Shown here: positions 1 to 64,000 of the stretch, piece after piece
How the letters are laid out: each line of letters opens with the position of its first letter
Position numbering within the stretch: position 1 is the first letter of the stretch
Origin: Mobula hypostoma
Lineage: Eukaryota
Assembly (NCBI RefSeq): GCF_963921235.1
Contig: NC_086108.1
Span: 54,872,001-54,936,000, forward strand
Direction: 5' to 3'
Length of the DNA: 64,000 nt
Notes under the pieces: model-generated
Databases searched by the model: none
Seen by the model: the letters and a program-made list of their open reading frames with translations, nothing else
Told to the model about the DNA's origin: nothing
Made by a program: the position numbers and the translations under genes

Positions 1-239
1 TCATACAAAAATCCATTTGATCACATATGCCCTTCAGGGAACTGAATTCTCCATCCTTGCCCAGTCTGGCCTGTACACAACTCCAGAAGCACCCCAAGCA
101 GTTGGCTCTTAAGTGCCCGAACAAAGCCACTCTGTTAGCCACTCATGCTTCAATACTGTTGCATTCAAACAGAAAGAAATAAAAATGGACATAGATACCG
201 ACACTGAATTTCAACATAAAGTTGGTCTCTATGTGGCCA

Positions 240-720
240 AGCTGGCAAAATCCTCCTCACAAACATCTAGGGCCTAGTCTAGACTGGGAAACTGCTTAGG
301 CAACAGCTTGGCGTGGCTTTTCTCACAGAATGATACCATGCAGATACTGTACCAGACACCTCCATCACAAGCCTTGGGTACGTCGTGTCCAATGGCAGTA
401 CAGCTCACAAGAGGTGATAGCACAAGTGATATATATTTAAGAAAGAGTATCTGTTAGAGCCCTCAACATTGACTCCAGATTCCATGAAATGTCATGGTCG
501 CAGGTCCAATGGTGAAAAATTCTCAGAATTGAGCAATCTTCGAAATAATACTGAAAATGGGAAGATTACAGAATGAACTCTGGATGAACTTCAAGAGTGG
601 TTTGTCAGCACCAGCACTTACCAAGCTGGCTGAGTATCCAAGGCAATAGCTGCCGGTCAGAATCTGTGGTAGCAACTGGGTGAACCAACAGGAGGATTGA
701 CCATTTTACCTGTGGCAGGT
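240..720 (+). mobile_element. Highly degraded LINE fragment (APE endonuclease region, CR1/L2 group)
   Basis: Resembles from memory the endonuclease-coding 5' part of a chondrichthyan LINE (cagacacctccatcac...gggtacgtcgtgtcc...ctcaacattgactc). No ORF remains. Confidence 0.4.
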
Positions 721-869
721 GTATCAGTTTCCAAAAGCACTTATAGCCGTGACACTGAGCAATCCTTGACTTCATGCTGGTAAAGGTGCATCTACTAAGT
801 ACTGATTTGAAAGAGCTGAGTAATTATGCAATTATTTTGAGTTTAATCATTGCAATAAATTTAGACTAA

Positions 870-1005
870 TTAGTAGAAATTTGTTTTGCACTTTGACGGA
901 GAAGTGTCTTTGCTGTTGATCAGTGTCAGAAAAGCCAAATTAAATCCACTGTAATTCAATGTTGTAAAATAATAAAACACGAATACTTTTTATCAACATT
1001 GTATA
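870..1005. mobile_element. Tc1-like transposon terminal remnant
   Basis: tgttgatcagtgtcagaaaagccaaattaaatccactgtaattcaatgttgtaaaataataaaac...gaatactttt...tgta resembles fish Tc1 terminal repeats ending at TA. Only one end is seen. Confidence 0.55.
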
Positions 1006-1009
1006 TATA

Positions 1010-1575
1010 TGAAACACTCTGGTTTTGTTGGCTGCGTAAGTCGAGGGAAGGCAATCTCTGGCCCCACCAAATTTGGGAGATGGAAGCACAAGCCCCCCAC
1101 AAAACCCCCTGTTTCTGGGATGCTGCGTAAAATTCATTACCCTATTACAAATAGGGACCACGAAATAACAGATAGTGCATTGCATTCAATTAAATGATTT
1201 AGCTTTATAATTCTTAATTTGACTAAGGGGTTAGTAAAGAAAAAACAAAAAGAAAAGGGCTGATTTTAATGAAACAGTCTAATGTGCACAAGTTGGAGCT
1301 CATGGTTTCCCATTTGCTGATCCTCCTTTGGTTTCCCCAGGCTTCGTTGAATCATGGCCCCGCTCTGGGTCGAGCCCTACAACCTCTTCTCTCCAACATC
1401 CTCTCCCTTCATCTCCTGCCGAACAAAAGACCCCACTCACCCCGGTGTCAGGCACACATTGTGAAAAACACACTCCCTTCATTGGACAGCTCACATTCCA
1501 AAGCACTCGTTATCTCTAACCATAACAGCTTCTACAGAAAGACATTAGCAGTGAAACCTTTCCCAGGGTGTTGCA
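1010..1575 (-). mobile_element. Solo LTR (family X)
   Basis: TG...CA termini, flanked by TATA on both sides. It is the reverse-complement homolog of 16520-17109 (shared ggttagagataacgagtgctttggaatgtgagctgtccaat and gagctccaacttgtgcacatt). Confidence 0.85.
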
Positions 1576-1635
1576 TATATTTTCCCCATTCTTTAAATTG
1601 AACCTCTATTTAAAAGACTGGAATCTCCGATCCTA

Positions 1636-2612
1636 TACTAGGTCAGATTGATCAACACTGGTGCACCTCAGGGGTGTGTGCTTAGTACACTGCTCTACTC
1701 TCTCCATACCCATGACTGTGTGGCTAGGCATAGCTCAAATACCATCTATAAATTTGCTGATGATACAACCATTTTTGGTAGAATCTCAGATGGTGACAAG
1801 GGGGCGTACAGGAGTGAGATATGCCAACTAGTGGAGTGGTGTTGCAGCAACAACCTGGCACTCAACGTCAGTATGACGAAAGAGCTGATTGTGGACTTCA
1901 GGAATGGTAAGATGAAGGAACATGTACCAATCCTCATTGGAGAAAGTGAGCAGTTTCAAGTTCCTGGGTGTTAAGATCTCTAAGGATCTAACCTGGTCCC
2001 AACATATCGATGCAGCTACAAAGAAGGCAAGACAGCTTCTATACTTCATTAGGAGTTTGAAGAGATTTGGTATGTCATCAAGCACACTCAGAAACGTCTA
2101 TAGATGTACCATGGAGAGCATTCTGACAGGCTGCATCACTGTCTGGTATGGGGTGGGGGGGGGGGGTTGGCTGCTGCACAGGACCGAAAGAAGCTACAGA
2201 GAGAGGGTTGTAAATTTAGTCGGCTCCATCTTGGGTACTAGCCTACAAAGTACCCAGGACATTTTCAAGGAGCGGTGTCTCAGAAAGGCAGCATCCATTA
2301 TTAAGGACCCCCAGCACCCAGGGCATGCCCTTTTCTCACTGTTACCATCAGGTAGGAGATATAGAAGCCTGAAGGCACACACTCAGTGATTCCCCTCTGC
2401 CATACGATTCCTAAACGGACATTGATCCCCTGAACACTGCTTCACTTTTTTAATATATATTATTTCTGTTTTGCACGATTTTTAATCTATTCATTATACA
2501 TATACTGTAATTATTTTTTTCTTCTATATTGTTTATTGCTTTGGACTGCTGCTGCTAAGTTAACAAATTTCACGACACATGCCAGTGATAATAAACCTGA
2601 TTCTGATTCTGA
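1636..2612 (+). mobile_element. Rex1/Babar-clade LINE, 5'-truncated and frameshifted
   Basis: ORFs 1648-1974 (GAPQGCVLS, KFADD, NVSMTKELIVDFR) and 1922-2389 (FKFLG, LPSGRRYRS), followed by a (attctg)n tail. Confidence 0.9.
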
Positions 2613-2619
2613 TGCAAAA

Positions 2620-3081
2620 CGAAGAGCTTCACAACATATGCCAGTTATATTAACCCTGATTCTGATTCTGACTGAAATGGTATGATCTGGCTTCATGGAC
2701 TTCCAGAGTTCCAGCAGGTCTTCACACCACCAGGTTCAGGAACAATTATTACCCCTCAACCATCACGCTCTTAGACCAGAAGGAGTAACTTCGTTCGCCT
2801 CATCACTGAACTGTTCCCATAATCTATGGGCTCGCTTTCAAAGATTCTTCATCTCATGTTCTTGCTATTTATCACTTATTCTTTATTTTTTTTTCTTTTT
2901 GTATTTACACAGTTTGTTCTAATTTGCACGTTGATTGTTTATCTGTTCTGTAGGGTGTGGTCTTTCATTGATTCTATTGAGTTTCTTGTATTTACTGTGA
3001 CTGCCTACAGGAAAATGAATCACAGGGTCGTATATGATGATATGTACATACTTTAATAATAAATTTGCTCTGAACTTTTGA
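2620..3081 (+). mobile_element. Two further Rex-type 3'-end fragments
   Basis: A second (attctg)n tail near 2660, then caccaggttcaggaac...aataaatttgctctgaac, which matches the 3' UTRs at 13150-13480 and 43683-44000. Confidence 0.7.
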
Positions 3082-4749
3082 TATTAAAAGACCATCTGGG
3101 CTGAAATGACCAGTTTCTATGCTAAATATTTTATAGTTTGCTTCACTCATTAACTAGAATTCCATTAATTACCCTCCTCCCTTTCACCCTCAGACTTATT
3201 TCTTCTCAAGCCTCTGATTGTGCTTTGCTTGAATATTGCACTTCGTCTTGATGTCAAATGTTCATTTTTCATAATTCTACCTGTAAAAAGTTTAAAAGTT
3301 GAGAACAGATTTAAAAGAGGTGCTGAGAATTGCAGGAATTTGTGGAAACAAGGAATTATTTCCATTATGTTTGGTAAATCTGAAACATAAAATTAATTGA
3401 AAGAAAAAACATGGAGCCGGGGATAACTCCTGTACATAGTTTATTCTACTTTAGTGAGGCGTGCATTTGTGATGTGGTAGCATAATGATGTATGCTATTC
3501 ACATACTTTTATATGTAACCTGTAATTAATTAGAATAACAAAGAATGCTAAATCAAACAATATATTCACAATATTACTCACATTACTGATATATTAAATA
3601 CATAACACTCCTCCCTGGTTAGCTATAAATTCCAACTCAATATAGAACGCATCTTAACTTGTTTGCATTCTGTATATATACAGTATACTATATAATATAA
3701 ATACTATATTGATCTCTACAGCTTGTAAGTTGTCCCATTCAGGCCTAAAGATTTAATTTCTTACTTTTGTGGGATAATGCCTTTCCTGACAAAGGGGTCC
3801 AATCTGCTTGGCTGGTGAGACTTTTGACTGTGAAACTATTTCAGACTCTGAGGCATCCTCTATGGTGGTTGTAGAAGTTGACTCTGACACTATAGGAAGT
3901 GGTTCTAACATCTCTGGACACCTTTCTTCTCTAACAATTGCCTCTGCTCTCTTCAACTGACTGATGTGTCATCTCCAGCTGACATTAGATGCAAACTCTG
4001 CTGCGCAGGAGAGTGGTCCAATTCTGTACTTAATCTTTAAAAGTACCCACTTTTGCTCATCTCTGTAGTTCCTTGCCAGGACTGCTTGTCCAGGAGTAAA
4101 GCATCAAACCTTGTTTAAGGAACCCTCAATTTGTCTCAGCTTTCTATTCTGCATAGTACTTCTGAGACTGGCTTTGAGGAGATCGAAGCATGAATGCAGC
4201 ACAGGAACAGCATAGCTCATGAGTTGTTGGTTGTGGAGTGTGCTGCATTGTGATATACAAGGAGGAATTTGGTGAGCTTTTGATTCAGTGTCAGTGTGGT
4301 GTGCTCTGCTGATATTGCTTGCAGTAAATTCTGGACAATCCTTTCCACCAAGCCATTTGTCGCTGGGTGGTCTGGGACAGATGTAATACATCTTATTCCA
4401 TTCATTTTCAGGAATAACTGAAACTGTTTTGCCATAAACTGTAGTCCATTGTCACTTACAGAACGTTCTGGAACACCAGTCCTTCAGAAGTGGCTTCTCA
4501 CACATCAGCACGTGCGAGGCTGTAGTGGAGGCTATTAGGAAAACTTCTGGCCATTTTGTAGCTGCATCATCTGGGCATGTTGACATCTTGAACAGTTCAT
4601 GGGAAGCTATTCTGCTGGTCTACTCCAGGCCACGAGACAAAGCTTTGGGCCAATGCTTTCATTTTGACCATGCCTAGATGACCACATGTAGCTTCTCCAA
4701 CACTTTTGCTCTCAGCTTGGATGGTACAACAATTCTCAATCCCTACATC

Positions 4750-5747
4750 CGGCCTCTGGTTCCAGTAAGCTGGTGACGCACTCAATTGCAGCAGCTTCTA
4801 TGGGGTCAACAAAAAGTGCTTTTGTGCTTTTTAAATATATCTTTTTACGATGGTAATACCCTACTCGATACTAAGAACTTAAAGTACTGCAAGTCTACCC
4901 CATCAGTGAGCTGCTTGTTGGCGGAGAAAATGAAGGAGCTGTGCATCGTGCTACTGTGCATTGAAGGAGGCGTACACTCCAATATTGAGTGATCGGCATG
5001 TTCACTTTTCTTGTAACGGCAAGACCCTTTTGGGTGTTGTAAATGTGGAATGCTGCAAGTTCAAATCACTGTTTTATTGGCGGAGAGCAGAGATGGGCGG
5101 CGGGGAAGCTGCGTGGCTTCAGTCTTAGCAAGGACTAGGCCTCAAGGTGTGGTGTCACCTGTCTTCAGCCGCCAGGAGAGAGGCGTCAGAGGCTGGTGCA
5201 CTCGCAGCACCCAGGCTGGAGTCGGCGCTGCACCTCCCACCAGAGTTTGCTCAACAGAAGACGAGCTGTATTGTGGTCGACTGCAGAATTCTGCAGCATT
5301 TATGGACTCAGGATTTAGACGATATATATATTTTTTGCATGGCTGTATCTTACTGATATCTTGTATGTACTTGCAATCTTGTATTTGTGAGGACGTGGTC
5401 CGAAGCTGTGGTGTCACCTGTTTATAGCCAGCAGGAGAGAGGCGTCCAGGCTGGAGTTGGTGCTGCCCTCCAGTGCTAGCTTGGCAGAAGACAAACTGTA
5501 TTGTGGTCGACGGCAGATTTCTGTGGCATTCATGGCTCAGATCTGGACTTTTTTTTTGTGTGGCTGTATTTTACTGATGTATTACACGTGCTTGCTATCT
5601 TGTATGTGCTATGTGTGCTTTGTGCTGTGTGACTGTTGGTACTGTGTTTTGTACCTTGGCTTGACACTGGAAAAACGCTGTCTCATTTGGCTGTATCCAT
5701 GGTATTCACATATTGTTAAATGACAATTAAACTTGAATTGAATTGAG
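4750..5747 (+). mobile_element. Non-autonomous element with Rex/LINE-like ends and (ttgaa)n tail, inserted in the Gypsy integrase
   Basis: The host pol reading continues across it (...IDIGCFM | GLRIVVPS...). Both ends are homologous to 36083-36905. It has an internal imperfect duplication (about 5145-5390 and 5405-5605). Confidence 0.75.
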
Positions 5748-6969
5748 CATGAAGCAACCTATGTCAATGGCAAGTTCATCCTGGTGCTGGTAAAGATGGA
5801 GGAACTGGAATTTCTGCTGGTCATTCCAGCCATTTTGAGTTGCCATGTAGACCTGAGACAGTGTGGGATCTTTTCTCTTTTGCCTTTGGATCATCTCTGT
5901 TGTAAAAGGAGAGACATTTGATTTGCATTGGGGAGAATACATCAAGAGCAATGCCCCCTTTTGTAAATTTTTTAGGTATTTCCTTTTCCTTTGCTGACAG
6001 TCCATCAGCATTTCTACGTTTAGTCATCCTCTTAAATTCAATCTTGTAATTGTGCCCTCCAAGAAATAGAGCCCATCTCTACATTTGTGCTGCTGCTTTT
6101 AGTGGAACACCTTTCTGTGGATTGAAAATGGGTATCAGTGGTTGATGACCAGTAATGAGGGTAAATTCATTCCCATACAAGTACTGGTTGAAATGTTTTG
6201 TATGCCAAACCAGACTCAAACTCTCTCTTGTCAATCTGTGCATAATTTTTCTCTGCAGCGGTAAGGGAATGTGGTGCAAAGTCCATGGGACATTAATTTC
6301 TATCAGTTTAGCATGTCAGATGACTGCACCTATACCATAAGGCGAGGCATCACAGGCAAGCTTCACTATTTGGTGTGAATCTTAATGTGTGAGTACAGTG
6401 CCTGATGTCACCATTTCCTTCTCCGTTTGGAAAGCCACCTCACAATGCTTCGTCCATTGCCGTTTCCTCCTCATCTATAGTAATGAGTTCAAGGGGTGGT
6501 GCACATTAGCTAGGTTTGGCAGGAACATATTATAGTAATTGATAAATCCTAAAAAGGAACCACAATTGTGACATGCCCTCTGGCATCCACTGCTGCTTGA
6601 ATTTTCTCAGCATACTTGTGTAATACTTGTGAATCAATGGTGTGATCACAGTAAGTGATGGTTGGTTTAAAGAATTCACACTTGTTGCATCATTCTCAGA
6701 GTCCATAATCTTTATAACACTGTCTTGAGATTTTGGAGCTGTGCTTGTCATCCTTTCCAGTAACAATGATGTCATTCAAGTAACGCTGAGTGCCTGGATG
6801 GCCTTGCAGTATCTCGTCTATAGCTTTCTGCCGGAGTGCAAGTGCAGCTGCTACTCCAAAAATAAGCCTGTGGTAGTGATATTACCTTTTGTGTGTGTTT
6901 AGTAAGAAACATTTTGGACTCTTATTCCATTTCCATCTGTAGGAAGACCTCAGCTAATTCCATTTTGAT

Positions 6970-7815
6970 GAGGTACAGTCGACGTTTCAGGCCGAGACCT
7001 TTTGTCAGGACTAACTGAAAGAAGAGATAGTAAGAGATTGAAAGTGGGAGGGGGAGGGGGAAGGGGAGATCTGAAATGATAGGAGAAGACAGGAGGGAGG
7101 GTTGGAGCCAAGAGCTGGACAGGTGATTGGCAAAAGGGATATGAGAGGATCATGGGACAGGAGACCTGCGGAGAAAGAAAAGGGGGAGGGGGGAAGCCCA
7201 GAGGATGAGCAAGGGGTATAGCGAGAGGGACAGAGGGGAAAAAAAGGAGAGAGAGAAAAAGAATTGTGTATGTAAATAAATAATGGATGGGGTACGAGGG
7301 GGAGGTTGGGCATTAGCGGAAGTTTGAGAAGTCATGTTCATGCCATCAGGTTGGAGGCTACCCAGACGGAATATAAGGTGTTGTTCCTCTAACCTGAGAG
7401 TGGCTTCACCTTTACAGTAGAGGAGGCCGTGAATAGACATGTCAGAATGGGAATGGGATGTGGAATTAAAATGTGTGGCCACTGGGAGATCCTGCTTTCT
7501 CTGGCGGACAGAGCGTAGGTGTTCAGCGAAGCGATCTCCCAGTCTGTGCCGGGTCTCGCCAATATATAGAAGGCCACATCGGGAGCACCGGACGCAGTAT
7601 ATCACCCCAGCCGACTCACAGATGAAGTGTCGCCTCACCTGGAAGGACTGTTTGGGGCCCTGAATGGTGGTGAGGGAGGGAGTGTAAGGGGATGTGTAGC
7701 ACTTGTTCTGCTTCCAAGGATAAGTGCCACTCCCCCTCGTACCCCATCCATTATTTATTTATTTATATACGCACATTCTTTTTCTCTCTCTCTTTTTTCT
7801 CCCTCTGTCCCTTGT
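6970..7815 (-). mobile_element. Penelope-like element 3' part: GIY-YIG endonuclease and pseudo-LTR, with an inverted partial repeat
   Basis: ORF 7150-7638 (VIYCVRCSRCGLLYIGET...RFAEH...HFN...E..LIFRLGSLQPDGMN). 7727-7815 is an inverted copy of about 7223-7310. A hammerhead-like motif lies at 6976-7013 with a mutated core (CUGACAA). Confidence 0.92.
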
Positions 7816-8645
7816 CTGCTGTGGTATTATCCGATATCTTAATTTACTTTAGGATGATTCTATTACAGGGGATGTGGCACGCAAATAGTGGAAGGATCTC
7901 CAATCAAGCCTAGTTGTCTCAGCCACTCAAATCCCCACAATGCTGGCCCTCCTGTTTTGGTCACATACAAGACAAATATGGCTTGTTTTTTGTTATATTT
8001 AACTGTTAAAATGTCATTCTCACAGGAGTTATTTTTACTCCAGTATAGGCTCTCAGTTGGATGTCTGTAGGCTTCAGTTTGGTATCTTTGAATCGCCATC
8101 CGAACTCATTTGTGGAATGACTGAAACAGCCGAGCTAGTGTCCAATTCTATTTTAATTAATTTCCCATTCACTTCACTATACCCCATATTGCTTGTCTAT
8201 GGTTAGCTTTCATATTTTAAATCTCAAGGCTATCTAAACCCATGACACTTTCATGATTATCAGATTTTTCCTCAACAGCATGCAGATTAGTGCTCTTTTT
8301 GAAAATGCAACTTGACTTTTTATCTTTTTCTTTTCCCTGTGCAGTCCATTTACTTGTGTCTGCCTGACATGCTCTTTGTATGAGTCCAACTTTGTTGTAT
8401 TTTCTGCAAGTTTCACCTTTAAATCAGCTTTGGTCTGGTGTATTTGAGCCCTTGCCACAACAGCAGCACAATTTGTTTAGCCAGGCTAGTTTCTGTTTAG
8501 ATGTTGCAATTTTGTTGACATTCCCTTTCATTCCTGACTGTAACTCCATTGTGTCTCTGTCTGCTGTTTCCATTGACACAGCCATTTCAACTGCTCTTTT
8601 AAATGTTAGTTGTTCCAGTTAGGAGCCATTCTTAAATGCTTTCTT

Positions 8646-9346
8646 GTGATCCCTGTTTCCATCCAGGAGGTCAGTGTGGACATGGTGGAGGATTACAAAT
8701 GCCTGGGGATACAAATTGACAATAAACTGGACTGGTCAAAGAACACCGAGGCTGTCTACAAGGAGGGTCAGAGCCGTTTCTATTTCCTGAGGAGACTGAG
8801 GTCCTTTAACATCTGCCGGACAATGCTGGGAATGTTCTACGAGTCTGTGGTGGCCAGTGCTATCATGTTTGTTGTTGTGTGCTGGGGCAGCAGGCTGAGG
8901 GTAGCAGACACCAACAGAATCAACAAACTCATTCGTAAGGCCAGTGATGTTCTGGGGATGGAACTGGACTCTCTGACGGTGGTGTCTGAAAAGAGGATGC
9001 TGTTGAAGTTGCATGCCATCTTGGACAATGTCTCCCATCCACTACATAATGTACTGGTGGGGCACAGGAGTACATTCAGCCAGAGACTCATTCCACCGAG
9101 ATGCAGCACTGAGCGTAATAGGAATTCATTCCTGCCTGTGGCCATAAAACTTTACAACTCCTCCCTTGGAGAGTCAGACACCCTGAGCCAATAGGCTGGT
9201 CCTGGACTTATTTCATAATTTCCTGGCATAATTTACATATTACTATTTAACTATTTATGGGTTCTATTACTATTTATTATTTATGGAGCAACTGTAACGA
9301 AAACCAATTTTCCCCGGGATTAATAAAGTATGACTATGACTATGAC
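8646..9346 (+). mobile_element. Rex1/Babar LINE 3' fragment inside Gypsy gag
   Basis: ORF 8610-9194 (YKCLGIQIDNKLDWSKNT...RFYFLRRLRSFN...SFLPVAIKLYN) and a (tatgac)n tail. Confidence 0.88.
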
Positions 9347-9699
9347 AATGTAAGGTTCCATAAATTACCCAATCTTTAATTCAACATTCAGCCACTACAG
9401 AACTGGTAGTCCTCAGACAATTTCTTCAATTCAGTCATGTAAGCTGAAATGATCTCCCCTTCCTTTTGATTGTGCTTATGAAACATAAAGCGTTCTGCAA
9501 TTACCAATGGCTTCAGATCTAAGTGTTCCTGCATTACTTTCATGACATCAGTAAAGCTTACTTAGGCTGGTTTGGTTGGAGCAGTTAAACTTATAAGGAA
9601 ACTGAGTTCATTTCCATCTATTACACTCAGCAACACTGGCACTCCCTTTGCAATGGTTATTTCATCTGCTTCACCTCTGTTTTTATGATTATTATCATC

Positions 9700-10158
9700 C
9701 TGTTTAGAAAGACTGGATCGGCTAGGCTTATACTCTCTGGAATTTAGAAGATTGAGGGGGGATCTTATTGAAACGTATAAAATCCTAAAGGGATTGGACA
9801 GGCTAGATGTAGGAAGATTGTTCCCGATGTTGGGTAAGTCCAGAACGATGGGTCACAGTTTGAGGATAAAGGGGAAGCCTTTTAGGACTGAGATGAGGAA
9901 AAACTTCTTCACACAGAGAGTGGTGAATCTGTGGAATTCTCTGCCACAGGAAACAGTTGAGGCCAGTTCATTGGCTGTATTTAAGAGGGAGTTAGATATG
10001 GCCCTTGTGGCTAAAGGGATCAGGGGGTATGGAGAGAAGGCAGGTACAGGGTTCTGAGTTGGATGATCAGCCATGATCGTACTGAATGGCGGTGCAGGCT
10101 CGAAGGGCCGAATGGCCTACTCCTGCACCTATTTTCTATGTTTCTATGTTTCTATGTT
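9700..10158 (+). mobile_element. CR1 LINE 3' fragment
   Basis: RGDLIETYKIL...FFTQRVVNLWNSLP, then a 3' UTR with a (tttctatg)n tail. Confidence 0.92.
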
Positions 10159-10217
10159 TATGAACCTGTGAATTATGGTTTGTAATTTTGTAATTATGGT
10201 TTGAATTATGGTTTGTA

Positions 10218-11668
10218 GAACTGGAGAATGGCTCATGTTGTTCCGTTGTTTAAAAAAGGATCGAGAAGTAATCCAGGAAATTATAGGCCAGTAAGTTTGA
10301 CGTCGGTAGTGGGTAAGTTATTGGAGGGAGTACTAAGAGACAGAATCTACAAGCATTTGGATAGACAGGGACTTATTAGGGAGAGTCAACATGGCTTTGT
10401 TCATGGTAGGTAATGTTTGACCAATCTATTGGAGTTTTTTGAGGAGGTTACCAGGAAAGTGGATGAAGAGAAGGCAGTGGATGTTGTCCACATGGACTTC
10501 AGTAAGGCCTTTGACAAGGTCCCGCATGGGAGGTTAGTTAGGAAAATTCAGTCATTAGATATACATGGAGAGGTGGTAAACTGGATTAGACATTGGCTCA
10601 ATGGAAGAAGCCGAAGAGTGGTAGTAGAGGATTGCTTCTCAGAGTGGAGGCCTGTGACTAGTGGTGTGCCAAAGGGATCAGTGCTGGGTCTGTTGCTATT
10701 TGTCATCTATATCAATGATCTGGATGATAATGTGGTAAATTGGATCAGCAAATTTGCTGATGATACAAAGATTGGAGGTGTAGTGGACAGTGAGGAAGGT
10801 TTTCAAAGCTTGCAGAGGGATTTGGAGCAATTGGAAAAGTGGGCTGAAAAATGGCAGGTGGAGTTTAATACAGACAAGTGTGAGGTATTGCACTTTGGAA
10901 GGACAAATCAAGGTAGAGCATACAGGGTAAGTGGTAAGGCACTGAGGAGTGCAGTAGAACAGAGGGATCTGGGAATTCAGATACAAAATTCCCTAAAAGT
11001 GGCGTCACAGGTAGATAGGGTCGTAAAGATAGCTTTTGGTACATTGGCCTTTATTAATCAAAGTATTGAGAATAAGAGCTGGAATGTTATGGTGAGGTTG
11101 TATAAGGCATGGGTGAAGCCGAATCTGGAGTATTGTGTTCAGTTTTGGTCACCAAATTACAGGAAGGATATTAATAAGGTTGAAAGAGTGCAGAGAAGGT
11201 TTACAAGGATGTTGCCGGGACTTGAGAAAGTGGGTTACAGAGAAAGGTTGAATAGGTTAGGACTTTATTCCCTGGAGCGTAGAAGAATGTGGGAGATTTG
11301 ATAAAGGTATATAAAATTATGATGAGTATAGATAGAGTGAATGCAAGCAGTATTTTTCCACTGAGGCAAGGGAAGAAAAAAACCAGAGGATATGGGTTAA
11401 GGGTGAGGGGGGAAAAGTTTAAAGGGAACATTAGGTGGGGCTTCTTCACACAAAGAGTGGTGGGAGTGTAGAATGAGCTGCCAGACGAGGTGGTAAATGC
11501 GGGTTCTTTTTTAACATTTAAGAATAAATTGGACAGATACATGGATGGGAGGTGTATGGAGGGATATGGCCCGTGTTCAGGTCAGTGGGACTAGGCAGAA
11601 AATGGTTCGGCACAGCCCAGAAGGGCCAAAAGGCCTGTTTCTGTGCTGTAGTTTTTCTATGTTTTCTA
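10218..11668 (+). mobile_element. CR1 LINE subfamily B, 5'-truncated
   Basis: NYRPVSLTS, DFSKAFD, GSVLG, KFADD motifs. Near-identical to 48352-49799 and 57544-59821. Confidence 0.95.
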
Positions 11669-11824
11669 ATTCCAGAACAGAATTCTAATCAAAAGATAAA
11701 CACAGGGCACTGGAGGTAATGTGTGTCTACTTAGTTTTTACTTCAGTGAGGCATGCATTTGTGATGTAATGACATAATGACGCATGCCATTCATATACTT
11801 TCACATATAACTCAATGAATTATG

Positions 11825-12431
11825 TAGAGTAGAGCTACTAGGACTTGACGTTTCAATCCGTATGGTAAGTTGGCACTCTCGATGTTGACAGTGGGTTTGG
11901 AGTGGTGACAAGGAGGGAGGGTAGGTATGTCATCGGGGTCATCAGGTGGGCACCCTCCTTCTTTGACGTTTTGTTGATAAGCCCACGACGTCTCCAGAGG
12001 GCTCAATGGTGCTACCTGGCGTCCCAGATACTCCCCCTTCAGTTCCATACCCTCCTGTCTTCTTTTTCAGCCCAGTTGTTGTCTTTCCTTTTAATATCAA
12101 TCCAATTGCTGCTTTCTTCTGCTGCATTTGACAAGGACTTGATTGTTTGTTGGAGGGAGTGACCCCTCACCCCCATTTTCTTCAATAGACTGGTCGTAGA
12201 TGTAGCAACGAATCCCCTGCATCCCACTTCTACAGGGAAAATCTTGGTCTTCCAGCCGTTCTGGGCAGCTTCAGTTGCCAGTTCAGAGTACTCGGTCTTT
12301 TTCTTCTCATAAGCTTCTTCAACACCATCTTCCCATGGTACTGTCGATTCCACAACGTATGCCAGCTTGGCTATTGTGGACCACAGGACCACGTCTGGCC
12401 GGAGTGTTGTAGCCGTAATGTCTGGGGGAAA
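11825..12431 (-). mobile_element. HERO-type (restriction-like endonuclease) non-LTR retrotransposon, 3' fragment
   Basis: ORF 12039-12434 (TLRPDVVLWS...VESTVPWE...KKKTEYSEL...GWKTKIFPVEVGCRGFV) has the PD-(D/E)xK RLE pattern. A 3' UTR and short (ctact)-like tail follow. It splits the Gypsy LTR. Confidence 0.85.
11929..12003 (-). ncRNA. Candidate permuted hammerhead-like ribozyme in the HERO 3' UTR
   Basis: Minus strand reads GACGUC^GUGGGC...AAAACGUC...GCCCAC-CUGAUGA. Helices I and III are perfectly complementary, GAAA reads AAAA, and helix II is weak. Confidence 0.55.
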
Positions 12432-13004
12432 CACAAGAATGCTTAGTCAAACAATATATTTACAATGTCATTCAAATATTACTGTAGTATGAAATACACA
12501 ACAATTTCCATGCCAGGACCACTGTTAACCACCGGTTTAAGATAATGAGCGGAGGGGAATGAAAATGTTTATGATCACCGTCCGTTGTTATGACTTGGAA
12601 TGTTCTACCCAGTAGCTTAGTGGGGAAGTAGATTCAATAGAATGAGAGAATTATAATTTTATTTGTTTAAAAAAACAACTTTGTAAAGCCTTAGGAAAGA
12701 GCAGGTTTGTGACTCTGATCAATTAGTCCTTGTTGGATGCAACACAGCCATTAGGCTTTTCTGTGCATCTTAGCCACAGAAATAGATAATCCTCCTGTGC
12801 TATAGTGGCCAACACCTTAATCCCACAGAAGTAATGGTAGTTAACTCCCATTTTCTGACTGCTTTAATATCCTGTTATACCCATTTAAAAAAATATTTAA
12901 ATGTAATAATGTTTATTTTTCCTCACTTATGTAGAATTTTCTTTTTAAAGGCCTTTGAACAGAAATCCTCCAAAAGGTAGTGGATTGGTCCAGTACTTCA
13001 TGGG

Positions 13005-13480
13005 TAAAGCCCTCCAACCATTGAGCACATCGACATGAAAAGCTGTCATAGGAAAGCAGCATCCATCAACAAAGATCCTCAGCACCCAGGACATGCCCTT
13101 TTCTCACTCCTGCCATCAGGTAGAAGGTACAAGAGCCACTGGACTCTCACACCAAGTTTAGGAACAGTTACTACCCCTCAACCATCAGGCTGTTGAATAA
13201 AAGGGGATAACCACACTCACTTGCTCCATTATTGAAATGTTCCTACAACCGATGATCTCACTTTAAGGACTCTATTTCATTATCTCTTGTTCTTGTTATT
13301 TATTGCTATTTATTTATATTTGCATTTGTACAAGTTGTCTTCTACACTCTGGTTGATCTTTCATTGATCTGTTATAGTTAACTATTCTATAGATTAGATG
13401 AGTATGCCCACAAGGAAATAAATCTCAGATTTATATATGGTGACATATATGTACCTGTGTAATAAAATTTACTTTGAACT
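13005..13480 (+). mobile_element. Rex1/Babar 3' fragment
   Basis: aaagcagcatccatc...ccatcaggtagaaggtacaagagc...aataaaatttactttgaactt, homologous to 2285-2390 and 2720-3080. Confidence 0.8.
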
Positions 13481-14239
13481 TCCTTTTAGATAAAATCTCC
13501 ATTACTATTCCCATCATGGCATTGGAGTGGGCCTTAACACCAAAACATTAAAGGTATCAGAAACTGTATTGTTTCATTGTCTCTAATATCGTATGCATCC
13601 TTTTTAGTTTTTACCTTGGCTGAGAGAGGTACTTACTGATAGGCTTATTTCTTTATCAACAAGTAAGTCTGAAATCAAGTATGCCTCTGTGTGATACCAT
13701 CTGTAGAATGGAATCAGCACACTGTTGCAGATTTTCATTGAACTTATTTAAATCAAATGTCAATATTGAATTATAGTTACTATGCTTTGCTGCTCATTGA
13801 TAAATGTGAAGATAGAATATAATAGTGTTTCAAAATCAATTATATCAAGCAAGGACAACATTTTATATATTATTTACATGATAACTAATATTTCCACAAT
13901 GATCTTGATTTTTTTTTGGTTCATTTTTAATTTCAATTGGAGATTACTCAATAGAGCACAATGTGACTGATGCGCATGTGCGTAAGAACTCTCAGGAGCA
14001 GCAAAGGAAAATTTCAAACACAATGACTAGAGTCAGAAGAATATTACAATCTAATCTTGATGCAAGGTGGAAATGGTTCTATATCTGGCAGATGGCATTT
14101 AGAGTTGAAAAAAGCATTGTTACTGTTATGGACAGGATTAATACCAAGAATATAATTATGATATGTGGAAGGGTACAGCACCTTTCAGGCATTTGGCTCA
14201 GGACATCATGCTGATCTTGTTGCCAATTTAATATCTTAC

Positions 14240-17200
14240 TCCTATGTATCATCTGTGCACATATTCCTGTGTCATTGATATATATCAGAGGCCCCAACAC
14301 GGATCCTTGCAGACCACTACTGGTCACGGGCCTCCAGACAGAATAACATTCTTGCACATTTTTTTTATGGGGGAAACTAGTTCTGAATCCAAACTTGCAA
14401 TTCACCCTGGAGACTATGTACCATTATCTTCTGAATCAATCTACTCTGAGGGACCTTATTAAAGTCCATACTGATAACATCAACTATGAAGCACCTTTAT
14501 CACCTCCTCAAAAAAAATTCTATCAATTTTATAAGGCATGGCCCAGCCTGCAAAAGCATGCTACTGTACCTAAGCAGGCAATGTTTTTCCATATATGCAT
14601 TAATCCTATCCTTTAAGAGGTGACAAAAGGGTGTACAGGAATGAGATATACCAGCTAGTTGAATGGTGTCACAGAAACAACCTTGCACTCAATGTCGGCA
14701 AGACCAAAGAGCTAACTGTGGATTTCAGAAAGGGTAAGATGACGGAACACACACCAGGCCTCACAGAGGGATCAGAACTGGATCATCAGCTCTCCTTTAG
14801 ACATCTTCTCATGTTAGATGTGGACTTGTCTGACAGCAGCTGCTCCCAATCAACATTCCTTAGCTCCTACCTTATCTTGTCATAATTTGCCTTCCCCAAT
14901 TTAGTACCTTTTCACAAGATCCAATTATATCTTTACTCTTAACTATCTTAAAACATAATGAGCTGTGGTCCCTAGTCACATGGTCACATTATTCGCTCTG
15001 TCACCTGCCCTGCCTCCCCCAATGTCTAGTATCAAAGTTCAAAGTACATTTATTATCAGGGTGTATATAACATGTACAACCTTAAGATTTACCTTCTGGC
15101 AGGCAGCCACAAAACATAGAAGTAATAGAATCCACAAAAAACCCCACCCAACAAAGACTGTCAAACATCCAATGAACAAAGAAAGAACAAAACGTGCAAA
15201 CAATAAAAAAAGTAAACAAATAATATACAGAACATGAACCGCAGAGTTCCTGCAAGTGAGTCCACAGCCATGGAACCAGTTCAGTGCTGAGGCGAGTGAA
15301 GCCTTACAGAGTTATGAGCTGAACACTGGTTGATCTTTGACCTCAGCCTCGACGTCTTAATCTTTTTAATTTCGTTCGGCACTTAAATCAGATGAACATT
15401 GGCTAATGTATGTTTTGTCCCCTAGCTGGATTCTCCATATACTGTTTCAAAAACCCCTCTTGGATGCACTGAAGAAATACCGCCCCATCTAAGCTTCTTG
15501 TATTAAGGAAGTTCCAATCAATACTGTGAAGTTAAAGCTTCCCACTATGACAAACCTGTCGTTTCTGCATTTTTCCATAATCTGCCGACATAACTGTTCC
15601 TCCTCCTTTCTGTGGCTATTGGATGGCCTAAAGTATAATCCCATCAGCATAATTACACCTATCCTATTTCTGAGCTCCACCCAAACTGCACTTGTTTGAT
15701 TTTCACTTATCAGTAGTGCAAGCCCTTCACCTCTTTTACCCCCACCCCCTGTATCACATCTAAAACAACAAAACGTAGGACTATTGAGTTGCCATTCCTG
15801 CCTGTCCCTTTCACGCCCAGGTCTCTGTTATGGAAACAACATCATAATTCCATATATTGATCCAGGCTTTACGTTCATCCTCTTTTTCCATAATATTCCT
15901 AACATTAAAATAAGCACATGTCAGCCTATCAGTCCTGCTACATTTATTAGTCTGTGCCTTGCTGTTCTTTTCACTTTTACTTGTCATACCACCTTTCTTG
16001 TACCTGTTGCTCTGCTACTGTGGTTCTCATCCCCCTGCCACTAGTTAATCCCTCCAAAGCAGCACCAGCAAACCACCCAGTGAGGATCATGGTTATTCAG
16101 ATGAAAACTGTCTTGTTTGTGGGGTTGTAGCTGCCCTGAAAGAGAGCCAAATGGTCTATAAATTTGAAGTGCTCCCTCCTGTATCTGCTCCTTAGCCACA
16201 TATTGAACTCATAGTCATACTTTGTCGATCCCGGGGGAAACTGGTTTTCGTTACAGTTGCACCATAAATAATTAAATAGTAATTAAATAGAACTGCATGC
16301 TGTATCCATTTCTCACCTCACATATGAGATTACAACCCGAAGTCCTGCTTTTTAATTTTATGCCTAGCTCCCTAAAACCCTTTTGCAGGTCCTTATCCCT
16401 ACTGCTGCTAGTCCACGTCATTGGTTCCATCAGTATCTAAAGAGGCATGTCTATTGGTAAGGGGAATGTCCACAAGGTGTGTCCAGTCTGTTAGCTGAGT
16501 GAACATCGCAGAGCTGTAGTGTACCACCCTGGTAAAGGTTTCACTGTTAATGTGATGCTCTTTCTGTCGAAGCAGTGTTTGGGTTATGGTTAGAGATAAC
16601 GAGTGCTTTGGAATGTGAGCTGTCCAATCGGGAGTGGGTTTTATTTTTCTGTGCCTGACACTGGTATGAGCTGAAGGGTCTTTGTTCAGTGGGAAATGGA
16701 GAGAGAAGAAGCTGGAGAGAACTGGTCATAGGGTTTGAGCTGGTGGGAGATCATGATTCGATGGAGCAAGGTGCAGAGGTCAACTGAGGATCGGTGAATA
16801 TGACTTTTGGAAGAGTTGAGCTCCAACTTGTGCACATTTGACTGTTTAATTGTAATGGGCCCTTTTTGTTTTTCTTTCTTTTCTTTACTAACCCTATAGT
16901 TAAGCTAACATTCATAAATATAGTTCCTTTATTCGTATGCAGTGTGCTGTCTGTTATTTCTTGGCACCAAGTTGTAACAAGGTAGCAAATTACACAGCAT
17001 CCATACAAACCGGTGTTTGGGGTAGGAGAGCCGTGCCAATCTCACAGATTTGGTGGGACTGGAGTGTGTATTCCCTAGATTTACGCAGCCCAAGGAAACG
17101 AGGGTTTCAGTAGTCATTAGGGAGACTGCAAGGTTCCTTGCCTGTTCACGTCTTACAGGAGGGGCATTCCGCTGCCCTCCTGCAAGATGTGGGCAGTCAG

Positions 17201-17480
17201 AGAACTGGTGCAGGTACCTCAGGTGCACCTCAGAGAGATGGGTGTCCAGCAGGAGAAGTAAGATGAGTCAGCAGAGTGCAATAATGATAAAATGATATCC
17301 TTTTATCTACACTGTCAAAGATCATAGATTAACAGGAAAATAAAATTCTTACCTGAATCTTATTTGCCATTCACCTGTGCCTCCTCACCAAAACTTCTCA
17401 AGGAAAAACATCATCTCCCCATTCCAACACTGGCCTACTATCATGATGGCCACTCTGCTCAAATCTACTTTCTTTTCATT
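14240..17480 (-). mobile_element. Old degraded CR1 (RT, EN, ORF1 and 5' UTR relics) with nested Rex fragments and a solo LTR
   Basis: WRPVTSSGLQGSVLGP (about 14300) and ELRNRIG...YFRPSNS...VGSFN (15489-15680). The 5' UTR at 17350-17465 resembles 31690-31797. Rex pieces lie at 14620-14780 (+), 15030-15400 (-) and 16208-16290 (-). Confidence 0.65.
16520..17109 (+). mobile_element. Solo LTR (family X)
   Basis: TG...CA termini with a 4-bp TSD GTAG (16516-16519 and 17110-17113). Homologous to 1010-1575. Confidence 0.9.
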
Positions 17481-18219
17481 GGTAAAGTGTATAGCAACTC
17501 AAACAATAGAAACAAATAACTTCTTCAGAGTTGCTGTCTCCTCCCTGCTGCTTCTCTGGCTGCAACAATTGTTGAGAGAAAAACGCTGGATGGTCAGTTT
17601 AAGTCTGTTGGGTGAGACCTCTACCTAGAAAGTCTTAACTTGGGGAGCTTGATTTTAGGGTAAGTGATCAACAGTTTAGGATAGAAATAAGAAGAAATGT
17701 TTGAATGGCTGTAAGTTCTTGGAATCCTCTGAGAAATAGGATACTCCATCATCATGTACATATTTTGGACATTAAGGAAATTGAAGGAAATGGTGGGAAA
17801 GTGGTTGGAGTACAGAATTAACTGTAGTCTTTTTGAATTGCAGAGCAACATGAGAAGCTCGAAGGCTTAGTGCTTTCTCTATATTCTGATATGTATGTCT
17901 CTAAAGATTTGGGGCCTGCACTGAGAGGATTAAGAAAAAGGAAATCATTAAAAAGGAATGCTGAAACGATCCAATATTACACAAAAAAACTACAGTATTT
18001 TAGTTATTTTTGACACCAGGTTTTGGCTTAGTTTTAGAAGTGATGTCAGTTCTGGTTTCCTAGATATACTTCTTTGAAAGAGTATTATTGAAGTACAAAC
18101 TAGGCAGTTAGATCTTTTTGTTCAGGAAAAGTGGTGACAGTTGAAATACTTAAAATGATGAACATTCAGATTCATTCCATATGATCAGGGTAATTGAATT
18201 TAATTATAGGGCAACAAGT

Positions 18220-18531
18220 CTTCCAAGAGGACCACAACCTTGTCATAGGGTTTGGAGGCTTGCATGCCTCAATAACCAGGAGAGCTATATTGGCTTTGTG
18301 CTTTGGCTCTTGGTAGGGTCACTCGTGCCAAACAAGTCAAAGGGTAGAGGCCAGCTTAAGAGCGGTCCACCGGTCCTCCAGGTTTAGAGGTTCAGTTCAG
18401 GGCTAACAAGCCTGACTAGTCAGAATAAATTGTCATGGAAACAGCAATGAAGAATCCTTCTGTACAGACAGAGATGAAGGTCCTTCATTGCTGTCCTAAA
18501 TGCCAGTGGTGTAATGGGCAGTAAGTAAACA
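18220..18531 (+). mobile_element. Bipartite non-autonomous RTE derivative (5' UTR joined to 3' end)
   Basis: The 5' part matches the RTE 5' UTR at 43370-43590 (-) and the 3' part matches the RTE end at 37383-37430 (-). Imperfect 14-bp TSD atagggcaacaagt/acagagcaacaagt. Confidence 0.85.
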
Positions 18532-19734
18532 ACAGAGCAACAAGTAGAATTGCATGTAAATTACATAGCTAAAACTAGGGTGATTTTTGATTTTTACATA
18601 GGATCACTGAACTTTGGAATCTAGCTGACTAGTGAGTGCAAATTTGCTGATACTTCATGGGAAAACTGGATGAGTTTCTGGAGGAGTGTAATATAGTGTG
18701 AAAAAGGTAAGCACCATAGTGTCACAGACAAGAGAAAATCTACAGATGCTGGAAATCCAAGCAGTACACACAAAATGCTGGAGGAACTCAGCAGGTCAGG
18801 CAGCAGTTATGGAAAAAAGTACAGTTGACGTTTTGGGCCGAAACCCTTCGACAGAATGTGGTGTAATGTGCTTTGTGGTTATTGTAATATTTTAAACTCA
18901 TCTTTGAATTGATTTGAGAATAACAATTTTCAACAATGACATTTTTTCTCTCTGAAATGCTCCAACATTGTTGTCTTTTTTTTTTTGCCGGCTTGATGGC
19001 TGTTGGTTTGTGTTGGATTTCACGTTGCCAAGATTAAACATGACTGTTCTGTATTTTCAAATGTTGATGCAAAATAATCAAAAAAAGGCAAGCAGATAAA
19101 AACTGCACAGCTGGAAGATTTGGCTCCACTGTATTTCAGTGTTCCAAGCACTGCACTGGTTCTGCTTGTGTCTGGCATTTGGGTATACATTTGTTGTGTA
19201 GCTTTTCTGGCTGACACACTTATAAATGTGTGCTGGAAGTATAAAGTGTAGGCAGATCAAGACATCAATCGAAATGTAATCCTTATTTGATACCAGTGCT
19301 CCAAATTAGAACAGAATGATCCAGCTAATATCTTACTTCAGCCTTGTGTTACGAAACATGCGTCAACTACAAGCAGCAGGATGAGGGGGAAGGTACTAAT
19401 GTATAACGTGCCAATTCTTCAAACTCATTTCAGCACAGAAACCCCTACTTTGCTGAGAGCCAAGAGAACCACAGAACTTATCAAGAAGGGAGGATGCATC
19501 AGGACCTGATGGAGGGGGCATCTTAAAAAAACCTCTTATCCTTTGATGCAATATTCTTTGACTTCATACCACTAAAAACTATTTGATCCATATTCACTAA
19601 CAAACCTGGACTGACAAGACTCTGAAAGACTATATTCTCAGGAGCAGCTAGTACTCTGTTGCTGTAAAACTTGGTGGAGAGAAAATTCACATAGAGGGGG
19701 ACTTCAGATACAAATTCACAACTGGGAGGAAGAC

Positions 19735-19953
19735 TGTTATGTTTTTGTAACTCCAGAAACTAATTGAAAGAAAAATACAGAAGCCTGGAAAAACTTGTCC
19801 ACTTCATTTTTTTTGGGTGAGGTGCTCACATATGACGTGTTGGTGTAATGACATATGTCATTCATGTATCTCTTACATAATATAACCTGCAAGCAAAGAA
19901 TGTTTAATCAAACAAAATCTTTGCAATATTACTGAAATATTAAATACACTACA
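19735..19953 (-). mobile_element. Solo LTR of the Gypsy family at 3363-12503
   Basis: tgttatg...tacactaca, homologous to 3363-3607. Flanks aagac/aagaa form a 5-bp TSD with one mismatch. Confidence 0.8.
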
Positions 19954-20034
19954 AAGAAAACATTCTGCAGGCCCATAGAGGCATGATGTACTTCAAGAAA
20001 GTTGAATTTGATTTCAATATCTAGAGGGGCTTTC

Positions 20035-20445
20035 TGAATTTGAATTTATTTAAATCTTACACCCATCCCACAACGTGAGGGAGTAAAAATCTTTGTGTTA
20101 TGACTCCGTCGCAATGTACAGACGTGAATTTAAATGTCTAATGGCTTGTAGAAAGAAGCTGTCCCATAGCTTGTTGGCCCTGGCTTTAGCACTATGGTAC
20201 CGTTTGTCAGACAGAAGCAGCTGAAACAGTTAATGGTTGGGGTGACTGGTGTCCCCAGTGATCTTCCAGGCCTTCTTTCTGCACCTGCTGCCGTAAGTGA
20301 GGGAGGTTCACATCCACAGTTGTGCTGGGCTGTCCGTACGACTCTTTGCAGTGCCTGGTGATCAAGATTGGTGCAGTTCCCGTACCAGATGGTGATACAG
20401 CCAGTCAGGGTGCTCTCAATAGTGCCCTTGTAGAAGGTCTTTAAG
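20035..20445 (-). mobile_element. Rex1/Babar 3' fragment
   Basis: Minus strand encodes LFQLLLSDKRYHSAKARANKLWDSFFLQAIRHLN and ends in an (attcaa)n tail. Confidence 0.75.
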
Positions 20446-20559
20446 GTCTTTCCTGCTGTTTGCCAGGGTTCTCTTCAATTTCTTCCTTCCCAAGGTCAAA
20501 TGGTAATCCCTGTCCAAACTATGTCACTTCCACTCCAGAATGCAGTTACTTCAACTTTG

Positions 20560-20880
20560 CTTATTGAACTGGCCACTACTGTGTATGTGCATGCTCGCGA
20601 TCACCCTGTGTACAGAAAGTATAAGACCTTCCATAGCAATGAGGCCTTAATTACAAATAGTGTATTTAGTGGCCAGGCCACATACTTTGTATGCCCAATA
20701 CTGGACTCTGAGCTCCATCATGGCAAGAGATTATCAGGTGGACAGATGAAAGAGCCAAAGGATGTTATCAAAGCCTTCTTTCAAAATGTGTTACATCTTC
20801 ACCAACTTTGGGAATCCCCAGCTCATGACTGCTTAAAATGGAGAAGGAAGATTTGGGATGGTACTGACAACCTTAATATT
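20560..20880 (+). mobile_element. Degraded RTE-clade 3' fragment
   Basis: ELHHGKRLSGGQ...KDVIKA...WESPAHDCLKWRRKI, a typical RTE C-terminus. Confidence 0.65.
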
Positions 20881-20924
20881 GACGAGATGGCGGTGGAGGT
20901 GTGGCCTGACCCTATGTAGTTTGG

Positions 20925-21245
20925 GGAACACACAAAATGCTGGGAAAGCTCAGCAGACCAGTAGTTGGGGGACATCTTTGATCCGTCCGCCACAAAAGGC
21001 AGGATTTCTTGGTAGCCTTCCAATTTAATTTGACTTCCCATTCTTATTCTGACATGTTGGTTCATGTCCACCTATCACCTTCCAGCTTTTTACTTCATCT
21101 CCCCTTACCCAGCTACCAACCTTCCCCCTCACCTGGTTTCACCTGGTGCCAGTTTGTACTCCTTCATCTAACCCCCACCTTCTTATTCTCACTTCTGCGC
21201 CTTTCCTTCTGGTCCTGGTGAAGGAGCTCAGCCCGAAGTCTGTTT
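20925..21245 (+). mobile_element. Degraded Penelope-like fragment with an inverted 5' piece
   Basis: ccattcttattctgacatg...ggtcctggtgaaggagctcagcccgaa is homologous to 6970-7520, and is preceded by an inverted acacaaaatgctgg piece. Confidence 0.65.
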
Positions 21246-21257
21246 ATTTTCTTCCAC

Positions 21258-22645
21258 AACAGTGCGATCACTCAAGTTGAGTATGATATTCTCCTAAGGG
21301 GTTGTCTATTGGTGTGTCCTCAGGTAGCTGTGGAGGCCGATCTACGATGCAGGTATTATGATGCAGCGTGGGCGAGAGTAACTGGTGGCTGTGGAGGCCG
21401 ATCTACGATGCAGGTATTCTGACGCAGCGTGGGCGAGAGTAACTGGTGGCTGTGGAGGCCGATCTACGATGCAGGTATTCTGAAGCAGCGTGGGCGAGAG
21501 TAACTGGTGGCTGTGGAGGCCGATCTACGATGCAGGTATTCTGACGCAGCGTGGGCGAGAGTAACTGGTGGCTGTGGAGGCCGATCTACGATGCAGGTCT
21601 TCTGACGCAGCGTGGGTGAGAGTAACTGGTGGCTGTGGAGGCCGATCTGCGATGCAGGTCTTCTGAAGCAGCGTGGGCCAGGGTGGCTGGTGGCTGTGGA
21701 GGCCGATCTGCGATGCAGGTCTTCTGAAGCAGCGTGGGCCAGGGTGGCTGGTGGCTGTGGAGGCCGATCTGCGATGCAGGTCTTCTGAAGCAGCGTGGGC
21801 CAGGGTGGCTGGTGGCTGTGGAGGCCGATCTGCGATGCAGGTCTTCTGAAGCAGCGTGGGCCAGGGTGGCTGGTGGCTGTGGAGGCCGATCTGCGATGCA
21901 GGTCTTCTGAAGCAGCGTGGGCCAGGGTGGCTGGTGGCTGTGGAGGCCGATCTGCGATGCAGGTCTTCTGAAGCAGCGTGGGCCAGGGTGGCTGGTGGCT
22001 GTGGAGGCCGATCTGCGATGCAGGTCTTCTGAAGCAGCGTGGGCCAGGGTGGCTGGCGGCTGTGGAGGCCGATCGGCGATGCAGGTCTTCGGAAGCAGCG
22101 TGGCCGAGGGTAGCTGGCGGCTGTGGAGGCCGATCGGCGATGCAGGTCTTCGGAAGCAGCGTCGCCGAGGGTAGCTGGCGGCTGTGGAGGCCGATCTACG
22201 ATGCAGGTCTTCGGAAGCAGCGTGGGCGAGAGTAACTGGCGGCTGTGGAGGGCGATCACGATGCAGGTCTTCGGATGCAGCGTGGGCGAGAGTAACTGGC
22301 AGCTGTGGAGGCCGATCTACGATACAGGTCTTCTGATGCAGCGTGGGCGAGAGTAACTGGTGGCTGTGGTTAGTGGTTGGGTCTTTTGGTTTTTCAGTCT
22401 CACTTTATGCAGTCGCCGCTTGTTCACTGTGGCACTGCGGAGGTTGTTCTCATGTAACACACAGCTCCCTCTTGAACAGATTTCTTCCAGATGTATCTAT
22501 TGAGTGCAATGCCTTCCAATTTTCAGATGCAATGTTGAATTTCTTCAGCCTGATTCTGATGTTGTCTTTGAACTCTTTCCTTTGCCCACCAGTGGCTCGC
22601 TGATCTTTCTTCAGCTGGGAGTAAAAGATCTGTTTGGGGTGATAC
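21258..22645 (-). mobile_element. RTE-clade LINE 3' fragment whose C-terminal segment is amplified into a minisatellite
   Basis: IFYSQLKKDQRATGGQRKEFKDNIR at 22450-22647; the element ends ...IGLHSYLRTHQ* followed by a short 3' UTR. Confidence 0.8.
21327..22369. repeat. GC-rich 61-bp tandem repeat, about 17 copies
   Basis: Unit gctgtggaggccgatctgcgatgcaggtcttctgaagcagcgtgggccagggtggctggtg. The first and last gctgtgg are 1036 bp apart. Confidence 0.97.
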
Positions 22646-24654
22646 ACCCTCCATAGCTGCCACCTGACTTAATGAGTTCCTCTAGCATATTGTGTGTACT
22701 GATAACTTGAAGTTCCTTTATTGGGAGTAAACAGTGTAAATGGCAGAGGGAATATGCTACCCCTCAAACTTCTTACTGGTGTGACAGCTCACGTGCCTTC
22801 TGCAGCAATGCCTGCAGGTCTCACATTGCCTTTGTCCATCACTAATAATCATAGGAATGAAGTGAATGGAAGCCATCCTCAATCCTGAAAGACTGCCTGA
22901 GGGGAGGAAGTCAGATGGAAAATGCCTCTGAGTTGTCCATCAGTTAAGAGATTTTGGATGCAGCATGTTCAACCGGATCTTGTGTGAATTGGGCAGCATA
23001 TGCTCTGCATCTAGCTAATTCCAGTGGCTGGCTTCTTACCCGGAACAGCCAGAAAACAGTTGCTGGCCAGGTGGCAACATTGCAGTGTCAGATGACAGGT
23101 GAATGTCAAAGGTCATTGGTGGAATGGGCTTCCACATTCCGATAAATATAAGAGTTCATTGGAGCAAGGAAAAGAGAGCTTTTCTTGTGAGATTGTCGAA
23201 GCACCTGTGGTTCTTAGCCCATTTGGATTTCCATCAATGGATGGCATTGTTCTGCTCAGACCTACAGTTTTGGGTTCCTGATACCATAACTGGAAGCTGA
23301 TCCGTAGTATTCCTCTGGATACCTGTCGGTGTCCCATCTCAATTGTTCAAGGAATAAGAAAAAAAATTGGAATGGGACATTGGTTACATTTAGTTATCTG
23401 ATTAACTAAATTAACTAACTTATGTTCAGCTAGCTTCCAGAAGGGTTAAAATCACACATACTATTTTTCTTTAACCAACACTGTATAGTTGGCACATGTT
23501 GCTCACAGATGTTTTCCAGATGTGCTATACTATTTCTTAATTTAAAATTGAGGAACTGAGTGAGAGAAAGATAAACCAGAAGCTTTATTTTTTGAAGGTA
23601 TTAGAAGCAGTGGATATTCTGTAGGTCAAAAGTAGATTTGCCTGTTTCATCTGTCTCATTGTATGTATGATTATTTTCATAAGTCATTTGGGCACAGATA
23701 TATGAGTACAATTCCAGAGTACATGGGCTTATATTTTTTTCCCAGAAAAAAAAAACAGTCTTGAAATTCAGATCATCAGCTTTATGCTTCACCCATGAAC
23801 AGTAGACAGAAAACTCTGGCCTGCTGAAGTAAACCTCTTAAAGGCAGATTAACCTTTTGTGGCCATGTATTGTCTTTTGGAATTTTTATTCATTGATACC
23901 TGTATTTGTGCCACATGCTTTCAGACAGATCTTTATTTACTAATTTCTATGGCTTTCCTTTATTTATATCTCCTTAGACTCTTTCAGTGCAATGCAGAAA
24001 GAAGCAACTTCACTTTTAGAGTCCATAACAGTTCTTTCAAAGGGTGGTTCAGTTAGCTTACACCCTACAATTATTTCTCTATTCTATTTTTTGAGTGTTA
24101 GTAAATTTTGAGTTTATTTCCACTGCTCTGTTAGGCGTAGCCATTTATTTATTAAGTATGTTTGTTCTCATGTAACCTCTTCTCTTGCCAAACACTTTAA
24201 ATATGTAAAGTTTAAATAATGTCACATGGCGTGGGGGGTAAGAGTTGTTCTACATTACAATATATGAATCCTTCATGATTTTAAACACATTTACTGAATA
24301 TCCTCTTTGCCGTCTCAGCTCGTTTGGGTGCAGTTGACTTCACCAACCTATCCATGTAACTCATTCCAGGCAACCTTCCTATAAATTTCTATTGCACCTT
24401 ATCCAAAGCCACCTCACCCTTCACAAAGTATGGTGCCCTGAAATGAACAATGCAAAGTTTTATAAGTTTGACTCCTTACTTTTATTCTTTATCCTAATGT
24501 TCCTAATGAACAGCATCCCTCTCACTTTGCTTACTGTTTTGTTGATTTGCTGTGCCACGTTAAGAATTTATGCATTCTTTTATTTGCACCCCTTCAAAAT
24601 TGATCCATTTATATTGCATTGTTTTGACTCCTTCACCATCAAAGGATTCACCAT

Positions 24655-25456
24655 AATATAAATAACATCAGATATGCTGATGACATCATACTAATAGCTG
24701 ACTCAGAAACAAAACTTCAAGAACTACTCACTATAGTGGCAGCAGAAAGTAATCGCAGAAGCCTCTCAATCAACACCAAGAAGACAGAAAGCATGGTCAT
24801 CTCCAGAAAGACAAACATCCCACAATGTGTGATCAAGATCGGAAATACAAACATCAAACAGGTCAACAAATTCAGATATCTTGGCAGCCTAATAACAGGT
24901 GATGGCAGGTGCAACACAGATATCAAATACAGAATAGCAATGGTGAAAGAAGCTTTCCAAAAAATGAAGACCATATTAACAGACAGAAAGATGAGCACGT
25001 ACACTAAAAACAGAATACTGCAGTGCTACATTTATTCTACCCTGACTTATGAAAGTGAATGCTTACCATTTCTCCAGCAATGGAAAAGAAACTAGAAACA
25101 GCTGAATTATGGTTCAACAGGAGAATGTTAAAAATATCATGGACCACACACACATCAAATGAAGAAGTTCTTAGAAGAGCCCAGCAGTTCGATCACTCAT
25201 ACCAACAATAAGAAAAAGACAAATCAGATTCCTAGGACACATCATGCGGAAAGATGAATTAGAAAAACTCATACTCTCTGGAAAGATCAAGGGGAGCAAA
25301 CCTAGAGGAAGACCTCGGCTTATGTACATCAAAAGCTTAGCCACGTGGCTACACATCAAGGAAATGGAAGTCATCCAAAGAATGAGGGATAGGTCTACAT
25401 GGAAAACCATGGTCACCAATGTCCGCATTGGATATGGTACCTAGACAGACAGACAG
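24655..25456 (+). mobile_element. RTE-clade LINE, 5'-truncated
   Basis: NNIRYADD, INTKKTESM, FRYLGS, GKIKGSKPRGRP motifs and an (agac)n tail. Confidence 0.9.
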
Positions 25457-27262
25457 AGTACAATGTGATCACCTGCAATCTTTTTCCATGAATCTCATTT
25501 ACTATATGTCCGTCCATTTCACAGATAGTCTATTTTAAGTCTGTTATCTTTCATTTTTGTTGTTTTTGTTGTTGTCTTATGGACAAAAGCATTTAAATGA
25601 TATGAAAGTGCACAATTTTGAATCTTCATATACCCAAAGTTGTATCATGGCTAAAAGAGTAATGGAATTAATGCACACATGAATAGCTATAGTGTTTTGT
25701 ACATTTGCCTAAATTCTTGGAATCTTTTCCACCCTCCCCAACCCTTTTTATTTACAAAGAATTTCCTCTAGAATGATATGTGTTCTTAAAATGCCAAAAT
25801 AAATATAAAATTCCAAAGATACATTTTAAAGTATGGGCTGTAACTTTAAGTAAACACAATAAATTTGGATGTCTTTTGGAAAAGTTGATCATTAACTGCT
25901 TTGGGATTCAAGGAAAGTAGACTCCCTGACCTTTTATGTGTGGGACCTGCTTTTGAAACAAGATTATGTTGATCAGATTTGAGGTTAAATGAATCCCACA
26001 TCTGCACTTTTAAGTTTTAAAAGTTCAAATGACTCTATCTCAAAGGACAACAGGAGAGCTGCTGGCCTGATTTTTCTGCCAATATTTATCCCTCAGCCAA
26101 TATTAACTGAACAAATTCATACAGCTGATAGGAAACGTTTGCTCTGTGCAAATGGACTGCTGCATTTGGACCCAATCACACCTCAAATGTACTTATTTGT
26201 TTTCAAAGAACTTTGGGGGCCCCTGAAAGGGACAAAAAGCTCTCTAAAAGGGCAACTCTTTACTCTACATTGAAGAGGAGTATTTTAAAGAGATAAGCTC
26301 TGTGCAGCACATAGACTGTTTGGGAAATAGGAGCTTGGTTTTGCTGCAATGTGAATATTTAGGATTCTGAAAGGCTTTTTAAAAAGTTAAACCATACCTC
26401 AAAAGCTCTCAAGTCACTAGGAATGTTTTCGTTCAGTGATATGGAAGTTATTCAAGAGATTTTAATCATGTAAGTATTGTTAAAACATATTTTCCTGATC
26501 TTTTTGACTTTTCTATTAGCACCTGTATGCAAATACTTGTTAATGAGTTTGTCAGTGGCACACAGATAAGTGGTGCAGATAGAAGTAGAGCATAAAGAAA
26601 TTAATTGATTAAATATAAAGTGGAAACTGTGCTAAATAAAGTGAAGTATAAACAAGTTGAGATCCAAAGTGATTTAAAGAAATATGTACATTGATCATTA
26701 AAACATATCATTGATAGATTCGAAAAATAATTTTAAAAAAGGAATTTTGATCTTTATGTCTGAAGAATCTGAATATGAGGGATTAAAAGTTACACATTGT
26801 GCGACACACACAAAATGCTTGAGAAACTCAGCAAGTCAGGTAGCACTTATGGAGGGGATTAAACAGCTGACAATTTGGGTCCGCGACCCTTCAAACCTGA
26901 AAGTGTCACTACACTCCACTGATTCCCTATTGGACATGGGTGCAAGTCATGGAATTTTAGTTTTAAGGGAAACAAGTTCAATGCATCCTTTTGGGTGTCA
27001 TGTCTGTGTGGTAAACCATATATATGTTGTAACTGGGTTAACTGTCTGGACACGCCCCTCTGCTGACTGCCCCTGTGGCTCCTCCCACAGAATCCTGTAT
27101 AAAGGTGTTTCACCTTGCCCCTCCCCCACGGTCCCGGGGCAGACACTCACCATGGAGGTCGTATTGTACAGCGAATAAAAGCCTTTCAGTATTTTACCCA
27201 AGTTCAGTCTTTTGGAGTTATTGAAGGTGCGCTTCAATTTTATTCGCTGTACATTTTAAAGC

Positions 27263-28200
27263 ATGGAACACGCGCTGAGACCCGACAGGTTAGACCTCAA
27301 TTCGCAAACGCCTGAAGCTGGAAACGCTTTCGAACTCTGGCTGACCTGCTTTGAAGCTTACATAGAGGGGATTAAAATGACCGATCCCATAACGAAGCAC
27401 AGTGTTCTACTCTCCAGGGTCAGTCCACGGGTCTATTTGCTAATCAGAGACCAGTCGAGCTACGACGGCACGATGAGCGCCCTCAATGGACAATACCTGC
27501 GTCCGATAAACAGCGTCTATGCTCAGCATCACTTAGTAACAAGGCAACAATGGCCCGGAGAATCAAGTGCTGAGTTTGTCCAGGCCCTACGGACACTCGT
27601 GCGAGCCTGCAATTGCCAGGAGCTGACGGCGGCGCAGCATGCAGAGCTCCTAGTGAGAGACGCCTTCGTCACGGGGACCAGGTCAGTGTATGTGCACCAG
27701 CGGCTGTTGGAAAAAGCCGATCTTACCTTAAGTTCGGCGATCGAGCTGGCCGACACGCTGGATGCTGCTCTGCATAACTCCGAGGCTCTCCAGGCACACG
27801 ATCCCCCGATGGCCTCATGGGCGCCGCAGACCCCGCAACCCACCAGTGAATCGACCTCGGCTTCTGCCAGTTGCAAGTCCCTGCAACCCGCCGGCGAATC
27901 GACTTCGGCTGCCGCCAGTCGCGAGTCCGCGAAGTACTACTTCTGCGGACTGGAGAAGCACCCCTGGAAATGCTGCGCGGCCCGATAAACTACTTGATCC
28001 AGCTGCGGAAAGAAGGGCCACTTCGCCATGGTCTGTAAGTCCAAATCGCGAGCGGGATCGAGCAGTGCCGCGTGTGAGACATGGGGGTCGCCATCTTGCC
28101 TGTCGCCATCTTCCTTGCACACCGCCACCACGTGTGAGACATGGGGGCGGCCATTTTGGTTGGCGCCCCTCCCACCGCTGACGACCGACGGGTGCTCATG
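27263..28200 (+). pseudogene. gag: Gypsy gag with tandem CCHC knuckles and a premature stop
   Basis: ORF 27263-27988 (TRQQWPGES...RDAFVTG...YFCGLEKHPWKC), continuing past stops into CGKKGHFAMVC. Confidence 0.88.
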
Positions 28201-31186
28201 GGGCACCCCACCGCGCTGGACCAAGACAGCGACCCTACCCTGGCTTCCGTGACCCTCGACCAAAGCGCTCCCCACCAGCTCACAAGGTCAATGATGGACA
28301 TCCTGGTGGAGGAGCGCAGGTCAAGCTGCCTTTTTGACACAGGCAGCACGGAGAGTTTTATCCACCGGACACGGTGCAGCATTGTGGACTCGTGATACGG
28401 CCGGTAAGTCAGAGGGTCACCATGGCTTCCGGGTCACATACAACAGACATCCGGGAGGGGTTGTGTAGTGAATCTAGTGGTGCAGGGCACAGAATATCTA
28501 GACTTTACGTTACTGGTCATACCTCAACAGTGTGCCTCTGTGCTATTGGGGCTCGACTTCCAGAGCCACCTGAAAAGCGTGACAATGAAGTATGATGGGC
28601 CCCTCCCACCAATCACTGTCGTAAATCCCCAGTTTTGTAGGGATACGTCACATACCCCGCTACTGACCACACACACACACACCGAACCGCACATCCCACC
28701 CAACACCATGCCAACTGCCGCACCACCGACACCACTTGCGGCCTCTCCACCCTCAGGATCCCTCCCCCACCGCTGTTTTCCAACCTGACCCCCGACTGTA
28801 AACCTGTGGCAACTAAAAGCAGGAGGTACAGCGCGGGGGACAGAGCCTTCATTAAGTCAGAGGTGCAGCGGCTGCTCAGGGAGGGGGTCATTGAGGCAGG
28901 CACAAGTCCTTGGAGGGCGCCAGTGGTCGTTGTTCGGAACGGGGAGAAGAATAGGATGGTCGTGGACCATCAATAGGTTCACGTAGCTCGACGCGTACCC
29001 TCTACCCCGCATCGCGGATACGGTCAATCAGATAGCACAATACAAGGTGTACTCGACCATAGACCTAAAATCCACTTACCATCAGCTCCCCATCCGCTGG
29101 GAAGACCGCGCTTACACCACCTTCGAGGCGGACGGCAGGCTTTATCAATTCCTGTGCGTCCCCTTTGGTGTTACAAATGGGGTAGCTGTCTTCCAGAGGG
29201 CAATGGACTGGATGGTGGACCAGTGCCAACTGAAGGCCACGTTCCCATATCTGGATAACATCACCATCTGCGGTCACCACCGGCAGGATCACAACAACAT
29301 CCTCCAAAAATTTCTCCAAGCGGCCAAATCTTTCAACCTCACCTATAACAAGGACAAGTGTGTATTCGGGACCACCTGACTTGCTATCCTTGGGTGTGTC
29401 GTGGGGAATGGAGTCATCGGCCCTGACCCCGACCGTATGCACCCCCTGTTGGAACTCCCTCTTCCCAATACCCTCAGAGCCCTCAAAAGGTGCCTGGGCG
29501 TCCTTTCATATTACACCCAATGGGTCTCTAACTACGCAGACAAGGCCCGCCCCCTGGTTGAGTCCACCACATTCCCCCTCTCAGCCGAGGCCCGCGCGGC
29601 CTTCAGCCGCATTAAAAGGGGACATTGCCAAAGCAGCAATGCATGCGGTGGACGAGGCCATTCCCTTCCAAGTAGAGAGTGACGCCTCCGACTTTGCGCT
29701 GGCTGCTACCCTCAACCGGGCGGATAGACTGGTGGCGTTCTTCTCCCGTACCCTTCAAGGCCCTGAAATTTGGCACTCCGCGATAGAGAAAGACGCCCAG
29801 GCCATAGTGGAAGCTATTAGGCACTGGAGACACTATCTCGCCAGCAAAAGGTTCACCCTGCTAACTGACCAGCGCTTAGTCGCATTCATGTTTAATAATC
29901 AGCAGCGGGGCAAAATCAAAAATGATAAAATTCTGAGGTGGAGAATCGAACTCTCCACCTACAACTATGACATCATGTACAGGCCTGGGAAGCTCAACGA
30001 GCCCTCCGATGCCCTATCCCGGGGAACGTGCGCCAGCGCGCAGATCAACCGGCTATATGCCCTACATGTAGATCTTTGCCACCCGGGGGTCACCCGGCTT
30101 TTCCACCGTGAAAGCCCGGAACCTGCCTTACTCCCTTGAGGAGATCAGGACGATGACCAGGGACTGCCAAGTCTGCGCAGAGTGAAAACCGCACTTCTAC
30201 AGACCCGAAAAGGCACCACTCATCAAGGCCACCCGCCCTTTTGAGCAACTGAGTGTTGACTATAAGGGCCCCCTTCCCTCTACCGACCGCAATGTGTACT
30301 TTCTTAACGTTATTGACAAGTACTCGCGGTTCCCCTTCGCCATCCCCTGCCCCGACACCACTACCACATCTGTTATAAAAGCCCTGCGCAAGCTCTTCAC
30401 TCTGTTCGGATACCCATGCTATATCCACAGTGACAGAGGGTCCTCGTTTATGAGTGACGAGCTGCGCCAATACCTGCTGGCTAGGGGAATTGCAACTAGT
30501 AGGACCACGAGCTATAATCCCCGGGGGAATGGACAGGTGGAGAAGGAGAATGGCACGGTGTGGAAAGCCACACTCTTAGCCCTCAGGTCAAAGGGACTGC
30601 TGGTCTCCCGCTCACAGGAGGTCCTTCCCGAGGCACTCCACTCCATCCGCTCCCTGTTATGCACGGTCACCAATGCCACCCCTCATGAGCGGCTCTTTTC
30701 TTTTCCCAGAAAGTCGACCACTGGGACTACCCTACCAACTTGGCTGACGTCCCCGGGGCCAGTACTGCTCCGGAAACATGCGAGGAGCAATAAATACTCC
30801 CTGATGGTCGAGAGGGTTCTCTTACTTCATGCGAACCCTCAGTATGCCTATGTGGTTTTACCTGATGGGAGGACACTGTCTCCATCCGCAACCTAGCGCC
30901 CGCAGGAGCACCGGGCCCCTACCCTGAACACTCTGTGGTGACTATTGACCCCGTACCCACCAATGTATGTACTCACGAGACACCGCACACTCCAAGCCCT
31001 ACACAGACGCCACACGACACTCCCATACCGGGCGCGACGCACACACACGAGGGATTACCGACGCCTAACGTGCTGGCACCTGAAGTCAGGCCGGAGCCAG
31101 CACAACCGCCATCGCCGGTGCAATCACCACCGGTGCTACGTAGATCACAGCGACGGACTCGACTGCCTGATAGACTTGACCTGTAG
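28200..31186 (+). pseudogene. pol: Gypsy pol (PR-RT-RNase H-IN), frameshifted
   Basis: PR LFDTGS; RT SPWRAP, IDLKSTYHQ, PFG, YLDN; RH ESDASD, FTLLTDQ; IN IHSDRGSSF, PRGNGQVE. Confidence 0.93.
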
Positions 31187-31569
31187 GTATACTTGTTGTA
31201 AATATTGTCAGTCACTTCACCCCGCAGGACTCTCTTTTTTTTAAAAAAAGGAGGGGTGAATGTGGTAAACCATATATATGTTGTAACTGGGTTAACTGTC
31301 TGGACACGCCCCTCTGCTGACTGCCCCTGTGGCTCCTCCCACAGAATCCTGTATAAAGGTGTTTCACCTTGCCCCTCCCCTTCAGTCTAGGGGCAGACAC
31401 TCACCATGGGGGTCATATTGTACAGCGAATAAAAGCCTTTCAGTAATTTATCCAACTTCAATCTTTTGGAGTTATTGAAGGTGCGCTTCAGTCTGTGACC
31501 AGAGGTGCATTGCAGGGATCAGTGCTGGGACCTTTGTTGTTGGTGAATGTTGGAGATATCATTAAAAGG

Positions 31570-34500
31570 TTTTCAAATTAAAAAGGTTTGTTTATTTAAA
31601 AAGAGAGCTTCACGGGTGTTTGGCCATTGCAGAGGCCCTATCAGTGGTGGGAGCAGAGTACTGCAAACTAAATAAAAGTACAAGAGGGACAAGCAGAGCG
31701 GCCATTTGTTGAGAGTAGGCCAGTGGAGAGAGTGGAAATGTTAGGCCTTGGCTCAAAGAAAGCTTTGGCTCGGAGAAGCCATTGGCTGTGGGTAAGCTTC
31801 TGTTATGGTTTTCTTTTTGTTTTTCTCTTACTGTACTTGGTATAGGAAATGGCGGTTGTGGTTTCTTCATGCCGGATGTTGGAGACCTGGGAGACCCAGA
31901 GTCTCCCAGGGAATTACATTTGCATGAAGTACATCCGGCTGCAGCTCTGTGAAGACCATGTTAGGGATCTGGAGCAGCAGCTGAATGACCTTCAGCTTGT
32001 ACGGGAGAGTGAGGAGATAATTGATCAGAGTTACAGGGAAGTAGTCATCCCGAAGTTGCAGGAGACGGATAGCTGGGTGATTGTCAGGAGAAATGGAAAT
32101 ATAAATAGGCAGTTAGAGCAGAGCACACCTGTGGCCATTCATCTCAAAAATAAGTATACTGATTTGGATACTTCTGTGGGGGATGACCTCCCGGGGGAAT
32201 ACCACAGCGACTGGGTTACACGCACTGAGCATGGGTCCATGATGCAGAGGAAAAGAGAGAAAAGGGAGCGGTGGTGATAAGGGACTCAATAGTGAGGGGA
32301 ACAGACAGGAGATTCTGTGGGTGTGAACAGGATACCCGGATGGTATGGGTCAGGGACATCTCAGATTGGTCTACAACAATTTGGAGAGGGAGGGAGAGCA
32401 GTCTTGGTACATATTGGTACCAATGACATAAGAAGGAAAAGCAAAGAGGTCCTGAAAAGAGATTTTAGAGAGCTAGGTAGAAAGCTGAGAAGCAGGACCT
32501 CCAGGGTAGTAATTTCTGGATTGCTGCCCTTGCCACGCGCCAGTGAGGGTAGAAACAGGATGATTTGGCAGATAAATGTGTGGCTGAGAAGCTGGTGCAG
32601 GGGGCAGGGCTTCAGATTCTTGGATCTCTTCTGAAGGATGTATGACTTGTTTAAAAGTGACGGGTTGCACCTGAATCCGAGGGGGACCAATATTCTCATG
32701 GGTAGTTTGTTAGAGCTGTTGAGGAGGGTTTAAACTAATTTGGCTGTGGGGTGGGAACTGGAGTGATAGTCCTCAGGATAGGATGGATGGTAAAGAAGTA
32801 AAGATAGCATGCAGTCAGACTGTCAGGAAGGGCAGGCAGGTGATGGGACATCCAACAGGGTGAGTATCAGTACATTAGGGATGCAAAGTCAAAAAGGCTG
32901 GCGAACATGGTACTCATGGTGTTGTATCTCAATGTGCGGAGTATAAGAAGTAAGGTGGATGATCTTGTTGCGATTTTACAGATTGCCAGGTATGATGTTG
33001 TGGCCATTACTGATTTGTGGCTGAAGGATGGTTGTAGTTGGGAGCTGAATGTCCAAGGTTACATGTTATATCGGAGGGATAGGAAGGTAGGCAGAGGGGG
33101 AGGCATGGCGCTACTGGTAAAGAATGGCATCAAATCAGTAGAAAGATGTGACATAGGATCGGAAGATGTTGAATCCTTGTGGGTTGAGTTGGGAAACTGC
33201 AAGGATAAAAGGACCCAGATGGCAGTTATCTACAGGCCTCCCAACAGTGGCTGGGAGGTGGACCACAGATTACAACAGGAAATAGAAAAGGCGTGTCAAA
33301 AGGGCAATGTTATGGTGGTCATGGGAGATTTTAACATGCAGGTTGATTGGGAAAATCAGGGTAGTAATTGATCTCAAGAGAGTGAGTTTGTTGAATGCCT
33401 ATGAGATGGCTTTTTAGAGCAGTTTGTCGTTGAGCCTACTAGGGGATCAGCTATATTGGATTGGATGTTATGTAATGAACCAGAGGCGATTAGGGAGCTT
33501 AAGGTAAGAGAACTCTTCGGAACCAGTGATCACAGTATGATTGAGTTCAACTTGAAATTTGATAGGGAGAAAGTAAAGTCTGACATCGCAGTATTTCATT
33601 GGAGTAAGGGAAATTACATTGGTGTGAGAGAGGAGCTGGCCAAAGTAAATTGGAAGGAGCTGTGAGCAGCAATGGTGTGCATTTCTGTGAAAAATAAGGA
33701 AGGTGCAGGACATGTGTATTCCAAAAGTGAAGAAATACTTGAATGGCAAAACAGTACAACCGTGGCTGACAAGGGAAGTCAAAGCTAATGTAAAAACAAA
33801 AGAGAGGGCATACAACAAAGCAAACAATAGTGGGAAGATAGAGGACTGGGAAGTTTTTAAAAACCTACAGAGAGCAACTATAAGAATCATTAGAAGGTAA
33901 GAGATGAAATATGAAAGCAAGCTAGCAAATAATATCAAAGTGGATAGTAAAGGCTTTTTCAAGTATGTAAAAAATAAAAGAGAGTTGAGAGTGGATATAG
34001 GACCACTAAAAAATGAAGCAGGAGAAATAATAACAGGGGACAAGGAGATGGCAGATGAACTAAATGAGTATTTTGCATCAGTCTTCACTGTGGAGGACTC
34101 TAGCAGTGTGTCAGATGTTATAGTGTGTGAAGGAAGAGAAGTGGGTGTAGTTACTATTACAAGGGAGAAGGTGCTCAAAAAGCTGAAAGACCTAAAAGTA
34201 CATAACTCACCCTGACCAGATGAACTGCCCCCTAGGGTTCTGAAAGAGGTAGCGTTAGAGATTGTGGCAGCATTAGAAATGGTCTTTCAAAAATCTCTGG
34301 ACTCTGGTATGATGCCAGAGGACTGGAAAATTACAAATGTCACTCCACTCTTTAAGAAAGGAGGAAGGCAGCAGAAGGAAATTATAGACCAAATAGCCTG
34401 ACCTCAGTGGTTGGGAAGATGTTAGAGTCAATTATTAAGGATGAGGTGATGGAGTGCTGGGTGACACAGGACAAGATAGGACAAAGTCAGCATGGTTTCC

Positions 34501-35785
34501 TGAAGGGACTATCCTGCCTGACGAACCTGTTGGAATTCTTTGAGGAGATTACAAGTAGGATAGATAAAGGGGATGCAGTGGATGATGTATATTTGGATTT
34601 TCAGAAGGCTTTTGACAAGGCACCACACATGAGGCTGCTTTCCAAGTTAAGAGTCCATGGTATTACAGGAAAGTTACTAACATGGTTAGAGCATTGGCTG
34701 ATCAGAAGAAGGCAGTGAGTGGGAATAAAAGGATTCTTGTCTAGTTGGCTGCCAGTGATTAGTGGTGTTCTTCAGGGGTTGGTGTTGGGACCACTTCTTT
34801 TTATGCTGTATATAAATGATTTAGATGATGGAATAGATGGCTTTGTTGCCAAGTTTGCAGATGATACGAAGACTGGTGGAGGGGCAGGTAGTGTTGAGGA
34901 AACAGGTAGGATGTAGAAGGACAGTCAGATTAGGAGAATTGGCAAGAAAGTGGCAAATGAAATATAATGCTGGAAATTGCATGGTCATGCACTTTAGTAG
35001 AAGAAATAAATGCGCAGACTATTTTCTAAATGGGGAGAAAATCCAACAATCTGAGATGCAAAGGGATTTGGGAGTCTTTGTGGAGAACACCCTAAAGGTT
35101 TACTTGCAGTTGAGCCGGTGGTGAGGAAGGCAAATGCACTCTTAGCATTCATTTCAAGAGGTCTAGAATACAAGAGCAAGGATGTGATGCTGAGGCTTTA
35201 TAAGCCACTGGTGAGGCCTCACCTTGAGTATTGTGTACAGTTTTGGGCTCCTTAACTTAGGAGAGATGTGCTGGAATTGGAGAGTGTCCAGAGGAGGTTC
35301 ACAAGGAAGATGTCAGGAATGAAAGGGTTATCATACGAGGAACGTTAGATGGCCCTGGGTCTGTACTTGCTGGAATTTAGAAGGATGAGGGAGGTTCTCA
35401 TTGAAACCTTTCAAATGTTGAGAGGACTAGACAGAGTCGATGTGGAAAGGATGTTTCCCATGGTGGGGGAGTCTAGGACAAGAGGGCACAGCCTCAGGAT
35501 AGAGGGGCATCCATTCACAACGGAGGTGCGGAGAAATTTTTTTAGTCAAAGGCTGGTGAATTTGTGGAATTTGTTGCCACATGCAGCTATGGAGGTCATG
35601 TCATTGGGTGTATTTAAGGCAAAGATTGATAGGTTCTTGATTGGATACAGCATCAAAGGTTTCGGAGAGAAGCAGGAAATGGGCTTGAGGAGGAGGAGGA
35701 AAAAAGGAAGAGCCATGATTGAATGTTGGAGCAGATTTGATGGGCCAAATGGTCTAATTCTGCTCCTATATCTTATGGTCTTATA
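31570..35785 (+). mobile_element. Near full-length CR1 LINE (subfamily A), degraded
   Basis: ORF1 with a Zn-finger-like start and SGNH esterase motifs (GDS, VHIGTND, DGLHLN); ORF2 EN (YLNVRSI, YRPPNS, MGDFN, SDH) and RT (DFQKAFD, KFADD); tail tcttatggtcttat. Confidence 0.95.
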
Positions 35786-36082
35786 AATTACATGAAGAAG
35801 GTTGTATAAAGATACAATTTGATACAGATTAGATGATAAGTTGGATGGAGAATGGGGAGGTGGCACTTAATCTTGACAAGTGCAAGCTGATGCATTTTGG
35901 CAAGTCAAACAGGGGTAGGACAAGTACAGTAAATGGTAGGATGCTCAGGCATCCTGATTAACAGAGGGACCTCGAGGTTCATGTCCATGGTACCCAGACA
36001 GGCTATGGGTTATAAAAGTTGGGATGCTATGTTGCAGTTTTACAAAACACTAGTTACATTGCTCATGAAATGTTGTATGCAG

Positions 36083-36905
36083 TCAAGTTCAGGTGTAACT
36101 GTCATTCAACTGTACATGAACACCAATGAATACAGCCAATTGAAACACCGTCCCTCCAGGGTCAGGGTGCAAAACACAGTATGAACAGAATTACACAGCA
36201 CAAGGCAGGACTATCACATATGAGATAGCAAGTAAACATCCAGTCACACAAAAATATTTATTTAGCCCAAGTCCCTGAGTGACATTTTCTGTGACTTGTT
36301 AGCGCATGGGCATTATTGGCAAGAACAAGTCACTGCAGTCTCAGCGGTCCACAGATGAAAGTTCACAAGCATGCACACAATCCAGCTTGTCTTCCCCCAA
36401 GCAAACGCTGGATGGTAGCACCGACAGGAGGCGCTAGCCCCCGACTTAGCATGGATGCTGCACTACACCGCCTCTGGCATCTTCTCTGCTGGGCTGCTGC
36501 ACCAGGAAAGCCCACAGCTTGAGGCCTGGTCCTCACTACAACCGAGGCCACACAGCTCCCCTGGTTTCTGTCTTCCCAACAAACAAGGAAAATGGACTTG
36601 CAGTATTTTACATCACCTATGTCCGACAGGGTCTTGAGATCGTAGGGAAATGTCCAAGACAGTCACTGCTGTTGGAGTGCTCAATGCTTTTGTGCACCGA
36701 CTCCGATGCCTTTCTGTAGCAGGCAGTAACATGGTCAGCATCAAGTACAGCTCTCGAGCTCCTCTGACAAAGAGCCACTCTGTGGTGGGGTAAATACTTG
36801 AAGTTCTTAATGTCCAGCATTGTCTTGTGATCATAAAAAAGCCAAAGCACCTTTGGTTGGCTCCCAAGAAACTGTTGCATCTAAACGCGCTCCATCTTAT
36901 CAGAA
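36083..36905 (-). mobile_element. Second copy of the non-autonomous Rex-like element
   Basis: Starts aagatgg on the minus strand. Its 5' and 3' ends are homologous to 4750-5747. Confidence 0.75.
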
Positions 36906-37060
36906 GCAAGAGTAAATCTGCAGATGGTGGAAATCCGAGCAACGCACACAAAGTGCCGGAGAAGCTCAGCAGGCCAGGCAGCAGCCCGAAACGTCGACTG
37001 TATTTTTTTCCACAGATACTGCCTGGCCTGCTGAGTTCCTCCAGCATTTTGTGTGTATTG
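36905..37060. mobile_element. Penelope pseudo-LTR fold-back remnant
   Basis: Inverted arms (cacacaaagtgccggagaagctcagcaggccaggcagca / tgcctggcctgctgagttcctccagcattttgtgtg) around cccgaaacgtcgactg. Confidence 0.75.
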
Positions 37061-38769
37061 CCATTTTACCGGAACTCACCATGATATAGGATGGATCGGT
37101 TGCACTTGAATACGGAGGAGATTGACCAGGAAGTTGCCTGGTTGAAGGACTTTAGTTGTAGGAAGAGATTGGATGGGTTGTGCTTGCTTTTCCTGGAATA
37201 AAAGAGGTTGAGTGATATATAAAATATTAAGAGGAATGTATAGGGTAGCTAGTCAGAATTATTTTCGCATGGCAGGGGCATCAAACACAAGGTTTAGATT
37301 TAAAATCAGAGAGAAAATTTAAGGGGGTTTTAAGGGAAAAGGTTTTAAAAAGAGAGTGGTTGATATCTTGGAAAGCTGTTAACTTACTGCCCATTACACC
37401 TGCTGGCATTTAGGGCAGCAGTGAAGCTCCTCCATCTATGTCTGTCCTTGGCCGTCTTCTCTATTGTGCCCCGGGTGTGGTTCAGGGCTCTCATTTCTTT
37501 CTTTATGATATAGCGCCAGGTTGTTTCTGGTCTCCTGTGTTTCCTCCACCCTTCAGGGATCCAGTGAAGTGCTGTCTTGATGATGGATTTGGCCTCTTCT
37601 CATCACGTGCCCAGTCCATCTCCAATGTTTCCTCATGATGATTGTGGTTATGTCCTCTTGATGATACTGAAGCAGTAGGGTGTGGTTGGAGATCTTCTTT
37701 TGTCAGAAGATATGGAGGCTCTTGGTATGAAATTATGAAAGCTTGACAAGGTCGCTCCCTGTCATGTGCCAGCTTTCTCACCCGTACAAGAGTGTGGACA
37801 GAACACAGCTCTGGTACAGCTTCACCTTGGTATGGACGCTATACTTGGTTGATCACTATATATTTCTCATTGATCTGAAGATGTTTGTAGCTTGGTCCTT
37901 GCTGCCACCATCCTGCTGAATGCTGGTGCACAAGTTGGTGAATCTGTCGGTGCTGGCTAAGTCAACGCCATGTGCCTTGACGGGAGTAGGACACTCTACA
38001 TTGAGAGTCATGGTCTAAGTTTTCTCTGGCTGATTCTGAGTAATCTGTTCACCAAAAGCACACAGGCGCTGAGTTTTCTCTTGCATCTGCTGCTGTGTGT
38101 GATAGTAATGGAAGGTCATGTAGAAAGTTAAAGTAGAGAATAGAGTCCACCTCATGTCTCTCTAGTTATCTGTCATTGTTTGCATCATAACCCAGTCAAT
38201 CACCAGGTTAAACAACATCTCTGACATCACACAGCCTTACCTCACCCCTGTCTTGATTTCAAAGCTGAGGTTGCTGTGTCCAACTGTGCAGGTGAAGTTA
38301 GCAGAGAAACTCTGGATGAGCTGGATAACTTTGGAAGGGATCCCGTATGATCTGAGAATTCACCAGAGGCTTTCCCTGTGGATGCCAACAAAAGCCTTTA
38401 CAATGTCCACAAAATTCACATGCAGTTGTCTCTGCCACTCTGAGCACTGCTCTGTGATGTTATGCAATGTGAAGATGTGGTCAGCACAGTTCTGTTCTTC
38501 CTGAAACCAGCTTGCTCAAGTACACATTGACAGCAACTATAATCCGTTAGACAATGACTATGGTGATAATCTTGCTAGGCACAGACAGAAGTGTGATGCC
38601 ACATCAGTTACTGTAGTCACTTAGCACTCCTTTCTTGGGAATCCTAACAATGACTCCCTTTGTCCATTTCTTGGGTACTTGGGCCTGTTCCCAGATTATA
38701 GTAAACAGTGGTTGCAGGATGGCTGCTGCAACCTTTGATTTAGCTTTGAACAGGTTGGCATTAAATTGT

Positions 38770-39085
38770 TATGTTCCTTAGTGGCTTAGTTGCAGCAACA
38801 CTTCGTCAGGCCTGAAATGTCGACTGTACCTCTTCCTAGAGATGCTGCCTGGCCTGCTGCGTTCACCAGCAACTTTGATGTGTGTTGCTTGAATTTCCAG
38901 CATCTGCAGAATTCCTGTTGTTTGCCTTAGTATTTTTGTCTGTTTTTTTTATGAGGCTGATATGCTAGCTCGCTGCTGAACCCAATACAGATGGAAAGCA
39001 TGCAAGGAGCTGGCTGGATTCGAACCCAGGACAATTCACCTTGAGGTCTGGTGTGGATGCCACTACACCTCCGGACAGCTGGTCT
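38770..39085 (-). mobile_element. tRNA-headed SINE interrupted by a Penelope pseudo-LTR fragment (about 38800-38925)
   Basis: B box ggttcgaatcc; body homologous to 54203-54436. The inserted piece matches 48806-48915. Confidence 0.75.
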
Positions 39086-40393
39086 ATGCAGTAATTCTCT
39101 GAAATTGTACATCGTGCTGCTTGTTCTTTCTCAGTTGTCAAAAGCAGACCATACTTGTCTCTCACAGGACCACTGGATTTGGCCTGCAACTTTCTGTGTA
39201 CCAATTTTGAAATCTTGTATATATTTCCCTGGTCATTTGATTGGCTGGTTCTTTGGCCTACACTGCATGGTCTTCCATGTAAGACTCTCTTATTCTTTTC
39301 ACAAGTCTCTTCACTTTCTTATTAGCTTCGGTGTATGATAGTTGAAGTTTCATCTTGAGACGTGTTGACTTTGCATCTAGCACTTTCTTCTTAATTTTTC
39401 CATTTTTCCTCTAAGGCTGTCCATGTTTCCTGCTGTATTCATTCTTTGTTATTTTTTTTCAGCTGTCTGTCCTAGACAAGCCTCACTGCTCTCCTTGAAG
39501 ACTGAGGTGATATGTTTCCACATTGTGTCGATCTTGTCTAACACATCCTTGTCAAGGTCTTCCAAGGCCTGGAATCTGTTCTTAAGGTGAATGATGAATG
39601 CAGATCTCACACTGGTTTCCTTGAGCTTTTCAACATCAAAATGTCTTTGTACATGTGTTCTGGTTCCAGTGCTTCTCAGCTTGAGTTTCATCATTGCTAC
39701 AACAAGGTGGTGATCACTTCCTGTATCTGCTCCTCTCTTCACCTTTACATCCTGTAATGATAGTCTCCATGTATCATTGATCATTAAATGGCCTATCTGC
39801 CTCTTGTCACGCCCACTGGGTGAGAACCATGTCAATTTGTGGATTTCATGGTGTGGAAAGATGGTCCCTCCTCGGATCAGATTGTTCATGGCACAGAATT
39901 CTACCAGTCTTTCACCGTTGTTGTTCGTCGTTCCACGTCCATGCGTGCCCATGACCCTAGTGAAGTGTGAGTTGTCATTTCACACTTTTGCATTTAGATA
40001 TTCCATGACAATGATTACGTCACGGTGTGGTGTTAACTCCACCTCCGATTGCAGCTGTTTGTAGAAGACATCGTTTTCTTCAATGTCAATATTGTTAGTT
40101 GGAGTATAGCACTGCAACACAGTCATGTTCACTTGCTTTTTCATTCTGACTCTCATTAACCTATTGTTTATTGATTTCTACTCCATCAAGGACTCCTCAG
40201 TTCCTTTCTTCAAAATGACAGCTACACCATCATGATGCTGAGAAATTTCCCTTCCTGAGTATAAAACTATTTCTCTAGTTGCTGCCTTTAGTCTGCCAGA
40301 CCCTGTCCATCTGCTTTCACTGAGACCCGGTATATGTAGGCTGTAATGATGCATTTCTGCAGTTATTTGTGCTAGCTTGCCAGTGTTGTACAT

Positions 40394-43190
40394 AAGACCA
40401 TAAGACAAAGGAGCAGAAGTAGGCCATTCGGCCCATCGAGTCTGCTCCGCTATTTTATCCTGAGCTGATCCATTTTATCCTATTTAGTCCCACTGCCCCG
40501 CCTTCTCACCATAACCTTTGATGCCCTGGCTACTCAGATACCTATCAATCTCTGCCTTAAAGACACCCAATGACTTGGCCTCCACTGCTGCCCGTGGCAA
40601 CAAATTCCATAGATTCACTACCCTCTGACTAAAAAAATTTCTTTGCATTTCTGTTCTGAATGGGTGCCTTTCAAGCCTGAAGTCATGCCCTCTTGTACTA
40701 GACTCCCCCATCATGGGAAACAACTTTGCCACATCCACTCTGTCCATGCCTTTTAACATTCAAAATGTTTCTATGAGGTCTCCCCTCATTCTTCTAAACT
40801 CCAAGGAATACAGTCCAAGAGCGGACAAACGTTCCTCATATATTAACCCTCTCATTCCCAGAATCATTCTAGTGAATCTTCTCTGTACCCTCTCCAACGT
40901 CAGCACATCCTTTCTTAAATAAGGAGACCAAAACTGCCCACAGTACTCCAAGTGAGGTCTCACCAGTGCCTTATAGAGCCTCAACATCACATCCCTGCTC
41001 CTATACTCTATTCCTCTTGAAATGAATGCCAACATTGCATTCGCCTTCTTCACTACTGACTCAACCTGGAGGTTAACTTTAAGGGAATCCTGTACGAGGA
41101 CTCCCAAGTCCCATTGCATCTCAGAACTTTGAATTCTTTCCCCATTTAAATAATAGTCTGCCCGTTTATTTTTTCTGCCAAAGTGCATAACCATACACTT
41201 TCCAACATTGTACTTCATTTGCCACTTCTCTGCCCATTCTTTCAATCTATCCAAGTCTCTCTGCAGACTCTCTGTTTCCTCAGCACTACCGGCCCCTCCA
41301 CCTATCTTCGTATCGTCAGCAAACTTAGCCACAAAGCCCTCTATTCCATAATCCAAATCGTTGATGTACAATGTAAAAAGAAGCGGCCCCAACACTGATC
41401 CCTGTGGAACACCACTGGTAACCGGCAGCCAACCAGAATAGGATCCCTTTATTCCCACTCTCTGTTTCCTGCCAATCAGCCAATGCTCTATCCACGTATG
41501 TAACTTTCCTGAAATTCCATGGGCTCTTATCTTGTTAAGTAGCCTCATGTGTGGCACCTTGTCAAAGGCCTTCTGAAAATCCAAATATACAACATCCACT
41601 ACATCTCCCTTGTCTAGCCTACTGGTAATTTCCTCAAAAAATTGTAATAGGTTTGTCAGGCAGGATTTTCCTTTAAGGAATCCATGCTGAGTTCTGCCTA
41701 TCTTGTCATATGCCTCCAGGTACTCTGTAACCTCATCCTTGACAATCGACTCCAACAACTTCCCAACCACCGACGTCAAGCTAACAGGTCTATAATTTCC
41801 TTTTTGCTTCCTTGCCCCCTTCTTAAATAGCGGAGTGACATTTGCAATCTTCCAGTCCTCCGGAACCATGCCAGAATCTATCGACTTTTGAAAGATGATC
41901 GCTAATGCCTCCGCAATCTCCACAGCTACTTCCTTCAGAACACGAGGGTGCATTCCATTTGGTCCAGGAGATTTATTGACCTTTAGCCTATTCAGCTTCC
42001 TGAGTACTTTCTCTGTCGTAATTGTGACTGCACACACTTCTCTTCCCTGCCACCCTTGAGTGTCCAGTATCCTGCTGTCTTCCTCAGTGAAGACTGATGC
42101 AAAATACTTGTTCAATTCCTCTGCCATCTCCTCATCTCCCATTACAATTTCTCCAGTATCATTTTCTATCGGTCCTATATCTACTCTCACCTGTCTTTTA
42201 CTCTTTATATATTTGAAAAAGCTTTTAGTATCTTCTTCGATATTATTTGCTAGTTTCCTTTCATAGTTAATCTTTTCTCTCTTAATGACCTTCTTGGTTT
42301 CCTTTTGTAAGGTTTTAAAGACTTCCCAATCCTCTGTCTTCCCACTAATTTTTGCTTCCTTGTATGCCCTCTCCTTAGCTTTAACTTTGGCTTTGACTTC
42401 TCTTGTCAACCACGGTTGCATCCTTTTTCCACTCGAAAATTTCTTCTTTTTTGGAATATACCTGTCTTGCACATTCCTTATTTCTCGCATAAACTCCAGC
42501 CACTGCTGCTCTGCCGTCTTTCCCGCCGGTGTCTCTTTCCAGTCAACTTTGGCCAGTTCCTCTCATGCCACTGTAGTTTCCTTTACTCCACTGAAACACC
42601 GACACATCAGATTTCGGCTTCTCTTTTTCTAATTTCACAGTGAACTCAATCATGTTATGATCACTGCCTCCTAAGGGTTCCTTCACCTCAATCTCTCCAA
42701 TCACCTCCGGTTCATTACACAATACCCAATCCAGTACAGCCGATCCCCTAGTGGGCTCAACAACAAGCTGTTCTAAAAAGCCATCTCGCAGACATTCTAC
42801 AAATTCTCTCTCTTGAGATCCAGTGCTGACCTGATTTTTCCAATCTACTCGCGTGTTAAAATCCCCCACAATTATCATAACACTGCCCTTCTGACAAGCC
42901 TTTTCTATTTCCAGTTGTAATTTGTAGTCCACATCCCTGAAGCTGTTTGGAGGCCTATAAATAACTGCCATCAGGGTCCTTTTACCCCTGCTATTCCTTA
43001 GCTCAACCCATAAAGATTCTGCACCTTCCGATCCTATATCACCTCTTTCTAATGATTTAATATCAGTTCTTACCAATAAAGCCACGCCTCCCCCTCTGCC
43101 TACCTTCCTATCCTTCCGATACACCGCGTATCCTTGGATGTTCAGCTCCCAGAGACATGCATCCTCTAGCCAGGTCTCAGCGATGGCCAC
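40394..43190 (-). mobile_element. Young CR1 LINE, 5'-truncated within the EN domain
   Basis: 576-aa RT ORF at 40760-42490. Only one frameshift (about 42560) and one stop (40760) are seen. Flanked by ACAT/ACAT, with a tcttatgg-type tail. Confidence 0.96.
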
Positions 43191-43682
43191 ACATGGCTTG
43201 TATATTCCAGAAATCAATTTAGGTTTGGTCTTGATAGTTTTCAGGGCTTCCTTCATCATGCTGGTAGCTTCCTCTTGGTTTTCACTACTGTCAGCCGTGC
43301 AAATCCTGGGTGGAGACTCAGGAATACCATCGCACACAGATATATTAAAGACTTTTCAATGCTATTTCTGTAACAGTTCTGTTCGACCAGTCAGGCCCTC
43401 AGCTGAACCCCCGAACCTGGAGGTCAGGTGGATCTTTCTTAGTCTGGTCTCTATCCTTTGACATACTTGGCATAGTTGACCCTACTAAGAGCCAAGGCAT
43501 AAGGCCCTGACTCCGGGCAGCATAGCTCTCCAGGTCACTGATGCATGCAGTCATCCAAACCACTTCACAGCTGTGGTCCTCTTAGAAGGAACCCTGTTAA
43601 AGGAGCTGTAAAAAATCAAATAAATCGCTGTGTTTATGAGACAATTAGACAGACATATAAATTGTCAAGGCATAGGGGGATA

Positions 43683-44420
43683 TTCAAAGTTCAAAGTAAA
43701 TTTATTATCAACAGATATGTCACCAAATACTACATTGAGATTGATTTCCTTACAAGCATTCACAGTAGAATGGAGAAAAATGATATAATCATTGAAAAAC
43801 TGCACACAAAGAATGACCAATGTGAAAAAAAGACAAATTGCGAATAAAAATAAATAAATAAATAAATAAGAAAATCCATAATACTGAGAAGATGAGCCCA
43901 TAGTTTGTGGAATCGGTTCAGAGATGAGGTGTGTGAAGTCATCGACCCTGGTTCAGGAGCCTGATGGTTGCGGGGTAATAATTGTTCCTGAATCTGGAGG
44001 CGTGAGACCTCAGGGTCCTGTCCTGTCCTGTACCTCCCTCCCGATGGGAATAGCGAAGAGAGAGAATGGCATGGATGATACATGCTGCTTTCATGTGGCA
44101 GATATGCTCAGTGGTGGGGATCGCCCGGGCTGTGTCCATCACTTTTAGAAGGCTTTTCTGTTCTAGGGCATTGGTGTTTTTATACCAGACCATGATACAA
44201 ACAATTAGGATACCCTGCACTATGCACCTACAGAATTTTGTCAAAGTTTCAGATGACATGCCAAACTTGCGCAAACTTTGAAGAAAGTAGAAGCACTCCT
44301 GTGCCTTATTTGTGATGGCACTTGCGTGCTTGTCCCAGGACACATCTTCTGATATGATACCAGCAAGGAATTTAATGTCATTGACCCTCTCCACCTCTGT
44401 TCCCCTAATGCAGACTGGCT
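43683..44420 (-). mobile_element. Rex1/Babar 3' fragment
   Basis: ORF 43939-44493 (VERVNDIKFL...YFLQSLRKFGMS...YPATIRLLN) and a (ctttgaa)n tail. Confidence 0.85.
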
Positions 44421-45334
44421 CATGGACCTCCGGTTTCCATCTTCTGTAGTCAATTGGGAAAATGGGGTTATTGTAAATGGTTGGTCTGGACATGATGGGC
44501 TGAAGGGCCTTTTTCTGTGCTGTATAACTCTATGACTGTATGAACGTTCATGTAAAAGGGTTCACTTGAACCACCTTAAGAGTGGGATTCTGGAATCTGC
44601 CAATTCTCATTGCAAAATATAATACCATAAATGTATTCTAATGCTCTCATAAATGTCAGTCTTGTGTGTTTGCACTCTTAAAAGGCTACTTAACATGTTC
44701 AGTCTTCTCCATATATCCTCATTATGTTGAATTGAAGACTTACCTGAATCTCCCATATGCCAATTTTTTTTTCATTCTCTGGATCTCTCAATTCCAAATA
44801 AATTATGTGGTTCAATTGAAAATAGGTTTAAATCAGACCAGGGCAATTTTGCACGCAAATTCTGCCCCTGACTTTTCATCAGGATTTTCATTTGTACAAC
44901 CCTTTATTTTATTTTCTCGCACAAATGCTGCTAAAAGTAGTGCAATGTCCAAAGTCACTGTAATTCTTAAATTTATTCATCTGAAAAGGTATTATTTTTA
45001 ATAGTTCCATAATGTTTTATGGAAGCTGTTTTCCCTAAAACTGTGCTATTTAATAGGCTAACACAACACACATTTTTGTACTTGCTGAGGCATGTGCCCT
45101 CTTGCTATCTTTTATCCAACTTTACACAGCCTTTTCAATAAATTCCAAAGTTATTCTCAGTTCTTCAAGCTTTGGGTTAATTCCAGGCTGCTCCTGCTCA
45201 TTGCTGCTATTTGCTGCATTAGTGAAGTACACCTGACCTTCATCTTCTTTTCATTCAGCCAAAAAGAGTAGTTGTATCAGATAGCGAAATTGCCTTCAGT
45301 GGAATTCCCCAGCCTGTCATATTTCTTTAAGATG

Positions 45335-45655
45335 TAAAAGAAGGCTCTTTGGCCCATTAAGTCTACACTAATCATCAGATACCATCAATACCAATCTTAC
45401 ACTAATCCCATTATATTTTCCCACATTCTCATCAACTTCTCCAAGATCCTACACGCACTTACAAACTAGGGGTAATTTACAGTGGTCAATAAACTTACCA
45501 ATATGCATACCTTTGGGATGTGGTGGAATCCAGCACACTTGTGGGAATCTCAAGGCGTTACATAGAGAATGTGAAAGTTCCACTCAGTCAGCACCAGAGT
45601 TGAGGATTAAAACTGGTGACCGGCACTGTGAGGCGGCGTTCCTACAAGCTGCAGT
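45335..45655 (-). mobile_element. Degraded V-SINE with a CR1-like tail
   Basis: Minus-strand V-domain-like gtggaactttcacattctct...ccacatcccaaagg. Confidence 0.6.
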
Positions 45656-45789
45656 TTGTGTCTCCCCTAACAGACTGCATTAATATTCGTTCCTGTGCAG
45701 ACCTCGAAGTATTCTCTTGCCTAGTTGCAGCCCAGATGAGTCTCCATCCCCCTTGTGCCAAGAACAAGCCCCCTGCAACCATTTGTCGT

Positions 45790-46405
45790 CAGCATCCTCT
45801 TTGACTTTCTACCATCAGGCAGGAGACTCCGATGCATAAGAACAAGAACGGTCAGGATGGGAAGCAGTTTCTTCCCTCAGGCCATCAGGCTTCTGAACTC
45901 CCAGCTGCATCGCACTCGAAGTGTCACCGGTTAATCTGTTCCGTACCTGACAATATTTAATTTATGCACTTTAGTTTGTTATTTATATGTGATTCATCTA
46001 TAGATTTTCTCCTTGCCCTCATAAGTTCTCATGTGTTATGTGTACTACTATGCTTTACACCCTGGTTTGGAGAAATGTTATTTCTATGTGCATTATACAT
46101 TATGTACATTGTATACGTGTATATAGTTAAATCAGAATCAGGTTTATTATCACCGGTATGTGTCATGAAATTTGTTAACTTAGCAGCAGCAGTTCAATGC
46201 ATACTGAAGAAGAAGAAGGAGAAAGAAGAAAAAAATAATTAAATCAATTACACTATACGTATATCGAATAGATTAAAAATCATGCAAAAACCAAAAATAA
46301 TATATATTAAAAAAGTGAGGTAGTGTTCACGGGTTCAATGTCCATTTAGGAATCTGGATGACAGAGGGGGAGAAGCTGTAGACCTGACCTGACTTGACTT
46401 GACCC
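45790..46405 (+). mobile_element. Rex 3' fragment whose tail is split by an antisense Rex 3' end (46131-46380)
   Basis: LPSGRRLRCIRTRTVRMGSSFFPQAIRLLN and a (gactt)n tail. The insert is a reverse-complement match to 2390-2610. Confidence 0.8.
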
Positions 46406-47667
46406 TGGGAACACTCTTACACTGTCCCTTTCATCATGCCACATCCATTCATTCAGTAGCAAAACTCCCTTGTCGCTGAAGGGGTGTAGCTTATATTTTG
46501 ATGTGTCCCTTTAAGAGCTTTCAGCAGAGATCACAAGTGAGATTAATTGCAGCTGTGAATAGTTGCAGTCAGCCAATGGAATACAGAGCCGCTGAAACAG
46601 ACAGTGAAAGAGAATCCCAACAACACTGCTCTGTTGAGGATCTCGGTTGTTTTAGCACATTTGCAAACAGCTTTAAGGTGACTGACAACACTGCTTTACC
46701 ACCATTATATGGGAATAAAGCAATTTCTCAGCTTTGACCTTTAGATAGCCTGCTGAGTGCTATCACTAACTCTCACTCAGTAACTGGCCATCCTTTCACA
46801 TTTCACCAGCTATTCCTATTGTACAAAATAGTAACCTATTCTAAGAAAATGGATCTGTTGGTACATTTTTTATTGATGTTTTTCCATGGATTCAAAGAAG
46901 CAATAGGTTATTATGTTACTTTAGACACTTTATTTTTATATTTACAACACATAGTGGGGATGTAAATCATGGCAGAATGCAGCAGCCCTTCACTCGTGTG
47001 AATGTCATCATGAAAAGATAAATCGTCGGTGCTTAGTGAGTGAATGAGTCAAGTGGTGTGGTTTTGAAATTAAGGATCAGGAAGATTCAGGTTCAAACAT
47101 CAATCTGGCTAAGTCAAATGATCTTGCTCTAAAATAAGCTTCAAGATCCTTGGGGCACAGTTTCCATTTGTAATGGTTACCTCTATTTAAAATCACTGGT
47201 AAAGATAGGAAACCACTCAGCTGTGATGCCCCATTAGGAGGAATAGCCCACTTGTCCTCAGACCAAGATATTTTTTGTTGGCAGTTGTGTTGTAACAGAA
47301 TTTTACTTGCTTGACTGATGTGGCACTGCTTCCAGCTAATTCCAGGAATGGGTCTAATTTAAATTTTACTGATGGCCACTGGTCACCCAGCATGATTCCT
47401 GATGGAAAATTCCTGTCAGTGGCCTTTGGCACGTCCAATAGTAGATTGCTTGGCAATGTGATCTTGGCCAACACATGCTTCATATAATGTGCCAGATTAA
47501 ATGGAAATTAACAATTTTGCAATAAATCAATGAGCCTGTATTTAATTTTTAATATATTTCTAAAGGCTAAATGAATTGTTAGTACCTTTTTGCATAGAGA
47601 TAATCTCTACATCTCATCAATGTGGCAGTATTTACGGACAAGATAGCATCATGACATGAGGTTATTA

Positions 47668-47855
47668 AAGCAACACACACAAAATGCTGGTGGAACGTAG
47701 CAGGCCAGACAGCATCCATAGGAAGAAGCACAGTCGGGTCTCGGCCCGAAACGTCGACTGTGTTTCTTCCTATGGATGCTGTCTGTCCTGCTGCGTTCCA
47801 CCAGCATTTTGTGTGTGTTGCTTGAATTTCCAGCATCTGCAGATTTCCTCATGTT
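47668..47855. mobile_element. Penelope pseudo-LTR fold-back remnant
   Basis: Roughly 70-bp inverted arms around gggtctcggcccgaaacgt. Similar relics lie at 18725-18855, 22645-22700, 26800-26892 and 51248-51400. Confidence 0.8.
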
Positions 47856-48649
47856 TATGTGGTTATTAAAGCTTATTTGCCTGTTTTTAGGTAGTTATTT
47901 CAAAGATCTAGGAAAAATAGGACTGTAAGATGGCTCTAAGAACAGAAATATGCAGAAATCTAGCATGATGGGTCCTCAGTCATTTTTCTGCCCCAGAATT
48001 ACTCAAGGAAACCAATAGGGAGAAAAGTTTCTCTTTGAATGTCTAGACTAAGATATGAAGAATGTACATTTGGGCAAAGCCCAAGAAGGCTTCTGGAAAT
48101 TCTGAAAACGTACTCCAGAAAAAATCACAACCTTTGTGAAGAGAATTTTAAGAAGAAAATTTCCTCCATTTTTTGTTGTCTTGGTACCAATATGAATATA
48201 ATGTATAGATCAATTACAATAAATTTAGGACAACATAAATAAGGATTCGATATTAAATGAATATAAGATCATAAGAAATGTGAGCAGGATTTGGCCTGTC
48301 ATCCCTTACTTTCAAAACGATTGTGGCTGATCTTTCACCCCAGTACCACTTAAAAACCATAGAAACGATAGAAAAACTACAGCACAGAAACAGGCCTTTT
48401 GACCCTTCTTGGGTGTGCCGAACCATTTTCTGCCTAGTCCCACTGACCTGCACATGGACCATATCCCTCCATACACCTCCCATCCATGTATTTGTCCAAT
48501 TTATTCTTAAATGTTAAAAAAAGTCCACATTTACCACCTCGTCTGGCAGTTCATTCCACACTCCCACCACTCTCCGTGTGAAGAGGCCCCCCTAATGTTC
48601 CCTTTAAACTTTTCCCCCTTCACCCTTAACCCATGTCCTCTGGTTTTTT

Positions 48650-48915
48650 GTACAGGCGACGTTTCAGGCCAAGACCCTTCGTCAGGACTAACTGAAGGAA
48701 GAGTTAGTAAGAGATTTGAAAGTGGAAGGGGGAGTCTCCCTCTCCCCCTCCCACTTTCAAATCTCTTACTAACTCTTCCTTCAGTTAGTCCTGACGAAGG
48801 GTCTCGGCCTGAAACGTCGACTGTACCTCTTCCTAGTGATGCTGCCTGGCCTGCTGCGTTCACCAGCAACTTTGATGTGTGTTGCTTGAATTTCCAGCAT
48901 CTGCAGAATTCTCTG
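48650..48915 (+). mobile_element. Penelope pseudo-LTR insertion with an inverted duplication
   Basis: Arms 48650-48734 and 48742-48826 are near-perfect inverted repeats, homologous to 6970-7070. Confidence 0.92.
48786..48823 (+). ncRNA. Minimal type I hammerhead ribozyme motif (Penelope-associated)
   Basis: UAGUC-CUGACGA-AGG(gucucgg)CCU-GAAA-CGUC^GACUG: intact core, helices I and II, and palindromic ACGU in place of helix III. Confidence 0.8.
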
Positions 48916-51789
48916 TTTTTTTTTCTCCCCTTGCCTCAGTGGAAAAAGCCTGCTTGCTTTCACTATCTATACGCATCATAATTTTATATACCTCAATCAA
49001 ATCTCCCCTCATTCTTCTACGCTCCAGGGTATAAAGTCCTAACCTATTCAACCTTTCTCTGTAACTGAATTTCTCAAGTCCCGGCGACATCCTTGTAAAC
49101 CTTCTCTGCACTCTTTCAACCTTATTTATATCCTTCCTGTAATTTGGTGACCAAAACTGAACACAATACTCCAGATCTGGCCTCACCAATGCCTTATACA
49201 ACCTCATCATAACATTCCAGCTCTTATACTCAATACTTTGATTAATAAAGGCCAATGTACCAAAAGCTATCTTTACGACCCTATCTACCTGTGACACCAC
49301 TCTTAGAGAATTTTGTATCTGTATTCCCAGATCCCTCTGTTCTACTGCACTCCTCAGTGCCTTACCATTTACACTGTATGTTCTACCTCGGTTTGTCCTT
49401 CCAAAGTGCAAAACCTCACACTTGTCTGTGTTAAACTCCATCTGCCATTTTTCAGCCCACTTTTCCAGCTGCTCCAAATCCCTCTGCAAGCTTTGAAAAT
49501 CTTCCTGACTGTCCACTACACCACCAATCTTTGTATCATCAGCAAATTTGCTGATCCAATTTACCACATTATCATCCAGATCATTGATATAGATGACAAA
49601 TAACAATGGACCCAGCACTGATCCCTGTGGCACACCACTAGCCACAGGCCTCCACTCTGAGAAGCAATTCTCTACTACCACTCTTTGGCTTCTTCCATTG
49701 AGCCAATGTCTAATCCAGTTTACCACCTCTCCACGTATACCTAGCGACTGAATTTTCCTAACTAACCTCCCATGCGGGACCTTGTCAAAGGCCTTACTAA
49801 CTTTGCTAACAAATTCTCTGATTCCCTTCATAAACAAGCATCTGTTGACCCTGACTTGAACATGTTTAGTGACTGACTCTCTGAAGACCTGCAATTCAAG
49901 TGGAGGATTCCAAAGATTTCTCACCTGTGGATGAAGAAATTTCTTCTCATTTCAATATGGAATAATTGACCCTTAAATTTGAAACTGATCCCTGATTCCA
50001 GTAATCCCACCCAGGGTAAACAGTATCCCTGGATCCATCCTGTTCGTAAGGGGTGTATTTAAACCCTCTTGCAATAATGTCCAAACTATTGTTTCCTTTC
50101 CCGATTGTTTTATGTACCTGAATGCTAATGTTCCGTGATTCATAAGGCTCTGAACACCAGCACCTTCCAAAGCTCACTATTTAAAGCAAATAATGCTTCC
50201 CTATTTCCTACAAGTTCTCCAAGATTATTTTCCACATGCCATGCCCTCATCCATTCACTGAACATGACTATATCTTCCTGACACGTTTCTGCAACCTCTT
50301 CTTGTGACATATCTTAAGCAATTTTGGAAATAGTACAGTTGGCTCCCGTATCCAAATTCTTGCTATAAATTGTAAATATTAGAGCTCCAACAGTAATCTG
50401 TATGGCATTAGACACAGCCTTCCAACTCAAAAGTGACCCATTTAGCCCGGTTCTTGTATTATAGCATTAACAAATCCTGTTGATGTCAGTATATTACCCC
50501 TGCCTAATTTTAACCCATGTAATTCATTGTAATAAACCTTACTGAAAGTATTTTGAAAATACATATAATAGTTTCCCCCATGTTCTGTGGAGTACAACAT
50601 CAAAAACTCTTTGCAAACAGGATTTCCCTTTCATAAATCTTTTTGAAATGAACAATCATATTAATATTTCCAAAATGCTCCATTACTATTCACTTAAGAA
50701 TGAATCTTAGCATTTTCCTGTTTGATGTCAGACTAAATAGGTTATAAATTTGCTCTTTCCTTGCTCCCTCCTTTTTAAATTGTGAGATTGTATTTGCTAA
50801 TCTGAATCTGTGAGAATTGTTCTGGAACTGGTGGAATTTTAGAAGATGACAAGCAGTGCAGCCACTACTTCCATTGTCACCTGCTTCAAAATCTTATGAC
50901 ACAGGGCATCAGCTCCTAAGAATTTAAGGGCTGTCAATTCTATTAATGTCTTCCATATTATTTTTACAAACTTTTTTTTTTCAACTCATTATTCTCTGTA
51001 GAGCTGTTGTTCACAATTTCTCATTTTTAATGGCTGCTGTCAATAGACACACTATGTTTAGCTTATTTGCTATTTTGTTTCTTTTATTGCCATTCTTACG
51101 GTCTCATTTTATGTTTCTCACTAGATTACTTTTATATTCTATCTTTCCCTTCCATATCAACATCTTGGTCTTCCTTCGCCAAATTCTGAAGTTTTTTCAA
51201 TCCTCTTACAAGCCTTTTCCTTTGATCTAATATCAATTTCTAATTAACAAGACAGATTCTGCTGATGTTGGAAATTCAAAGTAACATACACAAAATGCTG
51301 GATGAACTCAGCAGGTTAGGCAGCATCTGTGGAAAGAAATAAAGAGTCAACATTTCAAGCTGAGACCCTTCAGGGTTTTCTTTAGCATTTTGTGCAAGTT
51401 ACAAATTTCTCCTTGTCTACAATTGGGCTGTTTTTAATGTTTGAGATTTTATGCCCAGGGATATACATTTGTTATAAACTACATATTATTTGAATGTCAG
51501 TCACTGTTTGTTCACTGCTGTTTACCACATGCACCGTAATCAACTTACGTTTTTGTGTTTGTGGTTTGCTTTGTTTATATTTACGACTTGATTTCATATT
51601 GAACTAAACCATCATAAGTATTTCTGTAAAATTTTATCCGGCCAAGTTGATTCTACTTACTGGATTTTGGAGTGGAGCTCCATAACTCTCTGCCATTTTA
51701 ATTCAATACTTTATTATTAGGATGATCCCCTTCTTTTTTATTTTGCCTGTCTCTTGTAAAATTTAAGAATCCTGGAATATTTAAGTTGG

Positions 51790-52870
51790 TAAATTGGTTT
51801 AAAATTGTTACATGTACCAAAGTATAGTGAAACATTTGTCTTGTATATCATTCACACAGATCAATTCATTACACTAGCCCTTTGAGGCAGTACAAGGTAA
51901 AAGAATAAAGCAGAGCAAAATAAAGTGTTATAATTGCAGAGAAGGTGATGTGCATGTAGACAATAAGGTGCAAGGCCATAGCAAAGTAGATTGCGAGGTG
52001 AAGAGTCCATCCTATCGTATTCAATAGTTGTCCTTGTGCTTGGTAGTACATGCTTTCAGGCTTCTCCTCCTCAATGTGAGAGAGGCGAAGAAGAGAGAAT
52101 GTCAGGGATGTGTGTGTGTGTTTGGGGGGGGGTCTTTGATTATGTTTGCTGCTTTATCGAGGCAGTAAGAACTGTAGACAGAAACCTACAGATGTTCATT
52201 CCTAGGAGCCTGAAGTTCTCAACCCTCCTAACCTCAACATGGTTGATGTAAACAGAAGCATGTGTACCTCCAGCCCTCCCTTCCCTAAAGTCAGTGATAA
52301 GCTCTTTTGTTTTGCTGATTTTGAGGTAAAGATTGTTGTTAATAACACCATGTCACGAGCTTTTCCTGCACTTTATCCTGTACTTCCTGGACTCATTATT
52401 ATTTGAATTATGGTCCACTACCGTGGTATCATCTACAAATTTGTGCATGGAATTAGAACACAGTATGATCACACAGTTGTGAGTGCATCTGGATTTGAGT
52501 GGGGTCTGATGATGCAGTCTTGTGGGGCACCGGTGCTGGGAATAATCACGGAGGAGATGTTGCTACTGATCCTTACTGATTGTGGTCTGTTGGTCAAGTT
52601 GCAAAGGGAAGTGTTGAATCCCAGGAATAGGAATTTGGAGATGAGTTTGCTTGGAAATAGAGTATTGAAGGTGGAGCTGCAGTCAATAAAAATAGTCTAA
52701 CTTCGGTGTCTTTACTGTCCAGGTGCTTCAGAAATGAGTATAGAGCCAGAAAGGTGGAGTCTTCAATAGGCATCTTTCAGCAGTAAGCGAATAGTAGTGG
52801 GTTGAGGTTGCCTGGGAGGCTGGAGTTAACACATGCCATGACCAGCCTCTGAAAACACTTCATGATTAAT
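51790..52870 (-). mobile_element. Degraded Rex1/Babar LINE
   Basis: Minus-strand relics of GAPQ (ggtgccccacaa at about 52525), KFVDDT (about 52430) and VENFRLLG (about 52210). Confidence 0.65.
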
Positions 52871-52896
52871 TATCAATTAGGTAACTTTGTAACCTA

Positions 52897-53415
52897 TAGT
52901 ACTGCGCAAAAGTCTTAGGCTAGGATGTCTAAAACTTTTGCACAGTACTATATTTGTCAACGTGGAGCAGGGAGCAAGTTTGTATGTCTGGCAGGAGCAA
53001 AGAATGTTAGGAGTGCCACGTCAGGGGTGTTGGACAGGTGGCAGAGAAGGAGTGCCAGGGCAGAGGGTAGCGTGGGTGCAGACACACTGAGTCCTGAGAC
53101 ACCAGGAAAGGTCATCTGATTCCAAACAATTGGTTTATTGATCATTACACAATGTCTCTCTGGTGCTTCCCACTCCTTCCCCTCTCCCTTCCCCTTTTCC
53201 CAACCATGATTCCCCTCTCCCTGCCCCCTTCCCACTCTCAGTCCTTAGTGGAGATCCATATCAGAATTAGGTTTATGATAACTCACATATGTCATGAAGT
53301 TGTTCTTTTCTAGGCAGCCATGCAGTGCAATATATAAAATTACTACAGTACTGTAGTAAAAGTCTTAGGCGCTCTAGCTATATATATGTGTGCCCGAGAC
53401 TTTTGCACAGTACTG
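52897..53415. mobile_element. Tc1/mariner-type composite MITE with four TIR copies
   Basis: The TIR cagtactgtgcaaaagtcttaggc forms mini-elements at 52897-52950 and 53346-53415. TA flanks both outer ends. Confidence 0.8.
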
Positions 53416-54202
53416 TAGATTCATTAATGATTTGGAGACAAGACTGTATGCCTTTGTTTAGATTTGTACTATTAATTTATTTATCATTATTATGAGTGTT
53501 GTGCATACAGATATTGTTTTTTTGCTGTTTTTAAGTTATTACCTCCTCTTAACAAACTCTGGTTATGCTACTGGGCCCTATCATTCTGTTCTTTCTCTTT
53601 TAATTTTCTAAATTTCCCTCACCAGAACTCTCCCAAACACTATTTAGCTAAAAGTCTTTATCTACAGCCCCATTTGTTGATTATGGCTTGAGGATGGCAG
53701 TCTGCAAAATGTTAAAAATGGTTTGCTGCAGGTTAAATTTCTTCAGTTTGATTTGCTCCTCAGCCAGCTTCATAATTTCACCATTGCTAGACACCACAGA
53801 TCCCCTGGGAATACTGGGGAGACTATTAGCATTCATCAGTATGGAGGGCAGTAAATGCTTTGGGAAAACCGACTTGTCCAGTTAAACATGGGAATCCAGA
53901 AGCTGCTGCCAGGAAATCCCTGTTCCTCCACTGGATGTAGTCTCAGTGCAGTAAGCTGCATTAAAAGCAAAAATTACTAAGACATTAAGTTTCTAATAAA
54001 TCATTCTTGCTGTAAAATCATTGTAAAGTATTACATATTGTTAAATGAGGCGTAATTAAGTTTTTTATGTCTCATAATCATTGCTGAACAACCTCCTAGT
54101 TGTGAAAATCTGATTTTGTATGTTTGGATTTTCTTTCCCTCAGTATAAGGGAATGAAAACTCAACTATATAAAGGCTTTGAGTGGGTTTCCTATCTTAGG
54201 CA

Positions 54203-54436
54203 AATGCTGGCTGGTGGCGTAGTAGCATCAGCACCTGACTTCGGAGTGAAGGCTCCAGAGTTCGAATCCAACCGGCTCCATTGCATGCTTTCCATCTGTG
54301 CTGGGTTGAGCGTCGAGCTAGCAACTTGACCTCATAAAAATATGCAATCCTGCTAAAAAAACGCTGTCATGGCGGTGTCCTGATGACTCCACTCGGAGTT
54401 AAGGGATTCCTTCTTCTTCTTCTTCTTCTTCTTCTT
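54203..54436 (+). mobile_element. tRNA-derived SINE with an RTE-like body and (ttc)n tail
   Basis: A box tggcgtagtag, B box gttcgaatcc, and a 12-bp TSD CTATCTTAGGCA (54191-54202 and 54437-54448). Confidence 0.9.
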
Positions 54437-54459
54437 CTATCTTAGGCAGGGGTACTGAA

Positions 54460-55160
54460 TAAAAAAGTCAGCACATTATGTTGCAGTTGTACAAGACAGA
54501 GTTTAGGCTACTCTTGGAATATCACTTGCAGTGTCGAAAGGATGTGGTAAGTGCTGGAAAGAGTGCAGAAGAGATTCATCAGGATTTATGCTGGATTAGA
54601 GAGCTTTAGTTACAAGGGGAGAATGAATATGCTGGGATTCTTCACATTGGAGCACAGGAGGTTGATGGGTAACCTTGCAGAGATTTATAAAATTATGAAG
54701 GGGATAGATAGGATAGCTAGCCACAGTCTTTTTCCAAGGTCAGAGGGGCCTGAAACTGGTGGACTCAGGTTAGGGATGAGAGGGAAAATAATTAAAAGAG
54801 AGCTGGGCAGTAGGTTTTTCACCTGGAACAGACTATCAGAAGGGATGGTAGAGACAGGTACACCACAGCATTTAAAAGGCAGTTTACAAGTGTATGGATA
54901 GGATTGAAATAGAGTGGGAATAGAAGAAGAGGAGAGGGGGAGGGGATTTTTTTTACCAGAAGGAGAAACTGATTTTCATGCCATCAGGTTGGAGACTACC
55001 CAGACAGAACATAAGGTGTTGCTCCTCCACCTTGAGAGTGGTCTTATCGTGGCACAAGTGGAGGCCATGGTCCAACATGTCAGAACGGGAATGGGAGTCG
55101 GAATTGAAATGTTTGGCCAGGGAAGTCCCGCTTTTGGCGGATGGAGCAGAAAAGCACGAT
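54460..55160. mobile_element. Degraded CR1 3' part (+, to about 54900) followed by a Penelope GIY-YIG fragment (-)
   Basis: LERVQKRFIR...GNLAEIYKIMKG; 54975-55160 is homologous to 7337-7525. Confidence 0.75.
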
Positions 55161-56424
55161 GAAGTATCGGCTCCAGTTTATGATGGATCTTACCAAAGCA
55201 TTTTGATTGGCTGGAGTATGTCAAAGTAGTATCTCTGATTGAAGAGGAATCCTGAGACACTGGAGCCAAACACAAATGAGTAAAAAGCAAAACAATATTT
55301 CTAGTTGACTGTTTAATATATATTCCAAAGATACTAATTGCCCAAATAATGTTTTCATCAATGAGATGAAAATTGAACTTTTGTGTAAGATTGTTTGTGA
55401 TCTAACATAATTAGTGCATATGTTTCATATGTTTGATATAATTTTACCACTTTGACAGTTTGATTTTCTGACGTTGTATGATTATTACTGCCAAAATGAT
55501 AAAGGTGAATAATTTGATTCTAGATTTTGGAACCTTTATTGATAGTGTGATTCAAGTTTATGAATTTATTTATTGTATATGTCACAATGGTATGATCATG
55601 TGGATTTAAGGATCCATTGATAAAAGTATTCTACGATGTGATCAGTTGTTAATTGGGTCTCTGTTATTTTGCAGCTTTCTCTTCTTCCATATGTTGGTCC
55701 TTGTGTACAAGAAAGCTGAATGGATTATAACATTAGTCTGATATACAAGGACTTGCTTGAGTTGAAGCTTAAAAATAAGATGTCTGATTCTTTCAGCGAA
55801 GTGTAATCCCGATCTTTACTGATGCTTAGCAGTGATCAGAACTGGAAGCCTTGACTGTTCACCTTTCATATAAAAACACAGCTAAATGTTGATGTTTCTG
55901 GGGTTTGTTTTAAATTGTGTTTCTGAATATTTCAGATTAGGAAATACAGTGCAATATGCAGGTAAAAGTTTAGACCTTTGATCAGTCTGGCTATTTATCA
56001 GGAAGGAAGTGGAATTCATGAGGGCTGTAGTTATTGTAAAAGATAAATGTAATTCTATCTAGCTTTTGTTTTGTTTTAGAACTATCAATGAAATCAAAAC
56101 TTCCTAAAAAAAATGGCAGTTTGTGTAAAATATACTTGCAGTATCAGCACCAAGTAATTGAGCAGTTTTCGCCTTAACTGAAAGCTTTTATAGTAAATCC
56201 AAAGATGATCAAAAGAAAGGCACTGTTTCTAAAACAAAAGACAGCACGACATCATTAAATGTTGGGCCTGAGCTTTGTGGAAGTTGCCAGCAGATCTCCA
56301 TCACACAGCTGGCATTTATATACAACATCCCTTGCAAATGTCCACAAGCTGAAGACTCTCACAAGAATGCACATGTCCCAAACTTGCTGGTCAGGCTCAA
56401 ATGGTGACTTGCTAGCTCTACTCA

Positions 56425-59400
56425 CAGATGAACTGCACCCGAGGGTTCTGAAAGAAGTAGCGTTAGAGATTATGGTGGCATTAGAAATCATCTTTCAAAA
56501 ATCATTGGATTCTGGCATAGTGCCAGAGAACTGGAAAATTGCAAATATTATTCCACTCTTTAAGAAAGGAGCAAGGCAGCAGGTCAGAAAGTTAGCCTGA
56601 CCTCAGTGGTTGGGAAGATGTTAGAGTCAATTGTTAAGGATGAGGTGATGGATTACTTGGTGACACAGGACAAGATAGTACAAAGTCAGCATGGTTTCCT
56701 TCGGGGGAAATCCTGCCTGACAAACCGATTGGAATTCTTTGAGATTAGTAGTAGGATGGATAAAGGGAATGCAGTGGATGTTGTATATCTGGACTTACAG
56801 AAGGCATTTGACAAGGTACCACACATGAACCTGCTTACCAAGTTAAGAGCCCATGGTATTACAGGAAAGTTATTAACATGGTTAGAGCATTGGCTGATTG
56901 GTAGGAGGCAGTGAGTGGGAATAAAAGGGTCCTTTTCTGGTTGGCTGCCTGTGACTAGTGGTGTTCTGCACGGGTCAGTGTTGGGACCACTTCTTTTTAT
57001 GCTGTATATAAATGATTTAGATGATGGAATAGTTGCTTTGTTGCCAAGTTTGCAAATGATACAAAGATTGGTGGAGGGGCAGGTAGAGTTGAGGAAACAA
57101 ATAGGATGCAGAATGACTTAGACAGATTAGGAGCATGGAAAAGAAATTGGCAAATGAAATATAGTGTTGGAAAATGCATGGTCATGCACTTTGCTGGTAG
57201 AAATAAATGTGCAGACTATTATCTAAACGGGGAGAAAATCCAAAAATCTGAGATGCAAAGGGACTTGGGAGTCCTTGTGCAGAACACTCTGAAGGTTAAA
57301 TTGCAGGTTGAGTCAGTGGTGAGGAAGGCAAATGCCTTGTTAGTGTTCGTTTCAAGTGGTCAGAATATAAGAGCAAGGATGTGATGCTGAGGCTTTATAA
57401 GGCACTGGTGAGGCCTCACCTTGAGTATTTAAACAGTTTTGGGCCCTTCATCTTAGAAAAGAATGAAAGGGTTATCATACGAGGAATGTCTGATGGCTCT
57501 GGGTCTGTACTCGCTGGAATTCAGATGGATGAGGGGGGATCTCTTTGTAGAGGAGCACTTTGGTTCCAGTGATCATAACACCATTAGTTTCAACTTGATC
57601 ATGGACAAGGATGGATCTGGTCCTAGGGTTGAGGTTCTGAACTGGAAGAAGGCCAAATTTGAAGAAATGAGAAAGGATCTAAAAAGCGTGGATTGGGACA
57701 GGTTGTTCTCTGGCAAGGATGTGATCGGTAAGTGGGAAGCCTTCAAAGGGGAAATTTTGAGAGTGCAGAGCTTGTATGTTCCTGTCAGGATTAAAGGCAA
57801 AGGGAATAGGAATAAGGAACCTTGGTTCTCAAGGATATTGCAACTCTGATAAAGAAGAAGAGAGAGTTGTATGACATGTATAGGAAACAAGGAGTAAATA
57901 AGGTGATTGAGGAGTATAAAAAGTGCAAGAAAATACTTAAGAAAGAAATCAGGAGGGCTAAAAGAAGACATGAGGTTGCCTTGGCAGTCAAAGTGAAGGA
58001 TAATCCAAAGAGCTTTTACAGGTATATTAAGAGTAAAAGGATTGTAAGGGATAAAATTGGTCCTCTTGAAGATCAGAGTGGTCGGCTATGTGCGGAACCA
58101 AAAGAAATGGGGGAGATCTTAAATGGGTTTTTTGCGTCTGTATTTACTAAGGAAATTGGCATGAAGTCTATGGAATTAAGGGAAACAAGTAGTGAGATCA
58201 TGGAAAATGTACAGATTGAAAAGGAGGAGGTGCTTGCTATCTTGAGGCAAATTAAAGTGGATAAATCCCCAGGACCTGACAGGGTGTTCCCTTGGACCTT
58301 GAAGGAGACTAGTGTTGAAATTGCAGGGGCACTGGCAGATATATTTAAAATGTTGGTGTCTACGGGTGAGGTGCCGGAGGATTGGAGAGTGGCTCATGTT
58401 GTTCCGTTGTTTAAAAAAGAATCGAAAAGTAATCTGGGAAATTATAGGCCGGTAAGTTTGACGTCGGTAGTGGGTAAGTTATTGGAGGGAGTACTAAGAG
58501 ACAGAATCTACAAGCATTTGGATAGACAGGGACTTATTAGGGAGAGTCAACATGGCTTTGTGTGTAGTAGTTCATGTTTAACCAATCCATTGGAGTTTTT
58601 CGAGGAGGTTACCAGGAAAGTGGAAGGCAGTGGATGTTGTCTACATGGACTTCAGTAAGGCCTTTGACAAGGTCCCGCATGGGAGGTTAGTTAGGAAAGT
58701 TCAGACGCTAGGTATACATGGAGAGGTGGTAAATTGGATTAGACATTGGCTCAATGGAAGAAGCCAAAGAGTGGTAGTAGAGGATTGCTTCTCAGAGTGG
58801 AGGCCTGTGACTATTGGTGTGCCACAGGGATCAGTGCTGGGTCCATTGTTATTTGTCATCTATATCAATGATCTGGATGATAATGTGATAAATTGGATTA
58901 GCAAATTTGCTGATGATACAAAGATTGGAGGTGTAGTGGACAGTGAGGAAAGTTTTCAGAGCCTGCAGAGGGACTTGGACCAGCTGGAAAAATGGCAGAT
59001 GGAGTTTAATACAGACAAGTGTGAGGTATTTCACTTTGGAAGGACAAACCAAGGTAGAACATACAGGGTAAATGGTAAGGCACTGAGAAGTGCAGTAGAA
59101 CAGAGGGATCTGGGAATACAGATACAAAATTCCCTAAAAGTGGCATCACAGGTAGATAGGGTCATAAAGAAAGCTTTTGGTTCATTGGCCTTTATTAATC
59201 AAAGTATTGAGTATAAGAGCTGGAATGTTATGATGAGGTTGTATAAGGCATTGGTGAGGCTGAATCTGGAGTATTGTGTTCAGTTTTGGTCACCAAATTA
59301 CAGGAAGGATATTAATAAGGTTGAAAGAGTGCAGAGAAGGTTTACAAGGATGTTGCTGGGACTTGAGAAACTCAGTTACAGAGAAAGGTTGAATAAGTTA

Positions 59401-60210
59401 GGACTTTATTCCCTGGAGCGTAGAAGAATGAGGGGAGATTTGATAGAGGTATATAAAATTATGATGGGTATAGATAGAGTGAATGCAAGCAGGCTTTTTC
59501 CACTGAGGCAAGGGGAGAAAAAAACCAGAGGACATGGGTTAAGGGTGAAGGGGGATAAGATTAAAGGGAACATAAGGGAGAGCTTCTTCACTCAGAGAGT
59601 GGTGGGAGTGTGGAATGAGCTGCCAAACGAGGTGGTAAATGTGTGTTCTTTTTTAACATTTAAGAATAAATTGGACAGATACATGGATGAGAGGTGTATG
59701 GAAGGATATGGTCCGTGTGCAGGTCAGTGGGACTAGGCAGAAAATAGTTCAGCCCAGCCAAGAAGGGCCAAAAGGCCTGTTTCTGTGCGGTAGTTTTTCT
59801 CTGGTTTTCTATGGTTTTTCTATCTCATTGAAACCTTTCAAATGTTGAAAGGCCGAAACAGGGGGGATGTGGAAAGGCTGTTACCCATAGTGGGAGAGTC
59901 AAGGACAAGAGGGCACAGCCTCATGATAGATGGGCGCCCTTTTAAAACAGAGATGCGGAGAAATTTCTTTAGCCAAAGGGTGGTGAATTTGTGGAACTTG
60001 TTGCCACGTGCACCTTGGAGGCCAGATTGTTGGGTGTACTTAAGGCAGAGATTGATAGGTTCTTGATTGAACATGGCATCAAAAGTTATGGGGAGAAGGC
60101 CAGGGAGTGGAGCTGAGGAGGAGAAGGAAAAAGGATCAGTCATGATTGAATGGCGGAGCAGACTTGATGGGCCAGATGGCCTAATTCTGCTCCTATGTCT
60201 TATGGTCTAA
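56425..60210 (+). mobile_element. CR1 subfamily A fragment split by a CR1-B insertion
   Basis: 56425-57543 and 59822-60210 are colinear with 34217-35785. Confidence 0.9.
57544..59821 (+). mobile_element. CR1 subfamily B, 5'-truncated
   Basis: ORFs 57822-58658 and 58630-59736; TSD ATCTC at 57539-57543 and 59822-59826. Confidence 0.95.
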
Positions 60211-60964
60211 GTTGTAGGTTATTCTACCAATAAAAGAGAAGTTTCAGATAAGCCTGAAATTTGCATTGATCACGTGATTACAATCAAGTTTTCTTACTTC
60301 TCTGACCGGATCACCGAAAGTAGCTCAAATCTAATTGATTCTAACATTGAAGTAATTCAACATCTCATAATCAACTAAGTTATTTGATATATGATCAGCA
60401 ATACCCCAAGGTATTTTTAACCAGTTAGCCTGACCTTAAAGGTCAACAAAGGAAAGTCTTTCACAATTTTAGATTACCCAAAAGTACATTACAGGCATTC
60501 TTTGCATATTTACTGTTATAATGCAGAAAATTGGCAGATAGGTTGCACATAATTATTTGGCAAGAAAATGTCTGTTATTCATTGAAGTACAATCTATCAC
60601 TGCATCTTTGGGATTCACTAAAGAGAGCAGAGTTTACAGCACTGAAAACTGAACTGACAATATACCTGCCAAGGTTGCAAAATAATCACATACCATTCTC
60701 AATAAACATGCAGCACAATGTCCCATGGGTGGAAAAAGCAATGAAAGGTTTACCAGTGCTCTGTGGTTACAGGTTGCATTATTTCAGCTGATTATATTCA
60801 AGCAGTGCCTGGTTGTACACAACAAGCAATTACACCTTGGTGACTGACAATCTCTGCACCAGATCCCTGGACATGGGTGACACTTTTGATAATAGTTTGA
60901 TAGATTTTCACAGATGCAAGCCATCTATCTGATTTAAGAACTAATACAAGAGTAGAGATTTAAA

Positions 60965-61250
60965 GATCAAGAGCTGAAAGATTGGCTTTATTTGTCACCT
61001 GCTCGAGAAAACAAGACAGTGTAATGTGTTGTTGGCATTAAATCAAATAAGCGAGGGTTGTGCTGGGCACCCTGCAAGTGTTGCCATACTTCCAACCCCA
61101 GCAATAGCATACTCTCAACTCACTTGCCCTAACTGTACATCTTTGGAATATGGGAGGAAACCAGAGCTCCCGGAGGAACCCCATGTTGCCACGGGGAGAA
61201 CATACAAACTCCTTACAGATGGCAGTGGGAATTGAACCCAATATTACAGC
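60965..61250 (-). mobile_element. V-SINE lacking its 5' head
   Basis: B box gggttcaattcc; V domain ggagtttgtatgttctccccgtggcaacatggggttcctccgggagctctggtttcctcccatattccaaaga. Confidence 0.85.
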
Positions 61251-63689
61251 TGATTGTCATGAAATATTAAATACTAATTTCAAAATAGTGCTTCTTTAGC
61301 CATTAAAGGAATATTTGTTTAACTAAGATTTCAGTGGATTATGAAATAATGATGGATTAATCAAAATCAAATAACATTAATTGTGAAAAACAAACTGACA
61401 TCCATTATTAAATTGTATAGATGTAATTTACTCAGACTTTATGTCCAGATTATAAAAGATCTGTGAGGAAATGAATCATGTTTTCCAGAGGTGATGTTAT
61501 GAACCCATATTGTCAGAGCGCAGTGTGGCGCAGCTGGGTCAGATTAGTCGAGGACCTTGGGATTTAGAAAATTGAGTGTTAAGGCATTTACTTTTATATG
61601 CTTCAGTGAATAAGTTGACAATATCTTGGAGCTTGGCTTCTGAAAGTGCACAAACACAAGCAGACTGCGAACTTGACCACTACCATTCCTTTAATGGTTA
61701 AAGTGCCTCTAAGAAGCTCTATTTTAAAATTAGTATTTCATATTTCATGCCAATAAGCTGTAAGATTGGGCAATCTTGATTCTGGAGTGTTTTGGCACAG
61801 TCCTCAAAGTTACCTCCAGTTCCACTGGAAGTTTGTTGAAGGTAAGGTTACGAAGATTGAATAGAGTATTTGACTGGATGCCTCTTCACTTTAAGAACTG
61901 ACAATATTTCAAGTGTGTCTCATTATCTGTTATTATCTTAACCTCTTTTGTTATTGCCTCCACTCTTCCAGTTTACTGGCAGCATTCTCTGCTCGAGTGA
62001 AACCAGATGCAACATAGTTATTTAGCTTCACTGCCGCAGCCCTTGCTTCCACAAGATAACTTCTTTTTCATCCTTATTGCAGACTATGGATGAGATTTCA
62101 TATAAACTATATTCAATGTCTAATCTGCACAAAGGGATTAAAATCTTGATTACAAGACAAAGAAGCAATTTTCTTCCCCCAATGTTGAACACTTCCATGT
62201 GAGTTGTTGAAAAGATCCAGACCCTACCCAGTATGTTTTTTGGCATTAATTTCATGATGATAATTTTGTGAAATCCTGGAAAATTAAAAAAAACACTTTA
62301 ATTTTGTTATGTGGAATTAATTCTTCCAGCCGCATTGGCTGTGGTTTAACCTCCAAATATTGATGGACTCTGCCAAGTTTAAAGCTGATTTTAGCTAATT
62401 AAGAGCTGTTTAAATGGTTGCTCATATTTCCAAAATGATGATGTGAACCAGAGGGTAGAAGAAATAATATAAGTAAATTATTTTAGGGTTAATTTTCACA
62501 AAGAGTAGGAGTCAAGATAAGTTGAGCTATAAGAAAGAAAAAATAGACCTGGGAAGGTGGGAGGAATTTGGATAACTTGGCAAGCACAATTTATGTTTTT
62601 GCTTTGTGAAATTAGAGTAATCGTTTAAAAAATACAAAAGAAGCTGAAATATTGTGACCCAATTTTATTTTTCAATTTGTGATCAAGGGACAGCAATTGA
62701 TGTTAATTTTAATTAAAGATTTCAATAAAAATAATGGACAGTTTTCAACCCAAAATATTGACATTCAACCGCCACCCCCCCCCCACACACATTCTACTGT
62801 GTTCCACCTGATTGTTTGTTGCTCCCGATTTCAGTACCTGTAGTCTCTTGAGTCTGTAAACAAAAATTAAGCTGTAGCGTGTTGGTCCTGATTATCTCGC
62901 TGTTACTTGTTCATGTACTTCTCTGCTCATGTGCATGCACCTGTGCATGCCTTTCTTGCTGGCCTGCAACATTATTGCCTCCAGTGGCAAAGTCAGAATC
63001 ATAAAGTGGATTCTGCACTGTTGGAGAGAGCTAGCAGTTCAGCAGGTATGTACGGAATTTAAGGTACATATGATATAAATGTAAAGGAACAAAGGAGGGG
63101 GAAGGGCAGGATTGGGTAGGCACTGAGAAAGAGAATGCCCTAGAAAAGTCAAGAATAAAATCTGTGAGCTTTGTGCCCAGTCCACTTCCCCAATAGGCAA
63201 GACTTCACATGTATCACACTCAAATAAATCAGGCATAAATAACTTCATATTTTAGGCAAAGAGGGCTCTGAGTAAAATGCACTCTAATCCAGCAACTAAT
63301 CCTAGATGCTTCACGCACACAGCATTTTTAGTGCATGCAGGTAGGCACAACGAAAGGGCTGTTTCCAACGAAGCATTTTCAATAAGGTTGCATGTCTAAA
63401 TAAATATTTATCAAGTACTTGTAAAAATGGGATTTAATTGCAAGTGAAATTATTATTTTCTTTCACATGTATATTTACGTATATTTTATTGTATATAAAT
63501 ATTATAAAAATTCACCACACAAGGAACTCTTCAGACTTTGGAGATTTTGGTTGTTTGGGTTTTCACAATTCTGTCTGTCAAGTTGTGTGAAGTGTGAGCT
63601 GATAATGGGTGCAGGTATGGCAATAAGTTTGTCATTTGATCAGCATTGAGAAATACTCATACGAAAGTGTAAATGGGAGTGAGTTAATA

Positions 63690-64000
63690 TCAAGTCTAAG
63701 TTCAAAGTAGATTTATTATCAAAGTACATATATGATACCATATCCAACCCTAAGATTTGTTTACTTGTGGGCATACACAATAAATCTATAGAATAATAAC
63801 CATAACAGAATCAATTTAAGACCGTTCAACTAGAGTGTTCGACCAGAGTGCAGAAGACAACAAACTGTGCAAATACAAAAAGAAGAAACAACAATAATAA
63901 ATAAATAAGCAATAAATATCACAAATATAAGATGAAGATTCCTTGAAAGGGAATCCATTTGTTGTGGGAGCATTTGAATGATGGAGTAAATGAAGTTGAG
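63690..64000 (-). mobile_element. Rex-type 3' UTR running off the window end
   Basis: aagttcaaagtagatttattatcaaagtacat is homologous to 43683-43930 and 15030-15260. Confidence 0.75.

Follow-up and report, generated by a model that had tools for sequence, protein, structure and literature searches.

A putative hammerhead ribozyme with a split core block downstream of the open reading frame of HERO-like retrotransposons

The window analysed here (the whole 64-kb stretch of DNA) contains, on its minus strand, a motif that immediately follows the open reading frame (ORF) of a non-LTR retrotransposon. The structure of this motif, its hammerhead core, and its location after the ORF are conserved in distantly related elements. 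Judging from the sequences, the motif in the window is probably the decayed form of a conserved ribozyme, approximately 100 nt long, that lies immediately 3′ of the ORF within a HERO-like clade of elements with a restriction-like endonuclease (RLE), has the full hammerhead core, and cuts itself in intact copies. A previous sequence-only reading of this DNA had proposed a non-circularly permuted hammerhead core in the 3′ UTR of a retrotransposon with such an endonuclease, and this proposal holds, as stems I–III covary in relatives with protein identity of 29–76%.

The retrotransposon copy and the layout of the motif

The motif resides in a 5′-truncated element copy (approximately 12437 to 11824, minus strand) that belongs to an abundant family of non-LTR retrotransposons. 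The first look at the genome (3.48 Gb, 200 contigs) yielded 1869 candidates; 40 of these were scored, and 40/40 are 93–95% identical to window positions 12437–11828. Family copies have a common 3′ end, ...GTAGCTCTAC(TCTAC)n, and differing 5′ ends, the pattern of 5′-truncated non-LTR retrotransposons. The copy in the window ends with ...GTAGCTCTAC (at 11829) followed by one additional TCTAC (to 11824). The sampled copies in this genome are dispersed. Two features describe the element in the window.

11824–12437, minus strand: 5′-truncated retrotransposon copy; 30 genomic copies match window positions 12437–11828 at 94–95% identity, with variable 5′ ends and a common 3′ end
12039–12446, minus strand: end of the ORF, a restriction-like endonuclease tail (...RPD..E(S/L)TVPWE..K...) in a 135-codon open frame, with the stop codon TGA at 12041–12039

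The 135-aa ORF tail, compared alone with Pfam, matched no family. Longer copies encode, in this order, a reverse transcriptase domain (RVT_1, E 6.1e-15), a CxxC...HxxxxC motif, and the same RPD...E...K tail as in the window. Residues C858, C861, H869, and C874 are invariant in the alignment of 16 full-length homologues (A1), in whose numbering the tail residues are R969, P970, D971, E986, and K1002. The arrangement of reverse transcriptase (RT), CCHC motif, and restriction-like endonuclease in one ORF is the make-up of HERO elements, the reference names of which are listed in PMC7650587. The protein homologues are RT proteins of 1080–1180 aa from teleosts (best 84%, an eel), sturgeon, lamprey, amphioxus, and bivalves. 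The element fits a HERO-like assignment by domain make-up and host range. One long copy, L038, has its 5′ end at approximately residue 109 of a homologue, where it abuts another repeat.

The minus strand of the window reads GACGUC|GUGGGC, then AAAACGUC, then GCCCAC-CUGAUGA. The GUC triplet occupies 11989–11987. The adjacent GUGGGC (11986–11981) pairs with GCCCAC (11951–11946), which is followed by CUGAUGA (11945–11939); GACGU (11992–11988) pairs with ACGUC (11969–11965), and CCCUC/GAGGG are present as well. The sequence-only reading had placed these letters, helices I and III, and CCCUC/GAGGG on the minus strand, and direct reading confirms them. It was also correct about the order, i.e., cleavage strand, (G)AAA strand, and CUGANGA strand, which cannot be drawn without pseudoknots. 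The span of 11929–12003 that it gave to the motif proved too short: the whole motif occupies 12037–11935, about 100 nt, and additionally includes helices E and B, hairpin F, and a kink-turn-like joint. Its parts are given below from 5′ to 3′, together with a downstream sequence.

12034–12037, minus strand: 5′ strand of helix E, GGGG, which pairs with CCCC at 11938–11935 and closes the entire motif; only 4 bp in the subgroup of the window
12008–12033, minus strand: hairpin F, between E and stem II, with the stem GUAUCUGG/CCAGGUAG.. and the loop GACG
12003–12007, minus strand: 5′ strand of stem II (GUUGA in the family, AUUGA in the window, G10.1 being changed to A at 12007), which pairs with 11977–11973
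11996–12002, minus strand: 5′ strand of helix B, GCCCUCU, which pairs with GGAGGGU at 11958–11952 and connects stems I and II at their far ends
11993–11995, minus strand: GGA, the strand without the bulge in the kink-turn-like joint that connects B with stem III, from the GA/GA signature in relatives
11988–11992, minus strand: 5′ strand of stem III, GACGU, ending with G16.2 and U16.1, from pairing and covariation
11987, minus strand: C17 by hammerhead numbering; the predicted cut is between 11987 and 11986
11981–11986, minus strand: 5′ strand of stem I, GUGGGC, which pairs with 11951–11946
11973–11980, minus strand: A/U-rich linker UUA, then the 3′ strand of stem II, UCAAC, ending with C11.1, from linker composition in relatives and pairing
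11965–11972, minus strand: G12, A13, and A14 (AAA in the window, G12 being changed to A at 11972), then the 3′ strand of stem III, ACGUC, from family copies
11959–11964, minus strand: AAAGAA, i.e., a 3-nt bulge, G-A, and N, on the bulged side of the kink-turn-like joint, from the GA/GA signature in relatives
11952–11958, minus strand: 3′ strand of helix B, GGAGGGU, from pairing and covariation
11939–11951, minus strand: 3′ strand of stem I, GCCCAC, then CUGAUGA (C3–A9), from the core boxes in relatives
11935–11938, minus strand: 3′ strand of helix E, CCCC, immediately 3′ of A9, from helix E in relatives
11847–11854, minus strand: a second GAAACGUC, a potential pairing partner of the stem III 5′ strand; present in the subgroup of the window

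The second copy in L055 reads GAAACACC, in agreement with the GGUGU of L055 itself.

The common order begins with E, hairpin F, the 5′ strand of stem II (from G10.1), B, (N)GA, the 5′ strand of stem III, and H17. The 5′ strand of stem I, a short A/U linker, the 3′ strand of stem II, and GAA follow; the order is completed by the 3′ strand of stem III, NNN-GA-N, B′, the 3′ strand of stem I, CUGANGA, and E′. Helix II had been drawn in the sequence-only reading as UUAUC with the downstream GAUGA. Instead, UCAAC (11977–11973) pairs with the upstream strand 12007–12003, and the former drawing is wrong because the partner of the strand preceding GAAA lies upstream across families.

Recurrence, covariation, and the hammerhead core

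The set of relatives comprised 78 loci from metagenome contigs encoding proteins at 29–76% identity. A pattern finder (CUGANGA; stem I of at least 4 bp beside U-H; GAAA; stem III of at least 3 bp; blocks in any order) identified 37 instances in 36 of the 78 loci, all of them on the sense strand directly after the ORF and with identical order and spacing. A covariance model whose structure was limited to helices B and III (R1) produced 60 matches at E≤1 in 79 sources, again exclusively on the sense strand, with a score of 54.4 bits (E 4e-11) for the window. R1 matches were found in 44 of the 53 loci having at least 190 nt beyond the stop codon. Nine of these 53 relatives with sufficient 3′ sequence have no motif, and an unfiltered search of eight of the nine and of four other distant loci returned noise only, at most 10.5 bits.

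The R1 matches were aligned in 57 distinct rows (A4); the alignment A3 has 34 rows. In A3, 88.9% of cells are paired, compared with 62.3% after shuffling (0/500 shuffles as high) and 36–46% after sliding, and 20 of 24 pairs changed on both sides. The respective values for A4 are 89.6%, 62.4%, and 37–43%, with both-sided changes in 22 of 24 pairs. Two of the core stems are outside the structure of R1: stem I, which is 83.6% paired in A4 with 6/6 pairs changed on both sides, and stem II, which is 87.7–89.7% paired in A3 and A4 (87.7% in A4) with 4/5 such pairs. Stem III is paired in 96.3–96.7% of cells in the two alignments (4–5 of 6 pairs changed on both sides), and helix B in 86.5–90.4% (6–7 of 7 pairs).

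Helix E, extending from the base after CUGANGA to the start of hairpin F, has at least 6 bp (median 10) in 25 of 32 relatives, compared with 10 of 96 shifted controls. The segment between E and G10.1 forms a single hairpin (F) in nearly all of the 34 relatives, and its sequences differ among them. The linker between stems I and II is 1–6 nt long and consists mostly of A/U. A kink-turn has a regular stem, a 3-nt bulge, tandem G-A/A-G pairs, and a second stem. On comparison with this consensus, made from sequence only, 28 of 34 relatives show a kink-turn-like signature (G-A opposite NNN-G-A, with a 3-nt bulge).

The core agrees with that of hammerhead ribozymes in its boxes, its cleavage triplet, and its three covarying stems. 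The CUGANGA box is located immediately 3′ of a stem I strand, and in the 57 distinct rows of A4 its letters are kept as follows: C3 in 50, U4 in 55, G5 in 55, A6 in 54, G8 in 52, and A9 in 56 rows, N7 being free (U 29, C 16, A 8, G 3). The C3/G8 pair is CG in 49 rows, UA in three, and UG in two; following the hammerhead literature, we take the U3-A8 lineage to represent a compensated C3-G8 pair. In the GAAA box, G12 is G in 51/57 rows, and A13 and A14 are A in 54/57; the A15.1-U16.1 pair is UA in 52/55. The cleavage triplet N-U-H is likewise preserved, with G16.2 being G and U16.1 being U in 54/57 rows each, and position 17, recorded in 56 rows, being C in 23, A in 17, U in 16, and G in none. 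The C15.2-G16.2 pair is nearly fixed across rows, and G10.1-C11.1 is GC in 43, GU in six, and other in five of 54 rows. The one departure from the hammerhead is at the A9-G10.1 step: the strand of stem II does not directly follow A9, which is succeeded by helix E, and G10.1 comes after hairpin F.

The seed filter required CUGANGA, GAAA, U-H, and short helices I and III, so that the seed is necessarily invariant at those letters. Independent of this filter are C15.2-G16.2, G10.1-C11.1, the absence of G17, the freedom of N7, and the U3/A8 lineage. The 21 model matches outside the seed include six with the whole core and 15 with at least one core change, and decay of dead copies would also produce such changes. 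Cores are intact in elements with long ORFs (L064 twice, L059, L055, and L067; each more than 1100 aa). One lineage has UUGACAA or UUGAAGA where CUGANGA is expected. The covariance models of Rfam release 15 gave no hammerhead match at the motif, either in positions 9000–20000 of the window (E≤10) or in eight loci with intact motifs (E≤1).

The state of the motif in the family of the window was read from 65 family copies matched by covariance model. All 14 core positions are kept in 37/65 copies, and losses are concentrated at two CpG sites. Position G10.1 is G in 52/65 copies, whereas G12 is G in 58, A in six, and C in one. Hence, the family has GAAA, and the cAAAAc of the window is its decayed form, as the sequence-only reading had supposed. 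With both G10.1 and G12 changed to A, the copy in the window should be inactive; it is probably a dead relic, which was the earlier judgement too. That reading had also called for relatives' 3′ UTRs to be checked for GAAA and covariation, and both are found (GAAA in 58/65 family copies; 22/24 pairs with changes on both sides in A4). The genome of the window contains a second, distant family (L153) with the motif after the ORF, scoring 53.9 bits; the L153 copy is decayed and has G at position 17.

Relation to known self-cleaving RNAs

Type-SGC hammerheads (the HRIMA-1 motif and its variants) were described by Eckert, Friedrich, Weinberg and Weinberg (NAR 2023, PMC10085705), and five of these ribozymes cleaved in vitro at the predicted site. 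The sequence-only reading was thus right that rearranged hammerheads had already been reported, but those came from metatranscriptomes and not from this element family. Type SGC and the present motif are alike in the order of blocks (site, GAAA, CUGAnGA), in the linker of few nucleotides between stems I and II (approximately 3 nt in type SGC), in the extra stem tying the other sides of I and II (helix B here), and in having at least two pseudoknots in the core, with a link of 0–44 nt from stem III to the extra stem (PMC10085705). The difference is in block C, comprising the stem I strand, CUGAnGA, and the stem II strand: type SGC keeps it whole, whereas the present motif splits it, with the stem II strand located upstream and CUGANGA running into the closing helix E, accompanied by hairpin F. 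Circularising a type SGC and then opening the ring between A9 and G10.1 would, in effect, give the present motif. In PMC10085705, the A9-G10.1 link was taken to be uninterruptible; here, helices E and F interrupt this backbone link. Moreover, both strands connect stem III to B via a kink-turn-like motif, and the terms “kink” and “k-turn” are absent from the main text of PMC10085705. All rearranged hammerheads in that paper are from assembled metatranscriptomes (Supplementary Note 1) and are linked to virus-like circular RNAs, the word “retrotransposon” being confined to its reference lists. The host of the present motif, unlike that of type SGC, is an animal retrotransposon.

In open PMC papers and bioRxiv, our search revealed no description of hammerheads in association with HERO or RLE elements. 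A discontinuous hammerhead was reportedly observed by Martick et al. in 2008 in the 3′ UTRs of rodent Clec2 genes, between the stop codon and the 3′ end of the RNA. Both that hammerhead and the present motif are located in 3′ UTRs, the former with the classical strand order in a host gene and the latter with a permuted order in a mobile element. Hammerheads of retrozymes and Penelope-like elements (types I–III; PMC4209133, PMC7229834) similarly place a hammerhead core on a retroelement and cut multimeric transcripts, and several relatives studied here share the head-to-tail layout. In contrast to the pseudoknotted motif in the 3′ UTR, they form nested three-way junctions in terminal repeats, and their hosts encode a GIY-YIG endonuclease or are non-autonomous, whereas the present host is an autonomous RLE element (PMC4209133, PMC7229834). 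The HDV-like ribozymes at the 5′ ends of R2 and other non-LTR elements (PMC3774820) are also built into RLE-type elements, presumably processing co-transcripts, but they represent another ribozyme class at the opposite end of the element.

To date, the documented cases of non-circularly permuted RNA folds are limited to one set of metatranscriptomic hammerheads. The present motif points to a layout and a host element that are new for the hammerhead ribozyme. It would add a second, more radical rearrangement with a split core block, as well as a host in animal genomes with thousands of copies and a defined genetic setting, immediately downstream of the ORF in an autonomous retrotransposon. If true, the working rule that the three hammerhead blocks are uninterruptible would fall, and RLE retrotransposons would gain a 3′ ribozyme matching the HDV-like one at the 5′ end. 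The motif also bears on RNA maturation and recognition in R2-like elements, which are currently being engineered for gene insertion. A covariance model is available for motif searches in the genomes of fish, amphioxus, and molluscs.

Proposed fold, rival explanations, and possible role

Using the connectivity and the known geometry of hammerheads and kink-turns, we infer a three-dimensional arrangement in which stems I and II would lie side by side, between the core junction below and the helix-B junction above. Stem III would be bent back onto B via the kink-turn-like GA motif. The A9/G10.1 step would become a perfect four-way junction, in which X (the core pairs G8-A13 and A9-G12) would be stacked on stem II, and E on F, so that the core would be left intact. 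The RNA of intact copies would most likely cut itself after C17 (11987|11986 in the window). The cut would part the ORF-bearing RNA from a 3′ piece of approximately 160 nt, the products still being paired via II, III, B, and E. The chances seem evenly balanced for the full proposal, namely, that this is a previously unrecognised natural hammerhead topology, in which a four-way junction separates CUGANGA from stem II and a kink-turn closes the ring, and that the ribozyme is active, ancestral, and functionally required in HERO-like elements from molluscs to fish, processes their transcripts (tandem or read-through), and yields a cut-but-paired product that is handled by the element protein.

It is known that the R2 protein binds its own 3′ UTR, and the motif immediately follows the stop codon, within the 3′ UTR, the region of RNA binding in such elements. 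It may hence be asked whether the conserved fold does any cutting, or is a hammerhead-derived pseudoknotted structure bound by the element protein to start target-primed reverse transcription. We consider such a non-cutting fold unlikely, though it deserves serious attention: genomic copies are made from uncut RNA, the A9/G10.1 step is interrupted, a U3 lineage exists, and pseudoknotted RNA is mentioned for R2Tg (PMC12222951). On the other hand, a binding site needs neither exact catalytic letters nor the exclusion of G at position 17 while N7 varies, and it does not require retention of G10.1-C11.1 or of C3-G8 (with its U3-A8 variant). The two roles, recognition by protein and cutting, are not mutually exclusive. 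The identical order of blocks, the short linker from stem I to stem II, and the extra stem joining I and II could make the motif an ordinary member of type SGC, with stem II built from the strand following CUGANGA. This is very improbable, as that strand pairs far upstream (helix E) and not with the strand preceding GAAA, which in turn pairs with the upstream strand starting with G10.1; in type SGC, the published alignment row shows CUGAUGA directly followed by the stem II strand (PMC10085705).

A canonical type III hammerhead would use the second GAAAC(G)UC, situated 90 nt downstream, with the long insert serving as stem II. The subgroup of the window indeed has a second GAAAC with a stem III strand that tracks the stem III sequence of each element. 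Nevertheless, no stem II closes beside the core (on a check by hand, CCCC is opposed by AUU followed by GGG), the downstream copy is missing from L084 and other families, and family B reads GAAACAUC, which is mismatched to GACGU. Having no stem II and not being general, this fold was rejected, and we assign it as little credence as ordinary type SGC. Finally, a resemblance might arise by chance in a G/C-patchy 3′ UTR. The relaxed pattern of the sequence-only reading (NAAA allowed, perfect helix I of at least 6, helix III of at least 5, any order within 150 nt) finds this as the sole locus in the 64-kb window, and at least one pattern equal to it appears in 6/200 dinucleotide shuffles of the window; therefore, the relaxed pattern alone is just suggestive. 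The minimum free energy folds of single-copy 3′ UTRs are nested, differ between copies, and are uninformative. The motif is more than chance because it recurs in distant relatives with compensatory changes and on the sense strand only; the covariation in A3 and A4 and the sense-only matches of R1 refute this explanation, which we regard as scarcely credible.

If the motif cuts itself, it would in our preferred reading process the element's co-transcripts, whether tandem or read-through. The use of cut RNA as a frequent template receives no support from the 5′ truncation points: in a small sample of copies found with the 3′ 160 nt, 0/30 begin at the cut site, and two begin 5–8 nt upstream of it. 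Many genomic copies extend 5′ of the cut site, and the template is therefore usually uncut RNA; cutting would be slow, regulated, or unneeded for copying. In the four of 24 runs examined, whose RNA origin is only guessed, assembled Logan contigs also span the motif. Several relatives are arranged head to tail. L064 has two copies with 68% identity, and in both of them the motif comes after a long open ORF; L066, L088, L049, and L082 contain head-to-tail units of 3.66–3.84 kb. In this layout, the motif is located 90–250 nt upstream of the next ORF, where it could cut co-transcripts into units.

Subfamilies and the element downstream of the motif

Close to where the ORF ends, some 24 nt 5' of the stop codon in the window, most copies of the family (family B) carry one additional base, and because of this base their frame stops about 24 nt before that of the window's subfamily. 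The proteins differ at their ends, which read ...NNWAAR* in family B copies vs. ...EDRRVWN* in the window's subfamily. The window copy and the genomic copy L003 form a separate subfamily.

Within the window's subgroup, a second GAAAC followed by the stem III 3' strand is located 60–90 nt from the CUGANGA box, on the downstream side:

11847-11854 (minus strand), window copy: GAAACGUC
about 4002-4010, metagenomic relative L055: GAAACACC
about 2084-2092, genomic copy L004

In the window as in L055, the letters of the second copy track the stem III of whichever element carries it. This downstream strand could be an alternative pairing partner, competing with the ribozyme fold.

Motif variation across families and lineages

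The same motif was observed in a second, distant RLE-retrotransposon family of the same genome, with 35–44% protein identity to P0004:

L153:2447-2530 (minus strand), motif copy on contig C5 of G000, near 164.246 Mb

Here the motif again lies on the 3' side, approximately 50 nt from the ORF end, and position 17, the base just 5' of the predicted cut, is G. Two related lineages have replaced the CUGANGA box itself:

L045:48-127, L049:1552-1631, L048:3770-3846: UUGACAA (U3 with A8)
L047:2212-2291, L052:2162-2241: UUGAAGA (U3 with G8)

The UUGACAA-type change may be a compensated replacement of the C3-G8 tertiary pair.

Arrangement and borders of copies

Related elements are arranged head-to-tail on several metagenome contigs (L064:85-7266, L066, L088, L049, L082). 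L064 contains two copies, 68% identical to each other, each with an ORF of more than 1100 aa; the other four have diverged terminal repeats, 93–99% identical, yielding units of 3.66–3.84 kb. Such a layout suggests insertion beside pre-existing copies, or arrays.

The 5' end of a long copy, that in L038, adjoins a different, very abundant repeat of the window's genome (1565 first-look candidates; copies of about 443 bp, 95–99% identical):

L151:959-1402, repeat, query places 1-443

One copy is common to contigs of two runs from different organisms; its junction with flanking DNA falls at L004 place 1954, 1 base after the predicted cleavage site.

What the first reader, a model, noticed from the sequence alone, without database searches (positions are those of the whole stretch)
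27165..27253. Gypsy element with no tRNA primer site: the PBS position is a perfect 16-nt complement of its own LTR poly(A)-signal region
Seen: the 5' LTR is not followed by TGG (the complement of tRNA CCA). Instead 27238-27253 (ttttattcgctgtaca) is the exact reverse complement of 27165-27180 (tgtacagcgaataaaa), which includes AATAAA. The gag ATG follows at 27263. The 16-mer is unchanged in the 3' LTR although the flanking R/U5 sequence differs. Known: Tf1/sushi-group elements self-prime by pairing the PBS with the first bases of the transcript. Inference: self-priming in a Mag-like lineage. The paired segment lies about 60 nt downstream of the TATAAA at about 27098 rather than at the predicted cap site. 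The duplex could therefore also mask the 5' poly(A) signal, or priming could use the R region at the RNA 3' end.
Basis: partly seen in the sequence, partly recalled or inferred. Interest (0 to 1): 0.8.

Follow-up and report, generated by a model that had tools for sequence, protein, structure and literature searches.

The report
Self-priming Gypsy retrotransposon clade in animals
This jumping gene in a ray-like fish genome, like about twenty distant relatives from other organisms, has no tRNA docking site and instead carries, exactly where DNA copying must start, a mirror copy of a stretch of its own end-repeat, so the group likely starts copying itself with a piece of its own RNA.

Summary
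Confirmed. A decayed 4.5-kb Ty3/Gypsy copy (27007-31490, 5-bp TSD) has no TGG primer site; 27238-27253, one base after the 5' LTR, is the exact complement of 27165-27180. None of 41 sister 5' junctions picked by Gag has TGG. The pairing covaries: three compensatory transversions separate subfamilies in this genome, and 22 families (21 from metagenome/MAG contigs) keep LTR-CA, one spacer base, then a 9-19-nt helix with different letters (208 of 220 pairs; swapped partners average 110). A conserved RCC..GGY hairpin stacks on the arm's 3' end. These elements form their own RT clade, outside the Mag-type, sushi-type and integrase-first families tested, without a chromodomain. Best model (0.72): cis self-priming as in Tf1, with a cut after 27180 (inferred). 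Differences from Tf1: no 'pretzel' leader duplex, the primer ends on the poly(A) hexamer in 12 of 22 families, and a conserved TATA+TCAGT pair predicts a start about 50 nt upstream of the cut. Poly(A) masking is a plausible side effect, not the clade-wide reason. No RNA-end or biochemical data. The scan reported this same feature before, on other copies in this genome and in other genomes.

The parts
27002..27006 (+). left target-site duplication (5 bp)
   Evidence: same 5 letters at 31491-31495; 5-bp TSD in 28 of 37 copies with two LTRs
27007..27236 (+). 5' LTR, TG...CA, 230 bp
   Evidence: 95% identical to 31261-31490
27098..27103 (+). TATA box (predicted)
   Evidence: TATAAA in 61 of 80 family LTRs, AATAAA in its place in 11
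27128..27132 (+). initiator position, predicted start near 27130; mutated in this LTR, TCAGT in the 3' LTR (31382-31386)
   Evidence: TCAGT in 72 of 80 LTRs, 32 nt after the TATA; no RNA data
27165..27180 (+). arm 1: predicted self-primer segment, ends on the AATAAA hexamer; predicted cut between 27180 and 27181
27181..27231 (+). P2 hairpin (RCC...GGY) stacked on arm 1; long in this family, 4-6 bp at its base in most relatives
   Evidence: fold; RCY after the arm in 20 of 22 families; covariation, 1 of 3000 swaps
27237..27237 (+). single spacer base between LTR-terminal CA and the primer site
   Evidence: CA plus one base in 21 of 22 families
27238..27253 (+). arm 2: primer-binding-site position, complement of arm 1
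27263..31186 (+). gag-pol region (Gag with CCHC knuckles, protease, RT, RNase H, integrase; no chromodomain or SH3_Tf2-1 hit), broken in this copy by frameshifts and stops
   Evidence: Pfam; five tblastn pieces in three frames with 9 stops
31243..31260 (+). polypurine tract
31261..31490 (+). 3' LTR, with the second copy of arm 1 at 31419-31434
31491..31495 (+). right target-site duplication

Best explanation
The site one base after the 5' LTR pairs with a 15-16-nt stretch of the element's own LTR instead of a tRNA end, and this duplex likely primes minus-strand DNA synthesis after the RNA is cut, probably by the element's RNase H, right behind that stretch (27180/27181). Shown: the pairing, its fixed register at the LTR end, its covariation across a whole clade, and a conserved RCC..GGY hairpin that begins at the first base after the arm. 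Inferred by analogy with Tf1: the cut at the junction of the two stacked helices, extension from the new 3' end through the spacer and U5 to 27181, and a jump onto the roughly 15-25 nt of R left between the hexamer and the poly(A) site. Inferred: plus-strand synthesis copies the retained primer into the new primer site, which keeps the two arms Watson-Crick perfect. Unresolved: where the RNA starts. Motifs in this family point to about 27130 (a primer of about 50 nt with only its 3' 15-16 nt paired); a start inside the arm (Tf1-like 10-16 nt primer) remains possible. Hiding the 5' poly(A) signal is a likely side benefit in families whose hexamer lies in the arm.
For: No TGG in 41 of 41 5' junctions picked by Gag, whereas four other Gypsy families of this genome show TGG sites. 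CA plus one base, then the helix, in 21 of 22 families. Pairs 1-12: 255 Watson-Crick, 1 G-U, 8 mismatches. Pairs 4-13: 208 of 220 against a mean of 110 and a maximum of 149 in 20000 partner swaps; 158 of 170 against 80 (max 116) in 17 less related families. In this genome pairs 8, 11 and 15 switch by compensatory transversions between subfamilies (pair 11: 105 A-T, 42 T-A, 4 discordant). L109 carries one compensatory transversion in both LTRs and the primer site while 98-99% identical to its siblings. RCY follows the arm in 20 of 22; P2 covaries (1 of 3000 swaps; 10 of 3000 in the strict set) and its first pair alternates A-U, G-U, G-C as RNA helices do, while P1 has almost no G-U. One hybrid copy, L174, has both LTRs switching subfamily between 27173 and 27195, the predicted jump window. 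Tf1 precedent: 11-nt primer cut by RNase H (PMC7175516, passages); primer copied into DNA (PMC11042837, passages).
Against: No RNA ends, cleavage product or strong-stop DNA were seen; everything is comparative. Unlike Tf1 the arm is probably not at the cap in this family (motifs), and a long 5' overhang would leave a flap on plus-strand strong-stop DNA. The Tf1 leader-U5 duplex was not found (48 of 200 shuffles as good). Four of 22 families have only 5-9 contiguous perfect pairs (L090, L099, L103, L131); L090 and L096 lack RCY. In 12 of 22 families the LTR end was placed by motif, not by LTR comparison. P2 is not significant family by family. Subfamily counts are inherited events, not independent ones, and the sample was enriched for the rarer subfamily. 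L109 and L174 are single cases.
Confidence: 0.72

Rival explanations
1. The primer is the copy of arm 1 in the R region at the RNA 3' end (or a short transcript from any LTR), cut or trimmed back to the end of the hexamer; it pairs with the primer site by circularising the genome or in trans.
For: The arm ends on a poly(A) hexamer in 12 of 22 families and ends in AAA in 21 of 22; the 3' LTR carries the same arm; a 3'-end primer would allow a fold-back strand transfer.
Against: The 5' copy lies 30-67 nt from the site and would pair first. In this family the 3' strand of P2 lies past the predicted poly(A) site, so P2 can form only at the 5' end. L174 has a primer site matching its internal subfamily and mismatching the arm in both LTRs at three pairs.
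Confidence: 0.12
2. The helix is a regulatory RNA structure that hides the 5' poly(A) signal or controls translation or packaging; priming uses something else.
For: AAUAAA is fully paired at the 5' end and mostly open at the 3' end; 76 of 80 family LTRs keep it in the arm; the helix ends a few bases before the gag ATG.
Against: 10 of 22 families have no A[AT]TAAA in the arm, and L070 has its AATAAA downstream, outside the helix. Masking does not need a one-base register at the LTR end or near-absence of G-U pairs. It leaves the element without any primer site.
Confidence: 0.1
3. A tRNA half or another host small RNA primes at this site, and the LTR match is secondary.
For: Half-tRNA priming is described for some copia lineages (PMC6317226, passages). 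My host tRNA set held only three isotypes, so the direct test was inconclusive.
Against: The site differs among 22 families and among subfamilies in one genome, always in step with the LTR arm; no Rfam match at E up to 10; best match to the 24 tRNA sequences held was 4 nt.
Confidence: 0.04
4. The inverted repeat is a by-product of fold-back copying errors during replication and has no function.
For: Pairing fades gradually from position 12 to 17, as occasional snap-back copying might give.
Against: Fixed register, fixed flanking motifs (G at -10 in 19 of 22, RCY in 20 of 22) and no other primer site.
Confidence: 0.02

Closest known systems
Tf1, Tf2, Tj1 and the Tf1/sushi group of chromoviruses (self-primed Ty3/Gypsy; PMC7175516, PMC4600332, PMC5341516, bioRxiv 10.1101/2022.12.06.519325, passages read)
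   Same: No tRNA site; the primer-site position pairs with a stretch of the element's own LTR; a cut at the arm's 3' end would free the primer; extra helices next to the cut.
   Different: No chromodomain or SH3_Tf2-1 hit; RT-RNase H only 27-32% identical to sushi-type copies of the same genome and a separate clade; helix 9-19 bp ending in WAAA; a local RCC..GGY hairpin in place of the three-duplex pretzel; arm about 35 nt past the predicted start here, whereas the sushi-type primer in this genome begins about 30 nt after its TATA-like box.
Predicted self-priming in plant Tcn1 chromoviruses and TAR (Houba, Osr-1) copia elements (PMC6317226, passages)
   Same: Self-priming inferred from a 10-nt or longer complement between LTR and primer-site position; shows that the trait arose more than once.
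   Different: Other lineages and hosts; that survey places self-priming Gypsy elements only with Tf1/sushi.
Mag lineage (A, B, C clades; PMC6238403, passages)
   Same: Compact element, CCHC knuckles in Gag, 5-bp TSD, wide animal range.
   Different: The Mag-type family of this genome (label from recalled RNase H motifs, no named reference) has a TGG site and 28-29% RT-RNase H identity.
Named compact Gypsy clades that could be this clade: Cigr-1, MolGy clades (PMC6238403), Saci2/lennie (PMC12471100, abstract, Results, legends)
   Same: Saci2 has a single Gag-Pol frame and primer sites that vary between families; Cigr-1 is recalled as a single-ORF element of like size (recalled, from no call).
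   Different: No reference sequence could be fetched. Saci2 has 4-bp TSDs and tRNA-assigned sites, against 5 bp here.

Membership tests
Ty3/Gypsy LTR retrotransposon | LTRs with TG...CA, TSD, PPT, domain order PR-RT-RH-IN | tested here: met
   best solved relative Ty3 RT
Tf1/sushi group | primer-site position complementary to own LTR, no tRNA site | tested here: met
Tf1/sushi group | chromodomain or Tf2-type SH3 at the integrase end | tested here: not met
   no hit in two sister frames and three homologues at E up to 0.01
Tf1/sushi group | RT falls within the chromovirus clade | tested here: not met
   27-32% identity, separate clade; the comparison group is SH3_Tf2-1-bearing, self-complementary copies of this genome, not Tf1 itself; a sister relation is not rejected (AU p 0.57)
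Tf1/sushi group | primer is the first bases of the transcript | tested here: inconclusive
   motifs point to a start 50 nt before the arm end in this family; a TATA+Inr pair was found by regex in only 1 of the other 21 families; no RNA ends
Tf1/sushi group | three-duplex pretzel with leader-LTR pairing | tested here: not met
   leader versus loop pairing no better than shuffles, 48 of 200
Tf1/sushi group | RNase H cut frees the primer | not testable with these tools
   needs biochemistry
Mag lineage | RT-RNase H nested within Mag | tested here: not met
   28-29% identity to the Mag-type family; separate clade; sister position support 57; only one Mag-type family, labelled from recalled motifs
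tRNA-primed LTR elements | TGG site complementary to a tRNA 3' end | tested here: not met
   0 of 41 junctions; four control families have TGG
half-tRNA-primed elements | site complementary to an internal tRNA stretch | tested here: inconclusive
   only Lys, Cys and Thr tRNAs were held, best match 4 nt; covariation argues against
Saci2/lennie | 4-bp TSD | tested here: not met
   5 bp in 28 of 37 copies here and 8 of 9 relatives
Cigr-1 or MolGy clades | RT clusters with the named reference | not testable with these tools
   no reference sequence; the supplement read lists accessions only

The most novel reading that the evidence does not exclude
A widespread non-chromoviral animal Gypsy clade evolved tRNA-free priming independently of Tf1, with its own architecture: an internal primer about 50 nt from the cap whose 3' end is the poly(A) hexamer, cut at a coaxial junction with an RCC..GGY hairpin, so that one switch both silences the 5' poly(A) signal and makes the primer, and the primer rewrites its own binding site at each cycle.
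Probability: 0.35. Interest if true: 0.8.

Novelty: new variant of a known kind. Interest (0 to 1): 0.62.

Why it matters
Self-priming is treated in the papers I could read as a mark of the Tf1/sushi chromoviruses (with predictions for plant Tcn1 and TAR). A second, large animal Gypsy clade (homologues named from rays, a catshark, nematodes, a cnidarian, a shrimp and an insect) with a different structure would show that tRNA-free priming arose again, give a new natural substrate for RNA-duplex cutting by RNase H, and imply that these elements escape control by tRNA fragments. It bears on whether hairpin priming is ancestral to tRNA priming (raised in PMC3601003, passages). Practically, LTR annotation that demands a tRNA site misses or mislabels this clade. 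The predicted cut (27180/27181) and start (about 27130) are directly testable.

Tried and rejected
RNA evidence: no RNA holder listed; the four runs laid were contigs and show no starts, ends or poly(A) tails. Poly(A)-tailed retrocopies of the LTR: 0 matches. Viral contigs: no relatives. Host tRNA test: only three isotypes obtained, and the TGG controls were not matched either, so inconclusive. Rfam: nothing. Clade name: Atlas names uninformative; mollusc supplement gives accessions only, part 1 of 4 read; the Saci2 supplement search found nothing, its Figure S6 on primer sites could not be read and may bear on the naming; a second protein search listed no flatworm or tunicate names among its best 120. 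Levin's primary papers were not held. LTR-LTR differences as a map of the U3/R border: uniform in 37 copies, so the window's pattern is private. Splice-acceptor reading of the AG at -11/-10 (lead from the scan's BEL notes): 13 of 22 families have A at -11, others TG or CG, and pairing runs across it, so rejected as clade-wide. Genome-wide hybrid counts: one element with the switch behind the arm, none at the start-site interval, four hits that are evolutionary intermediates: too few to decide. L042 and L408 (foreign sequence before the arm) are explained by microhomology deletion and a nested insertion.

Full report
Observation. The sequence is as described: 27238-27253 is the exact reverse complement of 27165-27180, the gag ATG is at 27263 and no TGG follows the LTR. 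The element runs from 27007 to 31490, with 230-bp LTRs 95% alike, a 5-bp TSD and a PPT. Pfam gives RT, RNase H and integrase in Gypsy order; this copy is broken into five pieces with 9 stops, while two sister copies used as queries have one gag-pol frame of 1237 and 1285 aa. The RNA folds with z = -4.6 into the 16-bp helix (P1) with a second helix (P2) stacked directly on it. Nearest named proteins come from rays and a catshark, so the host is probably a ray-like fish (inference).

The family in this genome. It is abundant: 2942 first-look candidates for the LTR-gag junction and 750 exact matches to a junction pattern. Of 44 loci chosen by Gag similarity (the window included), 43 held an LTR and 41 a 5' junction; none of the 41 has TGG, and 28 of 37 two-LTR copies have a 5-bp TSD. 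Four other Gypsy families among 20 loci fetched from the same genome show TGG sites. Among 154 junctions, deliberately enriched for the rarer subfamily, pair 11 is A-T in 105 and T-A in 42 with 4 discordant, pair 8 switches G-C to T-A and pair 15 G-C to T-A. These are three inherited events, not 154 independent ones, but all are transversions and the unpaired flank changes freely.

Distant families. An alignment of 55 homologues fetched 69 metagenome loci and 9 MAG loci. In 33 of these 78 the 5' junction could be read; the rest lacked it, L132 repeats L131, and L083 and L193 had no readable 5' LTR. With the window they collapse to 22 families, 17 after removing close kin. In 21 of 22 the LTR ends in CA, one base follows, and the next bases pair with an LTR stretch ending in AAA or, once, AAT; the LTR end was fixed independently by LTR comparison in 10 of the 22. 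Pairs 4-13 are Watson-Crick in 208 of 220 cells, against a mean of 110 and a maximum of 149 in 20000 partner swaps; 158 of 170 against 80 in the strict set. Eighteen families have 11-17 contiguous perfect pairs, reached in 0 of 400 shuffles each; four fall short through a single mismatch or a shorter helix. RCY follows the arm in 20 of 22 and G stands at -10 in 19 of 22. P2 is not significant family by family but is as a set (0 of 1000 loop shuffles; 1 of 3000 strand swaps). Pairs 1-12 of P1 hold 1 G-U in 256 pairs, P2 15 in 97 (inflated by terminal pairs). L109 has a compensatory transversion in both LTRs and the primer site while 98-99% identical to three siblings.

Placement. RT-RNase H is 45-100% identical inside the group and 27-32% to outside families. 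A quick tree of 41 rows (13 redundant or short rows left out) holds all 30 members in one clade, SH-aLRT 100, apart from a Mag-type, five sushi-type and five integrase-first rows; which group is sister is unresolved. The labels Mag-type and sushi-type rest on recalled motifs and on an SH3_Tf2-1 hit, not on named references. No chromodomain or SH3_Tf2-1 was found in five members. The clade could not be named; Cigr-1 is a recalled candidate, Saci2 differs in TSD length.

Where the RNA starts. TATAAA stands in 61 of 80 family LTRs and TCAGT in 72 of 80, 32 nt apart, which predicts a start near 27130, 50 nt before the arm's end. As a control, the sushi-type family of the same genome has its 10-11-nt self-complementary stretch about 30 nt after a TATA-like box, as expected for a Tf1-like primer at the cap. 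Other families give no consistent promoter signal, and the [A/T]-G-Y motif at -11 to -9 could itself be an initiator. No RNA data could settle this.

Mechanism. Most likely (0.72) the 5' arm pairs in cis, the RNA is cut between P1 and P2, and DNA is extended from 27180. This follows Tf1, where the first 11 bases pair with the site and RNase H cuts after base 11 (PMC7175516, passages; PMC5341516 and PMC4600332, passages) and the primer is copied into DNA (PMC11042837, passages). Such copying would explain the lack of G-U pairs and the L109 change. L174, whose two LTRs switch subfamily between 27173 and 27195 while its primer site follows the internal subfamily, fits a strong-stop DNA that ends at the cut, but it is one copy. 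The Tf1 pretzel (bioRxiv 10.1101/2022.12.06.519325, passages) was not found. Poly(A) masking is predicted for this family but only 12 of 22 families have A[AT]TAAA in the arm. Rivals: priming by the 3' R copy (0.12), a purely regulatory helix (0.10), a host RNA (0.04; tRNA test inconclusive; Rfam blank), no function (0.02).

What is known. Nine full-text searches found self-priming tied to Tf1/sushi, with predictions for plant Tcn1 and TAR (PMC6317226, passages), and no paper on a self-priming non-chromoviral animal Gypsy clade. The library lacks most subscription papers, Repbase and GyDB, and Levin's originals. Also read as passages: PMC3601003, PMC6934838, PMC6238403 (supplement 4, part 1 of 4), PMC8220671, PMC5443660, PMC3670739; PMC12471100 abstract, passages, Results and part of the legends (99-102), whose primer-site figure could not be read (104). 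The scan's own notes report the same feature on at least five other copies in this genome and in other genomes; my reading was written before I saw them, and they are not independent support. One calls the lineage Mag-like, which my tree does not support.

Verdict. A real, clade-wide feature and a new variant of a known mechanism: it works like Tf1 self-priming but is not a Tf1/sushi member. The priming step itself is inferred. Interest 0.62.

Noticed in passing
window 27007-27236 vs 31261-31490: All 11 LTR-LTR differences lie past position 120 of the LTR, none in the first 120 nt; five cluster at 27127-27135 and erase the TCAGT motif of the 5' LTR. Sister copies show an even spread, so gene conversion of U3 in this copy is likely.
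   Followed up: partly
L174 (G000:C91:12652265-12655690): Internally deleted hybrid copy: both LTRs have U3, 5' R and arm 1 of one subfamily and P2/U5 of another, and both lack 40 nt that include the TATA position.
   Followed up: yes
L042/L212 (G000:C64:36376400-36382447): Integrase sequence joins the LTR at the arm end through a 9-nt microhomology; the integrase gene holds a near-copy of the predicted cut-site motif.
   Followed up: partly
L327, L328, L330, L331, L334: A sushi-type family (SH3_Tf2-1 hit) in the same genome has its own 10-11-nt self-complementary primer site, about 30 nt after a TATA-like box.
   Followed up: yes
L340-L364, L390-L412: In the second subfamily the TATA position reads AATAAA while TCAGT is kept 31-32 nt later, so U3 may hold a second poly(A)-like hexamer.
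   Followed up: no
window 27152-27178: Upstream ATG opening an 8-codon frame that stops inside the AATAAA; present in only 28 of 80 family LTRs.
   Followed up: partly
L242 (G000:C9:85463600-85473500): Integrase-before-RT Gypsy element with a SCAN domain in Gag and a TGG primer site.
   Followed up: no
L193-L198: Full elements of this eukaryotic clade sit in contigs filed as bacterial MAGs, most likely host contamination.
   Followed up: no
window 21201-22354: Tandem array of about 18 copies of a 61-nt unit.
   Followed up: no
window 48657-48819, 47668-47823, 36904-37061: Long inverted repeats (up to 54 nt perfect) made of short dispersed repeats lying head to head or tail to tail.
   Followed up: no
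window 31846-35786: A decayed non-LTR (LINE-like, endonuclease and RT motifs by eye) element follows the 3' LTR on the + strand.
   Followed up: no
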